Made by a program: the position numbers and the translations under genes. A DNA stretch of 35,262 bases from the IMG/VR virus record IMGVR_UViG_3300045988_103437; one strand, 5' to 3'. Numbering within the stretch: the first letter of the stretch is position 1; the number at the start of each line of letters is the position of its first letter. The notes below the pieces were generated by a model. It did no database searches, had not been told where the DNA came from, and was given only the letters and a program-made list of their open reading frames with translations. Positions 1 to 35,262 of this stretch are shown in pieces. This DNA is from a virus.

Positions 1-79
1 TAAACACGATATACTTTAATTCAAAACGAAATGCCGAAACAGTTAAGCATATTATCGAAGTTGACGGTAGTAAACCCAA
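1..79. repeat. Terminal direct repeat, copy A. Identical to 35184..35262, which indicates a circular or terminally redundant genome.
   Basis: The same 79-nt string (taaacacgatatac...ggtagtaaacccaa) was read at both window ends. Confidence 0.95.
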
Positions 80-272
80 TCATGCTACGGTGTGTGAAAT
101 GGAAGAAATCAGGCACGGAAAGTGGGAACACGACAGTGGGGGTGTCGGCTATATAAATTATTTATGTTCTGAGTGTAAAAATTTTTTCACTTTTTACGAG
201 GGCTTTGATTTGTATCCATATTGCCCTTATTGCGGTGCAAAAATGGATAAGAAGGAGGAAAACAATGCCTAA
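1..272 (+). CDS. C-terminal part of a junction-spanning CDS encoding a small zinc-ribbon protein.
   Basis: It continues in frame (codon phase from nt 3) from the ORF that opens at ATG 35108, joined through the 79-nt repeat. It carries CSEC...CPYC cysteine pairs and stops at TAA 270-272. Confidence 0.75.
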   Translation, partial: NTIYFNSKRNAETVKHIIEVDGSKPNHATVCEMEEIRHGKWEHDSGGVGYINYLCSECKNFFTFYEGFDLYPYCPYCGAKMDKKEENNA

Positions 273-516
273 ACTGAAAATTAAGCCTTGTCCGTTCTGC
301 GGAAGCAAGGTAACAGTTGAGAATATAAGCCATAAAGACGCTGACGAGGAGATGTATATGTTTGAGTGCACTAATGATAATTGTGCCTCGGCTACCTGTT
401 TTGGTGATTACAGCACCGACAGAGCAACTGCTATCAAAAATTGGAATAAGCGTGTTGCACAGTGTATCACGAATGCAAAAATCGGCACTTGTACGATCAA
501 TATAGATTTGAGGTGA
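265..516 (+). CDS. Lar-like restriction-alleviation family protein.
   Basis: ATG 265 follows AAGGAGGA (252-259). The N-terminal KPCPFCG, a second Cys pair and AIKNWNKR match the Lar-family pattern as recalled. The track ORF from 205 overlaps the upstream gene. Confidence 0.6.
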   Translation: MPKLKIKPCPFCGSKVTVENISHKDADEEMYMFECTNDNCASATCFGDYSTDRATAIKNWNKRVAQCITNAKIGTCTINIDLR

Positions 517-520
517 TTAA

Positions 521-811
521 ATGAACGACAAAATCCTTATCAACCCTAAAACAAATCAGGAATACAGAGATGTACCGCCGACCGTGGCGGCTGAATATCT
601 CGGAGTTGCTCTCAATTATGTTTATGAAGGCTTAAAAAAACAAACCCTGCCTATCGGTTCAGCCGTACAGAGCGACAAAGGGCGTTGGAGCTATAACATA
701 CCGATTGACCGGCTAAAGACCTATGCAAGCGGTGCAGATATATCATTGCTTACCGCCCTGCTCAACAAATTACTCGGCAGCGGAAATACAATCAACGAAA
801 GGACGGCGTAA
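521..811 (+). CDS. Small early protein, possibly an HTH DNA-binding protein.
   Basis: It has a GAGGTG RBS and is packed against its neighbours. The segment VAAEYLGVALNYVYEGLKK looks HTH-like. Confidence 0.55.
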   Translation: MNDKILINPKTNQEYRDVPPTVAAEYLGVALNYVYEGLKKQTLPIGSAVQSDKGRWSYNIPIDRLKTYASGADISLLTALLNKLLGSGNTINERTA

Positions 812-813
812 AA

Positions 814-1002
814 ATGATAAATTCGCCGTGCTACGGCTGTCAGATACGAACAACAAGATGTCACACAGATTGTGAAAAATATCTTGAATACAAATCAAAG
901 TGTGACAATCGCCGAGCCGAACGCTCTAAGAATTATGACTTTTTTAATTACATCAGTCATAAAATCGACATCCATACGAGATGTCGAAAATCAAATAAAT
1001 GA
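814..1002 (+). CDS. Small Cys-rich hypothetical protein.
   Basis: The ORF starts 3 nt after the previous stop and carries CYGC and CHTDC motifs. Confidence 0.5.
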   Translation: MINSPCYGCQIRTTRCHTDCEKYLEYKSKCDNRRAERSKNYDFFNYISHKIDIHTRCRKSNK

Positions 1003-1018
1003 AAGAATAGGTGAATAT

Positions 1019-1279
1019 ATGGAAATCATTGCAAATAACCGTGCAAATAACCGTGAATATATCGCTTTTAAAGACTTGAAAAAAGGCGATATTTTTGTAT
1101 TAGCCTCAGATGGCAAATGGTACATAAAAAACAACGATTTTTATGCAGTACGACTTTCAGACGGCGAAACCGTTGAACCGATACTTTATTTCACACTTTG
1201 CGAAGTCAAAGATTGCATGCTCGTAGAAAGAGAAATCTATACAGCATTAACTGAAAAGGAGTGTAACAAATGTGGTTAA
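1019..1279 (+). CDS. Hypothetical early protein.
   Basis: An internal ATG at 1019 with a GGTGA RBS avoids overlap with 814..1002. The track ORF starts at 872. Confidence 0.5.
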   Translation: MEIIANNRANNREYIAFKDLKKGDIFVLASDGKWYIKNNDFYAVRLSDGETVEPILYFTLCEVKDCMLVEREIYTALTEKECNKCG

Positions 1280-1527
1280 GAAATTACCCGACACGCAGAA
1301 AACTGCTCAAAGATGTTAAGGAGTTAAGAGAAGAAAACAAAAATCTTAAAAATGAGTTAAAAAAAGCTCGCCTTGATAAATCCCAAGCCGAAGAAAATAG
1401 CACAAACGCTCAATATGCATTAAGAGGTTATAAAAACGAGAATACTAAACTCTGTGAAAAACTTTCAATGTATGAATCAGCAGAGGCAGAATCCTTCGGT
1501 TTTGAATGTGTGGGTGTCCGCAAATGA
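1270..1527 (+). CDS. Hypothetical coiled-coil protein.
   Basis: It has an AAGGAG RBS and a K/E/L-rich, heptad-like sequence. Confidence 0.55.
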   Translation: MWLRNYPTRRKLLKDVKELREENKNLKNELKKARLDKSQAEENSTNAQYALRGYKNENTKLCEKLSMYESAEAESFGFECVGVRK

Positions 1528-1772
1528 AAAAAGGGACAACAGTCGAAAGCGGATATGATGTTGAGGGACGCTGGCATTTGAAGCTCAGAAAAGCCAAAGG
1601 CAAGTTTACGCTCGACGAAATAATTGAAGCTGCGAAAGAATGGGAAGAAGATTACTACGCCGTGATAATTAAAGCGATGGGCGATGAAACTGCACAGTAT
1701 TACGATGACGACCTTGAGGGGGATTACGTAACGCTATATCGTGCTACAGATTTTATCAGCAAAGAGGTGTAA
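1524..1772 (+). CDS. Hypothetical early protein.
   Basis: ATG 1524 overlaps the upstream TGA stop (ATGA coupling). The track ORF starts at 1506. Confidence 0.55.
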   Translation: MKKGTTVESGYDVEGRWHLKLRKAKGKFTLDEIIEAAKEWEEDYYAVIIKAMGDETAQYYDDDLEGDYVTLYRATDFISKEV

Positions 1773-1775
1773 CCG

Positions 1776-2051
1776 ATGAAAAGATTAACTTTAAATCAAG
1801 ACAGTGAAATCAAGGTTAAGGACATCTACGGCAAAACACACGATTGTAAAGATGTTCCGCATGAGTTTTACGGTTGTATTCGCAAACTTTACGACTATGA
1901 GAATACAGGATACACAATTGATTTTATCGACAACATACCGAAGATACTCGAGGATATGCGTGAACGCTTATTAAATCCATCGGCTGTAAACATTAAAGCG
2001 TGTTTGCATATGATTGATTACATTTTAAACACAAAAGAAAAAGACCGTTGA
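1776..2051 (+). CDS. Hypothetical early protein.
   Basis: A GAGGTG RBS precedes ATG 1776. Confidence 0.55.
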   Translation: MKRLTLNQDSEIKVKDIYGKTHDCKDVPHEFYGCIRKLYDYENTGYTIDFIDNIPKILEDMRERLLNPSAVNIKACLHMIDYILNTKEKDR

Positions 2052-2075
2052 TTGCTTGCACTACAATCAACGGTC
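2043..2075. promoter_or_regulatory. Perfect 11-bp inverted repeat (hairpin) at the end of the 1776..2051 gene.
   Basis: The arms are gaccgttgatt (2043-2053) and aatcaacggtc (2065-2075), with an 11-nt loop and no following T-tract. Confidence 0.5.
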
Positions 2076-2087
2076 CGCCGATAACAC

Positions 2088-2139
2088 AAGGCTATCTGCT
2101 GTACAAATATTGTTCAACAACATTATAGCAGATAGCCTT
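2088..2139. promoter_or_regulatory. Perfect 13-bp inverted repeat just upstream of the ParB-like gene.
   Basis: The arms are aaggctatctgct (2088-2100) and agcagatagcctt (2127-2139), with a 26-nt spacer. TTGACA directly follows the right arm. Confidence 0.5.
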
Positions 2140-2163
2140 GACAAAATCAAGGAGATTATAAAA

Positions 2164-3489
2164 ATGGAAAGAAAATCTAAATTACAGATGATAGCAGTGG
2201 ACAAACTGCACCCACATCCACAGAACCCTCGAAAGGTTATCGGCGATGTGACGGAGCTTGCGGAATCTATCAAGGCGAACGGAATTTTGCAGAACCTTAC
2301 CGTTGTGCCAAACAATGATAACGAGGATGATTTTACTGTTATAATTGGACACCGTAGGCTTGCGGCCGCAAAGCAGGCAGGATTAACTGAACTGCCTTGT
2401 GCAATCGTAGAAATGACGGAGAAAGAACAGCTGTCAACGATGCTCACCGAGAATATGCAGCGGTCAGACTTGACTGTATACGAAGAGGCTAAGGGCTGTC
2501 AGCTCTTGCTTGACCTCGGTGATACGGTTGCAGAGATTGCCGAGAAAACAGGATTTTCAGAAAGCAAAATAAGGCGGAGAGTAAAACTCTGTGAGCTTGA
2601 TGAAGAAGCTTTCAAAGAAAGCCAGCTCAGACAACCCACATTGGCAGACTACGAGCGTCTGAATCAGATTAAGAATATTGATGCAAGAAATGAATTGCTT
2701 AAATCAATCGGAACGAATAATTTCGACAATCTTTTGTATTCTGCCGTGCAAAAGCAGGAGACAGATGAAGAAAAAGAAAAAATTGAAAAGCTCTGTCTTG
2801 AACATGGAATGACTAAAGTGCAGAAATATAACGAAATTCCAGACAATTACAAAGACACAGGAATATTCGCGCTCAAAGATTTGATCGGTAAAGACTTTGC
2901 GGACGGCAGGAACAGATATTTTTATTTTGCTTACGGCTCAACCGTCTACATTTACGCAGAAGCATTGGAAAAGCAGGAAAAGAACGATGCCGAAGAAGAA
3001 AAGCGAAAGCTTGAAGAGCAGAGATGGGATGAGCTTGAAGAACAGACGGAAGAAATAGACGAACGCTGTGAGGCTCTCAGAAGAGACTTTATGCTTGATG
3101 CGAATTTCAATGACAGCAACAAGAAGCAGGAGCTTGTGAAATTTATAGTCGCCCAATTGGCGGCAGGCGTCATTAACAAGGCATACAGATTTGGCGAAGT
3201 AGTCGAGAATCAAGATGATGAAAACACGGACAGCTACATCAACGAACACTGGAGCGATAACAGCGGTAGAATGCTTATGGCGACGGCATACGCTTTGTGC
3301 CAAAGAACTTATGAAAATTTAAGCTTTATTTATGTAGACTATAACAGCAAAACGATCAGCCGAAAAAACAGCCCGGATTTAAACAAATTTTATGCTTTAC
3401 TCTGCAAACTCGGCTATGTGATGAGTGACGAAGAGATACAGCTCCGTGACGGCACACATCCGATTTTTACCTCCGGTGAAGTCAAATGA
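2164..3489 (+). CDS. ParB-like N-terminal nuclease/partition domain protein.
   Basis: ATG 2164 follows a GGAG RBS. The ParB N-domain pattern is IAVDKLHPHPQNPRK...GILQNLTV...IIGHRRLAAAKQAG. The track extension from 2056 runs through the inverted repeats. Confidence 0.8.
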   Translation: MERKSKLQMIAVDKLHPHPQNPRKVIGDVTELAESIKANGILQNLTVVPNNDNEDDFTVIIGHRRLAAAKQAGLTELPCAIVEMTEKEQLSTMLTENMQRSDLTVYEEAKGCQLLLDLGDTVAEIAEKTGFSESKIRRRVKLCELDEEAFKESQLRQPTLADYERLNQIKNIDARNELLKSIGTNNFDNLLYSAVQKQETDEEKEKIEKLCLEHGMTKVQKYNEIPDNYKDTGIFALKDLIGKDFADGRNRYFYFAYGSTVYIYAEALEKQEKNDAEEEKRKLEEQRWDELEEQTEEIDERCEALRRDFMLDANFNDSNKKQELVKFIVAQLAAGVINKAYRFGEVVENQDDENTDSYINEHWSDNSGRMLMATAYALCQRTYENLSFIYVDYNSKTISRKNSPDLNKFYALLCKLGYVMSDEEIQLRDGTHPIFTSGEVK

Positions 3490-3490
3490 A

Positions 3491-3522
3491 AGAACATTTT
3501 GCTGATGTCCGCAAAATGTTCT
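3491..3522 (+). terminator. Perfect 12-bp stem-loop directly after the ParB-like stop. It may be a terminator or an RNA-processing structure.
   Basis: The arms are agaacattttgc and gcaaaatgttct with an 8-nt loop. There is no U-tract, so termination is uncertain. Confidence 0.35.
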
Positions 3523-3544
3523 TGTGCTGAAAATTTAATAAGTT

Positions 3545-3741
3545 AATCACACAACTGCACTTGTGAGATTATATATATCTCATTTTATACCTTCTTTCTT
3601 TAATTGTATTTTCGGGTAGGTGCAGATGCCCGAACAAATTAACCGATAACAAGCTCTGCACAGCTTGTTATATAAAACTCGTTTACTCCTCTTTAAATAA
3701 ATTCTGACATTGAAAGCGGAGCAGGTGCAGATGGTCCGCTT
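3545..3741 (+). ncRNA. Tandem pair of two-hairpin modules (H0-H1 and H2-H3). This is a candidate structured RNA or ssDNA element.
   Basis: H0 is 3545-3570 and H2 is 3646-3671; both have 10-bp stems and a CTGCAC loop. H1 is 3611-3634 and H3 is 3714-3741; both have 6-7-bp stems and loops containing AGGTGCAGATG. The stems differ in sequence while the loops are identical. Confidence 0.6.
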
Positions 3742-3752
3742 AGGTGAAGAAA

Positions 3753-3989
3753 ATGGATGTAAACATTATCACAATAAAATTTAAAGACGGTTCAAGCATA
3801 TATATTGATGATGTTTCTGATTATGCCATAAATAACAATGTTGTCAAAGTTAATAAAAATGGATATAATCAGTTTTTTAATTTCGACGAAGTTAGATATA
3901 TCGGAAGAACATTTGATTTAGAACCTGAAATATACAATGCAATGAAGAGGTGGGACAACTCCAATGTTTCACATTCAAAACTGCTATAA
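3753..3989 (+). CDS. Small hypothetical protein at the start of the AT-rich island.
   Basis: ATG 3753 follows an AGGTGA RBS. The track start, GTG 3744, lies inside that RBS. Confidence 0.55.
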   Translation: MDVNIITIKFKDGSSIYIDDVSDYAINNNVVKVNKNGYNQFFNFDEVRYIGRTFDLEPEIYNAMKRWDNSNVSHSKLL

Positions 3990-4075
3990 GAAGGTATGAA
4001 TCTATGCAAGAAGAGGCGCTTTTACAAATCATTAAAAAACAGCTTAATGAGATCGTAAGGTGGTAGATTTACAAA

Positions 4076-5263
4076 ATGTCGAGGCTAAATAAAACATGGA
4101 CGGCCGATGAAATAGATTATCTTGTATCTGCTTGGGGCAACGTTAATATGGCCACTATAACAAAACACCTTGATAGATCCGAATGTGCGATAAGGCTAAA
4201 AGCCGGTAAGTTAAACTTAGGACCTTTCTTGACTAATGGCTATAGATACATCACAATAAGCAATCTTTATAAACTCATTCGTCCAAACACTTCTGCCAGT
4301 TATCTAAAAACATCGTGGGTAAAAAATAGGAATCTGCCTACTCACAACATATCAAGAAGTTCAAAAACAAATTTCATCGTTGTTTACATAGATGAATTTT
4401 GGATGTGGGCAGAGAAAAATCAATATTTTTTAGATTTTTCGAAACTTGAAAGATATCAATTAGGACCTGAGCCTGATTGGGTAAACCCAAAACGAGAGGC
4501 AGACATATTAAGGAACAGTCTTATTAAAGCAACTCCGTGGACAAACAGAGAAGATAACCTTCTCAAAGAATTGCTTGTAAAGCAAAAGTATGGTTATAAA
4601 GAACTATCACAAATATTGTGCCGTAGCGAAGGAGCTATACAGCGCAGAATTAATGACCTAAACATCAAATACCGACCGATAAAAGCTGATAACCATCAAA
4701 AATGGACTGAATCAGAATACACTTTACTTGGCGAAATGATTAAATGCGGAAGCAAATATGAAGAAATATCCGACAGAATCGGTCGATCAGTTAAGGCTAT
4801 CAGAGGACGTGTGTTCGATAAGTATCTCACGGAAAATCTTGATAAAGTGCGAAATTACATAGGCAACGGAAACTTTGGAGACGGAACGCCTGACAAGCCG
4901 TTAAAATACAAGCGACTTATGTCGAACGAAGAAAAAAACAAAGCTAATCTATTGTTATCAATCATCGCAGGAGATTTACGTTGTGTTGCAAAAATGAATT
5001 CAAATGTTGATGAGGAATACAGTAAATATTGGCAAAAGGATATGTGCTTGAATTGGAGCAATATCAAAGGCTGTATTGCATGCGAAAAAGATTGCGACAG
5101 TTGCACATCATTTAAAAGAATACCCGTACAACATTGTAAGCGTTGTGGAAAAGATTTTTTTGAACGAAAAAGTGCTGATTTTTGTAGCGATTGCAGGTCA
5201 GCTCGCCTATATCAAGCGCGAAAAAAATATGCAATACTGCAACAAAAGCAAAACCGAAAGTAA
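4076..5263 (+). CDS. Protein with three Myb/SANT-like repeats and a Cys-rich C-terminus, likely DNA-binding.
   Basis: Three internal repeats share WT-x2-E-x2-L...RS-x2-AI-x2-R (WTADEIDYL.., WTNREDNLL.., WTESEYTLL..). The C-terminal about 60 aa carries more than 10 Cys (CIACEKDCDSC...CKRCG...CSDC). Confidence 0.65.
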   Translation: MSRLNKTWTADEIDYLVSAWGNVNMATITKHLDRSECAIRLKAGKLNLGPFLTNGYRYITISNLYKLIRPNTSASYLKTSWVKNRNLPTHNISRSSKTNFIVVYIDEFWMWAEKNQYFLDFSKLERYQLGPEPDWVNPKREADILRNSLIKATPWTNREDNLLKELLVKQKYGYKELSQILCRSEGAIQRRINDLNIKYRPIKADNHQKWTESEYTLLGEMIKCGSKYEEISDRIGRSVKAIRGRVFDKYLTENLDKVRNYIGNGNFGDGTPDKPLKYKRLMSNEEKNKANLLLSIIAGDLRCVAKMNSNVDEEYSKYWQKDMCLNWSNIKGCIACEKDCDSCTSFKRIPVQHCKRCGKDFFERKSADFCSDCRSARLYQARKKYAILQQKQNRK

Positions 5264-5276
5264 AGAAGGCGTATCT

Positions 5277-6284
5277 ATGGATGATAAAACAGAATTCGTA
5301 CGAATGGCAACAACACAATGCCTAAAGTATATGTCTGTGAATGAGGCAAACAAGGTTGAGCAAATTTTGTCAGTCTTGTTGACAAAATATTCTCTAAAAA
5401 AAGAAACCTACGCTTTATCCACCGAAACAGTTACTCCGAATCAAAAATTAGTAAATACTTTTTTAGCCATTAAAAAAATTAGTGGTTTAACTGACAAAAG
5501 TCTAAAAGCTTATAACAATGAAATACAAATGATGCTTAAAGCAATAAATAAGCCTATCGCAGACATTAAGGTTAATGATATTCGTGCATACCTTGCTTTT
5601 GAACAATTAAATAAAAATGTATCAAACAGTTATCTTGATACAAAATTAAGATACTTAAAATCATTTTTTAAAACACTGAGAATTGAAGGCTACATACCAA
5701 ATGATCCGGCAGAAAAAATCACAAAAATAAAAGCTGAAAAGGTAATCAGAAAGCCGTTTACACCGATTGAAACCGAAAAAATTAGAGATGCTGCCGGAAA
5801 AGATTTGAGGTTGAAGGCAATCATAGAATTTCTATTATCGACAGGATGTCGAGTTACAGAAGTGGAAAATGCAAATCGCAGTGACATTAAAGATGATAAA
5901 CTGATTATCACAGGCAAGGGTAACAAACAAAGATACGTATATCTTAACGCACAAGCAAAACTTGCTTTAGAAAAATACGAAAATACGAGATCAGACACCA
6001 ACAATGCTTTGTTCGTTAGTAAAATTAAAATAAAAGGTGAATACAAAAGGCTTGAAAAAGGACAAATAGAAAATATCATTCGTGAGCTTGGTAAAGACAT
6101 TGGAATTGAAAATTGTCACCCACATAGATTCAGAAGAACCATGGCTACCGATGCCCTTAGAGCCGGCATGCCAATTGAACAAGTATCACTAATGCTTGGC
6201 CACGAAGAACTGACTACAACACAAATATACGCAAGATCTGATGAATCTGATGTTTATCAGGCACATCAAAAATATGTTAGATAA
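5277..6284 (+). CDS. Tyrosine recombinase, XerC/XerD- or Cre-like. This is a second recombinase, distinct from the attP-linked integrase.
   Basis: ATG 5277 follows an AGAAGG RBS. The catalytic region is GCRVTE...HPHRFRRTMAT...LGHEELTTTQIYAR. The track extension from 5076 overlaps the upstream gene. Confidence 0.85.
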   Translation: MDDKTEFVRMATTQCLKYMSVNEANKVEQILSVLLTKYSLKKETYALSTETVTPNQKLVNTFLAIKKISGLTDKSLKAYNNEIQMMLKAINKPIADIKVNDIRAYLAFEQLNKNVSNSYLDTKLRYLKSFFKTLRIEGYIPNDPAEKITKIKAEKVIRKPFTPIETEKIRDAAGKDLRLKAIIEFLLSTGCRVTEVENANRSDIKDDKLIITGKGNKQRYVYLNAQAKLALEKYENTRSDTNNALFVSKIKIKGEYKRLEKGQIENIIRELGKDIGIENCHPHRFRRTMATDALRAGMPIEQVSLMLGHEELTTTQIYARSDESDVYQAHQKYVR

Positions 6285-6290
6285 ATAGGA

Positions 6291-6491
6291 GTGATAATAT
6301 TGGCATTCCCCGAAAAATTAAAAGCGTTAAGGCTTAAACATAAATTAACGCAGGAAGAATTAGGTGAAAAGCTCTGTTTGAGCAGAACAAGTATATCTTA
6401 CTATGAGCAGGGAAAATTTGAACCTGATATTAATACCATAATAGCTATATCAGATTTATTTAAAATTTCGATAGATGAACTGTTGAAATGA
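6291..6491 (+). CDS. XRE-family HTH transcriptional regulator.
   Basis: The motif is LKALRLKHKLTQEELGEKLCLSRTSISYYEQGK. The start is GTG 6291 or, more likely, in-frame TTG 6300, which lies 8 nt after AGGAG. Confidence 0.8.
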   Translation: MIILAFPEKLKALRLKHKLTQEELGEKLCLSRTSISYYEQGKFEPDINTIIAISDLFKISIDELLK

Positions 6492-6500
6492 GGTTTAACA

Positions 6501-7052
6501 ATGAAAATAAAAAAAGCATTCGACATATGTAAAAAGAACAAGTCAATTTATATATCTATGACCAGCGAAGGAGAACAGTGGCTTTCGGACGGCAATGCGG
6601 TTTATCCAATTTTTGAACTGCCATTGTTGAATGAAAACTACATATGTAAGTTGTATGACATAAACGATGCGCAAAGAGATAAGATTACATTTATTATCGC
6701 AAAGGGAAAACCTGAAATTGATGTTAATGACAGTACAGCGGATGAGTCACTCGCTGAAATGTGGGACATCGAAATTGCGTATAATGGCAAAATATTATTA
6801 CCAATAAGCACATCTGAGGGACTTATGTTCATCGACCGTACTTATCTCAGTCCGTTTGCAGATATGCCGCAACAAGAAATGTCATTGACATTAAGATACA
6901 ATTCAAAAAGTGTTCCCTACTTTGCTATTAAATTCGGTATGATAGCCTACGGGTTTATAGCCGCCTGCGAAATCGTTGACGAAAATCTTGTAAACAGTTT
7001 GAAAGCACTCTACATCGAAAGTGAAATGATTTTGAAAAATGAGAAAGGATGA
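6501..7052 (+). CDS. Hypothetical protein.
   Basis: The 183-aa ORF has a GAGG RBS. No motif was recognised. Confidence 0.55.
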   Translation: MKIKKAFDICKKNKSIYISMTSEGEQWLSDGNAVYPIFELPLLNENYICKLYDINDAQRDKITFIIAKGKPEIDVNDSTADESLAEMWDIEIAYNGKILLPISTSEGLMFIDRTYLSPFADMPQQEMSLTLRYNSKSVPYFAIKFGMIAYGFIAACEIVDENLVNSLKALYIESEMILKNEKG

Positions 7053-7059
7053 CCTGCCG

Positions 7060-7431
7060 ATGAAGCAGTATGAAGCTGACCAACAGCGGAAGTTATTTCA
7101 ATGGACGACTTTCATCCGGGCAAAGTATCCTGAAATTGATTTGATGTTCCACATTCCGAACGGCGGAAGCAGGAACAAACTTGAAGCAGCCAACCTCAAA
7201 AAGCAAGGAGTAAAGGCAGGTGTGCCGGATTTGTTTTTGCCGGTTGGCCGTGGAAGCTATCACGGTCTGTTCATCGAATTAAAATACGGTAAGAATAAGC
7301 CGACTGAAAAACAAACCGAATGGCTTAAAAGCCTTAATGAACAAGGCTACGCTGTCGCTGTATGTTATGGTTGCGACGAGGCAAGCGAAAAAATATTAAA
7401 GTATTTGAAATTAGGTGAAATAAATGAGTGA
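7060..7431 (+). CDS. VRR-NUC domain nuclease (PD-(D/E)xK fold).
   Basis: The motif is GVKAGVPDLFLP...GLFIELK...TEKQTEWL. The start is ATG 7060 (RBS AAAGGA) or ATG 7039. Confidence 0.75.
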   Translation: MKQYEADQQRKLFQWTTFIRAKYPEIDLMFHIPNGGSRNKLEAANLKKQGVKAGVPDLFLPVGRGSYHGLFIELKYGKNKPTEKQTEWLKSLNEQGYAVAVCYGCDEASEKILKYLKLGEINE

Positions 7432-7603
7432 AGAAAAAAAGAAACGAGGTCGCAAGAAGAAACTCGACCGAATAGACAAGATGTGTCTTTACTGTTCTGA
7501 TTACAACGCAAAGCACGGCACAAGTTACAGCTACGGAGAATTTGTAGCGCAAATCGCCGCAAGAAAAATTAAACCGCTCGGTTTCTACGATTACGCAGAT
7601 TAG
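7424..7603 (+). CDS. Basic 59-aa protein that is absent from the ORF track.
   Basis: ATG 7424 lies 5 nt after AGGTGA and overlaps the VRR-NUC stop. The product MSEEKKKRGRKKKLDRIDKMCLYCSDYNAKHG...YDYAD fills a gap otherwise covered only by antisense ORFs. Confidence 0.55.
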   Translation: MSEEKKKRGRKKKLDRIDKMCLYCSDYNAKHGTSYSYGEFVAQIAARKIKPLGFYDYAD

Positions 7604-7629
7604 GAGGAAAAAATGATTGATTAAGGAGA

Positions 7630-8010
7630 GTGATTTGGTTGAGTCAGAGAAAATCAATATCAAAAGCAACAAGGCTTAAAGTTTATGAGAAGTACAACGG
7701 AAGGTGTGCGTACTGCGGCTGTAAACTCGAATTAAAGGACATGCAGGTTGACCATATACAGAGCGTGTACTGGTACAATGGTGCGAATGACATCGAAAAT
7801 TATAATCCTGCTTGCAGAATGTGCAATTTTTATAAGTCAACAAGGACAGTCGAAGATTTAAAAAAAGAATTGGGTAAGTTGCTTTCGAGGCTCGAAAAAG
7901 TCTTTATTTTTCGATTAGCTGTAAAGTACGGATTGATTCAAAAGACGGACAATCCAATTGAATTTTACTTTGAAAAGCAAAATAAAACAGGTAAGGAGAG
8001 TGAAAAATGA
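7630..8010 (+). CDS. HNH endonuclease.
   Basis: The HNH motif is CAYCGCKL...VDHIQSV...NYNPACRMCNFYKS. The start is GTG 7630 or in-frame TTG 7639, which is better spaced from AAGGAG. Confidence 0.8.
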   Translation: MIWLSQRKSISKATRLKVYEKYNGRCAYCGCKLELKDMQVDHIQSVYWYNGANDIENYNPACRMCNFYKSTRTVEDLKKELGKLLSRLEKVFIFRLAVKYGLIQKTDNPIEFYFEKQNKTGKESEK

Positions 8011-8396
8011 TGAGAGAAATATTATTCAGAGGAAAATTCGGAAACGAATGGAAGTACGGATTTTTAAGTATTGAACCAAAAGGCTTGGTAATCAAAGAGC
8101 CATACAAGAACGAAAGCTCAAATGTGTGGCATATTGACGCTGACACAGTCGGACAGTACACAGGCTTGACTGACAAGAACGGCACAAAGATTTTCGAGGG
8201 AGATATCATTGATTTTCTTTACCGCTCGGGTTATGACGACTATGGAATCGTTCAGTATGATGCCGATGAAACTGAATTTGGATTTGTGTATAATTCAATC
8301 TACGAGGGATTAGGCAGACACTATCAATCAAAAGATATTGAAGTTATCGGCAATATTTTTGACAATCCAGGTTGGGGAGGAGATAACGATGACTAA
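8007..8396 (+). CDS. YopX-family phage protein.
   Basis: MREILFRGK...VGQYTGLTDKNGTKIFEGDII is the typical YopX pattern. Confidence 0.7.
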   Translation: MMREILFRGKFGNEWKYGFLSIEPKGLVIKEPYKNESSNVWHIDADTVGQYTGLTDKNGTKIFEGDIIDFLYRSGYDDYGIVQYDADETEFGFVYNSIYEGLGRHYQSKDIEVIGNIFDNPGWGGDNDD

Positions 8397-8580
8397 CTTT
8401 GAAAAAATCAAATCAATGAGCAAAGAGCAGATGACACATTTTGTGCTTGATGCATTAAATAACAATGTTTGCGATTATTGCAAAGATTGCGATACTTCTT
8501 GTCTTGAAAATGAAGATTGTCTTGAAAATAAAGAAATTATAAAAAAATGGCTTGAAAGTGAGGCAAGCAACAATGGCTGA
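8389..8580 (+). CDS. Small hypothetical Cys-containing protein.
   Basis: ATG 8389 follows GGGGAGGAG. The track ORF from 8338 overlaps the YopX gene. Confidence 0.5.
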   Translation: MTNFEKIKSMSKEQMTHFVLDALNNNVCDYCKDCDTSCLENEDCLENKEIIKKWLESEASNNG

Positions 8581-9280
8581 ATCCAAAAAAACAGTTGCAG
8601 CGGAAATGCAGGACAAGCCGACAGCGGCAGAAACATTGTCAGAACTCGACCGGCTTGTGATAGGTTTTATTGACGGTGCCCTTGATGTGGCTACGCTCAA
8701 TAGCTTGGATATGTTAAATCGTTGGTTAGTGTTGTCAATGTCAGCCATATACAGCTGCACAAAGATAGGCTTGCTATCAGCCAAGTCTTGTGTCAAGGCC
8801 AAATACAAGCTCCTACAAGAGTATCGCAGGTTTAGGACTGACACTTTTTTTGCAAACAAGGAACACATCGAATGGATAAAAAGGACGAAAGAAACTTCTT
8901 GCAAATTAACGGAGTTGTCAAAGGCGATTGCCGAACACGATACTAATGTATTGCAAATTGCTTTACAGATAATTGACCTGCTCACCAAGCATGATGTTTA
9001 TAACAAACTTTTCATTTTGTCAGACGCATCGGATACATATAAAGAAAAATGTTTAAAAACACTAACCGAAAACGATACAGCATTTTTGAATGAGTTCGGC
9101 AACATACCTTTTGTGGATTTGCTTTTTAAATTTTATAAATCGACAGAAGAAACGAGAGCATCAGAAATTTTTAAAGAATTGGATGCTGATAACATTAGAA
9201 AGGTAGCTTGTCACGTGCCGGTTAAGTCTGACAATTGTCAGGGTATCGCAAAAAGCTATAAAGAATACTTTGGCATTTAA
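8573..9280 (+). CDS. Hypothetical protein.
   Basis: ATG 8573 (MAESKK..) overlaps the upstream stop. No motif was recognised. Confidence 0.55.
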   Translation: MAESKKTVAAEMQDKPTAAETLSELDRLVIGFIDGALDVATLNSLDMLNRWLVLSMSAIYSCTKIGLLSAKSCVKAKYKLLQEYRRFRTDTFFANKEHIEWIKRTKETSCKLTELSKAIAEHDTNVLQIALQIIDLLTKHDVYNKLFILSDASDTYKEKCLKTLTENDTAFLNEFGNIPFVDLLFKFYKSTEETRASEIFKELDADNIRKVACHVPVKSDNCQGIAKSYKEYFGI

Positions 9281-9621
9281 TAAGGCAATATTCTTGCCGG
9301 CTGCAAAATCTTAAAGGAAATTCAAATCAAGTTAATCCTATATTAAAAAAGTAATCAAAGCGACGACTTCCGTTTTGATTAAGCTGTTACAAAAGAATGC
9401 ACCAAAAATCAAACACACAATTGCAGCGGCAAGGTTGCACAGAGCAGTAACTCAAGTGGTCAGATTGGGTTACTGCATATTTATATCATCTGATTTTTTA
9501 ATGAGAAAATAGAATAATAAATAGTCACAAATAAAAGGGTTGAAATACCCTTTAACTATCCCGCTCAAGGAATTAATTAAGTGACCGTTTTAGTTTTTAC
9601 ATATATAATGGGAAGTTTAAT

Positions 9622-10359
9622 ATGTTTACATACAAGTGTGAAATTAAATCAGGCCCTTTGCTTGAGGTTAAATATTACAAGTCCATTCGCAAACGTAATA
9701 AGAAAAATCTTGCTCGACAAATCAATCAATCCAGAACAAACGAAAAGCAAGCCAAAGCAAACCGTATCAGAGGAGAACAACACACGCAGAGGCTTATCCT
9801 CTGCAACTTTTCTGAGGGCGACTGGTTCGCAAGATTCTCCGCTCCGTTTGGCGAGTTTACCGAAGATGAATTTGAGAGGGTTGTCTCAAATTTTTTTAAA
9901 AGAGTAAAACGCAGAACAGAGAAAAAACAAATCAAGTTTAAATACATCGGGTTCTGCGAATGCGGCAAACTCGGAAAGAATTGGCATTTGCATATTGTGA
10001 TTGAGGATTGCGCAAGAGAAATATTAACAAAATGCTGGCCGTGGAAAAACGGAATCAATTTCACTCCGCTCTACCAAGACGGAAACTATGCTGACCTTGC
10101 AAAATACATACGCAAAGATGTCAATGGTAAGAAGCGCTTGAAAACATCTCGCAATCTCAATAAGCCTGAGGTCAAAGTTGTTGAAGGAAAAAAACGAGAA
10201 TACAGAAAACTCGAACGAGGTGAGGCTTTGCCTTGTCCCGAAGGATATTATTTTTACAAAGACGAAATGTGGATAAATGACTTCACGGGTGCGTCTTTTC
10301 ATTTTACTTACTTGGCCAATAGCCATAAACACAAGAAAATCGGAGGTGCAAGGATTTGA
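9622..10359 (+). CDS. HUH-superfamily rolling-circle replication initiator (Rep)-like protein.
   Basis: The HUH motif is NWHLHIVIE, followed by the Tyr motif YADLAKYIRKD (YxxK). There is a possible motif 1 at WFARFSAPF. A 341-nt non-coding region lies upstream. Confidence 0.6.
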   Translation: MFTYKCEIKSGPLLEVKYYKSIRKRNKKNLARQINQSRTNEKQAKANRIRGEQHTQRLILCNFSEGDWFARFSAPFGEFTEDEFERVVSNFFKRVKRRTEKKQIKFKYIGFCECGKLGKNWHLHIVIEDCAREILTKCWPWKNGINFTPLYQDGNYADLAKYIRKDVNGKKRLKTSRNLNKPEVKVVEGKKREYRKLERGEALPCPEGYYFYKDEMWINDFTGASFHFTYLANSHKHKKIGGARI

Positions 10360-10748
10360 GAGACACAACAAGAGATTATACAATTGCACAGTTTAGACTT
10401 TATGCCTCTCTTGGATTTCCAAGCAAAGCACAGGTTGTAGCTGACAAGACAATGCACCGAGCATTACAACTTGACCTGCTTGCTGTGACAGACACACTTA
10501 ATGCCTTGACCAATAGCGGTAAAGACTACATCTGTCAAGCTGTCAGCGCTGTTTACTTTGTTGCACCAACAAAACCGTTGCACAAAGGTGAAATAAATTT
10601 GAGAGTGACCAAGTTTGCTGTCAATAACTATACAGACGAACGCACGGTGTTTAGATGGCTCAAAGAAGCACGATTGCTTTGCGCAAAACTTCGTGGGCTT
10701 AACATTTGTACATATTGCACAAAGAAAGATGTCAGTAGAAGCGATTAA
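10356..10748 (+). CDS. ArpU/RinA-like late-gene transcriptional activator (sigma-70 region-4-like HTH).
   Basis: TTG 10356 follows GGAGGTG. The C-terminal ERTVFRWLKEARLLCAKLRGL is HTH-like, and the gene sits directly upstream of the packaging module. Confidence 0.5.
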   Translation: MRDTTRDYTIAQFRLYASLGFPSKAQVVADKTMHRALQLDLLAVTDTLNALTNSGKDYICQAVSAVYFVAPTKPLHKGEINLRVTKFAVNNYTDERTVFRWLKEARLLCAKLRGLNICTYCTKKDVSRSD

Positions 10749-10771
10749 ACCTGTTGTAAAATTAAATTGTA

Positions 10772-11092
10772 ATGATAAAACGAAAAGTAACTACGGACTG
10801 GATCGTCCGCCAAATCCGTGAGGGCAAGGCATATAGATTCTATTTAACAGCCGATTGGCGAAAAGTTCGAGATGCAAAAAAAGCGAAAGAACATTACGAA
10901 TGCGAACGCTGTCGTGCTGTGGGTAAGTATAGCCCTTGTGAAGCCGTGCATCACAAGCTATACCTCAAGGCAAGACCTGACCTTGCTCTTGATATCAACA
11001 ACCTTGAATGCCTTTGTAAGGATTGCCATTACAAGGAACATCACAAATATGAACCAAAAAAATTAAAAGATGAGTTTGCCGAGAGGTGGTAA
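10772..11092 (+). CDS. Packaging-associated HNH endonuclease.
   Basis: The motif is CERC...AVHHK...NNLECLCKDCHYKEH, and the gene lies next to terS and terL. Confidence 0.8.
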   Translation: MIKRKVTTDWIVRQIREGKAYRFYLTADWRKVRDAKKAKEHYECERCRAVGKYSPCEAVHHKLYLKARPDLALDINNLECLCKDCHYKEHHKYEPKKLKDEFAERW

Positions 11093-11219
11093 GTCGAAAA
11101 AAAGACATACCCCCGGGTAAAAAATCGAAAAATTCTGAGGTCAATGGATAACGGTGTAAAGGCACGACAGTTTGGTCTCGCGCACGCACACGAGAAATTT
11201 TCAGAGAGGAGAGAACAAA

Positions 11220-11534
11220 ATGGCGCAGATTAAAATTGCTGAAATCAAGGATAGCTTAATTGAGCAACTGACTTTGAAAGGGGCAAACATTGAAGTCTAT
11301 AGAGATTTAATTGACAGTTACATCTTCTGCACTAAACTTGAGCGTAAAATGCAGGCGGACATCCGCAAAAATGGCTTGACATACAAAGCTATCAGCGCCA
11401 CAGGCAAAGAGTATATGAAGGACAACCCATCTGTAAAAAATGCCGTAATGTACAACAAACAGCGTTTAGCGATCCTCTCACAAATGGGGCTGTCAATTGA
11501 CAAAGTCGAAAGTGATTCGGATGACGAACTGTAA
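11220..11534 (+). CDS. terS: Terminase small subunit (P27-family-like).
   Basis: ATG 11220 follows GAGAGGAGAG. The size, sequence style and position before terL fit. The track ORF starts at 11172. Confidence 0.7.
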   Translation: MAQIKIAEIKDSLIEQLTLKGANIEVYRDLIDSYIFCTKLERKMQADIRKNGLTYKAISATGKEYMKDNPSVKNAVMYNKQRLAILSQMGLSIDKVESDSDDEL

Positions 11535-13167
11535 AATCATAGACGATTACATCGACCTTGTTAAAAGCGGTAAATATCGTGTCTGCCGTGAGCAAATTCA
11601 GCTGATAAAATTTGTTGAAAATGTCTTTGAAAACGAAGAAATTTACGTCGACGAAGAACAGCTTGAAAAATATTTAGCTTTGCAGAAATATTTTCCTTAT
11701 AAACTTTTCGAGTGGGAAAAATTCTGTTTTACATTGCATAATTGTACATACTCCTCTCCCGGTGTTTTAAGGTTTCCCGACCTTGTAATCATCGTTGGGA
11801 GGGGCGCAGGTAAGAATGGCTATTTAGCTTTTGAGGATTTTGCGCTTATAACGCCGGTGAATGGTATTAAAAACTACGACATCGACATTTGCGCGACTTC
11901 GGAAGAACAAGCAAAAACAAGCTTTAACGACATTTACGAAATTTTGGAAAACAATTCAGCCAAAATGCAGCGGCATTTTAAGTGGAATAAAACCGAAATT
12001 GTAAATATAAAAACAAACTCAACAATCAGATACAGAACATCGAACAGCAAAACGAAAGACGGCGGTAGACCGGGTAAGGTTGATTTCGATGAAAAGCACG
12101 CTTACGAAAACTACAACTTGATTGACGTTTTTACAACAGGCTTAGGAAAAAAGCCGATGCCAAGAACGACGACCACGACGACTATGGGAAATGTTCGAGA
12201 CGGTCCGCTTGACCAAGAATTTGCACGAGGGCTTGAAGTCTTGAATGGTGATGCGCCTGACAATGGCACGCTTTATTTTATTTGCCGTTTGAACGATGAC
12301 AAAGAGGTTCACGACGAGAAAAATTGGTATAAGACAAATCCAAGCTTGCAATATTTCCCAAACTTACTCCGAGAACTTCGGAAGGAATATGAAAATTGGA
12401 AAATTGATCCGAATAATAACTCTTCATTCATGACGAAGAGAATGAACCGTCCACAGGGAACAGAAGCGAATCCTGTAACTTCATGGGACAATATCAAAGC
12501 GACAAACAGACCTCTCCCCGACCTTGAAGGCAAGCCGTGCATATTTGGCATTGACTATACGAAAACGACCGACTTTTTGGGAATAGGTTTAATGTTCTTA
12601 ATTGACGGTGAAATCGTATGGAAGCCGTTTTCGTGGTATTGTTCGCAATCTGCGGATTTGGGCAGAATTAAATTCCCTTATGCTCAACAGCTTGATTTAC
12701 AAAGGGTTGACGGAGCGGAAATACCTCCCGAAATTGTAGCTGATTGGTTGAGAGAACAGAAAGAACATTACAACATTGTCGGCGGAGCGTTAGATAACTA
12801 CCGCTATACATTACTCAAAGAGCCGTTAATGCAGTTGGGTTTTGAATGCGACCGCAAAGGACGAAACAATCTAAAACTTGTAAGGCCTTCAGATAAAATG
12901 CTTGTAGCTCCTCTGATTGCTTCGGATTTCGCTAATCACCGAATTGTTTGGGGCGATTCGGCGTTAATGCGTTGGTACACTAACAACACATCGGCTGTCG
13001 AGGATAAAAACGGCAATATCATATACGGAAAGATTGAGCCAAAATCACGAAAAACAGATGGATTTATGGCGTTCGTCGCCGCATATACACAGCTTGATTT
13101 GCTGAAACAAAATCAGCCAATGACGGTTGATGAAATTGAGAATTGCTTTAACGCGATTGTATTTTAA
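11521..13167 (+). CDS. terL: Terminase large subunit.
   Basis: It has a Walker A-like motif, VGRGAGKNGY, is about 548 aa, and sits between terS and the portal gene. Confidence 0.85.
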   Translation: MTNCKIIDDYIDLVKSGKYRVCREQIQLIKFVENVFENEEIYVDEEQLEKYLALQKYFPYKLFEWEKFCFTLHNCTYSSPGVLRFPDLVIIVGRGAGKNGYLAFEDFALITPVNGIKNYDIDICATSEEQAKTSFNDIYEILENNSAKMQRHFKWNKTEIVNIKTNSTIRYRTSNSKTKDGGRPGKVDFDEKHAYENYNLIDVFTTGLGKKPMPRTTTTTTMGNVRDGPLDQEFARGLEVLNGDAPDNGTLYFICRLNDDKEVHDEKNWYKTNPSLQYFPNLLRELRKEYENWKIDPNNNSSFMTKRMNRPQGTEANPVTSWDNIKATNRPLPDLEGKPCIFGIDYTKTTDFLGIGLMFLIDGEIVWKPFSWYCSQSADLGRIKFPYAQQLDLQRVDGAEIPPEIVADWLREQKEHYNIVGGALDNYRYTLLKEPLMQLGFECDRKGRNNLKLVRPSDKMLVAPLIASDFANHRIVWGDSALMRWYTNNTSAVEDKNGNIIYGKIEPKSRKTDGFMAFVAAYTQLDLLKQNQPMTVDEIENCFNAIVF

Positions 13168-13183
13168 TGTGAGGTGATGAAAA

Positions 13184-13885
13184 ATGGTGAAACTTTTTCA
13201 GGGCGATTGCCTTGAATTAATGAAAAACATTCCCAATAACAGCGTTGACCTGTTACTGACAGATCCGCCTTATGTGTTAAACACAAAGGGTGGTGGAACT
13301 GTAAACAAGAAAATGAAATTAAGTGAATCTTTAGCGGATGTCGAGAAAGCAAAAATAATTAATGGGTATGATATTGAACTTTTCGGACAAGAATTTTTGC
13401 GAGTTATGAAAGAAATCAATGCTTATTTTTGGTGCAATAAAGCACAAATATATGATTATTTAAAATTTTATGTCGGGCAACTTAAATGCAAATTTGATAT
13501 TATTTGCTGGCACAAAACGAACGCTTTGCCCACCTATTCAAATAAATATTTAAGCGACACTGAATATTTACTTTATTTCAGAAAAGGAAAAGGTAAGTGC
13601 TTTCCCCACAGCTACGAGGATGCAAAAACATATTATTTAAGTGCTTTAAACCTAAAGGACAAAAAAATGTGGAAACATCCAACCATTAAACCTCTTAACA
13701 TTACTGAAAAAATAATCCGAAACAGTTCAAAAGAAAATAACACTATTTTAGATCCGTTTATGGGAAGCGGAACAACAGGCGTTGCCTGCATAAATACAAA
13801 CCGCAAATTTATCGGTGTTGAGCTTGACGAAAAGTATTACAAAATTGCTGAGGAAAGAATAAAAAACGCTGAAAAAGGCAGGTGA
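13184..13885 (+). CDS. Orphan DNA methyltransferase (N6-adenine or N4-cytosine, beta-class motif order).
   Basis: The catalytic motif LLLTDPPY precedes the AdoMet motif ILDPFMGSGTTGVA. The gene is visibly AT-rich and sits between terL and the portal gene. Confidence 0.85.
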   Translation: MVKLFQGDCLELMKNIPNNSVDLLLTDPPYVLNTKGGGTVNKKMKLSESLADVEKAKIINGYDIELFGQEFLRVMKEINAYFWCNKAQIYDYLKFYVGQLKCKFDIICWHKTNALPTYSNKYLSDTEYLLYFRKGKGKCFPHSYEDAKTYYLSALNLKDKKMWKHPTIKPLNITEKIIRNSSKENNTILDPFMGSGTTGVACINTNRKFIGVELDEKYYKIAEERIKNAEKGR

Positions 13886-13889
13886 GAAA

Positions 13890-15044
13890 ATGAAAATTAT
13901 TGATTATTTCCGTAGCATTTTCGGCAAAAAAGATGCAGTTGCAGCGGAATTTACATCTGAAAATCACTCAACCGAACAGAGTTTTCACCTGACCGAACTT
14001 GCTTTATTTACGGCGATTGATTTTATCGCAAGAAGCTTGGCAAAGTGCGAATTTGTGACGGTAAACAATAACCGTGAAAGTCGCAAAGCTGAATACTATC
14101 TGTGGAACTATTCGCCAAATAAGCATCAAACCAAAATCGAATTTTTTACACAGGCTGTCGCAAAACTGATTTTTGACAATGAGCTTTTAGTTATCGAAAC
14201 AGCCGACAATCAGCTTTTAATTGCGGACAGCTTTTCAAGAACAGAACACGCATTGATTGATGATTCTTTCAGCAGTGTTACTTGCCGAAATTTTACATAT
14301 CAGAGAACTTTTTTTGAAAGTGAAGTAATTTATCTTCAATATAATAATTTCGCTCTGAGGGGATTGTTAGCCGACATGTGCAACACTTATGAGCAGTTAA
14401 TGTTATCGGCTCAGGAAAGGTACAACAAGGCTGTCGGACATAAAGGCATTTTGGAACTTGAAAATTATAGCTTTGGCGACGAAAATTTTGCCGAAACTTA
14501 TAACAAAGTTTTAGCTAAACAGTTTAAAGCTTTTTACTCGAACAAAAATGCCGTTATGCCGATTTTTAAGGGGATGAAATACTCCGAGCCGTCAACAGAC
14601 GCGGGAAAAACCACAAACAGCGAAATAAACGATATTCAAAAATTGAGAACTGAGGCTTACACGGTGGTTGGAAACGCTTTGCATATTCCGCCGGCAATTT
14701 TAAGCGGTGAAGCCTCTCAACTCTCGGACGCTATGGATTGTGCTATTGGAAATGCAATTGATCCGATTGCAAATATGTTTGAGCAGGAAATCACCAAAAA
14801 GAGATTCGGTAGCACCGAATTTAACAAAGGCAATTATCTCTTAATTGACACAACGACAGTCAGACACATTGACGCAATCAGTCAGGCAAATAATCTTGAT
14901 AAGTCAATTGCCAGCGGTGTGCTGACACCTGCAAAGGCTCAAAAATATTGCAATATGCTCCCTTGCTCGGAGGCTTGGGCGCATACATATTACATTACTA
15001 AGAATTACCAAACAATAGCAAATGCTTTGAAGGGTGGTGAATAA
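13890..15044 (+). CDS. Portal protein (HK97-family-like).
   Basis: The 384-aa ORF lies between the terminase and the prohead protease. Confidence 0.8.
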   Translation: MKIIDYFRSIFGKKDAVAAEFTSENHSTEQSFHLTELALFTAIDFIARSLAKCEFVTVNNNRESRKAEYYLWNYSPNKHQTKIEFFTQAVAKLIFDNELLVIETADNQLLIADSFSRTEHALIDDSFSSVTCRNFTYQRTFFESEVIYLQYNNFALRGLLADMCNTYEQLMLSAQERYNKAVGHKGILELENYSFGDENFAETYNKVLAKQFKAFYSNKNAVMPIFKGMKYSEPSTDAGKTTNSEINDIQKLRTEAYTVVGNALHIPPAILSGEASQLSDAMDCAIGNAIDPIANMFEQEITKKRFGSTEFNKGNYLLIDTTTVRHIDAISQANNLDKSIASGVLTPAKAQKYCNMLPCSEAWAHTYYITKNYQTIANALKGGE

Positions 15045-15048
15045 ATAA

Positions 15049-15840
15049 ATGAAAAGTAGAAATTACAACATCAAACAGATTGCAGAAAATCAGAGTGTCT
15101 TGCAGATATATCTTTACGGTGAAATTGAGCCGAGCTACTTGAATATTTGGGGCGACCTCGTAGAATCCAAGACAAGCGCTGAATATATTCGTAAAGCAAT
15201 CGAAAAAGCCGAAACAATTAACGGCATTGAGCTCTATATTAACTCAATCGGCGGTTATGTTGATGAGGGCGTGTCAATTTACAATTTGCTCAAGCGGCAG
15301 AGCGTGCCGGTCACTGCATACATTGACGGTATGACTTGTTCAATCGCCTCCGTTGTCGCAATGGCGGCTGACAAGATTGTAATGCCGTCAAACACAACAA
15401 TGATGATTCATCACGCGATTGGCGGTTGCTACGGCAATGCAAAGGAACACAGAGAATTTGCAACCCAGCTCGACAAAATCAGCGAAGCAAGCACAAATTC
15501 TTATCTTGTACACGCAGGCGATAAGCTCACGAGGGAAACCCTCGAGCCGCTTCTTGATGCTGAAACATTTTTGACGGCAGAGGAAGCCTTTAATATCGGC
15601 TTGTGTGATGAAATTCTTGATCCGGTTGATTTAACCGATTCAAAAGAAATCGTTGATGATGCACAGCAGAAGAAAAACCCGAAAGCAAAACAGGCAGCGG
15701 CAGAACTTGCAAAAATGCTTGGTACAAAGCCTAAACCGCCTGAACCACAGACACCACCCGAGCCAAAACCGAAAAATCCCGAAGAAAAGGATAGCTTTGG
15801 CTTTATTGAAGAATACTTCAAAAACAAAAATTATTTATAA
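15049..15840 (+). CDS. ClpP-like (S14) prohead maturation protease.
   Basis: The motifs are INSIGGYVDEG and MTCSIASVVAMAADKIVMPSNTTMMIHHA. The C-terminal tail is Pro/Lys-rich. Confidence 0.85.
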   Translation: MKSRNYNIKQIAENQSVLQIYLYGEIEPSYLNIWGDLVESKTSAEYIRKAIEKAETINGIELYINSIGGYVDEGVSIYNLLKRQSVPVTAYIDGMTCSIASVVAMAADKIVMPSNTTMMIHHAIGGCYGNAKEHREFATQLDKISEASTNSYLVHAGDKLTRETLEPLLDAETFLTAEEAFNIGLCDEILDPVDLTDSKEIVDDAQQKKNPKAKQAAAELAKMLGTKPKPPEPQTPPEPKPKNPEEKDSFGFIEEYFKNKNYL

Positions 15841-15854
15841 AGGAGATTTAAAAA

Positions 15855-17033
15855 ATGAAGAATCTTGATGCGATTAAGAACGCAAAAGCAAAGTTTGCGC
15901 AGAACTTGAAAACTGCCATTGATTCCAAAGATGAAGCAAAAATGACCGAGGCTCTCAACGCCTATGCTGATAGCATTCAGCAGTCCATTATTTCCGTTGC
16001 TCAGGAAATTGGTGAAACTGCCGATAACACAATCCTTGCCAAGAGAGGATTCAGACAGCTTACAAGTGCAGAGCAGAAGTTCTACAACAACTTTGTAACA
16101 GCGGCAAAATCTGCTGATGTTAAGCAGGCTCTCACTGGTCTTGATGTTACAATTCCGCAGACGATTCTTGACACCGTGCTTGAGGACATTACAAACAATC
16201 ATCCGCTGCTTGATGCAATCGGCATCGAAAACACATACGGCTCTGTTAAGGCGATTTTTGCCACAGACACAAAACAGCTCGCCGCGTGGGGCGCTTTAAG
16301 CTCAAAAATCACACAGGAGCTTGCAGGCACGATTCAGGAAAAGGATTTCTCAACATCAAAGGTAAGCGCCTTTGTCCCTGTTCCGAAGGATATGCTTGAC
16401 CTTGGCGCTATATACATTGATGCATATGTTCGCAGAATCCTTGCGGACGCTCTCGCATATGCCCTCGAGGACGGTTTTATCAACGGCGACGGCAATGGCA
16501 AGCCGATTGGTATGCTTAAAGACCCCGAAGGAGCAGTAAAGGCAAACGCTTACACCGAAAAGACAGCAACAAAGCTCACAAGTCTTGACATTAAGTCGTA
16601 TATGGGTGTTGTTGCCAAGCTTGCGAAGGGCAAGGGCGGCAAGACAAACAACATCACATCGGTTGACCTCATCGTAAATCCTGTGGATTATCTCACAAAG
16701 ATTATTCCTGCGACGACTGTGCTTGCCACAGACGGCTCGTACAAGAACAACCTCTTCCCCTTCCCGACGAATGTTTATCCGTCTGAAATGGTTACAGAAG
16801 GTACCGCTGTTATCGGTCAGCTCTCAAGATATAAAGCCTGCCTCTCAACAGGCAAGGAAGGTAAGCTTGATTACTCTGACCAGTATCAGTTTATTGAGGA
16901 TAACAGAGTTTATCTTATTAAGGCTTATGCAACAGGTTTTTCGCTCCACACAAACGATTTTATCAAGCTCGACATTTCGGTGCTCAACCCTGCTGAAATT
17001 AAGGTAACTCTCAATCAGGCAACAACAGTTTAA
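15855..17033 (+). CDS. Major capsid protein (HK97 fold) with an N-terminal delta-like coiled coil.
   Basis: The 392-aa ORF directly follows the protease, and its helical N-terminal region is typical of HK97-type capsids. Confidence 0.85.
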   Translation: MKNLDAIKNAKAKFAQNLKTAIDSKDEAKMTEALNAYADSIQQSIISVAQEIGETADNTILAKRGFRQLTSAEQKFYNNFVTAAKSADVKQALTGLDVTIPQTILDTVLEDITNNHPLLDAIGIENTYGSVKAIFATDTKQLAAWGALSSKITQELAGTIQEKDFSTSKVSAFVPVPKDMLDLGAIYIDAYVRRILADALAYALEDGFINGDGNGKPIGMLKDPEGAVKANAYTEKTATKLTSLDIKSYMGVVAKLAKGKGGKTNNITSVDLIVNPVDYLTKIIPATTVLATDGSYKNNLFPFPTNVYPSEMVTEGTAVIGQLSRYKACLSTGKEGKLDYSDQYQFIEDNRVYLIKAYATGFSLHTNDFIKLDISVLNPAEIKVTLNQATTV

Positions 17034-17055
17034 TTTATCACGGAGGTGTTGAAAA

Positions 17056-17358
17056 ATGGGAATCATGAACGATGTAGTTAATATGCTTGATTTCGACCGC
17101 GAACACATTGAAACAGATGAAGGTACAAAGTCAAAAATTGAGTTAATTATAGCCAATGGAAAACAGCACCTCCGCGATTATAACCCTCTGTTAACTGATG
17201 AGGATTTTGAGCGACCAACAAGAGCAAGAAGTTTGCTGTTTGATTACTGCCGTTATGCTTACTCGAACGCTGTTGAAATGTTCGACCATAATTTTGAAAG
17301 CGAAATTCTGAAATTAAGGCAGGAATATGAGGTGAAAAGCTATGATTTTGAAGAATAA
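17056..17358 (+). CDS. Head-tail connector (gp6-like).
   Basis: Assigned from its position after the capsid gene and its size. Confidence 0.6.
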   Translation: MGIMNDVVNMLDFDREHIETDEGTKSKIELIIANGKQHLRDYNPLLTDEDFERPTRARSLLFDYCRYAYSNAVEMFDHNFESEILKLRQEYEVKSYDFEE

Positions 17359-17692
17359 CATAGATTTTTTAACCTTTAATGACGGTGTTGCGAAAATCTA
17401 TGAAACCGACGAAAACGATGACATCATCGCCGACAGCCTGAAAAAATATCGTTTTGGCAACGAAAAAATCGGTGTAACTCGTTTTTATGGTGCAAAGCAG
17501 AACGATATTGAATTGTCAAAAGTTATCCATGTTCACAAAGATGAAACTTTGAGAACTGATATGGCGGTTATCATTGACGGCACAAGGTTTAAAATCGAAC
17601 AGATACAGCATGACAAAAGTAAAAATCCCCCTTGCTCGATTGTGAGCCTGTCACAGAGGGGACTGTATGAGGGTGGTGCAGATGTTTTTTAA
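17342..17692 (+). CDS. Head closure / head-tail adaptor protein.
   Basis: Assigned from synteny and size. Confidence 0.55.
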   Translation: MILKNNIDFLTFNDGVAKIYETDENDDIIADSLKKYRFGNEKIGVTRFYGAKQNDIELSKVIHVHKDETLRTDMAVIIDGTRFKIEQIQHDKSKNPPCSIVSLSQRGLYEGGADVF

Positions 17693-18017
17693 GAATTACG
17701 ACGAATTTGTCGAACTCATTAAATCGTGTGGCATTAAATGTGTTGAGGCGGATTACAACAAATCAACTCCTGCACCCTATCTTGTTTATTTCAAGGATGA
17801 AGAAACAGGAACTTACGCAAACGGTGAATTGCTTTGGTTAAATGCAAAAATCATCATAGAACTCTACACAGCGAAAGATGACCATGCAAGCGAAACAAAG
17901 TTTGAAAAATGGCTCAACGAAAACGGCTTCGGTTGGAAAAAGCCGAACCGAGCGTGGGACACGACAAATAAACTTTGTGTAACTTATTACAATTTGGGCG
18001 TGACTTTTGATGAGTAG
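17682..18017 (+). CDS. Neck or tail-completion protein (unassigned).
   Basis: ATG 17682 follows GAGGGTGG. An alternative start is ATG 17667. Confidence 0.5.
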   Translation: MFFKNYDEFVELIKSCGIKCVEADYNKSTPAPYLVYFKDEETGTYANGELLWLNAKIIIELYTAKDDHASETKFEKWLNENGFGWKKPNRAWDTTNKLCVTYYNLGVTFDE

Positions 18018-18453
18018 TTACAAAAAAGTCGGTATTGACAGAATCGGCGATACTTTATCAAAAGAACTTGCAACCTACTCGGCTGACATCCAAATGGGTG
18101 TGCGATTGTTGGTTGACGAAAAATCCAAAGAACTTAAAAACGCAATCAAAAAAGAAGCACCTGTCGGCTACAGAAAAAAATATCGCAAATCGTTCAGAAT
18201 TAAAATCACGAACGAAACATTCAGGTTTTACGAAAAAACAGTTTATGCGGAAAAACCCGAGTATCGGCTTACACACCTTCTTGAAAAAGCTCGTAAAAAG
18301 AGAGGTAAAAAAGGCGGAACGATACAGCCGAAGATGCATATTGCTCCTGCGACGAAAAAAATACACGAAGAATTTGAAAGCGGAATAAAAAAGCTCATTA
18401 AATCATCGGAAGCTTTTGGTGGCGGTGATTTGAGCGGTATAAAAAGAATTTAA
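18007..18453 (+). CDS. HK97 gp10-family neck protein.
   Basis: The N-terminal pattern is IGDTLSKEL...KELKNAIKKEAPVGYRKKYRKSFRIK, and synteny agrees. Confidence 0.6.
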   Translation: MMSSYKKVGIDRIGDTLSKELATYSADIQMGVRLLVDEKSKELKNAIKKEAPVGYRKKYRKSFRIKITNETFRFYEKTVYAEKPEYRLTHLLEKARKKRGKKGGTIQPKMHIAPATKKIHEEFESGIKKLIKSSEAFGGGDLSGIKRI

Positions 18454-18475
18454 AAACATAAGGAGTGTTTATTTT

Positions 18476-19102
18476 ATGAATAAAACGATCAGAAAAGTTG
18501 GTTATGCTGTGCTGACAGAAGGCAGCACAGGCGAAATTACATACGGAACACCGATTTGGTTTAAATCCGATGAAGCAGGCGGCAGAAGTATCGGTGCAGA
18601 GCCTATCGGCGATTCAAACACAATCTACGCTGACGGCTTGCCTATTATTGTAGCGAGTGCAAATGGCGGTTACACAATCAGTCTTGAGCTTATTTCAGCA
18701 GTCGACGACATCGAAAAAGATTGGTTTGGCAATGATGAAGCTACAGAGGGCGGCATTATTGAGAAGGGCGGTATCAAAGTGATGCCGAGATTTGCCCTCC
18801 TCGCCGCAAAGGAAACATACAAAGGTGACAAGCTCTACGAGATTGACACATATTTTGACTGCGTAGCAGCAAGAGCGAGCAGAAACGACAAGACATCAGA
18901 GGGTAACTTTGATCCACAGTTCCCAACATTTACAATCACGTCAAAACCACGCCCTGACAATGACTTTGTGCGCTACACATCATATGCAGATACTCTGCCC
19001 GAAAGCGTTGTAACTCCTACTGTAAAGGCTGTAAAGGCTGCAAAATCGGCAGTTCCTACAGATCAGGCCTCATCAGACACTACAAAGGCGGCTAAGAGCT
19101 AA
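18476..19102 (+). CDS. Major tail protein.
   Basis: The 208-aa ORF lies directly before the chaperone pair and the tape measure gene. Confidence 0.75.
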   Translation: MNKTIRKVGYAVLTEGSTGEITYGTPIWFKSDEAGGRSIGAEPIGDSNTIYADGLPIIVASANGGYTISLELISAVDDIEKDWFGNDEATEGGIIEKGGIKVMPRFALLAAKETYKGDKLYEIDTYFDCVAARASRNDKTSEGNFDPQFPTFTITSKPRPDNDFVRYTSYADTLPESVVTPTVKAVKAAKSAVPTDQASSDTTKAAKS

Positions 19103-19434
19103 TGAAAGACACAGTTGTTATTAACGATAAAAATGTTGAGGTTGAGGTTACGGCTTACACAATGCTCATCTACGAGGACACATTCAAAGGCCACAGTTTT
19201 CTGCGTGATGCCGACCGTGTTCTGGTTAAAAATCTTAACGATGTAAAGTTCGGTTCTGCCGTAAAGCTTTTGTGGGCAGCGGCAAAGACGGCGGACGATA
19301 CAATTTCCAACTTTAAGACTTGGGCGAAAGAAATCAGCATTAAGGACGCTATTTCGGCGACTGACACAATTATCGAGCTCATCGTTGACAGCCTTAAAAG
19401 CGACAGCCCAAAAGCGACAGCGACAGCGACCTAA
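19102..19434 (+). CDS. Tail assembly chaperone, short (G-like) form.
   Basis: It lies between the major tail protein and the tape measure gene and ends at TAA 19432-19434. Confidence 0.75.
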   Translation: MKDTVVINDKNVEVEVTAYTMLIYEDTFKGHSFLRDADRVLVKNLNDVKFGSAVKLLWAAAKTADDTISNFKTWAKEISIKDAISATDTIIELIVDSLKSDSPKATATAT

Positions 19435-19733
19435 ACGGATTTAAAACTTTCCTGACGGCGAAAGAGGTCTTATCTTATGCCGTCAGGTGTGGTCTGACTG
19501 TCGCTGATTTACAAAGATTTACAATAGGTTTTGTGTTGGATTATATCGAAACCTATTTTGCATTGCAAAATAATAAAAACATCCATGAAGATGAAGAAAA
19601 ATATCAGAAAATGAAATCTGTGTTGCCTTTCGTGACAGAAAGATTTGAAAGTAAAGAAATCTCGGAAAAGCAGTATAGCGAGTTTATGAACAGATACAAA
19701 AAGTTGGAGGATAGATATGGCATCTACAATTAA
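19102..19733 (+). CDS. Tail assembly chaperone, long (GT-like) form, made by a -1 frameshift at 19413.
   Basis: The -1 frame is open from 19398 to the stop at 19731-19733. The track shows only its GTG-initiated tail (19533..19733). Confidence 0.6.
19407..19413 (+). promoter_or_regulatory. Slippery heptamer C_CCA_AAA for a programmed -1 ribosomal frameshift.
   Basis: The heptamer is in the correct phase of the 19102 frame. It lies inside the roughly 36-nt window where the -1 frame is already open, after the TAA at 19395-19397. Confidence 0.65.
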
Positions 19734-22700
19734 GGGTATTACCGTCAAAATTGCAGGCGATACAATGGACTTGCAGAAATCCCTAAAAGCTGTACAGTCC
19801 TCATCGGCGAGCTTACAGAGCGAATTGTCGGCTGTTAACAGACAATTAAAGTTTGACCCCGAAAACACTGTCTTACTTGCTCAAAAGCAAGAAGTGCTAA
19901 AAGAACAAATTGAAAACAGCAAATCTGCCCTTGACCGCTTGCTTGAGGTACAAAATCAAGTTGAAGAGCAGGCAAAAAACGGCGAAATTTCAACGGAGCA
20001 GTACAGAGCTTATCAGCGTGAAGTTGAAAAAACCAAAAGCAAACTCAACTCCTTTAACGAACAACTTGACAAGACAAGAGACGAATTTGATAAAGTCGCA
20101 AATGGGGTTGAAAACCTTGAAAATAAGTCGAATAAAACTGATTTATCCAAGGTCAAAAAAGAAATGGATGACGTTAAATCCTCTGCTGACAATCTCAAAT
20201 CTGCTGTTGGTGATGCATTAAAAGAAGCAGGCGCAGCGGCAACAACGGTTGGCGGAGCGTTGACCGGAACTGTCATAAGTGCAAACAGTGAAGAAAAAGC
20301 TTTAAATTCCTTGCAGGCTCAAACCGGCTTGACCGCCGAGGAGATGACAAAGTACAAAGATGTCCTTGAAGAGGTTTACAAAGGAAATTTCGGCGAATCT
20401 CAGGAAGAAGTTGCAAATGTCCTTGCTTTGATTAAGCAGACAACGAACGAGACCAATCCAAGTAAGCTTAAAGATATGACCGAAAATCTCTTTACATTGA
20501 GAGATACATACGATTACGATTTTGTCGAAACCTTGAGAGCGGTCAACATGCTTATGGAGCAGTTTGGCATAACAGGCGAAGATGCTTTTAATCTCATTGC
20601 GCAGGGCAGTCAAAAAGGCCTTAATAAAAACGGTGATTTGCTTGATACAATCAATGAATACTCCGTACATTACAAGCAACTCGGCTATGATGCAAACGAG
20701 TTTTTTAATTCGCTTGAAAATGGCTCTAAAGCAGGTACTTTCAGTATCGACAAGCTTGGCGATGCCATGAAAGAGTTTGGAATTCGTTCTAAAGATACAA
20801 CCTCGAGTACGCAGGAGGGATTTACTCTTCTTGGTTACGGCGCAAAAGCCTCAGCTGAGGACATTCAAAAAGCCAAAGATGAAGTCGCAAAGCTCGAAAA
20901 AAATCTTTACTATGCAAAAGAGGAGCAAAAAGGCTTTAACAATTCGACGAGCGAATTAACAAAGCAAAAGAATGCCGATAAAATTGAACAATATTCAAAG
21001 GCGCTAAAAACTGCTGAAGAAAATCTTGCAAATCTCGAATCAGCAGGCAAAGGCACAAAAGGTAGTATTGAGGATTTGCAGGCAAGATTTGCAAAAGGCG
21101 GAGACAGCGCAAAATCCGCAACATCAGAAGTCTTAAAGGCTCTTTTTGAGATGGACGATAAGGTCAAGCAGAATCAGGCAGGTGTTGACCTCTTCGGTAC
21201 GATGTGGGAAGATTTGGGCATAGACGGTGTAAAAGCTTTAATGAAAGTTAATGGCTCCGCCGACAAGGCCAAAAATACCATGAAAAAGATTAAAGACATC
21301 AAATATGATGATGTTGAAGCTGATTGGGCAAGCCTTGGCAGAACGGTGCAAACCGATGTTATTAATCCTATCGGCAAATCGCTGTTTCCGGAAGTCAAAA
21401 AACTCTGTAAATTTGCGAGCAAGCATACAGATGATATTATTCCGACGCTAAAACAGATTGGTGTTTTAACTACTGCTATTTGGTCGGGTAAAAAGGCCAC
21501 TAAAATAGTTACAGAAATCAAAAATCTGTGGGGAGCTTACAAGTCTTTGAAAGCGGCAACAGATGCCGCTAAAATCTCACAAGAGGGGCTTAACACTGCT
21601 CAAAAAGCAAATTTGTGGGGATTAGTTGCAGGTTTAGTTGTTGGTGCTATAGGCGAAATTTGGGCATTTTCAGAGGCTAACGACAGTGCAAAACAATCCC
21701 AAGAAGAACTTAACGAAGCTCAGGAAAAAGCAAAAGAAGAAATCAAAGAGTTGAAAGATGCCAATGATGAATATGTTCAGAGCAAAAAAGATGCAGCGGC
21801 TGAGGTTGAAAGCGAATTTCAATATTATGACAATTTGTGGGGCGAATTGCAAGGAATTGTAGACCAAAACGGCAAAGTCAAGAAAGGTTACGAGGACAGA
21901 GCAAAATTTATTACCAATGAATTGAGCCGAGTTACAGACGATGAAATCACTTGGAACGGTAATGTTATTCAATCATATAAAGACCTTAAAGGCTCAATTG
22001 ATGATGCACTTGAATCAAAGAAAGCTCTTGCTATGTTATCAGCTACAGAAGATGCTTATCAGACTGCTGTATCGGGTCTTGCAGGAGCAAAAACTGATGC
22101 AATAAATGCTTATGCCAAAAAGAAAAAAGCACAAGAAGAGCGCGACAGTGCAGCGGAAACCGCACAAAAATATAATACAGGAGGACTTGACAGAAACAAA
22201 AGAATAATCAAAATCGCGGGGTGGGCATTTGAGAACGGAAAAATCTCGCAAACCGATTATCAAAAATACCTTAAAGACGCACAGAATAAGCAGAATACAG
22301 CTAAAAACGAGCGTGCTTTATCATCATTTGGCGCGGCATACGGTGCTGAAAGTCAAAAAGCTAAAGATAACCTCAAAGAGAAAGAAAAAACTCTTAAGGA
22401 AGTTGAAAGCAAATATAACGAGTATCAAAGAAAACTCGTCAATTATAATAGCACGATTCAAAACTACGAAAACCTCACAGCGGCAACCGCAAAAGGTAAC
22501 ACCGAAGAAATTAAAGCCGCAATGTCGGATGTCGCGAACAGTATTGTTACATACACAACAGGCACTAAAGATGCTCTCGAACAGCAGGTCAATGATTTTA
22601 AGACAAATGCTGAGAATCTAAAAACGGCATACAAAGATGGGGTTGAAGGCGTAACAAAAGACCAAGTCGAAGAAGCCGAAGAATTGCAGGAAAGGGCAGA

Positions 22701-23649
22701 AATTGAACTTGCTAAGTACAATGATATGTACGGCACGGTTGCCGCAATTGCTACGGGTAAAGCTGACGAAATCAACGCACAGCAGAAGAAAATCAAAGAA
22801 GGTTTTATTGATGCCGAAACAGGCTCGAAAGAGAGCCTTGAAAATCAGCTCACGAACTTTACTGCAAACTACGAACTCTTAAAAACTGCAATGGCTGAAA
22901 ATCAACCGGGCGTAACCCAAAAAATGGTTGATAATGCAAAAGAGCTTGTAGATAAGGCAACCGGGGAGCTTAAAAAACTTGAAGGCAACGGCGAAACTGC
23001 AGGCAAAAACGGCACTGAGGGCGTAAGTGATGGTATGAAAAATGAAGATGCCCTTGATAAAGTTGATAAGTCAGGCAAAAAGGTTCTCAGCAAAGCCGAA
23101 AACAGTTTTTCAGAGAGTTACAACAAAGGCTATCAAAAAGGTAAGGATTTTACTCAGGGCTATATTAAAGGCTTGAGCGAGGGCGGACCTACAGGAAGTC
23201 TTCACGCGGAAACGAATAGGCAGGCCAGACAACTCGCAGAGACAGGTCTTATTTCTCTTGCAAATGCACAGGATTCACACTCACCATCAAAAAAGACGAG
23301 GAAACTTGGAGCTTACTTCGGCGAGGGTTATCGTCTTGGAATCGCCGATGAAATTGCCGAAACACAAAAGACGGTAAGGTCTTTAACCTCAAGGGCCTTG
23401 TCAGCGGTTGAATGTAATCCAATTGGAGCGGTGAACAATAAATTTGCAGACATTCGCACGCAAAGCCAAAATGCGACAGTAAACGGTCAAATGTTGAAAG
23501 CTGTTACTACAAATTTACCTACGATTGAGATTAAATTTGCAGGCGATGTAAATATCAATAATGACATGGATGTTGACGAATTTAACCGCCGTGTATCAAA
23601 TGCGATCATGCAGACACTTGTCTGTGAAGTATCAAAATGGGGAGGTTAA
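19717..23649 (+). CDS. Tape measure protein.
   Basis: The 1310-aa protein is largely coiled-coil with central hydrophobic segments. GGAGG precedes ATG 19717. Confidence 0.9.
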   Translation: MASTIKGITVKIAGDTMDLQKSLKAVQSSSASLQSELSAVNRQLKFDPENTVLLAQKQEVLKEQIENSKSALDRLLEVQNQVEEQAKNGEISTEQYRAYQREVEKTKSKLNSFNEQLDKTRDEFDKVANGVENLENKSNKTDLSKVKKEMDDVKSSADNLKSAVGDALKEAGAAATTVGGALTGTVISANSEEKALNSLQAQTGLTAEEMTKYKDVLEEVYKGNFGESQEEVANVLALIKQTTNETNPSKLKDMTENLFTLRDTYDYDFVETLRAVNMLMEQFGITGEDAFNLIAQGSQKGLNKNGDLLDTINEYSVHYKQLGYDANEFFNSLENGSKAGTFSIDKLGDAMKEFGIRSKDTTSSTQEGFTLLGYGAKASAEDIQKAKDEVAKLEKNLYYAKEEQKGFNNSTSELTKQKNADKIEQYSKALKTAEENLANLESAGKGTKGSIEDLQARFAKGGDSAKSATSEVLKALFEMDDKVKQNQAGVDLFGTMWEDLGIDGVKALMKVNGSADKAKNTMKKIKDIKYDDVEADWASLGRTVQTDVINPIGKSLFPEVKKLCKFASKHTDDIIPTLKQIGVLTTAIWSGKKATKIVTEIKNLWGAYKSLKAATDAAKISQEGLNTAQKANLWGLVAGLVVGAIGEIWAFSEANDSAKQSQEELNEAQEKAKEEIKELKDANDEYVQSKKDAAAEVESEFQYYDNLWGELQGIVDQNGKVKKGYEDRAKFITNELSRVTDDEITWNGNVIQSYKDLKGSIDDALESKKALAMLSATEDAYQTAVSGLAGAKTDAINAYAKKKKAQEERDSAAETAQKYNTGGLDRNKRIIKIAGWAFENGKISQTDYQKYLKDAQNKQNTAKNERALSSFGAAYGAESQKAKDNLKEKEKTLKEVESKYNEYQRKLVNYNSTIQNYENLTAATAKGNTEEIKAAMSDVANSIVTYTTGTKDALEQQVNDFKTNAENLKTAYKDGVEGVTKDQVEEAEELQERAEIELAKYNDMYGTVAAIATGKADEINAQQKKIKEGFIDAETGSKESLENQLTNFTANYELLKTAMAENQPGVTQKMVDNAKELVDKATGELKKLEGNGETAGKNGTEGVSDGMKNEDALDKVDKSGKKVLSKAENSFSESYNKGYQKGKDFTQGYIKGLSEGGPTGSLHAETNRQARQLAETGLISLANAQDSHSPSKKTRKLGAYFGEGYRLGIADEIAETQKTVRSLTSRALSAVECNPIGAVNNKFADIRTQSQNATVNGQMLKAVTTNLPTIEIKFAGDVNINNDMDVDEFNRRVSNAIMQTLVCEVSKWGG

Positions 23650-23651
23650 AG

Positions 23652-24434
23652 ATGAGGCATAGTTTTACATATAACGGCACCAATTTGCGGACATTGGGAT
23701 TTTTTATAACTACACCTCCTAAATATCAAATTGCAAAGCGTAATTTTGATTTTACCCCTGTCTACGGCAAAAACGGCGGAGCGATTTCCGACAATGGTGT
23801 TTTCGATAATGTTGAAATGCAGATTGAGGTCAACAGTTATCCGTACATTGTACCGAACGAAAGCAATGCTGAGCTTGTAAGAGCGTTTGCAGAATGGCTT
23901 ACCGTTTGGGACGGCGAGTATAAAATCTTTAAGGATTCATATAACCCTGGCTATTTTACAAAAGCGATTTGTACAGGAATTGAGCCAATAGAAGAGGTTG
24001 CCCCCCTTTGCTTGTCAACAACAATAAATTTTAGTCGAATACCGTATTGGTACAGTGACTTGGGACAGGAGATTATCAGACCGAAATTAACTTCGACACA
24101 AAACGCAGAAATCGAGGTCTATAATCCTGAAAATTACACCGCAGAGCCTTTCATCAAGATTATCAATAAAGGCGCAAAAGTTAATCCGTTGACGCTGACG
24201 GTTAATGATAGCCAAACTTTAACGGTTAAAACATCATCGGATAAGGATTATATTGAACTTGATTCCGAACAGCAGTCCGCTTCTTTCAACAACGGCATGA
24301 GTTTGGCAAACAATTGCATAATCTGCACAGAGTTTCCAAAGTTTTTGCCCGGTTGGAATAAAATAAAACTCTCAGGAAAAAGTGCAAATGCGTTTACTGA
24401 CATTGAAATTAAACCGAATTGGAGGAGATTGTAA
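23652..24434 (+). CDS. Distal tail protein (Dit).
   Basis: It directly follows the tape measure gene, and GGAGG precedes ATG 23652. Confidence 0.7.
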   Translation: MRHSFTYNGTNLRTLGFFITTPPKYQIAKRNFDFTPVYGKNGGAISDNGVFDNVEMQIEVNSYPYIVPNESNAELVRAFAEWLTVWDGEYKIFKDSYNPGYFTKAICTGIEPIEEVAPLCLSTTINFSRIPYWYSDLGQEIIRPKLTSTQNAEIEVYNPENYTAEPFIKIINKGAKVNPLTLTVNDSQTLTVKTSSDKDYIELDSEQQSASFNNGMSLANNCIICTEFPKFLPGWNKIKLSGKSANAFTDIEIKPNWRRL

Positions 24435-25600
24435 TGTACCCTATTTTGTATAACATCGCTGACTATTACAAAAATCCAACACCATTGTTTGAATCTAATG
24501 GTTTCGGTTTTTTGACTGAATGCACCGAGTTTTTGACGACAATGGAGCAAAATGGCACATACAGCTTTAGCATGAAAATAAAAAGCACGGATAAGCTCGC
24601 GCCGAAAATTAAAATAACTTCATATGTCAAAGCGAAAGTAAATAATGTATCCGAGCCACAGTATTTTTTTGTCACAAAAATAGAAGTCGATAAAAACGGT
24701 GATTTAACCGTGTCGGGCGAACATGTGTCAAGAATGTTCTTTCAGAACGGAACAATTCCTCGTGCAATGGACGGATCGATGTATGGCACGCCGAAAGAAC
24801 TCATTGACCACTTTATGCGAGACTACAGCATAGTAGGAGAACCTCTGCATATGTGGTTTACGGAAGCCCCATATAAGTGGTTTAGCTTCAGTTCATCAAT
24901 CACAGCAAAGAAAAGAATTTACTTGGGCTATTCACAGGCGGTAAAGTTTGAGGATATCTTCAAAGACGATGACGAAGGGTTGATAAATCAGTTTGACGGT
25001 GTTCTGTATTTTAACAATTTTGATATTCATTTTGAAAAAATCACCACAGCAGGTGCGAAAAGCGGCTATCGCATAGCTTTCGGCGCTAATGTGTCAGATT
25101 ATAAGCAGACTGCTGAAATCGGCAACTACTATACACATGTTATGCCTTACGCACGATGCAACACTACTAATAATAAAGAAGTCGTCGTGTCAAGCCCTGA
25201 ACCATATGAAACAGGTTTAAAACGGAGTATTAAAAACACATATTTATTTGATTGCACCAATAAAATCAAGAAATACACTTTAAACCCAAGCACCGGCGAA
25301 AACTACGAAGAAGTCAGAGATGCCTTGCGATATGCGGTCGCTAATTATAACTATTCGACGGAACAAACATCGGAAACACTGAGCATAAAAGTAACTCTCG
25401 AAAATGAGCTTACAAAAATGCACGCAATCAAACTTTATGACGAAGTGACGGTTGTAATGCCGGACGGCACTAATCTTAGCCGAAGAATTTCAAAAACGGT
25501 CTACGATAGTGTATCTCAGAAATACAAAGAAATTACAATCGGCGACTTAAGTATGTCAATGTCTGATTTGCTCAAAATTCAAAGGAGGTTTAAAAGATAA
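24434..25600 (+). CDS. Tail-associated protein (Tal / minor structural protein N-terminal domain).
   Basis: It follows Dit, and GGAGG precedes ATG 24434. Confidence 0.65.
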   Translation: MYPILYNIADYYKNPTPLFESNGFGFLTECTEFLTTMEQNGTYSFSMKIKSTDKLAPKIKITSYVKAKVNNVSEPQYFFVTKIEVDKNGDLTVSGEHVSRMFFQNGTIPRAMDGSMYGTPKELIDHFMRDYSIVGEPLHMWFTEAPYKWFSFSSSITAKKRIYLGYSQAVKFEDIFKDDDEGLINQFDGVLYFNNFDIHFEKITTAGAKSGYRIAFGANVSDYKQTAEIGNYYTHVMPYARCNTTNNKEVVVSSPEPYETGLKRSIKNTYLFDCTNKIKKYTLNPSTGENYEEVRDALRYAVANYNYSTEQTSETLSIKVTLENELTKMHAIKLYDEVTVVMPDGTNLSRRISKTVYDSVSQKYKEITIGDLSMSMSDLLKIQRRFKR

Positions 25601-26583
25601 TGGCAATTAGTATGAAACATAAATCAATTACAATTGATGTAAATGACCGCAACGCACCGAATGTTGTTGGTGTTGTCAATGTCAACGATAAAGCAACACG
25701 CTATCTTGATGTTACTTTAACGGCAAGCGGTGAAAAATTGACCTTTGCAGATTGCACAGTAACTGCAACCTTTGCAACTGATGGATATTTAATCTCAGAT
25801 TCAGTCGCTTGCATACTGAACAGCACGGCAGATGTTATTACTGTTCCGCTCGAAGATTTCAAGTCTATGTCGGGTTTCCTGGCAATCGAAATTAAGATTG
25901 CAAACGGTGAAACGCAGGTATTAAACACTCCGCTGACCTTAAAAGTCATGGTAACTCCGAGCCTCGCCGAAAACAGCAAGATAAACAACGAAAGTGCTGG
26001 CAGTTTTGTCGAAATCAGCCGAGAGATTGCCACAGCAAGAGGCGGTCAAAATTCGCTTGGAGCAAGGCTTGATAAAACAGACAAGAGTATTGCCCGAAAG
26101 CTCGATTCAATGCCGTTCGACAGCGAACCAAAGAATAACAGCCCGTGTTATCTGACAAGCGGTACGGTTTACAACGCTCTGCTTGTTAAAGCAGATAAAA
26201 CCGCCTTGGCGACTAAATACGATTCGTCAAATATTGAAAGTGGTACATCAACACTCACACCGTATTCAACCGTCACCGATAAAATCAAAAGTGCAAACTG
26301 TACATATAAGACGATTGGTGACATCGTAATCGTCAGTGCAACGGTCAAAATGAACGCAGTATCTCTTGGTGGCAATAGCATGTGTCCGCTGATTGATTTG
26401 CCGTACAAATGTATTTCCGAGGACAATGTTTTTTGTGTCGGTATTTCAAACCTTGGCAAACTCTTTAAATTTGCCATTCCGAAAAATAACACTTGGCTAC
26501 AGTTTTCGACTCAGGATAAGACCGTATATACATTCGCAGACGGCGAGCAAATTAATGTGATTTGCTTGTACAAAATTAAATAA
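25600..26583 (+). CDS. Baseplate or receptor-binding protein with a BppU-like N-terminal domain.
   Basis: The N-terminal sequence ITIDVNDRNAPNVVGVVNVNDKATRYLDVTLTASGEKLTFADCTV resembles BppU N-domains, and it is the last large tail gene. Confidence 0.6.
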   Translation: MAISMKHKSITIDVNDRNAPNVVGVVNVNDKATRYLDVTLTASGEKLTFADCTVTATFATDGYLISDSVACILNSTADVITVPLEDFKSMSGFLAIEIKIANGETQVLNTPLTLKVMVTPSLAENSKINNESAGSFVEISREIATARGGQNSLGARLDKTDKSIARKLDSMPFDSEPKNNSPCYLTSGTVYNALLVKADKTALATKYDSSNIESGTSTLTPYSTVTDKIKSANCTYKTIGDIVIVSATVKMNAVSLGGNSMCPLIDLPYKCISEDNVFCVGISNLGKLFKFAIPKNNTWLQFSTQDKTVYTFADGEQINVICLYKIK

Positions 26584-26597
26584 CGGAGGTAAAAATT

Positions 26598-26846
26598 ATG
26601 GAACTTAAAGAAAAAATCACACTTGATATGCTCACAAAGGACAGCGTGTCGGTACTCAGACAGCAGTTTTTGACCTTTAACGGTGAAGAAATGCAGGTCG
26701 GCGGAAACATCCGCAACGCATACATGAACAGCAAATCGGGCAGAGAACAGCTCAAAACGGTGCTGTCTGATGAATACTATAACGCTGTCATGGCTGTATG
26801 GGGTGATAATCCAACCGTTGATAAGCCGATAGAAAGTGAGGTGTAA
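26598..26846 (+). CDS. Small hypothetical protein between the tail and lysis modules.
   Basis: A GGAGG RBS precedes the 82-aa ORF. Confidence 0.55.
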   Translation: MELKEKITLDMLTKDSVSVLRQQFLTFNGEEMQVGGNIRNAYMNSKSGREQLKTVLSDEYYNAVMAVWGDNPTVDKPIESEV

Positions 26847-26849
26847 ACA

Positions 26850-27302
26850 ATGAAAGAAAACATTTTACAAGCATTATTTGCCACTGTGTGCGGAGCAATT
26901 GTCGCATATCTTAACATCTTACTTGTGCCGTTTGCTGTGATGATTGCGGTAATGATTATCGACTATATCACAGGAATGGCACAGGCATACATCAGCCACA
27001 CGCTTAACAGCCGTGTCGGGGTAACTGGTATCATCAAAAAGGTAGGCTATATCGTAGCCGTAGCGGTCGGTATTGTTGCCGACTATCTCATCAGCTCGGC
27101 ACTTGTCAACTGCGGAATCGATCTGCGGATTAACTACTGTATCGGAATGATTGTGACGATTTGGTTTATCATCAACGAATTAATTTCAATCCTTGAAAAC
27201 CTTTCGGAAATCGGAATCCCATTGCCGAAATTTTTGGTGTCAATCGTCAAGAGATTAAAGACAACAGTCGAAACGAAAACAGATTCAGAAAGTGAGGAAT
27301 GA
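26850..27302 (+). CDS. Holin (phage holin family 4-like, TcdE-like).
   Basis: It has several transmembrane segments, the motifs DYITGMAQAY and GIIKKVGYIVAVAV, and lies directly upstream of the endolysin. Confidence 0.8.
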   Translation: MKENILQALFATVCGAIVAYLNILLVPFAVMIAVMIIDYITGMAQAYISHTLNSRVGVTGIIKKVGYIVAVAVGIVADYLISSALVNCGIDLRINYCIGMIVTIWFIINELISILENLSEIGIPLPKFLVSIVKRLKTTVETKTDSESEE

Positions 27303-28144
27303 CTATGAGTAATTCAAAACTTGTAAATTACACTAAATTATCGCCAAATCACAGCGGTAAACGCACACACAGCATTGACCGCATTACTCCGCATTGCGTT
27401 GTAGGTCAGTGCTCTGTTGAAACTCTCGGAAATATTTTTCAGAATACAGCTTGTGAGGCAAGCTGTAATTACGGTATCGGCTATGACGGTAGAGTGTTGC
27501 TCTGCGTTGATGAAGGCAATCGCTCTTGGTGTAGTTCATCAAACGCAAATGACCAGAGGGCAGTCACAATCGAATGTGCAAGCGACACGGTAGCTCCGTA
27601 CACCATGAACAGCAAGGTGTATAACAAACTCGTTGCACTCTGCGTTGACATCTGCAAGCGTAACGGCAAGACTAAACTGCTTTGGTTCGGTAACGAGGAC
27701 AAGACTTTAAACTATTCGCCAAAATCAGGTGAAATGGTCTTGACTGTACATAGGTGGTTTGCAAATAAATCTTGCCCAGGTGATTGGCTCTATAACAGGC
27801 TCGGCAATCTTGCAGACGAAGTAACTGCACAGCTCAGTGGAAAAACAACAGATACGGAGGAAGAAGAAATGATTAAATTTGGTGCACATAACACAGCAAC
27901 ACTTGCATTCAAAAAGCAGTTGATTACTCTTTACAACATGAAAATAATCAAAACAAAAGTCGATAATTCAAACGGTTTCGGTGACGGCACTTTAAAGGCT
28001 GTTAAAGAGGCACAGAGAGCAGGTAAGGTCACAGTTGACGGCATTGTCGGCGAGAAGACAATCAATGCTATCTATCATCTTATCAATGACGGTATTCGAG
28101 CAAAAGACAGCAAAATCGCCAACGCTAAAAAAGCACTCAGCTGA
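27299..28144 (+). CDS. Endolysin: N-acetylmuramoyl-L-alanine amidase (amidase_2/PGRP-like) with a C-terminal peptidoglycan-binding domain.
   Basis: The motifs are RITPHCVVG and VHRWFANKSCPG. The C-terminal GDGTLKAVKEAQRAGKVTVDGIVGEKT is PG_binding_1-like. Confidence 0.85.
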   Translation: MTMSNSKLVNYTKLSPNHSGKRTHSIDRITPHCVVGQCSVETLGNIFQNTACEASCNYGIGYDGRVLLCVDEGNRSWCSSSNANDQRAVTIECASDTVAPYTMNSKVYNKLVALCVDICKRNGKTKLLWFGNEDKTLNYSPKSGEMVLTVHRWFANKSCPGDWLYNRLGNLADEVTAQLSGKTTDTEEEEMIKFGAHNTATLAFKKQLITLYNMKIIKTKVDNSNGFGDGTLKAVKEAQRAGKVTVDGIVGEKTINAIYHLINDGIRAKDSKIANAKKALS

Positions 28145-28197
28145 TTAAAACCTAAAGGACATTTTTAATGTCTTGACAAACACATAATTGCAAAAAT

Positions 28198-28236
28198 ATT
28201 CCCCTCACACTGTCATTAAAGATAGGTGAGGGGAAT
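28198..28236. terminator. Bidirectional intrinsic terminator between the convergent endolysin and accessory operon.
   Basis: The 11-bp arms are attcccctcac and gtgaggggaat. An A-run lies on the left and a T-rich run on the right. Confidence 0.75.
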
Positions 28237-28242
28237 TTATTA

Positions 28243-28431
28243 TTATTTATTATTTTCTGTTGCAATCCTTTCAAGCTCGCGGATTATGAGCTTTTCAACA
28301 TATGCGGGTGGTTTCCTCGTGCCGGTTTCCCAATCACCGATAGTTCTCTTTGGGATTTCGAGCAAATCAGACATTTTAGCTTGTGTTAATCCTGCTTTCT
28401 TTCGTGCCTCTTTAATCGTCAATCTTATCAA
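28243..28431 (-). CDS. Small XRE-type HTH regulator, the last gene of the accessory operon. It is a candidate autorepressor, Aca-like protein or antitoxin.
   Basis: The motif is AGLTQAKMSDLLEIPKRTIGDWETGTRKPP. The gene overlaps the upstream gene by 20 nt. Confidence 0.8.
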   Translation of the reverse strand: MIRLTIKEARKKAGLTQAKMSDLLEIPKRTIGDWETGTRKPPAYVEKLIIRELERIATENNK

Positions 28432-28999
28432 CCCCTTTTAAGTAGCCGTCAATCCAAATGACCTTGCCGGTCTGATATCTGCGGAAGTGTCCGCGAACTT
28501 GGAACACACCTTCGGGGCTTCTGTGACGGCCGACTGATGCAGCGTATAGTTGGTTCTGAAAAGGTCTGAACACGATTGTTTTGTTGCCTTTTTGATTCTT
28601 TCCTACAGCGGAAAATTCTCGCTTGTCACGGTCAAGAAAATTTCCATACCATAAGAAAGCGTTCGTGTGAATATACGATATTATCAAGGTCATCATTACA
28701 TCAAGCTGTTCTTGTCCTGTTTCAGTTTCCTTGGCTAGCTTATAGTGCAGTTGAAAATCGTTCGTACCTTCAGGAGTAGGAAAGAACTCGCCTTTAGCAA
28801 ACAGTTTTTTGTTGATTTTGAGAGAAAATCTTCTTTGAAGTTCTTTCGATTCGACATATAGCACGTATTCAGGATTGTCTTTTTTTCGGATTTCACACTT
28901 GTGGAAAAATGGTTCAGCTAAGGAACATTTCAATCTGTCTTTGTCTGCCCACTCTCGGAGATAAGAGTAGGCAGATTCTTCAATATAGATAGTATTCAA
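28412..28999 (-). CDS. Hypothetical 195-aa protein (accessory operon gene 3).
   Basis: The TTG start overlaps the upstream TGA stop (TTGA). No motif was recognised. The C-terminus is basic (RGHFRRYQTGKVIWIDGYLKG). Confidence 0.6.
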   Translation of the reverse strand: MNTIYIEESAYSYLREWADKDRLKCSLAEPFFHKCEIRKKDNPEYVLYVESKELQRRFSLKINKKLFAKGEFFPTPEGTNDFQLHYKLAKETETGQEQLDVMMTLIISYIHTNAFLWYGNFLDRDKREFSAVGKNQKGNKTIVFRPFQNQLYAASVGRHRSPEGVFQVRGHFRRYQTGKVIWIDGYLKGVDKIDD

Positions 29000-29217
29000 G
29001 AGATGATTTCAGCTCCTTTGATGTCAAGAAAAGTTACATTCGGATTTTCTGTTCCTAATGCATATTCGCCGCTGTCATCCGGACACATTACTTCTGCAAG
29101 TCCGATACATGAATTGTGTTCACGATAAGTGCTGACTACTTCATATGTGCCGTTATAATCATCAATCCATGTTCCCTTTTTAAGATTTTTGAAATCGTTA
29201 AATGTTTTGATTTTCAT
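28996..29217 (-). CDS. Small acidic hypothetical protein of 73 aa (accessory operon gene 2).
   Basis: The ATG at 29217 lies 8 nt after AGGAG. The track ORF extends to 29253 and overlaps gene 1. Confidence 0.6.
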   Translation of the reverse strand: MKIKTFNDFKNLKKGTWIDDYNGTYEVVSTYREHNSCIGLAEVMCPDDSGEYALGTENPNVTFLDIKGAEIIS

Positions 29218-29234
29218 AGTATTTACTCCTTTGC

Positions 29235-29531
29235 TTAAACATAGTCTGACCAATGGTCTTTGAAGAGCTCAACTGCTCTGTCGTAATCATCTGTATAGAT
29301 TACTCGATTATCTCCATGTTCTGCTGGGTCTTCTTCAATAAGCACGGATTTGGGAACCCACATCGTTTTACGCTGATAACAACCAACATTAAGCATTGCA
29401 TATACGGCTTTTTCTGTTTCTTTCAGGATTGCGAAAACATCACACATTGTGATGTTCTTGCCAAGCTCGTTCGCTACCTTATTAGCAAACCAATCTTTCA
29501 CCGTTAAAAACTTATCGCCTGTTCTTGTCAT
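29235..29531 (-). CDS. Small acidic hypothetical protein of 98 aa (accessory operon gene 1).
   Basis: It is the first ORF downstream of the palindrome-containing promoter. Confidence 0.6.
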   Translation of the reverse strand: MTRTGDKFLTVKDWFANKVANELGKNITMCDVFAILKETEKAVYAMLNVGCYQRKTMWVPKSVLIEEDPAEHGDNRVIYTDDYDRAVELFKDHWSDYV

Positions 29532-29562
29532 TTGTGATTTCCCTTTCCTTTATCTTGATTAC

Positions 29563-29591
29563 ATCATATCACGCATTGCGTGATATGTCAA
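29563..29591 (-). promoter_or_regulatory. Promoter of the accessory operon with an embedded perfect palindromic operator.
   Basis: On the minus strand this reads TTGACA (29586-29591), a 17-nt spacer, then TATGAT (29563-29568). The palindrome catatcacgca-t-tgcgtgatatg (29565-29587) fills the spacer. Confidence 0.7.
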
Positions 29592-29645
29592 GCGTTTTTT
29601 TAAAATATTTTTAGAAAAAGTAAATATTTTTTAATCGCTTCAATT

Positions 29646-29664
29646 ACTACAGATTTACTACAGA
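29646..29664 (+). repeat. Arm-type integrase binding sites on the P arm: two ACTACAGA copies 11 bp apart.
   Basis: ACTACAGA occurs at 29646-29653 and 29657-29664. The same tandem pair occurs at 29886-29904. Confidence 0.6.
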
Positions 29665-29720
29665 CACAGTTCGAAAAGTCCGAAAGTGCCGATAAACACT
29701 GACTTTTTCAAAACAAACCG

Positions 29721-29770
29721 CATGACTGTTAATCATGATGTCACTGGTTCGAGCCCAGTTGGGGGAGCCA
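29721..29770 (+). other. attP core: the 3' portion of a tRNA-Asn(GUU) gene, from the anticodon arm to CCA.
   Basis: Anticodon arm catga/ctGTTaa/tcatg, variable loop atgtc, T-arm actgg/ttcgagc/ccagt, acceptor tggggga, then g and cca. No D-arm or 5' acceptor strand lies upstream. Confidence 0.8.
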
Positions 29771-29778
29771 CGAGAGAA

Positions 29779-29819
29779 GTCAGTAATTAAGCCAAAAACG
29801 GCTTGTTTACTGGCTTTTT
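29779..29819 (+). terminator. Intrinsic terminator downstream of the tRNA fragment.
   Basis: A long imperfect stem spans 29779-29793 and 29800-29814. Its two G-U pairs are valid only in the + transcript, and TTTTT follows. Confidence 0.65.
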
Positions 29820-29885
29820 GCTTTGTTTATAATATTTTCGATTTTCAAAATTATTCACTTCTTTTTATGCCTTTTAATCTCTTAT

Positions 29886-29904
29886 ACTACAGATAAACTA
29901 CAGA
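29886..29904 (+). repeat. Arm-type integrase binding sites on the P' arm: two ACTACAGA copies 11 bp apart.
   Basis: ACTACAGA occurs at 29886-29893 and 29897-29904. Confidence 0.6.
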
Positions 29905-29949
29905 TTTTCCATAATAAAAACCGCCCGAAATGTAATCGGACGGCTTTTT

Positions 29950-31188
29950 TTACGCCAATAATTTGATCGCATTGTAAAGAGTGTCAACCTCTTGGATGAT
30001 GTAGTGGTCAATATCAACTTTGTAATCTGTATGCCCCATGAGAGCAATGATGTCCTCTTCTCGTGCGCCTGCCGCTGACATGCGGGTCGAAAATGTTCGA
30101 CGACAGGAGTGCGGAGTGAACTCATCACCCAAGCCGAGAGCCTGCATCGCCGGGCGAAAACCGTATTTCAAGAAATAATCCTTGTTCATCGCTTTGCCAA
30201 ACTCTGAACCTTCGTGTGTTCGACAGAAGATTGTTTCACCTTTGTGATTTATACAGTTCTCAACCAATTTTAAAATTTTAGGGTGGATAGGTACAACACG
30301 ATTTTTGCCGGCATCTGACTTTATGCCTGCGATAAAGTAAGGTATTCCTTGCTCACTTACATGGTATTGGTCAGTTGTAAGTGACAAAAATTCGCTCACT
30401 CTAAAATTGAGGTAGCACATTATATAAACATAATCGGCATAAGGTACTCTGCCTATGTTTTGTCGTATTAGCTCAAGCTGCACATCGGTAAAGCGTGTAG
30501 CGTTTACCTCTTCGGGTTCGGGTAGTTCTATAAATGTGCCGTAGTCTTTATTTACAATATCTTCTTTCATTGCAAAATCGTAAAGACTTGTGACGAAGCA
30601 TTTAATCTTATGTAGCGCCGAGTAGCCTAAGCCTTGGCAGATTTTCGGTGTGTTCGTGACCTTGTAAGTACCTTTGCCGTTTGGTGAAAGATATTTCAGT
30701 TTTCCGCCTGCGCCGACCTCGTGATGTGGATTTTCGTAATAATCCACGATGTACTGATAGTCTGATGTGCGCAAATCCCTAAATTTACGCTTGTACAAGG
30801 GCTTTAGCTTGATATAAGCGCTTGCGTAGTTGCTTTTTACGCTGTCACCAAGTTTTTTATATGCTTTAGTTTTTACCCATTTATCGTGTAATTGCTCAAG
30901 TGTCATATTAAAGCCATTGACGGGATTGTACTCATAATCTTTGAGTGCGTTTTCTGCCTCTCGCTTTGTGGCGAAAGTTCCCAAATAAACTTGTTTCCCT
31001 GTGACAGAGCTTGCAGCGGCATACGGTTTTGATTTGCTGTCTTTGCGAATGTAAATGCTTCCTGTACCTTTTGTTCTGCGCCTGTTTTTCGGCTTGTCAG
31101 ATGATTGATTTTTACCGCAGTAAGGACAATACGCAAAATTGTCCTGCAATTCTCGGTTACACCGTCGGTTTATACATTTTTTCATCAT
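29950..31188 (-). CDS. int: Tyrosine integrase with an N-terminal zinc ribbon and an AP2-like arm-binding domain.
   Basis: The ATG at 31188 follows AAGGAG. Motifs are CINRRC...CPYCG, GSIYIRKD...YLGTFATKREAENAL, and the catalytic HSCRRTFSTRM...LMGHTDYKVDIDHY. The track extension to 31257 runs into the promoter. Confidence 0.9.
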   Translation of the reverse strand: MMKKCINRRCNRELQDNFAYCPYCGKNQSSDKPKNRRRTKGTGSIYIRKDSKSKPYAAASSVTGKQVYLGTFATKREAENALKDYEYNPVNGFNMTLEQLHDKWVKTKAYKKLGDSVKSNYASAYIKLKPLYKRKFRDLRTSDYQYIVDYYENPHHEVGAGGKLKYLSPNGKGTYKVTNTPKICQGLGYSALHKIKCFVTSLYDFAMKEDIVNKDYGTFIELPEPEEVNATRFTDVQLELIRQNIGRVPYADYVYIMCYLNFRVSEFLSLTTDQYHVSEQGIPYFIAGIKSDAGKNRVVPIHPKILKLVENCINHKGETIFCRTHEGSEFGKAMNKDYFLKYGFRPAMQALGLGDEFTPHSCRRTFSTRMSAAGAREEDIIALMGHTDYKVDIDHYIIQEVDTLYNAIKLLA

Positions 31189-31228
31189 TTTGCTCCTTAA
31201 AAAAGGGTGCAAAAATCCCCTGCAAAAT

Positions 31229-31258
31229 ATTGTAATTTTCGCAGGGGTGTGGTACAAT
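31229..31258. promoter_or_regulatory. Overlapping face-to-face promoters: minus-strand P(int) and a + strand promoter.
   Basis: On the + strand: TTGTAA (31230-35), 17 nt, TACAAT (31253-58). On the - strand: TTGTAC (31252-57), 17 nt, TACAAT (31229-34). The inverted repeat cccctgc/gcagggg (31217-23 and 31241-47) overlaps them. Confidence 0.5.
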
Positions 31259-31264
31259 ATATTT

Positions 31265-31343
31265 GCTAAGAAAAATGCACCATTGCACCCGTTGTAATGG
31301 TCTCCGCTCTATCCTGTTGGCGCAGGGTAGGGCGGATTTTTTT
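31265..31343 (+). ncRNA. Candidate small RNA of about 80 nt (promoter, hairpin and intrinsic terminator) antisense to the int leader region.
   Basis: Hairpin accatt/aatggt (31279-31301). The terminator has a 13-bp stem at 31304-31335 with two U-G wobbles that would be C-A mismatches on the other strand, followed by T7. Confidence 0.45.
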
Positions 31344-31346
31344 ATT

Positions 31347-32621
31347 TTATTTTACTTTCTTGCTGACAAGGTTCATTTTAACGTCATTATCATAGGTATC
31401 TGTATCGAAATATATTAAATCAGCTCCTACGGTTGATGGATTGAAGTTTTTACAATCTTTCACACTGACTTCAATCATGCCCTCGCTGTGTGCTGAAATC
31501 GGAGCGCTACAGACTAACTTGTTGTAGCTTCTTCCGTCTAAGATGACGGTGTCGGCTTGTACGGTTATAGATTTATCCATTTTATTTTTTATATAAAAAT
31601 GAACATCAACTTCTTCATCCGAATAAGGAGCCTGCTCCGTATCGCTGTAATAAACGGCTATGTCGCTATCTGAATAAAGCTCGGTTAAAGTATCTTTAAA
31701 CTCTGTAGGTTTTTCGGTAGGCGGTTCTGTTTCGGGTTCAGTAGCTTTTTCTGCTGAATCTTCTTCAGGTGAACGAACATCTTTTGAAGAATATGTTATT
31801 ATAGAATTAACAATGATGTCTTCATAAAAATCAAATTCTTCAGATTGCTCATCGCCTTCGGTTGTGAAAAGCATACAACACAAATAATTCTTCGTCACCC
31901 ACACATACATTGTGCCGTAATACTTATCTCCGGATAATTCCAAATTTGCTATTACACGATAAGCGAGAAAGTCATCTATATGAGTTGTAGTTCTGCTTAT
32001 TTCTTCAAAGTCATCAAACGAATTTGCAAAGCCATCAAGAAAGCTGTCTACATAGCCTGAGGTAAATTGAGATGGTGAAATATTCGATTGAGATGAACTT
32101 ATATACAGCCTGTTTCCGTCAGGATCGTAAAAATAATGGTAACCGTCATGAGCTTTATGCGTCCACTCTTTAGGAATATCAATAGAAAAAGGAGTTATAT
32201 CATACCACTCAAACAAATCGGTTTCTGAGGTATCGTTAGAGGTTTGATTGGTAGAAGTTGTTACCGGTTCTTGAATATCAGGTTGGTTGCTACATTGCGA
32301 AATGGCAGTTACCGCAGTGGTGGTCAATATCAAAGCTATCAGCAAAGCAATGTAAAAATGTGGAGTGCGATATATAGGCTTTTTTTCAGTCGTTTTTTCA
32401 GCTTCTCCCGTAGGGCTGAATTTGTTTTTTTGATATGTATGGCATATCGGGCAAAATACTGAATTATTCGGTATGATGTTACCGCAACTTTCACACTTGC
32501 AGGGTTCTGTGTTTTTAGATTCGTCGTCTTTAAACAGAGCAACCTGTTCAATCTTCGCTCCGCATTCGTTACAGAACTTTGCACCGACAGGAACCTCAGA
32601 ACCGCATTTTTGACATTTCAT
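31347..32621 (-). CDS. Membrane-anchored protein with two N-terminal zinc ribbons, one transmembrane helix and a large extracytoplasmic region. It is probably expressed from the prophage.
   Basis: Motifs are CQKCG..CNECG and CESCG..CPIC, with the transmembrane helix HFYIALLIALILTTTAVTAI. A GAGGAGGG RBS precedes the start. It is on the same strand as the repressor operon. Confidence 0.75.
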   Translation of the reverse strand: MKCQKCGSEVPVGAKFCNECGAKIEQVALFKDDESKNTEPCKCESCGNIIPNNSVFCPICHTYQKNKFSPTGEAEKTTEKKPIYRTPHFYIALLIALILTTTAVTAISQCSNQPDIQEPVTTSTNQTSNDTSETDLFEWYDITPFSIDIPKEWTHKAHDGYHYFYDPDGNRLYISSSQSNISPSQFTSGYVDSFLDGFANSFDDFEEISRTTTHIDDFLAYRVIANLELSGDKYYGTMYVWVTKNYLCCMLFTTEGDEQSEEFDFYEDIIVNSIITYSSKDVRSPEEDSAEKATEPETEPPTEKPTEFKDTLTELYSDSDIAVYYSDTEQAPYSDEEVDVHFYIKNKMDKSITVQADTVILDGRSYNKLVCSAPISAHSEGMIEVSVKDCKNFNPSTVGADLIYFDTDTYDNDVKMNLVSKKVK

Positions 32622-32640
32622 TTATAAACCCTCCTCTTTT

Positions 32641-32667
32641 GATATATATATTGACAATATATATATC
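32641..32667. promoter_or_regulatory. Perfect 13-bp-arm palindrome that overlaps a + strand TTGACA/TAAAAT promoter.
   Basis: The palindrome is gatatatatattg-a-caatatatatatc. The promoter is TTGACA 32651-32656, 17 nt, TAAAAT 32674-32679. Confidence 0.55.
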
Positions 32668-32685
32668 ATGTATTAAAATAATATT

Positions 32686-32756
32686 AGAGAGGTTCAGACT
32701 TCTCACTATTCCTATTTTACCTACCATAGTTGCCGCTATGGTAGGTTTTTCTTTTT
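32686..32756 (+). ncRNA. Candidate small RNA of about 70 nt, antisense to the 3' end of the ImmA-like gene (lambda OOP-like arrangement).
   Basis: It lies downstream of the 32651-32679 promoter. The terminator arms are acctaccatag and ctatggtaggt (32719-32746), followed by TTTTCTTTTT only in the + orientation. Confidence 0.45.
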
Positions 32757-33299
32757 GTTGATAAAATCCGCAAATTGCTCCTTTACTTGCCGTTCAAGAG
32801 GGTGCAGATAAAAGGCTTTTCTGCGTTCGAGTTCTGCTATTCGTTCAGCCCTGTAGGTCGCCGCCTCAAGACTGATGTTGCATAATTCTGCAATAGCAGC
32901 GGAAGTTAGTGCGTGCAATTCGTGAAGGACACAGGCAGGGGCGAGTAAATCCCGAGCAAATACATTTGCTGAATGTTCGGCATCGTCGATTGTTGCAAAT
33001 CCGTTGCCGTCTTTGCTGAACAAATGGCCTAAAAATATATGACCGAGTTCGTGTGCGATTGTAAATCTACAACGCTGAGGAGATTGCTCATCGGCATAGA
33101 CGATATACAACTTATCATTTTGTATAAGCGTTGTACCGCTCTCGTTTTTGCTTAGCAGATTGGCCACCGAATTTTTCAGTAAAACAATGTCGGCTTGCTT
33201 AGCTATCTGACTGACTTTAACAGGCAGACTGTTTATATTATAATCAATCAAACATTGCCAAGAGGCATTGCGTGCATTTTTATATTGTCCATAATTCAA
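32736..33299 (-). CDS. ImmA/IrrE-family zinc metallopeptidase (anti-repressor protease).
   Basis: The HEXXH motif is AHELGHIFLGH, and the gene lies directly downstream of the XRE repressor. Confidence 0.85.
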   Translation of the reverse strand: MNYGQYKNARNASWQCLIDYNINSLPVKVSQIAKQADIVLLKNSVANLLSKNESGTTLIQNDKLYIVYADEQSPQRCRFTIAHELGHIFLGHLFSKDGNGFATIDDAEHSANVFARDLLAPACVLHELHALTSAAIAELCNISLEAATYRAERIAELERRKAFYLHPLERQVKEQFADFINKKKNLP

Positions 33300-33351
33300 G
33301 TTTTACCACCTCATAGGTATTGTAACCTATGAGGTGTTTTTTATTATGTAC

Positions 33352-33831
33352 TTATAAATCTGTATCGTCAGGCTCAAACTTACTAAGATCAGGTAAATTT
33401 ACTATTTCGATAGGCTGATTGTTGCCGTCACTTCGTGCGGCTTTTACGGTTGGTATTAGATTATTGTTTAAAGACGACACCAAGTCAGCTTGATTTATAC
33501 ATCTTCTATATTCAATATCTAATATTTTATCAACTACTTCTTGACCATAGTTGTCAAGTGCACGGTATTTTTTTATTAAACCTTTTTCTGTTCCAGTAAA
33601 TTCAGAAACTTGTTTTGTATGAACTTTATTTATTAAATCACTAAAATTTATTCCATATATATTACACAATGAAACAAGAGATTCTATGTCAATTTTGCTT
33701 TTCGCTCTTTCCCAACTACTTATGTTAGCAGCTGAGCATCCGATAAGTTCTGCAACTTCAGATTGCTTCATATCAATCGACTCTCTTGCTCCTTTTAATA
33801 GATTACCTAAATGAGTATAATCAAATATCAT
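33352..33831 (-). CDS. XRE-family phage repressor (CI-like).
   Basis: The HTH is MKQSEVAELIGCSAANISSWERAK. The ATG at 33831 follows AAAGAGGAGG. The track start at 33864 lies upstream of the predicted transcription start. Confidence 0.8.
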   Translation of the reverse strand: MIFDYTHLGNLLKGARESIDMKQSEVAELIGCSAANISSWERAKSKIDIESLVSLCNIYGINFSDLINKVHTKQVSEFTGTEKGLIKKYRALDNYGQEVVDKILDIEYRRCINQADLVSSLNNNLIPTVKAARSDGNNQPIEIVNLPDLSKFEPDDTDL

Positions 33832-33855
33832 TTGAATAACCTCCTCTTTGAGTTT

Positions 33856-33884
33856 ATTATACAAGCGAAATTTGAAAAAGTCAA
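33856..33884 (-). promoter_or_regulatory. Repressor promoter (PRM-like).
   Basis: On the minus strand this reads TTGACT (33879-84), 17 nt, TATAAT (33856-61). Confidence 0.6.
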
Positions 33885-33925
33885 TTATTTTTTAAAGAAA
33901 AATCAAAAATAATTTGAAAAAACCG

Positions 33926-33954
33926 TTGACAATCAAATCAAATTTGTATATAAT
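33926..33954 (+). promoter_or_regulatory. Early lytic promoter (PR-like) with a perfect consensus.
   Basis: TTGACA (33926-31), 17 nt, TATAAT (33949-54). AATCAAAT and AATTTGAAAA repeats surround it. Confidence 0.7.
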
Positions 33955-33994
33955 CAAATTGTAATCAAATTTAATTTGAAAAGAGGTGAAAAAA

Positions 33995-34192
33995 ATGAAT
34001 TTGTATTTAGCTATCGGGTCGTATCTTGAGAATAACGGCATCACGCAAACATATTTATCAGAACGTTCAGGGATGACAACCAATGCACTTAACTTATCGT
34101 TAAAAGGTAAACGCAAACTCACAGCCGATGAATATATCAAAATTTGTGATGCTTTAAAAGTCCCTTACGATTTGTTTGTGAAAAAATTGTGA
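33995..34192 (+). CDS. Cro-like XRE HTH regulator.
   Basis: ATG 33995 follows AGAGGTG. The motif is ITQTYLSERSGMTTNALNLSLKGKRKLT. The gene is divergent from the repressor. Confidence 0.75.
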   Translation: MNLYLAIGSYLENNGITQTYLSERSGMTTNALNLSLKGKRKLTADEYIKICDALKVPYDLFVKKL

Positions 34193-34202
34193 ACAGCTTA
34201 AC

Positions 34203-34286
34203 GAAAGGAATGGTAAAAATGGCACTAACCATATATGCGGTAGTTGCTACCGTAGTAGCAGTAATTGCAATCATAAAAGCTGTAAA
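34203..34286 (+). repeat. 84-bp direct repeat, copy 1. It has 3 mismatches against 34939..35022.
   Basis: The gaaaggaatgGtaaaaatggcactaaccatatatgcggtag...gctgtaaa string was aligned by eye. Confidence 0.9.
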
Positions 34287-34407
34287 ATGGAAAATTGCTA
34301 CAAGAGCAATGGTGGTTTATTGTACGAAAAATTTTAGGATACCCACAGACAAAGAACTTGCCGACTGCTCCAAAGAAGCCGCCGGCAAGACAATAAGATT
34401 TAAGTAA
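34219..34407 (+). CDS. Small single-pass membrane protein (62 aa), paralogue A.
   Basis: ATG 34219 follows AAAGGAA. The transmembrane helix is MALTIYAVVATVVAVIAIIKAV. Confidence 0.6.
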   Translation: MALTIYAVVATVVAVIAIIKAVKWKIATRAMVVYCTKNFRIPTDKELADCSKEAAGKTIRFK

Positions 34408-34789
34408 TTCCAAATTGAGCTTTTATAAGCTGAGTAACAACATTCGCTGATATTTGTGTTATTGCAGAAAGCGAGTGACTTCCCACGGTTCCGGCAATCT
34501 TCTTAACTTTATTCCATATATCGTCATTACGGATATTCGCTAAGAACTTGTGACCTTCGGGAGTTAAATCACCTACTTCTAAATAGTCGCCACCGTCAGC
34601 ACCGATCATTGAAGTAATTAAACCTGCAAGTTTGCATTGTTTAATGTGGTAGATAATTTCGTCATGAGAGTATGGTTGAAGCCTTTCAAAATCGTTGCTG
34701 AATTTACTGTATCGAAAGGATTCGTTGAAGTCACACACTTCTTCTACACTCAAAAGAATATCACGAACACAGTCGTTATTTAAACGCAT
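34400..34789 (-). CDS. DUF2513-like winged-helix protein.
   Basis: MRLNNDCVRDILLSVEE matches the DUF2513 N-terminal pattern as recalled. The ATG at 34789 lies 8 nt after AGGAGG. Confidence 0.6.
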   Translation of the reverse strand: MRLNNDCVRDILLSVEEVCDFNESFRYSKFSNDFERLQPYSHDEIIYHIKQCKLAGLITSMIGADGGDYLEVGDLTPEGHKFLANIRNDDIWNKVKKIAGTVGSHSLSAITQISANVVTQLIKAQFGIT

Positions 34790-34812
34790 AAGCATCACCT
34801 CCTTACAATTTG

Positions 34813-34841
34813 ATTTTAGCATTTTAAGGAGAAAAACACAA
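34813..34841 (-). promoter_or_regulatory. Candidate promoter of the DUF2513-like gene.
   Basis: On the minus strand this reads TTGTGT, 17 nt, then the extended -10 TGcTAAAAT. Confidence 0.35.
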
Positions 34842-34938
34842 CAAGAAGGTTACAGCAGAAGGGTTTTTGGGAATATGTCGGGTGCTTGATGTTGATCCAA
34901 GGCAGTTTTTTAAGCAGTCTGCTTAACTTATTACCTCA

Positions 34939-35022
34939 GAAAGGAATGATAAAAATGGCACTAACCATATATGCGGTAGTTGCTACCGTAGTAGCAGTAG
35001 TGGCAATCATAAAAGCTGTAAA
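34939..35022 (+). repeat. 84-bp direct repeat, copy 2.
   Basis: See copy 1 at 34203..34286. Confidence 0.9.
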
Positions 35023-35101
35023 CGGACTTGAGGTTTATCACTGGTGGATGCAGGATGGTGTTTTACCGGGGCAATTAAGTTTTGACGGAGAGGATTGGTG
35101 A
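34955..35101 (+). CDS. Small single-pass membrane protein (48 aa), paralogue B.
   Basis: It has the same RBS and the same first 22 codons as 34219, apart from one I/V change, and a different C-terminus. The track ORF from 34886 is an upstream extension. Confidence 0.55.
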   Translation: MALTIYAVVATVVAVVAIIKAVNGLEVYHWWMQDGVLPGQLSFDGEDW

Positions 35102-35107
35102 AGAGCG

Positions 35108-35262
35108 ATGATTGAAAAAGAATTAAAAATCCGTGATTTTTGCGGTGACTATGCTTTGGATATACCGTTCGCAGACGGTAGTGTAAACACGATATACTTT
35201 AATTCAAAACGAAATGCCGAAACAGTTAAGCATATTATCGAAGTTGACGGTAGTAAACCCAA
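35108..35262 (+). CDS. N-terminal part of the junction-spanning CDS, which continues at nt 80 of the window after circular closure.
   Basis: The reading frame from ATG 35108 stays open to the window end and runs in frame through the repeat into ORF 90..272. Confidence 0.7.
   Translation, partial: MIEKELKIRDFCGDYALDIPFADGSVNTIYFNSKRNAETVKHIIEVDGSKP
35184..35262. repeat. Terminal direct repeat, copy B.
   Basis: It is identical to 1..79. Confidence 0.95.

What the first reader, a model, noticed from the sequence alone, without database searches (positions are those of the whole stretch)
3545..3741. Tandem two-hairpin modules with covarying stems and conserved, mutually complementary loops
The 254-nt gap after the ParB-like gene holds four stem-loops.
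- H0 (3545-3570): arms aatcacacaa/ttgtgagatt with one A-A mismatch, loop CTGCAC.
- H1 (3611-3634): arms ttcggg/cccgaa, loop tAGGTGCAGATG.
- H2 (3646-3671): arms ataacaagct/agcttgttat, perfect, loop CTGCAC.
- H3 (3714-3741): arms aagcgga/tccgctt, loop gcAGGTGCAGATGg.

The arrangement reads as a diverged duplication of about 100 nt (H0+H1 and H2+H3). The stem sequences are unrelated yet still pair, while the loops are identical. That is the classic signature of selection on structure.

The CTGCAC loop is the exact reverse complement of the GTGCAG core in the partner loop, so a 6-bp kissing interaction is possible within or between units.

Alternative readings:
- The 11-mer resembles an SD-spacer-AUG. 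It opens mini-ORFs at 3626-3649 (MPEQINR) and 3731-3784 (17 aa, overlapping the next gene start out of frame). GGTGCAGATG also recurs at 17675-17684 as a real RBS and start. The element could therefore be a translational switch.
- As ssDNA hairpins, the loops could be nick or recognition sites for the HUH Rep at 9622.
- They could be sites or a guide-like RNA for the adjacent tyrosine recombinase.

I do not recognise this as any known RNA family.
Basis: seen in the sequence. Interest (0 to 1): 0.8.

Follow-up and report, generated by a model that had tools for sequence, protein, structure and literature searches.

The report
Kissing-hairpin element in gut phages
The gap after the ParB-like gene holds two copies of a conserved two-hairpin module, absent from Rfam, whose loop tips stay exactly complementary across many related gut phages, which points to a structured, probably RNA, control element in front of the phage's replication genes.

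Summary
All four hairpins sit at the stated coordinates, and a fifth, window-specific hairpin lies at 3490-3523.

The unit is hp1 (CTGCAC hexaloop), a G-poor spacer, then hp2 (GTGCAG hexaloop). It occurs in 1-3 copies in more than 150 related IMG/VR contigs and in prophages of Ruminococcus-like Clostridia. Orientation is always the same, at the junction between early genes and the VRR-NUC...Rep module.

- **Stems:** they covary strongly.
- **Loops:** they also covary. Four alleles were found: CTGCAC/GTGCAG, CCGCAC/GTGCGG, CCGTGC/GCACGG (also with the order swapped) and CCGCGC/GCGCGG. Within a unit the two loops are exact reverse complements.
- **Exceptions:** rare, and found in second copies or as single-base changes, two of three giving G.U.
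- **Strand:** the spacer has 6.9% G on the + strand against 20.9% genome-wide. Inner-stem G.T outnumbers A.C 18:6. Both point to a folded + strand.

The best reading is a cis-acting sense-strand RNA closed by a 6-bp loop-loop kiss that gates expression of the downstream module. That function is inferred, not shown. A single-stranded-DNA role, as a lagging-strand origin for the rolling-circle Rep, is not excluded.

The mini-ORF, Rep nick-site and recombinase-site readings are poorly supported. The element matches no Rfam family.

The parts
3490..3523 (.). Extra 13-bp-stem hairpin immediately after the ParB-like stop codon (3489). It is not part of the conserved unit and is an insertion specific to this window and L001.
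   Evidence: I4; -16.4 kcal/mol, z -6.8. It is absent at the same place in relatives, where the stop codon is followed by about 17 nt and then hp1.
3545..3570 (+).
   Evidence: Relatives carry compensatory stem variants AATCACACAA/TTGTGAGATT and AATCACGCT/AGCGAGATT.
3571..3610 (+). Unit A spacer: TATA-rich start followed by a CU-rich, G-poor run (CCTTCTTTCTTT).
   Evidence: 2% G in 41 nt.
3611..3634 (+).
   Evidence: -11.7 kcal/mol on +, -7.0 on -. Relatives have variants GGGCAT..ATGCCC that close on the hexaloop.
3646..3671 (+).
   Evidence: I13; z -4.5. A compensatory GCT/AGC to GTT/AAC change occurs in L023.
3672..3713 (+). Unit B spacer. Its core GTTTACTCCTCTTTAAATAAATTCTGACATT varies at only one position (T/G) among 35 distinct B-type units and is G-poor.
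3714..3741 (+).
   Evidence: -14.2 kcal/mol on +, -10.2 on -. Variants GGAGTAT..ATACTCC are fully paired.
3742..3755 (+). Shine-Dalgarno AGGTGA (3742-3747) and probable ATG (3753-3755) of the downstream 79-aa ORF. The first gene after the unit begins 1 nt after hairpin 2.
   Evidence: In relatives the gene at this position differs, which marks a mosaic junction.

Best explanation
Each roughly 100-nt unit is a structured element that works as a folded single strand of + polarity, most likely as RNA within the sense transcript that runs from the early genes into the next gene block.

Hairpin 1 and hairpin 2 each present a GC-rich hexaloop. The two loops pair with each other in a 6-bp kissing interaction, closing the G-poor, unpaired spacer into a loop.

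The unit sits at the head of the variable and replication module (...VRR-NUC, Rep, HNH, terminase). I infer that it gates how much transcription or expression passes from the early operon into that module, as an attenuator or antiterminator-type leader. In several lineages hairpin 2 is itself a terminator-like hairpin just ahead of the next gene's ribosome site.

**Shown:** the hairpins, their conservation, stem covariation, loop-loop covariation, the strand asymmetry and the constant genomic position.

**Inferred:** that the folded molecule is RNA rather than ssDNA, that the loops kiss in cis, and the regulatory output.
For: **Structure.**
- 22 of 22 modelled pairs show double-sided changes.
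- 90.4% of cells are canonical pairs, against 70.1% in shuffles (0 of 500 reach the observed value) and 26-41% when partners are slid.

**Loop-loop pairing.** Alleles found:
- CTGCAC/GTGCAG in the window group.
- CCGCAC/GTGCGG.
- CCGTGC/GCACGG, and the same pair with its order swapped in L318.
- CCGCGC/GCGCGG in L324 and L325.

**Tests that did not pre-select complementarity.**
- A scan for the hairpin-1 stem with any loop gave 12 of 12 CCGCAC sites with GTGCGG downstream. For CTGCAC it gave 22 of 25 with GTGCAG downstream. The three exceptions are single-base loop variants.
- L314 was found by position alone.
- Scanning 3.7 kb of gaps in distant relatives gave 6 complementary hexaloop pairs against 0.015 expected.
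- Among the 120 hairpins returned with the hairpin-2 stem and arbitrary loops, only the one genuine unit (L404) has a complementary partner hairpin upstream.

**Direct pairing rather than a shared reader protein.** L324 carries two alleles in one genome, each matched within its own unit.

**+ strand polarity.**
- Spacer G is 6.9% against 20.9% for the window's + strand, while C is normal. Only 0.25% of 50-nt windows in positions 1-28,000 are that G-poor.
- In the inner stem, G.T outnumbers A.C 18:6 on the + strand.
- Hairpin 2 is 4-5 kcal/mol more stable on the + strand.
- Two of the three kinds of single-base loop variant give G.U in the kissing helix on the + strand.

**Position.** The order is always early genes, then unit(s), then variable genes, then VRR-NUC...Rep. 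This holds even where the structural module differs.

**Terminator-like hairpin 2.** It is followed by a T-run and then SD-ATG in D-type and other lineages.
Against: - No transcript data exist, so RNA is not demonstrated.
- Everything that argues for + polarity would equally fit + strand ssDNA displaced during rolling-circle replication.
- Hairpin 2 is not terminator-like in the window itself (TCCGCTT then AGGTGAAG) or in some relatives.
- In L318 a unit precedes a tRNA gene rather than a protein gene, so no single output (termination, translation or stability) fits all cases.
- Spacer cores vary at no more than one position within each unit type, which hints at a sequence-specific partner I did not identify.
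- Units A, B and C have unrelated stems yet share one loop allele within the lineage. This suggests a constraint beyond cis complementarity.
- The 100% pairing of the kissing helix is by construction, because units were collected by exact complementarity.
- Hybrid or flipped hairpins exist at low frequency (L005, L029, L045, L101/L142, L025/L027).
Confidence: 0.4

Rival explanations
1. The element is a single-stranded-DNA structure. On the + strand displaced by the rolling-circle Rep, the two hairpins (with or without the loop contact) would form a lagging-strand (single-strand) origin, as the sso elements of RCR plasmids do.
For: - Every unit-bearing phage whose sequence reaches far enough encodes a PF23343 Rep on the same strand.
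- Orientation relative to rep is constant.
- In distant members a unit lies 25-300 nt upstream of the putative double-strand origin next to rep (L447, L324).
- G-depletion and G.T tolerance fit + strand ssDNA as well as RNA.
- A loop flip (L025/L027) and crossovers inside loops are DNA-level footprints of hairpin formation.
- A unit precedes a tRNA gene as readily as a protein gene.
- From my own knowledge: ssoA origins carry a conserved 6-nt loop (CS-6) and are orientation-specific.
Against: - Loop-loop pairing has no precedent that I know of in sso elements, and a 6-bp DNA kiss is weak.
- Units lie 1.3-6 kb from the putative origin in most genomes.
- They repeat at cassette junctions directly in front of gene starts.
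- Hairpin 2 followed by a U-run makes sense only for RNA.
- Some Rep-encoding relatives (L322, L448) show no unit within reach.
- No RSB or CS-6 sequences were seen.
- All Rep-linked loci come from related phages, so the co-occurrence is confounded by ancestry.
Confidence: 0.2
2. The element is a trans-acting RNA specificity system, of the immunity or incompatibility type. One hairpin, released from the transcript, would kiss the other hairpin on incoming or sibling transcripts and shut off the replication module. This would resemble P4 CI RNA with seqA/seqC or P1/P7 c4 with its targets, and the loop alleles would define specificity groups.
For: - The complementary elements lie on the same strand, upstream of replication genes.
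- Discrete matched alleles differ between lineages. Units with unrelated stems (A, B, C) share one allele within a lineage, whereas units with homologous stems (B against D) differ between lineages.
- Hairpin 2 is terminator-like and lies next to the ribosome site.
- The P1/P7 and P4 precedents are from my own knowledge.
Against: - There is no evidence for a promoter active in lysogens or for processing signals.
- Rfam c4 and related models do not match.
- L324 has two different alleles in one genome.
- The phage already has a CI-like repressor with an ImmA-type peptidase.
- A 6-nt specificity code is short.
Confidence: 0.12
3. The loops are nick or recognition sites for the HUH Rep at 9622, making the element a double-strand origin.
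For: - Conserved loops on variable stems are typical of HUH origins (my own knowledge).
- Crossovers falling exactly in the loops (L005, L029, L045, L101/L142) resemble Rep-mediated recombination.
Against: - L324 has one Rep but two loop alleles.
- L318 has the loop order swapped, which reverses the strand on which each hexamer is displayed.
- A separate hairpin with covarying stem and a near-constant loop (TGAAAT in the window, L259 and L318; related loops such as TGAAAG, TGAAAA and TGAAATT elsewhere; L447 has a different hairpin), followed by a conserved box (ATCCyGCTCAAg.AATTAATTAAGTGAC), sits directly upstream of the rep gene wherever I read that gap (window, L259, L318, L320, L322, L324, L447).
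- The two loops of a unit are complementary rather than identical on one strand.
Confidence: 0.03
4. The hairpins are sites or a guide RNA for the neighbouring tyrosine recombinase, or an invertible switch bounded by the inverted hexamers.
For: - Each hairpin has the arm, 6-bp asymmetric centre, arm layout of a recombinase core site.
- The hexamers are inverted repeats.
- Recombinase genes are often among the neighbouring cargo.
- Module junctions and hybrid arms occur at the loops.
Against: - Arm sequences are unrelated between sites, so one recombinase could not read them.
- No inverted a+rc(b) junction was found in 235 loci.
- Int2, the Myb-like gene and ParB are absent near many units.
- Spacers of 22-84 nt are too short for synapsis.
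- Arm covariation is unexplained by dsDNA binding.
Confidence: 0.03
5. The element is a translational switch built on the SD-spacer-AUG look of AGGTGCAGATG and its mini-ORFs.
For: - AGGTG plus ATG is present in both copies in the window.
- Hairpin 2 abuts the real ribosome site of the next gene.
Against: - The ATG is CTG or ATA in close relatives, and the flanks are unrelated in distant ones. Examples are CAGGTGCAGCTG, TATGTGCAGATA, TGTGTGCGGACA and TTTTGCACGGAAAG.
- No ORF is conserved on either strand.
- One unit precedes a tRNA gene.
Confidence: 0.02

Closest known systems
Same-strand antisense immunity RNAs of P4 (CI RNA with seqA/seqC) and P1/P7 (c4 RNA with a2/b2 targets). Comparison from my own knowledge.
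   Same: - Complementary RNA segments are encoded on one strand of one transcript.
- They are placed ahead of replication or lytic genes.
- Heteroimmune relatives differ by matched compensatory changes.
- The output is premature termination or a translational block.
   Different: - No sequence or structure similarity, and no Rfam c4 hit.
- Here the pairing is only 6 nt, between the apical loops of two plain hairpins.
- No processing signals or lysogenic promoter were found.
- Function is untested.
Kissing-loop antisense control of plasmid replication (ColE1 RNA I/RNA II, R1 CopA/CopT, pT181 and pIP501 countertranscripts). Comparison from my own knowledge.
   Same: - Pairing between 6-7-nt GC-rich hairpin loops.
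- Association with a replication module, including rolling-circle replicons.
- In the attenuation systems, the terminator sits just ahead of the rep ribosome site.
   Different: - In those systems the partners are transcribed from opposite strands, so complementarity is automatic.
- Here both loops are on the same strand and covary independently.
- No countertranscript promoter was found.
Single-strand origins (ssoA, ssoU, ssoW) of rolling-circle plasmids. Comparison from my own knowledge.
   Same: - Orientation-specific hairpins.
- A conserved 6-nt loop element.
- Location upstream of the double-strand origin of an HUH Rep replicon.
   Different: - No RSB or CS-6 sequence.
- Two separate hairpins with mutually complementary loops.
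- Repeated at gene-cassette junctions of a 35-kb dsDNA phage.
Cis-acting antitermination hairpins of lambdoid phages (HK022 putL/putR; lambda nut boxB with flanking rut sites). Comparison from my own knowledge.
   Same: - Two diverged copies per genome with covarying stems.
- Placed between immediate-early genes and replication genes.
- A G-poor stretch next to the hairpins, as at the rut sites of tR1.
   Different: - put stems are adjacent and do not kiss.
- boxB is a single hairpin read by the N protein.
- No sequence similarity.
- The host is a Firmicute.
phi29 pRNA and other RNAs with covarying complementary loops. Comparison from my own knowledge. Kissing-loop RNA assemblies ROOL and GOLLD are described in PMC12286853.
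   Same: Loop-loop complementarity is preserved by covariation between relatives while the sequences drift.
   Different: - pRNA loops pair between molecules to build a ring on the packaging motor.
- Here the context is an intergenic leader.
- The size and architecture are unrelated.

Membership tests
Any Rfam 15 RNA family | Covariance-model score at or above the family's gathering threshold. | tested here: not met
   No match in the whole window at gathering score. At E<=10 on 3440-3800 the best match is ncr1015 on the - strand, at 34.9 bits against a threshold of 60. That match is driven by the window-specific 13-bp hairpin and AU-rich sequence.
Kissing-loop structured RNA (generic kind) | Two hairpins supported by compensatory changes. 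| tested here: met
   16 of 16 stem pairs show double-sided changes. 86-87% of cells are paired, against 26-41% in slid controls.
Kissing-loop structured RNA (generic kind) | Loop-loop complementarity maintained by covariation. | tested here: met
   Four alleles plus one order swap, always exact complements within a unit. Observed 6 pairs against 0.015 expected in shuffled gaps.
Kissing-loop structured RNA (generic kind) | The element is transcribed and folds as RNA. | not testable with these tools
   Only indirect evidence is available: sense orientation, G-poor + strand spacer, G.T:A.C of 18:6, and a terminator-like hairpin 2 in some lineages.
HUH Rep double-strand origin (nick-site hairpin) | One loop or nick sequence per Rep, displayed on a fixed strand and usually next to rep. 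| tested here: not met
   Two alleles occur with a single Rep in L324, and the loop order is swapped in L318. A better candidate hairpin plus conserved box lies directly upstream of rep (window 9534-9600 and relatives).
Tyrosine-recombinase core site or invertible switch | Conserved arm sequences bound by the recombinase; both orientations or recombinant junctions observed; recombinase gene linked. | tested here: not met
   Arms are unrelated between sites. No inverted junctions in 235 loci. The recombinase is not consistently adjacent.
Intrinsic (Rho-independent) terminator | GC-rich hairpin followed directly by a U-run. | tested here: inconclusive
   - Hairpin 2 meets the scan criteria in L259.
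- By eye, hairpin 2 of L248, L318 unit 2 and L320 is followed by a short T-run. The L318 scan flagged only a sub-hairpin there.
- Hairpin 2 does not meet the criteria in the window, where only the - strand of H2 is flagged, nor in L143 or L324.
Sigma-70-type promoter | -35 and -10 hexamers at 16-18 nt spacing. | tested here: not met
   No promoter-like site inside the units of the window, L318 or L447. Only two weak 9-of-12 matches appear in L259.
Leader peptide or upstream mini-ORF switch | Conserved start codon and reading frame. | tested here: not met
   The ATG in the loop is replaced by CTG or ATA. No conserved ORF on either strand.
RCR single-strand origin (sso) | Orientation-dependent conversion of ssDNA to dsDNA; RSB and CS-6 motifs for ssoA. 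| not testable with these tools
   Orientation and linkage to Rep are compatible. No plasmid DNA match was found. The motifs were not recognised by eye.
ParB parS site | Site co-occurs with its ParB. | tested here: not met
   Units with other loop alleles occur in phages with no ParB_N protein within 6-10 kb.

The most novel reading that the evidence does not exclude
The hexaloop pair may be a short, evolvable address code. Matched loop alleles would then define which RNAs (or displaced DNA strands) can dock onto each other, giving these abundant gut phages a nucleic-acid-only specificity system. That system would control entry into the rolling-circle replication module, either as immunity or incompatibility between co-resident relatives or as a kissing-dependent priming signal. 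Because the units sit at cassette junctions and show crossovers inside the loops, they may also serve as the joints at which gene cassettes are exchanged.
Probability: 0.2. Interest if true: 0.85.

Novelty: new variant of a known kind. Interest (0 to 1): 0.7.

Why it matters
The element is small, sharply defined and very common. Its Rep-linked phage group has more than a thousand member sequences in the closest Rep protein cluster, drawn from public metagenome assemblies and NCBI and JGI records. It lies in prophages of Ruminococcus-like Clostridia, for which almost no gene-regulation or replication signals are known.

The loop-loop covariation gives a directly testable structural hypothesis: break the complementarity, then restore it.

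If the element gates the replication module, it would be a handle on lysis-lysogeny or replication control in uncultivated gut phages. It would also be a compact natural kissing-loop part for RNA engineering. If it works as ssDNA, it would be a new type of lagging-strand origin in a tailed phage.

Tried and rejected
- **DNA similarity.** The region has no match in GenBank phages or plasmids.
- **Rfam.** No hit at gathering score. At permissive thresholds only the sub-threshold ncr1015 hit appears. ncr1015 is an uncharacterised Bacillus sRNA (PMC2965217), and the hit rests on the window-specific hairpin, so I rejected it.
- **Literature.** Searches for the hexamers and for phage kissing loops found nothing relevant.
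- **Inversion switch.** No inverted junctions in 235 loci.
- **Promoter in the spacer.** By eye there are TATAWA after hairpin 1 and TGACWT before hairpin 2, but in the wrong order and spacing. The scans are negative.
- **Cis anti-SD pairing.** I checked whether the CU-rich spacer pairs with the downstream ribosome site. No consistent complementarity appeared, and the CU-rich run is absent in L320 and L324 unit 2.
- **Small ORFs on the - strand.** MRYI* occurs only in A and C types and is not conserved.
- **f1 gpII nick-site resemblance** (TTCTTTAAT in spacer A). This was a lead from memory, is not conserved across unit types, and was dropped.
- **Partner protein.** ParB, the Myb-like protein and Int2 are not consistently linked. 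Small conserved early ORFs gave no family hits.
- **Myb-like relatives in reference genomes** (L150-L154) carry no unit.
Full report
**1. What is in the window**

Reading 3300-4000 confirms the four hairpins exactly as described.
- H0 3545-3570, loop CTGCAC.
- H1 3611-3634, loop containing GTGCAG.
- H2 3646-3671, loop CTGCAC.
- H3 3714-3741, loop containing GTGCAG.

Each hairpin is more stable than its dinucleotide shuffles, with z from -3.3 to -4.5. The gap as a whole gives z -3.6 on the + strand and -5.4 on the - strand.

A fifth hairpin with a 13-bp stem at 3490-3523 follows the ParB-like stop codon. Relatives lack it, so it is not part of the element.

The surrounding genome is a temperate siphovirus.
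- The lysogeny module is on the - strand at 28.4-34.8 kb. It comprises an integrase, a CI-like HTH protein and an ImmA-type peptidase.
- On the + strand the order is: early genes, the ParB-like gene (2056-3489), the gap, a 79-aa ORF, a Myb-like protein, a second tyrosine recombinase, an HTH protein, VRR-NUC, HNH, YopX, an unknown 242-aa gene, a PF23343 rolling-circle Rep (9622-10359), HNH, TerS and TerL.

**2. The unit is conserved and modular**

Protein-anchored searches of IMG/VR returned 80 loci for ParB, 69 for the Myb-like protein and 80 for Rep.

All 80 ParB loci carry at least one CTGCAC...GTGCAG pair 64-87 nt apart, directly downstream of ParB. Some have one unit and some have two. L072 has a further copy 3 kb upstream.

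The unit is hairpin 1 with an exact hexaloop, then a spacer, then hairpin 2 presenting the complementary hexamer.
- Hairpin 1 comes in three stem versions: AATCACACAA/TTGTGAGATT, AATCACGCT/AGCGAGATT and ATAACAAGCT/AGCTTGTTAT.
- Hairpin 2 comes in three stem versions: TTCGGG../..CCCGAA, AAGCGGAG../..TCCGCTT and ATCTCAGAC../..GTCTGAGAT.
- The three bases on either side of GTGCAG pair in many variants (CAG/CTG, CAT/ATG, TAT/ATA). Hairpin 2 is therefore also a hexaloop hairpin, usually with a G.A next to the loop.

**3. Stem covariation**

I extracted 8+6+8 nt around each hexaloop for 57 distinct units. I joined them with artificial 12-nt anchors so that MAFFT would stay ungapped.

On this alignment all 16 stem pairs show changes on both sides.
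- 86-87% of stem cells are canonical pairs.
- For the whole structure 90.4% are canonical, against 70.1% in column shuffles (0 of 500 reach the observed value).
- Sliding the partners by 1-3 columns gives 26-41%.

**4. Loop-loop covariation**

This is the key result. The allele pairs are:

| Loop of hairpin 1 | Loop of hairpin 2 | Where found |
|---|---|---|
| CTGCAC | GTGCAG | Window group (ParB loci) |
| CCGCAC | GTGCGG | L143-L145; 12 of 12 loci in an IMG/VR scan; L310-L313 and L317; the compact L320 unit with unrelated stems |
| CCGTGC | GCACGG | L314; L324 unit 1; both L447 units |
| GCACGG | CCGTGC | L318, two units flanking a tRNA-Met gene (order swapped) |
| CCGCGC | GCGCGG | L324 unit 2 and L325 |

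The common pattern is C-Y-G-Y-R-C. Three of the six positions vary, always with the matching change in the partner loop.

The 100% pairing reported for this helix is by construction, because I collected units by exact complementarity. The unbiased support is as follows.
- A scan for the hairpin-1 stem with any six loop bases returned only two loop alleles among genuine sites. Each had its complement downstream, apart from three sites carrying single-base variants.
- L314 was found by its genomic position before its loops were compared.
- In 3.7 kb of intergenic gaps from distant relatives there are six complementary hexaloop pairs, against 0.015 expected from shuffling.
- Of the 120 hairpins returned with the hairpin-2 stem and arbitrary loops, only the one genuine unit has a complementary hairpin upstream.

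The exceptions are informative.
- GTGTAG (L004, L116, L308) leaves a G.U in the kiss.
- CTGCAT in hairpin 1 (L240) leaves a terminal U.G.
- ATGCAG (L033, L035) gives a terminal C.A.
- L025 and L027 have the 14-nt loop of hairpin 2 of unit B exactly inverted between unchanged arms.
- Three of these four kinds of exception (GTGTAG, ATGCAG and the loop flip) lie in the second unit of a two-unit genome whose first unit is intact; I did not check this for the CTGCAT variant in L240.

L324 matters most. It has one genome, one Rep and two different alleles, each matched within its own unit. That argues for direct pairing rather than a shared reader protein.

**5. Which strand, which molecule**

The loop arrangement reads the same on both strands, but the rest of the unit does not.
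- The spacer has 6.9% G and 16.6% C on the + strand. The window's + strand has 20.9% G. Only 0.25% of 50-nt windows in positions 1-28,000 are that G-poor.
- In the five pairs nearest the loops, single-sided changes give G.T 18 times and A.C 6 times on the + strand. In the outer pairs the counts are 14 and 20.
- Hairpin 2 is 4-5 kcal/mol more stable as + strand RNA than as - strand RNA.

All neighbouring genes are on the + strand, and the unit has the same orientation relative to them in every locus. A folded + strand is therefore well supported.

That it is RNA rather than displaced + strand ssDNA is an inference. It rests on the sense orientation, the RNA-typical hexaloop kiss (predicted duplex energies -7.8 to -10.8 kcal/mol), and the fact that hairpin 2 is followed by a T-run and then SD-ATG in several lineages. 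Examples:
- L259 GGAGCAGGTGCGGCTGCTCT+TTTTTTAAGG, scored as terminator-like.
- L248, L318 unit 2, L320 and L314.

**6. Genomic position**

Local tblastn and gene tables show one constant order: early genes, then unit(s), then a variable set, then VRR-NUC, the unknown gene, Rep, HNH and terminase.
- The variable set includes the 79-aa ORF, a methylase-like gene, a PAPS-reductase-like gene, the Myb-like gene, recombinases, YopX, dUTPase and a tRNA.
- The order holds even where the structural module is of another type (Terminase_6N and P22-type portal in L317, L320, L324 and L447).
- ParB, the Myb-like protein and the second recombinase are next to the unit only in some lineages.
- Extra copies bracket cargo: L072; L312; L318 with its tRNA; L447 and L324, each with a second unit 25-300 nt upstream of the rep control region.
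- The gene directly after hairpin 2 differs between otherwise close relatives.
- Hybrid hairpins show crossovers falling inside the loops: L045 in hairpin 1; L005, L029 and L101/L142 in hairpin 2.

The units are therefore also mosaic joints.

**7. Alternatives tested**

- *Mini-ORF or RBS mimic.* The ATG is not conserved, and no ORF is conserved on either strand.
- *Rep nick site.* This is contradicted by L324 and L318. There is also a better origin candidate next to rep: a hairpin with covarying stem and a near-constant loop, followed by a conserved box. In the window (9534-9600) it reads AAAGGGT-TGAAAT-ACCCTTT, and in L259 GCAGGGGC-TGAAAT-GCCCCTGC. The loop is again TGAAAT in L318, and L320, L322 and L324 carry related loops (TGAAAG, TGAAAA, TGAAATT). 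L447 has a different hairpin (GCGGCGATCTGCCGC) ahead of the same box.
- *Recombinase site or inversion.* Arms are unrelated between sites. No inverted junction appears in 235 loci.
- *Promoter.* Scans are negative.
- *Known RNA family.* None matches.
- *ParB parS.* ParB is absent from the other lineages.

**8. Mechanism**

The shown parts are two hairpins whose loops must stay complementary, joined by a linker kept free of G, on the sense strand, at the entry to the replication and middle gene block.

I commit to the following reading. A cis-acting RNA is closed by a 6-bp loop-loop kiss and sets how much expression passes from the early operon into that block. Hairpin 2 acts as a terminator or ribosome-site-proximal hairpin of lineage-dependent strength. 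Hairpin 1 modulates it through the kiss. My confidence in the whole statement is about 0.4:
- about 0.85 that the two-hairpin, kissing architecture is real and selected;
- about 0.65 that the molecule is RNA.

A trans-acting, allele-specific variant of the P4 CI or P1 c4 type is a sub-hypothesis. It is suggested because units with unrelated stems share one allele within a lineage, while homologous units differ between lineages.

The main rival is an ssDNA role as a lagging-strand origin for the Rep. It fits the Rep linkage, the orientation, the proximity to the rep control region in L447 and L324, and the DNA-level footprints (loop flip, loop crossovers). It does not explain the U-runs or the placement at gene starts.

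Two things remain unexplained. Spacer cores vary at no more than one position within each unit type. And the hexamer keeps C, G and C at positions 1, 3 and 6.

**9. Novelty**

Cultured phages hold only 26-32% identical Rep relatives: Clostridium perfringens phiSM101 and PhiS63, Butyrivibrio phage Arawn, and a Clostridium scindens phage. C. perfringens 38-40-kb plasmid records also carry such relatives. No DNA match to the element was found in either collection.

Host clues point to Clostridia.
- The closest Rep cluster is labelled as a Caudoviricetes metagenome-assembled sequence.
- The 68%-identical cluster (P0005) is named from Ruminococcus sp..
- The P0005 loci (L310-L313) lie in 67-115-kb assembly contigs, one of them from NCBI assembly GCA_037335905.1, consistent with prophages in Ruminococcus-like genomes.
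- The Myb-like relatives come from Hungatella and Faecousia MAGs.

The element is a new family within the known kind of kissing-loop structured nucleic-acid elements.

Noticed in passing
window 9534-9600 (also L259:3125-3190, L318:9715-9775, L320:8995-9060, L322:9905-9965, L324 about 9955-10005, L447:9910-9965): Directly upstream of the rep gene, wherever I read that gap, lies a hairpin with a covarying stem and a near-constant loop: TGAAAT in the window, L259 and L318, and TGAAAG, TGAAAA or TGAAATT in L320, L322 and L324. It is followed by a conserved box ATCCyGCTCAAg.AATTAATTAAGTGAC and a -10-like TATAAT. L447 has a different hairpin (GCGGCGATCTGCCGC) ahead of the same box. This is a good candidate for the Rep double-strand origin and rep promoter.
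   Followed up: partly
window 3490-3523: A 13-bp-stem hairpin follows the ParB stop codon. It is an insertion specific to this window and L001. Its tail is more U-rich on the - strand. It drives a sub-threshold Rfam hit to Bacillus sRNA ncr1015 on the - strand (34.9 bits against 60).
   Followed up: partly
L025:3541-3570 and L027 (same element): Hairpin 2 of unit B has its 14-nt loop exactly reverse-complemented between unchanged arms (AAAGCGGA-CCATCTGCACCTGC-TCCGCTTT). This is a palindrome-spacer flip, so this unit's loops are no longer complementary. Unit A is intact.
   Followed up: partly
L045:4394 (hairpin 1); L005:4486, L029:4503, L101/L142:about 2080 (hairpin 2): Hybrid hairpins have a 5' arm from one variant and a 3' arm from another. 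The crossovers fall inside the 6-11-nt conserved loop, and some delete the interval between two units.
   Followed up: partly
L318:8239-8314: A tRNA-Met (CAT) gene sits between two units in a relative whose Rep is 65% identical. The units bracket the tRNA like a cassette.
   Followed up: partly
L318:535-888; L324:4620-4970 and about 5600-6066: These are long non-coding stretches of purine-rich, roughly 30-nt repeats (AAGGCACAGC...GCAGTAAAGT...) in the early regions of distant relatives. The gene caller places doubtful - strand ORFs on one of them. They could be iterons or a repeat RNA.
   Followed up: no
window 2043-2075 and 2087-2140: Two strong inverted repeats lie at the very start of the ParB-like gene: 12-nt perfect arms, and 17-nt arms that are 94% complementary. 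They could be a ParB-related site or a regulatory hairpin.
   Followed up: no
window 1506-1772 (88-aa ORF): This small acidic protein is 87-91% identical in most lineages (66% over a partial match in L299), where neighbouring proteins are only 50-80% identical. It has no family hit and its function is unknown.
   Followed up: no
window 9622-10359 (Rep): The nearest cultured relatives (about 31% identity) are in Clostridium perfringens phiSM101 and PhiS63 and in 38-40-kb C. perfringens plasmid records. This suggests the Rep family belongs to phages that can persist as episomes.
   Followed up: no
window 4076-5263 and 5076-6284: The Myb-like ORF and the second tyrosine-recombinase ORF overlap by about 190 nt as listed (TTG start). 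The true recombinase start is probably further downstream. In some relatives two recombinase genes lie in tandem (L143, L313).
   Followed up: no

Follow-up and report, generated by a model that had tools for sequence, protein, structure and literature searches.

What does a temperate phage do with a second tyrosine recombinase when it already has an integrase? When a temperate phage has a second recombinase, the gene is usually labelled 'integrase' and given no further attention. The window (the whole stretch of DNA analysed here, 35,262 nucleotides) is a circular assembly of such a phage, of about 35.2 kb, with a 79-nt terminal repeat. It contains a separate module of repressor, ImmA-type protease and integrase. 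It also encodes a ParB-like protein and a Rep of the rolling-circle type; a gene for ParA was not seen in it.

The integrase has 435 aa, lies at 29950-31257 on the minus strand, and is distinct from the recombinase at 5274-6284. Beside it is an attP core (about 29719-29777) that contains the 3' end of a tRNA (...GGTTCGAGCCC...GGGGAGCCA). Prophage contig ends of relatives map to this core, and none map near 5.3-6.3 kb. The preliminary description of this DNA had a dedicated integrase with its own attP, and a second recombinase that is not the phage's integrase; on both points it was right. As part of the main reading given below, the phage may be a siphophage of gut Clostridia, temperate and with a tRNA gene as its integration site. 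Its relatives sit in contigs of 89-262 kb.

The comparison set consists of about 90 related contigs, many of them from a single metagenome study, so contig counts overstate the number of independent observations. Colinearity and inversions were checked over about 140 related loci. A nucleotide search with 3400-7100 against 50,697 phage records gave zero matches. The phage is also absent from species-representative genomes, where the best recombinase identity is 47%.

The recombinase lies in an AT-rich block. The genes in this block, and the one that follows it, are:

3753-3989, plus strand: orf78, 78 aa from ATG 3753, an orphan of 28.5% GC with no family match.
4076-5263, plus strand: predicted multi-HTH DNA-binding protein of 395 aa, with Myb repeats, a winged helix and cysteine clusters.
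5274-6284, plus strand: XerC/D-type tyrosine recombinase of 336 aa, with ATG 5274 and its GAAGG ribosome-binding site as the likely start.
6291-6491, plus strand: XRE regulator of the Cro/C1 type, 66 aa (HTH_3, E 3.7e-17, 62.6 bits with the cut-off at 23).
6501-7052, plus strand: orf183, PHROG 24518, the last part of the low-GC zone.

A mechanical list of open reading frames starts orf78 at GTG 3744, which gives 81 aa.

The first step is to see if the block is one unit. All four genes earlier placed at 3744-6491 are present, and the HTH_3 match confirms the XRE regulator. The GC scan also bears out that the block is more AT-rich than its flanks: 34.2% GC, versus 42.4% in the ParB-like gene, 43.0% in the VRR-NUC gene and 39.4% window-wide. 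This is essentially the lowest-GC 2.75-kb stretch of the window, 2.7 sd below the mean; 0.3% of stretches of that size are as low. GC3 is 0.26-0.33 inside the block and 0.47 in the flanks. The low-GC zone extends from about 3490 to about 7050, and therefore takes in orf183 and the hairpins of the intergenic region.

The AT-rich block is real, yet it is put together from phage genes that were exchanged independently of one another, and is not one island. Its acquisition as a single unit had been proposed. Synteny over the related contigs speaks against this, as the genes assort independently and no variant is bounded at 3.5 and 6.5 kb. The body of orf78 (3757-3952) interchanges among relatives with the gene of a short HsdM-like protein, here called sM, which fills the slot in most of them; orf78 is found in 9 related contigs, the HsdM-like gene in about 36. 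A recurrent deletion, 5269-6913, was mapped in four contigs (L023, L028, L030 and L074), and L029 has the same gene pattern. It removes the first 138 codons of orf183 and leaves the 3' stump. An independent deletion in L075 runs from 5143 to 7011. The recombinase is truncated in L034 and L067, the XRE gene and orf183 are deleted in L068, and 11 relatives have two extra genes inserted between recombinase and XRE. The boundaries of these variants differ from one another.

The block would be a recombination hot-spot in the early operon that holds independently assorting cassettes: orf78 (which would have replaced sM), the multi-HTH Myb protein, an armless XerC/D-type recombinase and the small XRE regulator. 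What looked like an island is ordinary phage mosaicism.

The second step is the recombinase itself. Pfam finds Phage_integrase (E 1.4e-31) and Phage_int_SAM_4 (E 8.4e-10). There is no Pfam match to an arm-binding family, and some 60 N-terminal residues are without a domain. The preliminary description reported an intact R..HxxR..Y motif set, and the full set of catalytic residues (R, K, HxxR, H and Y) indeed aligns with XerD and XerA. The longest open reading frame of this gene begins at TTG 5076 and overlaps the preceding gene.

The gene lies in a sharp-edged cassette (about 5265-6300) with 98.4-99.8% nucleotide identity in 37 contigs. In these same contigs the terminase is 80-89% identical and other genes 70-95%. 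Going by nucleotide identity, the recombinase has its own evolutionary history. At the level of populations, the block illustrates how single genes can sweep from one phage backbone to others. In 7 contigs, an allele of 66% identity replaces the 99% allele at the same slot. All but one of the 36 full-length alleles are intact, and 35 variable codons have synonymous changes only, versus 19 with an amino-acid change. Eight close relatives have lost the gene or have it in truncated form. The main reading takes it to be catalytically intact and dispensable, kept by purifying selection, and carried to other backbones in recent times.

Such a pattern brings up mobility, which had been suggested for the island. 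The block, or recombinase plus XRE, might be a self-mobile element that uses the upstream hairpin array or the cassette edges as its sites. The sharp edges, the near-identity in diverged backbones and the low GC would fit. So would the XRE gene of L156, which, together with a remnant of the recombinase 3' end, adjoins an ATPase gene pair of another phage at a different genomic position, and two deletions in the hairpin array (L010 and L047) that each fall between direct GCAGGTGCAGATG repeats. The crossover points of these two deletions differ, however. At the edges of cassette and block, a search for terminal or flanking repeats, direct or inverted, gave none, and the recurrent empty state cuts into orf183 without a site-like junction. 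Within the phage group the recombinase is always in the same slot, and the cassette edges are gene boundaries, as is usual for phage mosaicism. A self-mobile element is quite improbable.

More is learned from the relatives of the enzyme. A rough neighbour-joining tree, made without support values and with context labels from tblastn, places it in a phage clade whose sister group consists of the recombinases of hsdS shufflons in Type I restriction systems. Nearly all of the fetched homologues from its own clade (18 of 19) have sM nearby, and 6 of these have a Myb-family gene too. L189 is in this clade and has no detectable neighbour, as is the case for L002 and several others elsewhere on the tree. 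Of the fetched loci, 41 have HsdM or HsdS nearby, every one of them outside the sM-linked clade. Loci of the phage clade have no HsdS matches and so do not show the hsdS-shufflon location.

The likeness to hsdS shufflon invertases consists of the armless XerC/D-like architecture, the place on the distance tree, 40-45% identity to members located between hsdS genes (L003, L102), and an HsdM-derived gene as the usual neighbour of the phage clade. There are also differences. No hsdS, full hsdM, hsdR or inverted hsdS repeats are present in the window or the phage loci. The HsdM-like partner, a truncated protein without the NPPY motif, does not occur in the window at all. On this rough tree, the recombinase would belong to an undescribed phage lineage related to shufflers of restriction-specificity genes.

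Of the 311 positions in the N6_Mtase profile, the sM protein matches 3-141 only. A variable xTPxx stands in place of the catalytic NPPY motif, and in many members the protein stops shortly behind it. Having invariant motifs of its own, sM forms a conserved family and is not the product of random decay; it is probably an inactive HsdM-like protein. The sM gene lies 0-2 genes upstream of the recombinase, or adjoins it, in L007-10, L011, L013, L078, L096, L097, L099-101 and L104-105, and likewise in 11 genomes representing different species. This pairing persists where the proteins share just 37-69% identity, and the stop codon of one gene often overlaps the start codon of the next. There is also sM without a recombinase (FP_Taranis, L001), which counts against the main reading. 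The window has lost sM, the most consistent partner of the recombinase. The earlier reader missed it for that reason, and for the same reason the recombinase module is incomplete here. A literature search on truncated or orphan HsdM in phages found nothing relevant, and PADLOC defence models gave no match for the recombinase, the Myb protein, orf78 or orf183.

This leads to the main reading, to which we assign a probability of roughly 45%. Next to the mosaic hot-spot, it proposes, from phylogenetic neighbourhood, a role in trans for the recombinase, which would serve as an accessory invertase or resolvase, much like a shufflon recombinase. Its target would be a short core site outside the block, possibly in restriction-modification sequences of host or phage. 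Its partners would be sM and, in some lineages, the Myb/excisionase-type protein.

An unlikely alternative is that the enzyme is a largely neutral hitch-hiker: the remnant of a phage-borne Type I locus (an hsdM fragment plus invertase), spread by mosaicism and with no current function. The loss of sM from the window is in line with this, as are the deletions, the truncation and the premature stop among relatives. One phage contig (L003) carries a complete Type I system, together with a related recombinase. Against it stand the intact alleles with their mostly synonymous changes, the persistence of the sM pairing at low protein identity, and the invariant motifs of sM.

The preliminary description offered multimer resolution for a plasmid-like lifestyle as another role. 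In this explanation, the enzyme would resolve multimers or circularise the genome of a phage that replicates as a circle or plasmid, in the way of Cre/loxP or XerS/dif. The fold, the SAM-like core-binding domain and the complete R-K-HxxR-H-Y set are indeed those of chromosomal XerC, XerD and XerA and of Cre, the best named matches are XerA, XerC and XerD, and arm-binding is lacking. The window also has its ParB-like and Rep genes, and it holds two palindromes of dif-type shape:

3490-3523, plus strand: 13-8-13 hairpin directly after the ParB-like stop codon, without a U-tract.
5358-5394, plus strand: 15-7-15 inverted repeat, GAGCAAATTTTGTCA GTCTTGT TGACAAAATATTCTC, within the 5' part of the recombinase gene.

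Neither is kept in relatives or in other alleles. The hairpin is inside a 43-bp insertion that is specific to the window and absent from the aligned L005, L007, L008 and L010. The inverted repeat is built like a recombinase core site, but neither the 66%, 69% and 60% alleles nor distant homologues retain it; its significance is doubtful. The arms of the two resemble each other at 10 of 13 bases. As a pair of sites they were rejected, since the arm motif is not enriched in the window (12 matches versus 9.7 expected) and neither is conserved.

Other results also count against multimer resolution. The recombinase scores below all Xer equivalog cut-offs of NCBIfam (188 of 220 bits for XerA, 157 of 335 for XerC, 145 of 330 for XerD). 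A dif- or lox-like site conserved next to the recombinase was not found, and inverted repeats around it (9 loci, with 8 other phage loci among them) have no common pattern. Unlike a chromosomal Xer enzyme, it is one that close relatives can do without. The phage integrates at a tRNA gene of the chromosome, its relatives are found integrated in large contigs, and ParA was not seen. This makes the role a rather poor candidate, on a par with the hitch-hiker.

Site-specific inversion, also raised earlier, finds no support either: there is no inverted segment in the roughly 140 related loci. Among related loci, searches for a recombination site, block inversion, excision or recombinase-dependent variant turned up none. 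There is a precedent in Rin of Bifidobacterium prophages, a tyrosine invertase separate from the integrase, which adjoins invertible receptor-binding-protein cassettes with 11-bp rix sites (PMC6109161). As with Rin, the window has a phage-encoded, XerD-like armless recombinase beside a canonical integrase. In contrast to Rin (PMC6109161), its gene is one of the early region, and neither invertible cassettes nor inversion variants were seen.

Could the enzyme still invert a distant segment of the phage, as Rin does? One candidate is the 2.76 kb with tail and lysis genes between 30-nt inverted repeats (25558-25587 and 28346-28375), a pair that is 87% complementary. A homologue of 35% identity follows the tail genes in Terrisporobacter phage TPELB_ph1. 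Nonetheless, all related loci that cover 25558-28375 are colinear with the window, the recombinase is 19 kb away, and inversion would give no alternative tail-fibre ends. The repeat reflects two similar coding starts (MSDLL...), and the segment was rejected as invertible. A Rin-like role is the least probable of the explanations considered.

If the palindromes are not sites, the hairpins upstream of the block might be, as had been put forward.

3550-3741, plus strand: four-hairpin array, with H1 at 3550-3565, H2 at 3611-3634, H3 at 3646-3671 and H4 at 3714-3741.

The loops read GTGCAG or CTGCAC in alternating orientation, and 4 of the window's 20 GTGCAG sites fall within 176 bp here. Its DNA fold z-score is -6.2. 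The array is kept in relatives, with a compensatory change in the stem of H1 in L008 and L036. It is a conserved region upstream of an operon whose first gene is orf78 here and the short HsdM-like gene in most relatives.

The evidence leans against a recombinase site. The array is unchanged in L023, which has no recombinase. The same array adjoins recombinase alleles of merely 66% identity, and it is absent from other phages that carry the same recombinase clade. Probably it is an operator or an RNA or single-stranded DNA structure rather than a crossover site. The deletions in L010 and L047, one each between H2 and H4, could be products of the recombinase, which counts against the main reading. 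The ParB-like protein is weakened as owner of the array by L078, where a hairpin variant with GTGCGG/CCGCAC lies upstream of sM-RecA-RecB-XRE and no ParB gene is present. No GTGCAG clusters were found near the Myb genes of recombinase-less phages; the array is therefore not tied to the Myb protein. Rfam has no family above threshold in the window, and one sub-threshold sRNA match in the hairpin region.

The Myb protein is the remaining candidate partner. It begins with a Myb/GcrA-like repeat, followed by a winged helix that is probably homologous to excisionase-type HTH_17 (about residues 55-115), Myb repeats 2 and 3, and a helical region. The C-terminal part has two four-cysteine clusters, the second a zinc ribbon, and then a basic helix. 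The three Myb/SANT-like repeats of the preliminary description stand: W-T-x2-E/D ... RS-x2-AI-x2-R can be read directly at residues 5-48, 152-198 and 207-250, with borderline to moderate support from other methods. The Pfam score for Myb_DNA-binding is borderline (25.1 bits versus a cut-off of 24.4), and the family profile matches c-Myb R2R3 (E 6.5e-6) and GcrA (E 0.055) in the PDB. An AlphaFold model (mean pLDDT 86) has three three-helix bundles and a beta-alpha-alpha-beta-beta-alpha unit at residues 58-114. Its top Foldseek matches, Reb1, SNAPc and c-Myb, are weak (E 7e-3 or worse). The Cys-rich C-terminal domain is also there, but not its 'more than 10' cysteines: residues 303-373 have 10, and the whole protein 13. 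Eight are conserved in 51 homologues (C324, C333, C340, C343 and C354, C357, C370, C373).

With c-Myb R2R3, Reb1, SNAPc and GcrA this protein shares three tryptophan-marked three-helix repeats. In contrast to c-Myb-type proteins, it comes from a bacterial virus, and to its repeats are added a winged helix and, at the C-terminus, a zinc module of eight cysteines. Nothing relevant came from a literature search on phage Myb/zinc-ribbon proteins. With at least 759 homologues, the protein belongs to a large uncharacterised phage family (Myb repeats, excisionase-type domain, zinc ribbon; more than 750 members).

Its middle segment has no Pfam match of its own in the window. Short homologues do score above the HTH_17 cut-off (30-41 bits versus 27) over the region aligned to it, which is the likeness to HTH_17 excisionase-type proteins. 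These short versions adjoin recombinase and sM in L192, L196 and L232; the one from L196 is 28% identical to the window protein (E 2e-25). A Myb-family gene lies within 6 kb in 6 of the 19 sM-clade homologues, in 3 of them directly adjacent. This lends weak support to the earlier idea of an accessory or directionality factor. Against that idea, 16 contigs have the Myb gene by itself (4074-5242, 91-97% nucleotide identity), on other phage backbones and without any recombinase. Most likely it is an early regulator that binds DNA and does its work whether or not the recombinase is present.

The clade marked by the window recombinase is a coherent phage group that goes consistently with a truncated HsdM-like gene, and its closest kin are enzymes that switch restriction specificity. 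A bolder extension, which we hold to be unlikely, is that temperate phages of gut Firmicutes carry an undescribed early module derived from phase-variable Type I loci. It would consist of a dead, truncated HsdM-like protein and a shufflon-type recombinase, in some lineages with the Myb/excisionase-type protein, and would act on restriction-modification DNA or complexes of the host; the window would have a partly dismantled copy. If true, the module would, for example, re-shuffle or lock host hsdS, or titrate HsdS, as an anti-restriction or specificity-reprogramming device. That would be a new phage route to interfere with or reprogram host defence.

The two genes behind the recombinase vary as well. 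XRE is an optional neighbour, as its deletion in L068 shows, and orf183 comes in two alleles that are about 71% identical to each other.

The tyrosine recombinase encoded in the low-GC block at 3744-6491 is intact, conserved and dispensable. It is distinct from the integrase of the phage, and it is no part of an island that moves as a unit.

The gene layout of the window is that of a temperate siphophage. The first and last 79 nt (1-79 and 35184-35262) form an exact terminal direct repeat, 100% identical, so the window was assembled as a circle of about 35,183 bp (about 35.2 kb). The main features are:

about 0.1 to 11 kb, rightward: early genes, including a ParB-like gene, VRR-NUC, HNH and a Rep_ORF2-G2P-type Rep
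3753 (start ATG), in the block: orf78
4076-5263, in the block: 395-aa Myb protein
5274 (probable start ATG), in the block: recombinase, 336 aa
in the block: XRE protein, 66 aa
6501-7052: orf183
from 11.2 kb: TerS and TerL, then head, tail and lysis genes to 28.1 kb
after 28.1 kb, leftward: lysogeny module, with a 435-aa integrase, an ImmA-type protease and an HTH_3 repressor

The preliminary description had a dedicated integrase besides the block recombinase, and this is borne out. The 3’ end of a tRNA can be read at 29730-29772, just upstream of the 435-aa integrase (GGTTCGAGCCC...GGGGAGCCA). Many related prophage contigs start exactly at 29719 or end exactly at 29777, which places the attP core at 29719-29777. 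ARAGORN found no complete tRNA gene. Relatives are also embedded in contigs of 89-262 kb. Given this and the tRNA-type core, the phage integrates at a tRNA gene.

The block had been described as an AT-rich set of four genes, and both parts of that description are correct. Its GC content is 34.2%; the whole window has 39.4% and the genes on either side 42-43%. The block is essentially the lowest-GC stretch of its size in the window (0.3% tail). GC3 is 0.26-0.33 in the block versus 0.47 in the flanks. The low-GC zone extends beyond the block, over about 3490-7050. All four genes were found, and the recombinase motifs (R, K, HxxR, H, Y) are intact, matching those of XerD and XerA in an alignment.

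Some 90 related loci, drawn from IMG/VR and from assembled metagenomes, were compared with the window; most of the related contigs stem from one metagenome project, and the counts are not independent observations. A census was taken of the 62 IMG/VR contigs with a Myb protein at least 81% identical to that of the window. In 35 of these the recombinase is present at 96-100% amino-acid identity, and three have a 66-67% allele in the same position. It is deleted or truncated in eight more, in the same phage backbone. The last 16, which have another backbone, carry the Myb gene alone. Nucleotide homology of these 16 to the window is limited to 4074-5242 (91-97% identity), from 2 bp before the Myb ATG to 21 bp short of the stop codon. 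One such backbone has the Myb gene early in a rightward operon, before replication genes.

Other variants have other boundaries. The stretch 5269-6913 is absent from L023, L028, L030 and L074, leaving an orf183 stump and a junction without a site-like repeat; the gene pattern of L029 is identical. L075 lacks 5143-7011, L034 and L067 have a recombinase truncated at 5846, and L068 is without XRE and orf183. Two additional genes are inserted between recombinase and XRE in 11 contigs. The body of orf78 (3757-3952) swaps with a gene of some 660 bp for a short HsdM-like protein (sM), where both states have the upstream hairpin array and the first coding bases (ATGG) in common. No variant bounded near 3.5 and 6.5 kb was present among the related loci compared. 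By synteny, then, the four genes do not form one unit, given the Myb gene on its own in other backbones and the differing boundaries. The ‘island’ itself is ordinary phage mosaicism.

For the recombinase gene, nucleotide identity to the window was compared over the 37 contigs with the 99% allele (the 35 plus L005 and L006). It is 98.4-99.8%, with the exception of L066 at 96.4%. In the same contigs TerL is at 80-89%, the ParB-like gene at 83-91%, the Myb gene at 82-99% and orf183 at 70-100%. Mismatch profiles show that identity rises sharply at about 5265 and drops at about 6300, which are the gene edges. The idea of separate acquisition therefore applies to the recombinase gene alone, and not to the block, the components of which vary separately.

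Of 36 full-length alleles, 35 are intact, and variable codons are synonymous-only in 35 cases and amino-acid-changing in 19. This fits a functional gene that has spread recently among backbones. Such conservation is difficult to reconcile with a remnant that has no function.

The named models that the recombinase resembles are XerA, XerC and XerD, and it scores under every curated cut-off. Temperate phages of quite other kinds, with serine or tyrosine integrases of their own, have homologues at 42-69% identity among their early genes. In all of these that were looked up (L011, L013, L078, L096, L097, L099-101, L104-105), a short N6_Mtase-type gene, sM, lies 0-2 genes upstream. The stop and start codons of the two neighbours often overlap. 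The sM protein is 210-297 aa long and matches the N6_Mtase profile over the profile’s first 45% only. It retains GQFFTP and the SAM-binding motif, and has a variable xTPxx motif at the position of HsdM’s NPPY, shortly after which many sM proteins terminate.

Homologues at 40-45% identity are placed between hsdS genes in complete Type I restriction loci (L003, L102). The neighbours of the 80 closest homologues in species-representative genomes were examined by tblastn and a few profiles: HsdS is nearby in at least 34, sM adjoins the recombinase in 11, and the remainder are on short contigs or have no detected neighbour. A neighbour-joining tree, rough in that it has no support values and context labels by tblastn, splits cleanly into two groups. 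One clade consists of the window and 19 fetched homologues, and sM is close to 18 of the 19. The other, much larger group takes in every one of the 41 loci that have HsdM or HsdS in the vicinity. The recombinase is a member of this sM-linked phage clade, which is closest to hsdS-shufflon recombinases. Because sM is replaced by orf78 in the window, the window is an exception within its own recombinase clade, and its sM-recombinase module is an incomplete example.

Some sM loci have further peculiarities. A second, smaller tyrosine recombinase (288-333 aa) is located between sM and the main recombinase in L013 (6124-6990) and L078 (4214-5215), and the two-recombinase arrangement of these lineages resembles paired XerC/XerD-type enzymes. 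In the unrelated phages L005 (5285-5924) and L011 (6289-6997), a frameshift divides sM into two ORFs. In L186 (Faecalibacterium phage FP_Taranis) and L001, sM occurs without recombinase, between FtsK-gamma-like and ParB-like genes, which means that sM and ParB-like genes are also found side by side repeatedly.

Upstream of orf78, at 3550-3741, is an array of four hairpins (H1 3550-3565, H2 3611-3634, H3 3646-3671, H4 3714-3741), with GTGCAG or CTGCAC in the loops, in alternating orientation. Four of the 20 GTGCAG sites of the window fall within 176 bp here, and as DNA the array folds with a z-score of -6.2. The array is conserved among relatives, including a compensatory change in the H1 stem (CACAA...TTGTG to CGCT...AGCG). 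In L036 and L077 the H2 stem is gone and its loop motif is kept. L078, with a different backbone and no ParB gene, has two similar hairpins with GTGCGG/CCGCAC loops before sM, its two recombinase genes and XRE. The conservation and these L078 hairpins mean that the array belongs to the upstream region of the operon. A separate hairpin at 3490-3523 sits within a 43-bp insertion absent from the aligned L005, L007, L008 and L010.

The array had also been put forward as the site of the recombinase. Against this, it is unaltered in L023, the variant without recombinase, it is identical beside the 99% and 66% alleles, and it is absent from other phages of the recombinase clade. One point is in favour: H2 and H4 share a directly repeated GCAGGTGCAGATG motif, and L010 and L047 both lack the DNA that separates the two copies. 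The crossover points of L010 and L047 differ, however, as they would after slippage or short-homology recombination.

The three W-T-x2-E ... RS-x2-AI-x2-R repeats reported for the Myb protein are directly readable, with a borderline Pfam Myb match. The family profile matches c-Myb R2R3 (E 6.5e-6) and, weakly, GcrA. An AlphaFold model (mean pLDDT 86) has three three-helix bundles; its top Foldseek matches, all of them weak in score, are to three multi-Myb proteins, Reb1, SNAPc and c-Myb. The C-terminus is cysteine-rich as claimed, with 10 cysteines in the C-terminal third and not ‘more than 10’. Eight of the 10 are conserved across 51 homologues, in two groups of four, the second of which is a CxxC...CxxC zinc ribbon.

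Using a profile of the family’s N-terminal half, Myb-family genes were found near six of the 19 fetched sM-clade homologues, directly adjacent to the recombinase in three. The gene order is sM-Myb-Rec in L192 and in L007, a relative of the window, and Rec-Myb-sM in L196 and L232. The family is rare among phage records (matches in 12 of 50,697), so this association is unlikely to be due to chance. It is obligatory in neither direction: tblastn and profiles detected no Myb gene near the other 13 of 19, and 16 near-identical contigs plus about 17 more distant ones have the Myb gene without recombinase.

The short Myb versions, of 130-204 aa, show true homology to the window protein over its residues 4-192, at 28% identity (E 2e-25). 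Their middle domain matches HTH_17, an excisionase-type HTH, at 30-41 bits versus a Pfam cut-off of 27. The corresponding segment of the window protein has no Pfam match of its own, and is modelled as a beta-alpha-alpha-beta-beta-alpha unit (residues 58-114). The Myb protein is probably a DNA-binding protein that has its own role, likely in early regulation. In some phages it may assist the recombinase.

The closest described systems are phase-variable Type I tyrosine invertases, Rin, and the Xer and Cre resolvases. Among phages, it is the Rin invertase of Bifidobacterium prophages (PMC6109161). The window recombinase has the defining features of the tyrosine-recombinase superfamily, but not those of Xer orthologues. 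It differs from hsdS shufflons in having no hsdS, from Rin in having no invertible cassettes, and from phage integrases in having no att site. A literature search found no paper describing the sM-recombinase pairing or the Myb-zinc-ribbon family.

The recombinase would act like its shufflon-type relatives, by inverting or deleting DNA flanked by short core sites. The site it uses is probably outside the block, since its surroundings, in the window and in eight further phage loci, showed no conserved site, no pair of inverted repeats and no inversion variant. An attractive possibility is that it would target the host, for example at a Type I hsdS locus. Multimer resolution, as earlier suggested, is less likely in a phage that integrates and often loses the recombinase gene. 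Mobility of the block itself, another of the suggestions, found no support in the loci compared, and neither did inversion of tail genes by the recombinase.

A 30-nt inverted repeat (25558-25587 and 28346-28375, 87% complementary) surrounds the tail-end and lysis genes, and both arms encode MSDLL... at the end or start of an ORF. No inversion between the arms was seen in relatives. Within this region, a segment at about 26855-27275 is replaced in most relatives, and many IMG/VR contigs break within 1-2 kb downstream of the 25600-26583 gene. This suggests a hypervariable cassette between tail genes and endolysin.

Between TerL and portal, a low-GC (33.8%) gene at 13184-13885 encodes a complete N6_N4 DNA methyltransferase (E 3.7e-32). 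A 95% identical copy adjoins the lysis module in the relatives L109 and L115; this different position marks the gene as a mobile orphan methylase. A direct repeat of 84 nt, 96% identical, occupies 34203-34286 and 34939-35022, with one copy at the start of each of two small paralogous ORFs (34189-34407 and 34886-35101).

Finally, another phage (L156, 7640-10275) has an XRE gene 89% nucleotide-identical to that of the window, together with a remnant of the 3’ end of the recombinase gene, on the opposite strand. There, after the endolysin, its neighbours are an ATPase-like gene of 414 aa and another gene of 239 aa, in what looks like a defence-type moron.

Follow-up and report, generated by a model that had tools for sequence, protein, structure and literature searches.

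A candidate self-repressed accessory cassette, mobile among Clostridia phages, with the layout of an anti-CRISPR/Aca operon

Introduction

A four-gene operon beside the attachment site of a phage, read against the late genes and ending in a small helix-turn-helix (HTH) gene, raises the question of what such a unit is for, and in particular whether its layout is that of an anti-CRISPR (acr-aca) operon, of a toxin-antitoxin pair, or of some other accessory module. Anti-CRISPR-associated (Aca) regulators are the main handle for finding anti-defence genes in other bacteria, and anti-defence genes are nearly unexplored in phages of the gut Clostridia (Oscillospirales, Ruminococcus, and relatives), for which, to our knowledge, few Acr/Aca families have been described. 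The operon considered here lies in the IMG/VR virus record IMGVR_UViG_3300045988_103437, and we refer to the whole stretch of DNA analysed, 35,262 nucleotides long, as the window. Megablast comparison of 25 kb of the window with GenBank phages gave no match, and a distant DNA search with the operon aligned it with Streptococcus phages over no more than about 100 nt, at the attP/tRNA region.

Organization of the operon

The genes around the operon agree with its predicted position between the lysis genes and attP and its orientation against the late genes. A holin (PF05105) and an amidase endolysin (PF01510) are encoded upstream of it on the plus strand, an integrase (PF00589) is encoded at 29950-31257, and a partial tRNA match at 29704-29767 marks a tRNA-fragment attP, ARAGORN having found no complete tRNA. 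The unit has its own promoter and its own terminator between the amidase endolysin and attP/integrase, as expected of a moron, and its features are as follows.

29563-29591, minus strand: sigma-70-type promoter, with TTGACA at 29591-29586, a 17-nt spacer, and a TG-extended TATGAT at 29568-29563
29565-29587, no strand assigned: putative operator within the promoter, a perfect 11+1+11 palindrome, CATATCACGCA-A-TGCGTGATATG
29235-29531, minus strand: g1, 98 aa, acidic, pI 5.1, net charge -4, phrog_12732 (unknown function)
28996-29217, minus strand: g2, 73 aa, acidic, pI 4.6, net charge -5, function not assigned
28412-28999, minus strand: g3, 195 aa, TTG start, pI 9.2, phrog_10678 (unknown function)
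28243-28431, minus strand: g4, XRE-type HTH of 59-62 aa, Pfam HTH_3 E=9e-10, proposed autorepressor
28189-28236, minus strand: intrinsic terminator, a 13-bp-stem hairpin (28198-28236) and U-run, tail-to-tail with the endolysin gene

The charges of the 98- and 73-residue proteins bear out the net acidity originally predicted for them, but the coupling proposed for all four genes is only partly seen: g2 and g3 do overlap at a TTGA, but g1 and g2 are separated by a 17-nt gap containing an AAAGGAG ribosome-binding site. Similarly, an overlap does precede the HTH gene, but the 20 nt given for it apply to the 62-aa form of g4, and its length is probably 11 nt. The more likely translation start of g4 is the second TTG (28422), giving a 59-aa product beginning MTIKEAR, because AAAGGGG is situated 9 nt upstream and the homologues begin MTI(K/R)E. 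The assignment of the terminal gene to the XRE HTH proteins is sound, with the 62-aa length less likely than 59 aa. Among Aca proteins with solved structures the g4 comparison reached only noise level (Aca10, 7XI5, E=0.09) and no entry named Aca1 or Aca2 was among the matches, and PADLOC-DB 2.0 gave generic HTH matches only.

The promoter palindrome and the terminator

Both the near-consensus TTGACA-17-TATGAT promoter and the perfect palindrome in its spacer were recovered as predicted. The promoter agrees with the consensus at 11 of 12 positions and has a TG preceding the -10 hexamer, and it was found again in all 30 of the protein-ascertained g3 loci with sufficient upstream DNA. The palindrome covers the spacer together with the last two nucleotides of the -35 hexamer and the first four of the -10 hexamer, and therefore overlaps both hexamers as well as the spacer. 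Perfect palindromes with arms of at least 11 nt are expected 0.02 times per shuffled window, and the 21-nt core of the operator occurs once in the window when up to three mismatches are allowed, and in none of 100 shuffles.

The site is also the best conserved part of its surroundings, with a mean column identity in the g3-ascertained loci of 0.93, compared to 0.70 in the upstream flank and 0.76 in the downstream flank. The consensus of the half sites is TATCAC-N-CA, which is kept in the natural operator variants, and the variable base N of one arm is not complementary to that of the other. Half-sites for a protein account for this better than a hairpin does, and we rejected an RNA or DNA hairpin on these grounds. 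At two loci (L117 and L127) there are two operators in tandem, on contigs that yielded no clear gene map. The terminator at the other end of the operon was missed by a simple scan and was detected by folding against shuffles; its hairpin has a dG of -22.4 kcal/mol (z -4.85), and none of 200 shuffles folded equally well.

Copies of the cassette in other phages

The exact operator is present in 14 IMG/VR contigs, 24 of 38 metagenome matches lie in the same promoter context, and additional copies of the cassette were found in Logan contigs. The resulting set contains 53 non-identical copies, of which 39 are complete, and within these the constant parts are the promoter/operator and the terminal HTH, with the variable part being the genes in front. 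The g4 gene is the last gene in 39 of the 39 complete cassettes. An intact g3 is present in 32 and is missing from the other seven, which retain the HTH and the operator, and g3 is shrunk to a 35-codon remnant in L077-L083. The g1 gene is present in 21 of the 39, with other families taking its place in the remainder, and the g2 slot is likewise also filled by other, exchangeable cargo families. The HTH does neighbour variable genes in other phages, a point that the original prediction proposed to check, with about 17 different unannotated cargo families adjoining the same HTH, in 18 architectures and on two unrelated phage backbones. One insertion slot, between the lysis genes and attP, is that of the window and of L024, L025, and L027; the second lies between terS and the Rep gene in phages with a P22-like portal (L012-L017). 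The conserved ribosome-binding-site linkers of the cassettes read AAAGGAG-AAAACAYT-ATG.

These comparisons of sequence show a mobile cassette, of which the operon is one copy: its regulator and site are constant, its cargo is exchanged among phages, and it moves between the two backbones. Most of the cassettes are close relatives, with g3 proteins at least 87% identical, and part of the constancy therefore reflects recent common descent.

The operator changes together with the HTH type. HTHs that are just 43% identical keep the recognition helix IP(K/I)RT(I/L)xDWE and adjoin the same operator, and related HTHs carry related palindromes of the form CACG-N5-CGTG: the type with IPKRTIGDWE pairs with CACG-CAATG-CGTG, and the type with IPYRTVQDW pairs with CACG-AAATC-CGTG or CACG-CAAAG-CGTG. 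A MerR/excisionase-like HTH that is unrelated to g4 pairs with a different palindrome, ATACTACTATATAGTAGTAT, at the same promoter position. All of the HTH-paired palindromes directly follow the TTGACA -35 hexamer and lie inside the spacer or run through it. As a description of regulation and evolution, the acr-aca-like layout put forward in the original prediction is therefore upheld, by a shared operator and HTH across 53 cassettes with some 17 families in 18 architectures, and by an operator that co-varies with its HTH.

Relatives of the cargo proteins are not confined to the cassette. Of g1 there are 142 homologues, of about 100 aa, and a 56-kb phage has homologues in its early/replication region; the 63 homologues of g2 include some at the end of a contig of about 15 kb with phi29-like structural genes. 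The 195-aa open reading frame next to a g1 homologue of L009 was a candidate relative of g3 but proved unrelated.

The g3 family and the other cargo

The g3 proteins form a sizeable, unannotated family of Firmicutes phages, with 276 representative clusters ranging from Oscillospirales prophages to lytic Bacillus myoviruses. The net charge of g3 is +6, all of it within residues 136-195, and the family has a basic C-terminus, conserved aromatic and basic residues, and an invariant VRGH motif at residues 168-171. The earlier view of g3 as a 195-aa protein with a basic C-terminus and without a match to any recognisable family stands. A scan of 95 diverse relatives against Pfam found nothing meaningful, the only matches being to two unrelated families, each hit by a single g3 relative (E=0.004 and 0.007). 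Two AlphaFold2 models of g3 were used for fold searches, among them a confident one with pLDDT 84.7 and pTM 0.77; Foldseek against the PDB gave nothing at E<=1e-3, and Brix and GNAT fold matches were rejected as noise, the TM-score being at most 0.29. A BFVD search with g3 found uncharacterised phage proteins only.

Homologues of g3 lie among DNA-metabolism and small early genes, and in 10 of 15 independent diverged contexts there is no HTH within one gene. They are solitary in L075 and L076, and in the strictly lytic Bacillus phage Bc431v3 the homologue (orf182) is monocistronic, with its own promoter and terminator. At L067 and L084 the g3 homologue (54% and 46% identity) is directly followed by an overlapping HTH gene. 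The HTH neighbour of diverged homologues may be upstream or downstream and is sometimes of a different type.

The cargo may well be new, as was suggested for the three upstream proteins at the outset. Searches with g1, g2, g3, and the other cargo gave no match in Pfam, PHROGs (function), NCBIfam, or PDB sequences, the PDB sequence searches with g1, g2, and the g3 profile being among these, PADLOC had none for g1-g3, and the fold searches were equally without a match. No known anti-CRISPR or anti-defence family was found among g1-g3 and more than 20 other cargo or neighbour proteins (Pfam, NCBIfam, PHROGs, and PDB), and further cargo and neighbour proteins yielded one HTH_26 domain and one weak metallopeptidase-like match (Pfam, PHROGs, and NCBIfam). 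Since no cargo protein matches a known anti-defence family, we infer an anti-defence function rather than recognise one.

Two other loci bear a resemblance to described anti-CRISPR proteins. At L024 only one gene stands behind the same operator, and in its 129-aa product a g4-like HTH at the N-terminus is fused to a C-terminal domain that is acidic. This organization resembles that of the self-repressing HTH-Acr fusions (AcrIIA1 and AcrIIA13-15), and its two-domain logic is that of AcrIIA15 (PMC10901769), although the HTH of the window is a separate gene. A similarity to Acr proteins was looked for in the C-terminal domain of the L024 protein and none was detected. At L006 a 36%-identical g3 homologue, with a different promoter, is one gene away from a 134-aa phage open reading frame that matches only the C-terminal part of Cas8c (Csd1), over 115 positions (Pfam Cas_Csd1, E=1.7e-11, above the curated cut-off). 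This is reminiscent of the Cas-derived AcrIB4, which is homologous to the 90 C-terminal residues of Cas8b (bioRxiv 10.1101/2023.06.24.545427), but the L006 reading frame lies outside the window, is of subtype I-C rather than I-B, and bears on the cassette by association only. The association with a Cas8c fragment is seen at this single locus, the promoter of which is unlike that of the cassette.

Discussion

We propose with moderate confidence that the operon is a mobile, self-repressed accessory cassette of Clostridia phages, built and regulated like an anti-CRISPR/Aca operon. Upon infection or induction, the strong host-type promoter would fire as soon as there is naked phage DNA, and we presume that the operon is expressed early. 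This burst would yield both the cargo, which in this copy consists of g1, g2, and g3, and the small HTH protein g4, a dimer of which is predicted to bind the spacer palindrome, block RNA polymerase, and shut the operon down to a low level that would also be that of the prophage state. The cargo slot would be open, with genes being swapped between phages at the conserved ribosome-binding-site linkers. Most likely the cargo proteins inhibit host functions early, and their targets are probably defence systems; g3 is a frequent but dispensable cargo that probably binds nucleic acid or nucleotide via its basic, aromatic-rich VRGH region.

The comparison with acr-aca operons is close in design. The binding sites of Aca proteins are inverted repeats within acr promoters, and the 65-aa Aca10 binds a 19-bp palindrome, ATACGCTCATTGAGCGTAT (PMC9410881), which in size and symmetry is similar to the predicted 21-bp site of g4. 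Aca-regulated operons contain many unannotated putative anti-defence genes (PMC13551039). Both have a strong promoter with an inverted repeat, behind which stand between one and several unannotated genes for small and often acidic proteins, and a minimal HTH gene (about 60-65 aa) in last position; in both, regulator and site are constant and the upstream genes vary between mobile elements. There are also differences: g4 has no significant similarity to the Aca proteins of solved structure (see the 7XI5 comparison above), there is no known Acr among the cargo, the phages infect gut Clostridia, and the HTH here has a near-constant companion in g3, which is basic and, at 195 aa, larger than most Acr proteins.

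A bolder version of this proposal, which we advance only tentatively and consider somewhat doubtful, is that the cassette is a portable anti-defence toolbox in which several of the roughly 17 cargo families are new inhibitors of Clostridial CRISPR (I-B, I-C) or other defence systems. In that event g3 would found a new class of counter-defence protein, which might for instance bind or sequester nucleotide signals or nucleic acids. The g4 HTH would be a new Aca family, and guilt-by-association mining could then be anchored on it and its TATCAC-N-CA half-site.

Several alternative models warrant consideration. It is possible, if unlikely, that the cassette has nothing to do with immunity and is a generic module for early host takeover or regulation, in which, for example, the small proteins would redirect transcription, replication, or metabolism of the host and g3 would be a nucleic-acid-binding accessory factor. 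The basic C-terminus of g3 with its invariant Arg/His and aromatic residues, the location of its homologues among DNA-metabolism and small early genes, and the absence of an anti-defence signature from all cargo proteins (Pfam, NCBIfam, and PHROGs) are all compatible with this. However, the cargo is dispensable and combinatorially replaced, which argues against a core takeover function, and the regulatory design is as described for anti-defence operons (PMC13551039, PMC9410881); the Cas8c fragment near a g3 homologue at L006 also points away from such a module.

We consider it quite unlikely that the operon serves lysogenic conversion, as a moron that is active in the prophage and protects the lysogen from other phages by superinfection exclusion or as a new defence system, with g4 setting a steady low level of expression. 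The location would suit it well, as the operon lies where morons classically do, between lysis genes and attP, antisense to the late genes and with its own promoter and terminator, and stable low-level expression is expected from negative autoregulation. Indeed, autorepression suits prophage-expressed genes too, and the regulation alone therefore does not speak for anti-defence. The morons of lambdoid phages are similarly independent promoter-gene-terminator units placed between lysis genes and attachment site and opposed to the late operon, but the unit here carries its own repressor and operator and exchangeable genes, and the same cassette is found between terS and the Rep gene of another phage lineage. 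Moreover, relatives of g1, g2, and g3 are present in early or terminal phage regions, including those of contigs with phi29-like structural genes and of the Bastillevirinae, in which, as they are strictly lytic, there is no lysogen that could be protected. PADLOC gives nothing for g1-g3, and the fast shuffling of small acidic proteins would be more typical of counter-defence than of defence.

The third model, and one that we regard as very unlikely, is that g3 and g4 form a toxin-first type II toxin-antitoxin or abortive-infection pair, in which g3 would be a new toxin, g4 its antitoxin and autorepressor, and g1 and g2 passengers. This was the other layout offered by the original prediction, and the arrangement of a larger gene with an overlapping small XRE HTH gene (by 11-20 nt) behind a promoter palindrome is indeed shared with HigBA and MqsRA, such palindromes being typical of antitoxin autoregulation too. 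In addition, g4 has weak, sub-threshold matches to HTH models of MqsA-type and Y4mF-type antitoxins (for TIGR03830, 34 bits where the cut-off is 61.8), and the overlapping HTH recurs directly after the g3 homologues of L067 and L084. However, g3 is unrelated to RelE, HigB, or MqsR, and no toxin family or fold matches it (Pfam, NCBIfam, PADLOC, and Foldseek against the PDB). The two genes are each found apart, g3 lacking an HTH partner in 10 of 15 diverged contexts (including L075/L076 and orf182 of Bc431v3, where it is a single gene in a strictly lytic phage) and the HTH and operator lacking an intact g3 in seven of 39 complete cassettes (a remnant only in L077-L083); the HTH partner of g3 varies in side and type, and other genes intervene between the promoter and g3. 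The occurrence of g3 alone, including in strictly lytic phages, and of the HTH without g3, together with the lack of a toxin match, means that this layout is not supported. Finally, a restriction-modification controller (C-protein) operon can be dismissed, as the operon has neither restriction nor methylase genes and ends with its HTH gene instead of beginning with it.

If the proposal of a mobile, self-repressed cassette built like an anti-CRISPR/Aca operon is correct, the HTH and its 21-bp site would give sequence searches an anchor, which already leads to about 17 candidate families. The g3 proteins would then be a phage family that is widespread, has no solved structural relative, and has a testable role. 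The conserved ribosome-binding-site linkers would also suggest how phages swap the single genes of a cassette. Even if the anti-defence reading is wrong, the cassette would still be a well-defined example of a mobile, self-regulated moron.

Results

The original prediction of a promoter, a palindrome and four genes holds overall in the window, with corrections in small details only, and these elements form with a terminator an operon read on the minus strand, in which g4 is the terminal HTH gene and g1–g3 are its cargo. The operon and the features beside it are:

29591-29586 and 29568-29563, minus strand: promoter, TTGACA, 17 nt, TATGAT (11 of 12 consensus positions, TG extension)
29565-29587: perfect palindrome CATATCACGCA-A-TGCGTGATATG, occupying the whole spacer and overlapping the -35 and -10 hexamers
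29235-29531, minus strand: g1, 98 aa, pI 5.1
28996-29217, minus strand: g2, 73 aa, pI 4.6
28412-28999, minus strand: g3, 195 aa, TTG start, pI 9.2
28243-28431, minus strand: g4, 62 aa
28198-28236, minus strand: terminator hairpin (dG -22.4 kcal/mol, z -4.85), then a U-run; end of the operon
29704-29767: partial tRNA match (26 bits), between the promoter and the integrase gene
29950-31257: integrase gene
31347-32621, minus strand: gene for a 424-aa zinc-ribbon membrane protein, beside the integrase gene

Shuffling predicts 0.02 palindromes with arms of at least 11 nt per window, and the 21-nt core of this one occurs only once in the window with three mismatches allowed. Coupling had been proposed for all four genes; g2 and g3 do share a TTGA, and g4 begins 20 nt before the end of g3, or 11 nt before it from its second TTG start (28422), but g1 and g2 are separated by a 17-nt gap containing a ribosome-binding site (RBS). 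Two features make this second TTG the more probable g4 start in our view, the sequence AAAGGGG 9 nt before it and the N-terminus MTI(K/R)E of homologues.

The genes for a Phage_holin_4_1 holin and an Amidase_2 endolysin are convergent with the operon. By eye, the partial tRNA match can be followed as far as a CCA end near 29786 and resembles the 3' portion of a tRNA-Asn (GTT); ARAGORN finds no complete tRNA there. Direct repeats TACTACAGAT(T/A)(T/A)ACTACAGA on either side of this tRNA-like attP core (29645-29664 and 29885-29904) could serve the integrase as binding sites of the arm type. Another long perfect palindrome, the AT-rich GATATATATATTG-T-CAATATATATATC (32642-32668), lies about 20 nt upstream of the RBS of the zinc-ribbon protein gene and is a possible operator for the lysogeny module. 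No phage resembling the window was found in GenBank.

Copies of the operon were collected (related loci carry L numbers) by an exact-operator scan of IMG/VR (14 contigs), a metagenome operator scan (38 matches, 24 of them in the context TTGAC-palindrome-TA(T/G)AAT, as in the window), a look-up of 90%-identical g3, which returned the same cassette in further contigs, and a protein-based g3 scan of IMG/VR (53 loci). Once identical copies were discarded there were 53 cassettes, most of them closely related to one another, of which 39 are complete through the HTH; g3 is present in 32 of these and no intact copy is found in seven (L024, L095, L102, L105, L112, L115, L120). The suggested check, whether the HTH neighbours variable small genes in other phages, gave a positive answer, since about 17 gene families, arranged in 18 architectures, occupy the stretch from the promoter to g3/g4. 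The cassettes are on two backbones, the lysis/attP slot (the window, L025, L027, L018, L024) and, in phages whose portal is P22-like, the interval between the small terminase and Rep genes (L012-L017 and others). The first slot holds g1 or a 236-aa, 189-aa or 116-aa protein, and the slot directly before g3 holds g2, a 71-aa, 91-aa or 97-aa protein, or a 72-aa gene plus g2; this 72-aa gene, absent from the window, is the sole difference between L025/L030 and the g1-g2 version there. The 20 nt before each cargo gene's start codon hold an RBS linker, AAAGGAG-AAAACA(C/T)T-ATG, near-identical across unrelated genes (L012-L119; window 29218-29235), which is a plausible recombination or micro-homology junction for cargo exchange. 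These comparisons show the operon to be a mobile cassette whose cargo can be exchanged.

The sole cargo with an enzyme-like signature is a 133-aa protein with an HEMRH motif (L114:464-865, oriented cassette), weakly similar to the putative metallopeptidase family DUF6782 (E=2.5e-5, below cut-off). L117 and L127 each carry two operator copies 560 nt apart on the same strand, where one regulator may control two adjacent promoters.

The promoter/operator is present in all 30 loci with enough upstream DNA in a set ascertained through g3 protein similarity; in the five g3-ascertained loci that lack it, the contig stops short. Column identity averages 0.93 over its 29 nt, 0.70 over the 60 nt upstream and 0.76 over the 60 nt downstream. 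Natural variants retain TATCAC-N-CA / TG-N-GTGATA, with N varying and often non-complementary between the arms. We reject a hairpin on account of this non-complementary variation, and the retention of the half sites argues instead for a site bound by a dimeric protein. The same operator is also adjoined by HTHs that share only 43% identity with g4 and keep the helix IP(K/I)RT(I/L)xDWE. Three arrangements occur: the HTH gene comes last, it comes first with an acidic domain fused to the HTH (L024), or it stands directly upstream of the promoter (L021). HTHs with IPYRTVQDW (L067, L077-L083, L084) are associated with TTGACA-ACACGAAATCCGTGT or TTGACAA-ACACGCAAAGCGTGT, operators in which a CACG-N5-CGTG core is retained and the flanks are altered. 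In L085, a MerR/excisionase-like 63-aa HTH encoded just before g3 takes the place of the XRE HTH, the spacer (L085:2890-2920) contains a different 20-bp perfect palindrome, ATACTACTATATAGTAGTAT, and the operon includes a g3 homologue with 42% identity. The promoter design thus appears to recur with regulator and site exchanged together, and we propose that the palindrome is the operator of the HTH.

Between the cassette with the second HTH type and the lysis genes there is a candidate orphan DNA methyltransferase-like gene, recognised by sequence motifs, directly downstream on the opposite strand (L067:5107-5820, L080:4703-5419).

g4 is an XRE-type HTH (Pfam HTH_3, E=9e-10) whose similarity to MqsA-type and Y4mF-type antitoxin HTH models and to generic XRE structures is sub-threshold, and whose match to Aca10 (7XI5; E=0.09) is at noise level. 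The expectation that g1, g2 and g3 belong to no nameable family was borne out, with no named match in Pfam, NCBIfam, PADLOC or PDB; PHROGs places g1 in phrog_12732 and g3 in phrog_10678 and assigns a function to neither. Each of the three represents a real family, with homologues in number (142 of about 100 aa for g1, 63 of about 74 aa for g2, and 38 close ones for g3). A profile search with g3 reached 276 representative clusters at E<=1e-3, almost all of 190-220 aa. Among 95 diverse relatives only V168-R169-G170-H171 are invariant, W17, P162, F166, R173, G178, W182, K188 and G189 are near-invariant, and a Pfam scan gave nothing meaningful (two unrelated families, one member each). The net positive charge of g3 lies entirely within residues 136-195. 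An AlphaFold2 model from a deeper alignment is confident (pLDDT 84.7, pTM 0.77); Foldseek found no PDB match to it at E<=1e-3 (TM-scores <=0.29), and every BFVD match is an uncharacterised phage protein. g3 is a member of a sizeable phage family without a solved structural relative. Prophages bearing g3 have Clostridia as hosts (Acutalibacteraceae, Ruminococcus, Anaeromassilibacillus, Eubacterium).

Discussion

The layout had also been read as toxin-antitoxin-like, and the overlap of g3 and g4, as well as the recurrence of a g3 homologue followed immediately by an HTH at 54% and 46% identity (L067, L084), would suit such a pair. However, of 15 independent diverged contexts only five (L001/L068, L067, L084, L085/L086, L088) have an HTH no more than one gene away from the g3 homologue, where it is of two types and either upstream or downstream, and the other ten have none at that distance (L005, L006, L075/L076, L087, L089, FP_Brigit gp91, Bc431v3 orf182, L132-L134). 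Bc431v3 and its relatives PBC2, Deep Blue and BCP78 are Bastillevirinae, large strictly lytic myoviruses, and in these phages the g3 homologue has its own annotated promoter with a terminator upstream. The HTH also outlives g3: it remains in L115 and L102, which have lost g3, in L095, where g3 is truncated, and in L077-L083, where only the last 35 codons of g3 are left. Because g3 can be solitary, the HTH can persist without an intact g3, and no toxin family or fold was detected for g3, we consider a g3-g4 toxin-antitoxin pair improbable.

The regulatory and evolutionary pattern, as read from the sequences, is that described for acr-aca operons, in which the autorepressor of the anti-CRISPR (Acr) genes, Aca, is a small HTH encoded by the last gene that binds inverted repeats in its own promoter, and in which the same regulator accompanies changing upstream genes. 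Aca10, for example, has 65 residues and binds a 19-bp palindrome (PMC9410881), and many unannotated putative anti-defence genes are under Aca control (PMC13551039). The acr-aca-like interpretation is thus supported by sequence comparison for the regulation and the exchangeable cargo, but none of the cargo proteins could be matched to a known anti-defence family in Pfam, NCBIfam or PHROGs.

Two associations point towards counter-defence, by analogy. At one locus only (L006), a 134-aa phage ORF (L006:3840-4244) in an integrase/lysis accessory slot, one gene away from a g3 homologue of 36% identity (L006:3040-3645), matches Cas8c over its C-terminal 115 positions only (Cas_Csd1 positions 444-554 of 559, E=1.7e-11, 43.9 bits, above the curated cut-off of 27). 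We regard this ORF as a candidate Cas-derived anti-CRISPR directed at type I-C systems, by analogy with Listeria AcrIB4, an inhibitor of type I-B interference homologous to the 90 C-terminal residues of Cas8b (bioRxiv 10.1101/2023.06.24.545427). The second comes from the 15.6-kb contig L024, in which the interval separating the integrase gene from the lysis genes holds the window's promoter/operator and, behind it, one gene for a 129-aa protein (L024:9952-10410). This protein starts with a g4-like HTH (43% identity) and continues into an acidic C-terminal domain, a parallel to the self-repressing HTH-Acr fusions described in PMC10901769.

Homologues of g2 with about 70% identity (L007:173-394) lie at the end of a contig of about 15 kb with phi29-like structural genes, and about ten more come from contigs of 14.9-15.9 kb; in phi29 itself, early genes are at the genome ends. 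Homologues of g1 are among small genes adjoining replication genes, and those of g3 are within strings of small early genes. Taken alone, the regulation is very probably Aca-like, while the full statement, which adds early inhibition of the host or of its defences, is in our judgement evenly balanced. The operon is best classed as an accessory cassette, putatively self-repressed, with the construction of an anti-defence operon, and what appears to be new here is the HTH/operator pair together with a wholly unannotated cargo.
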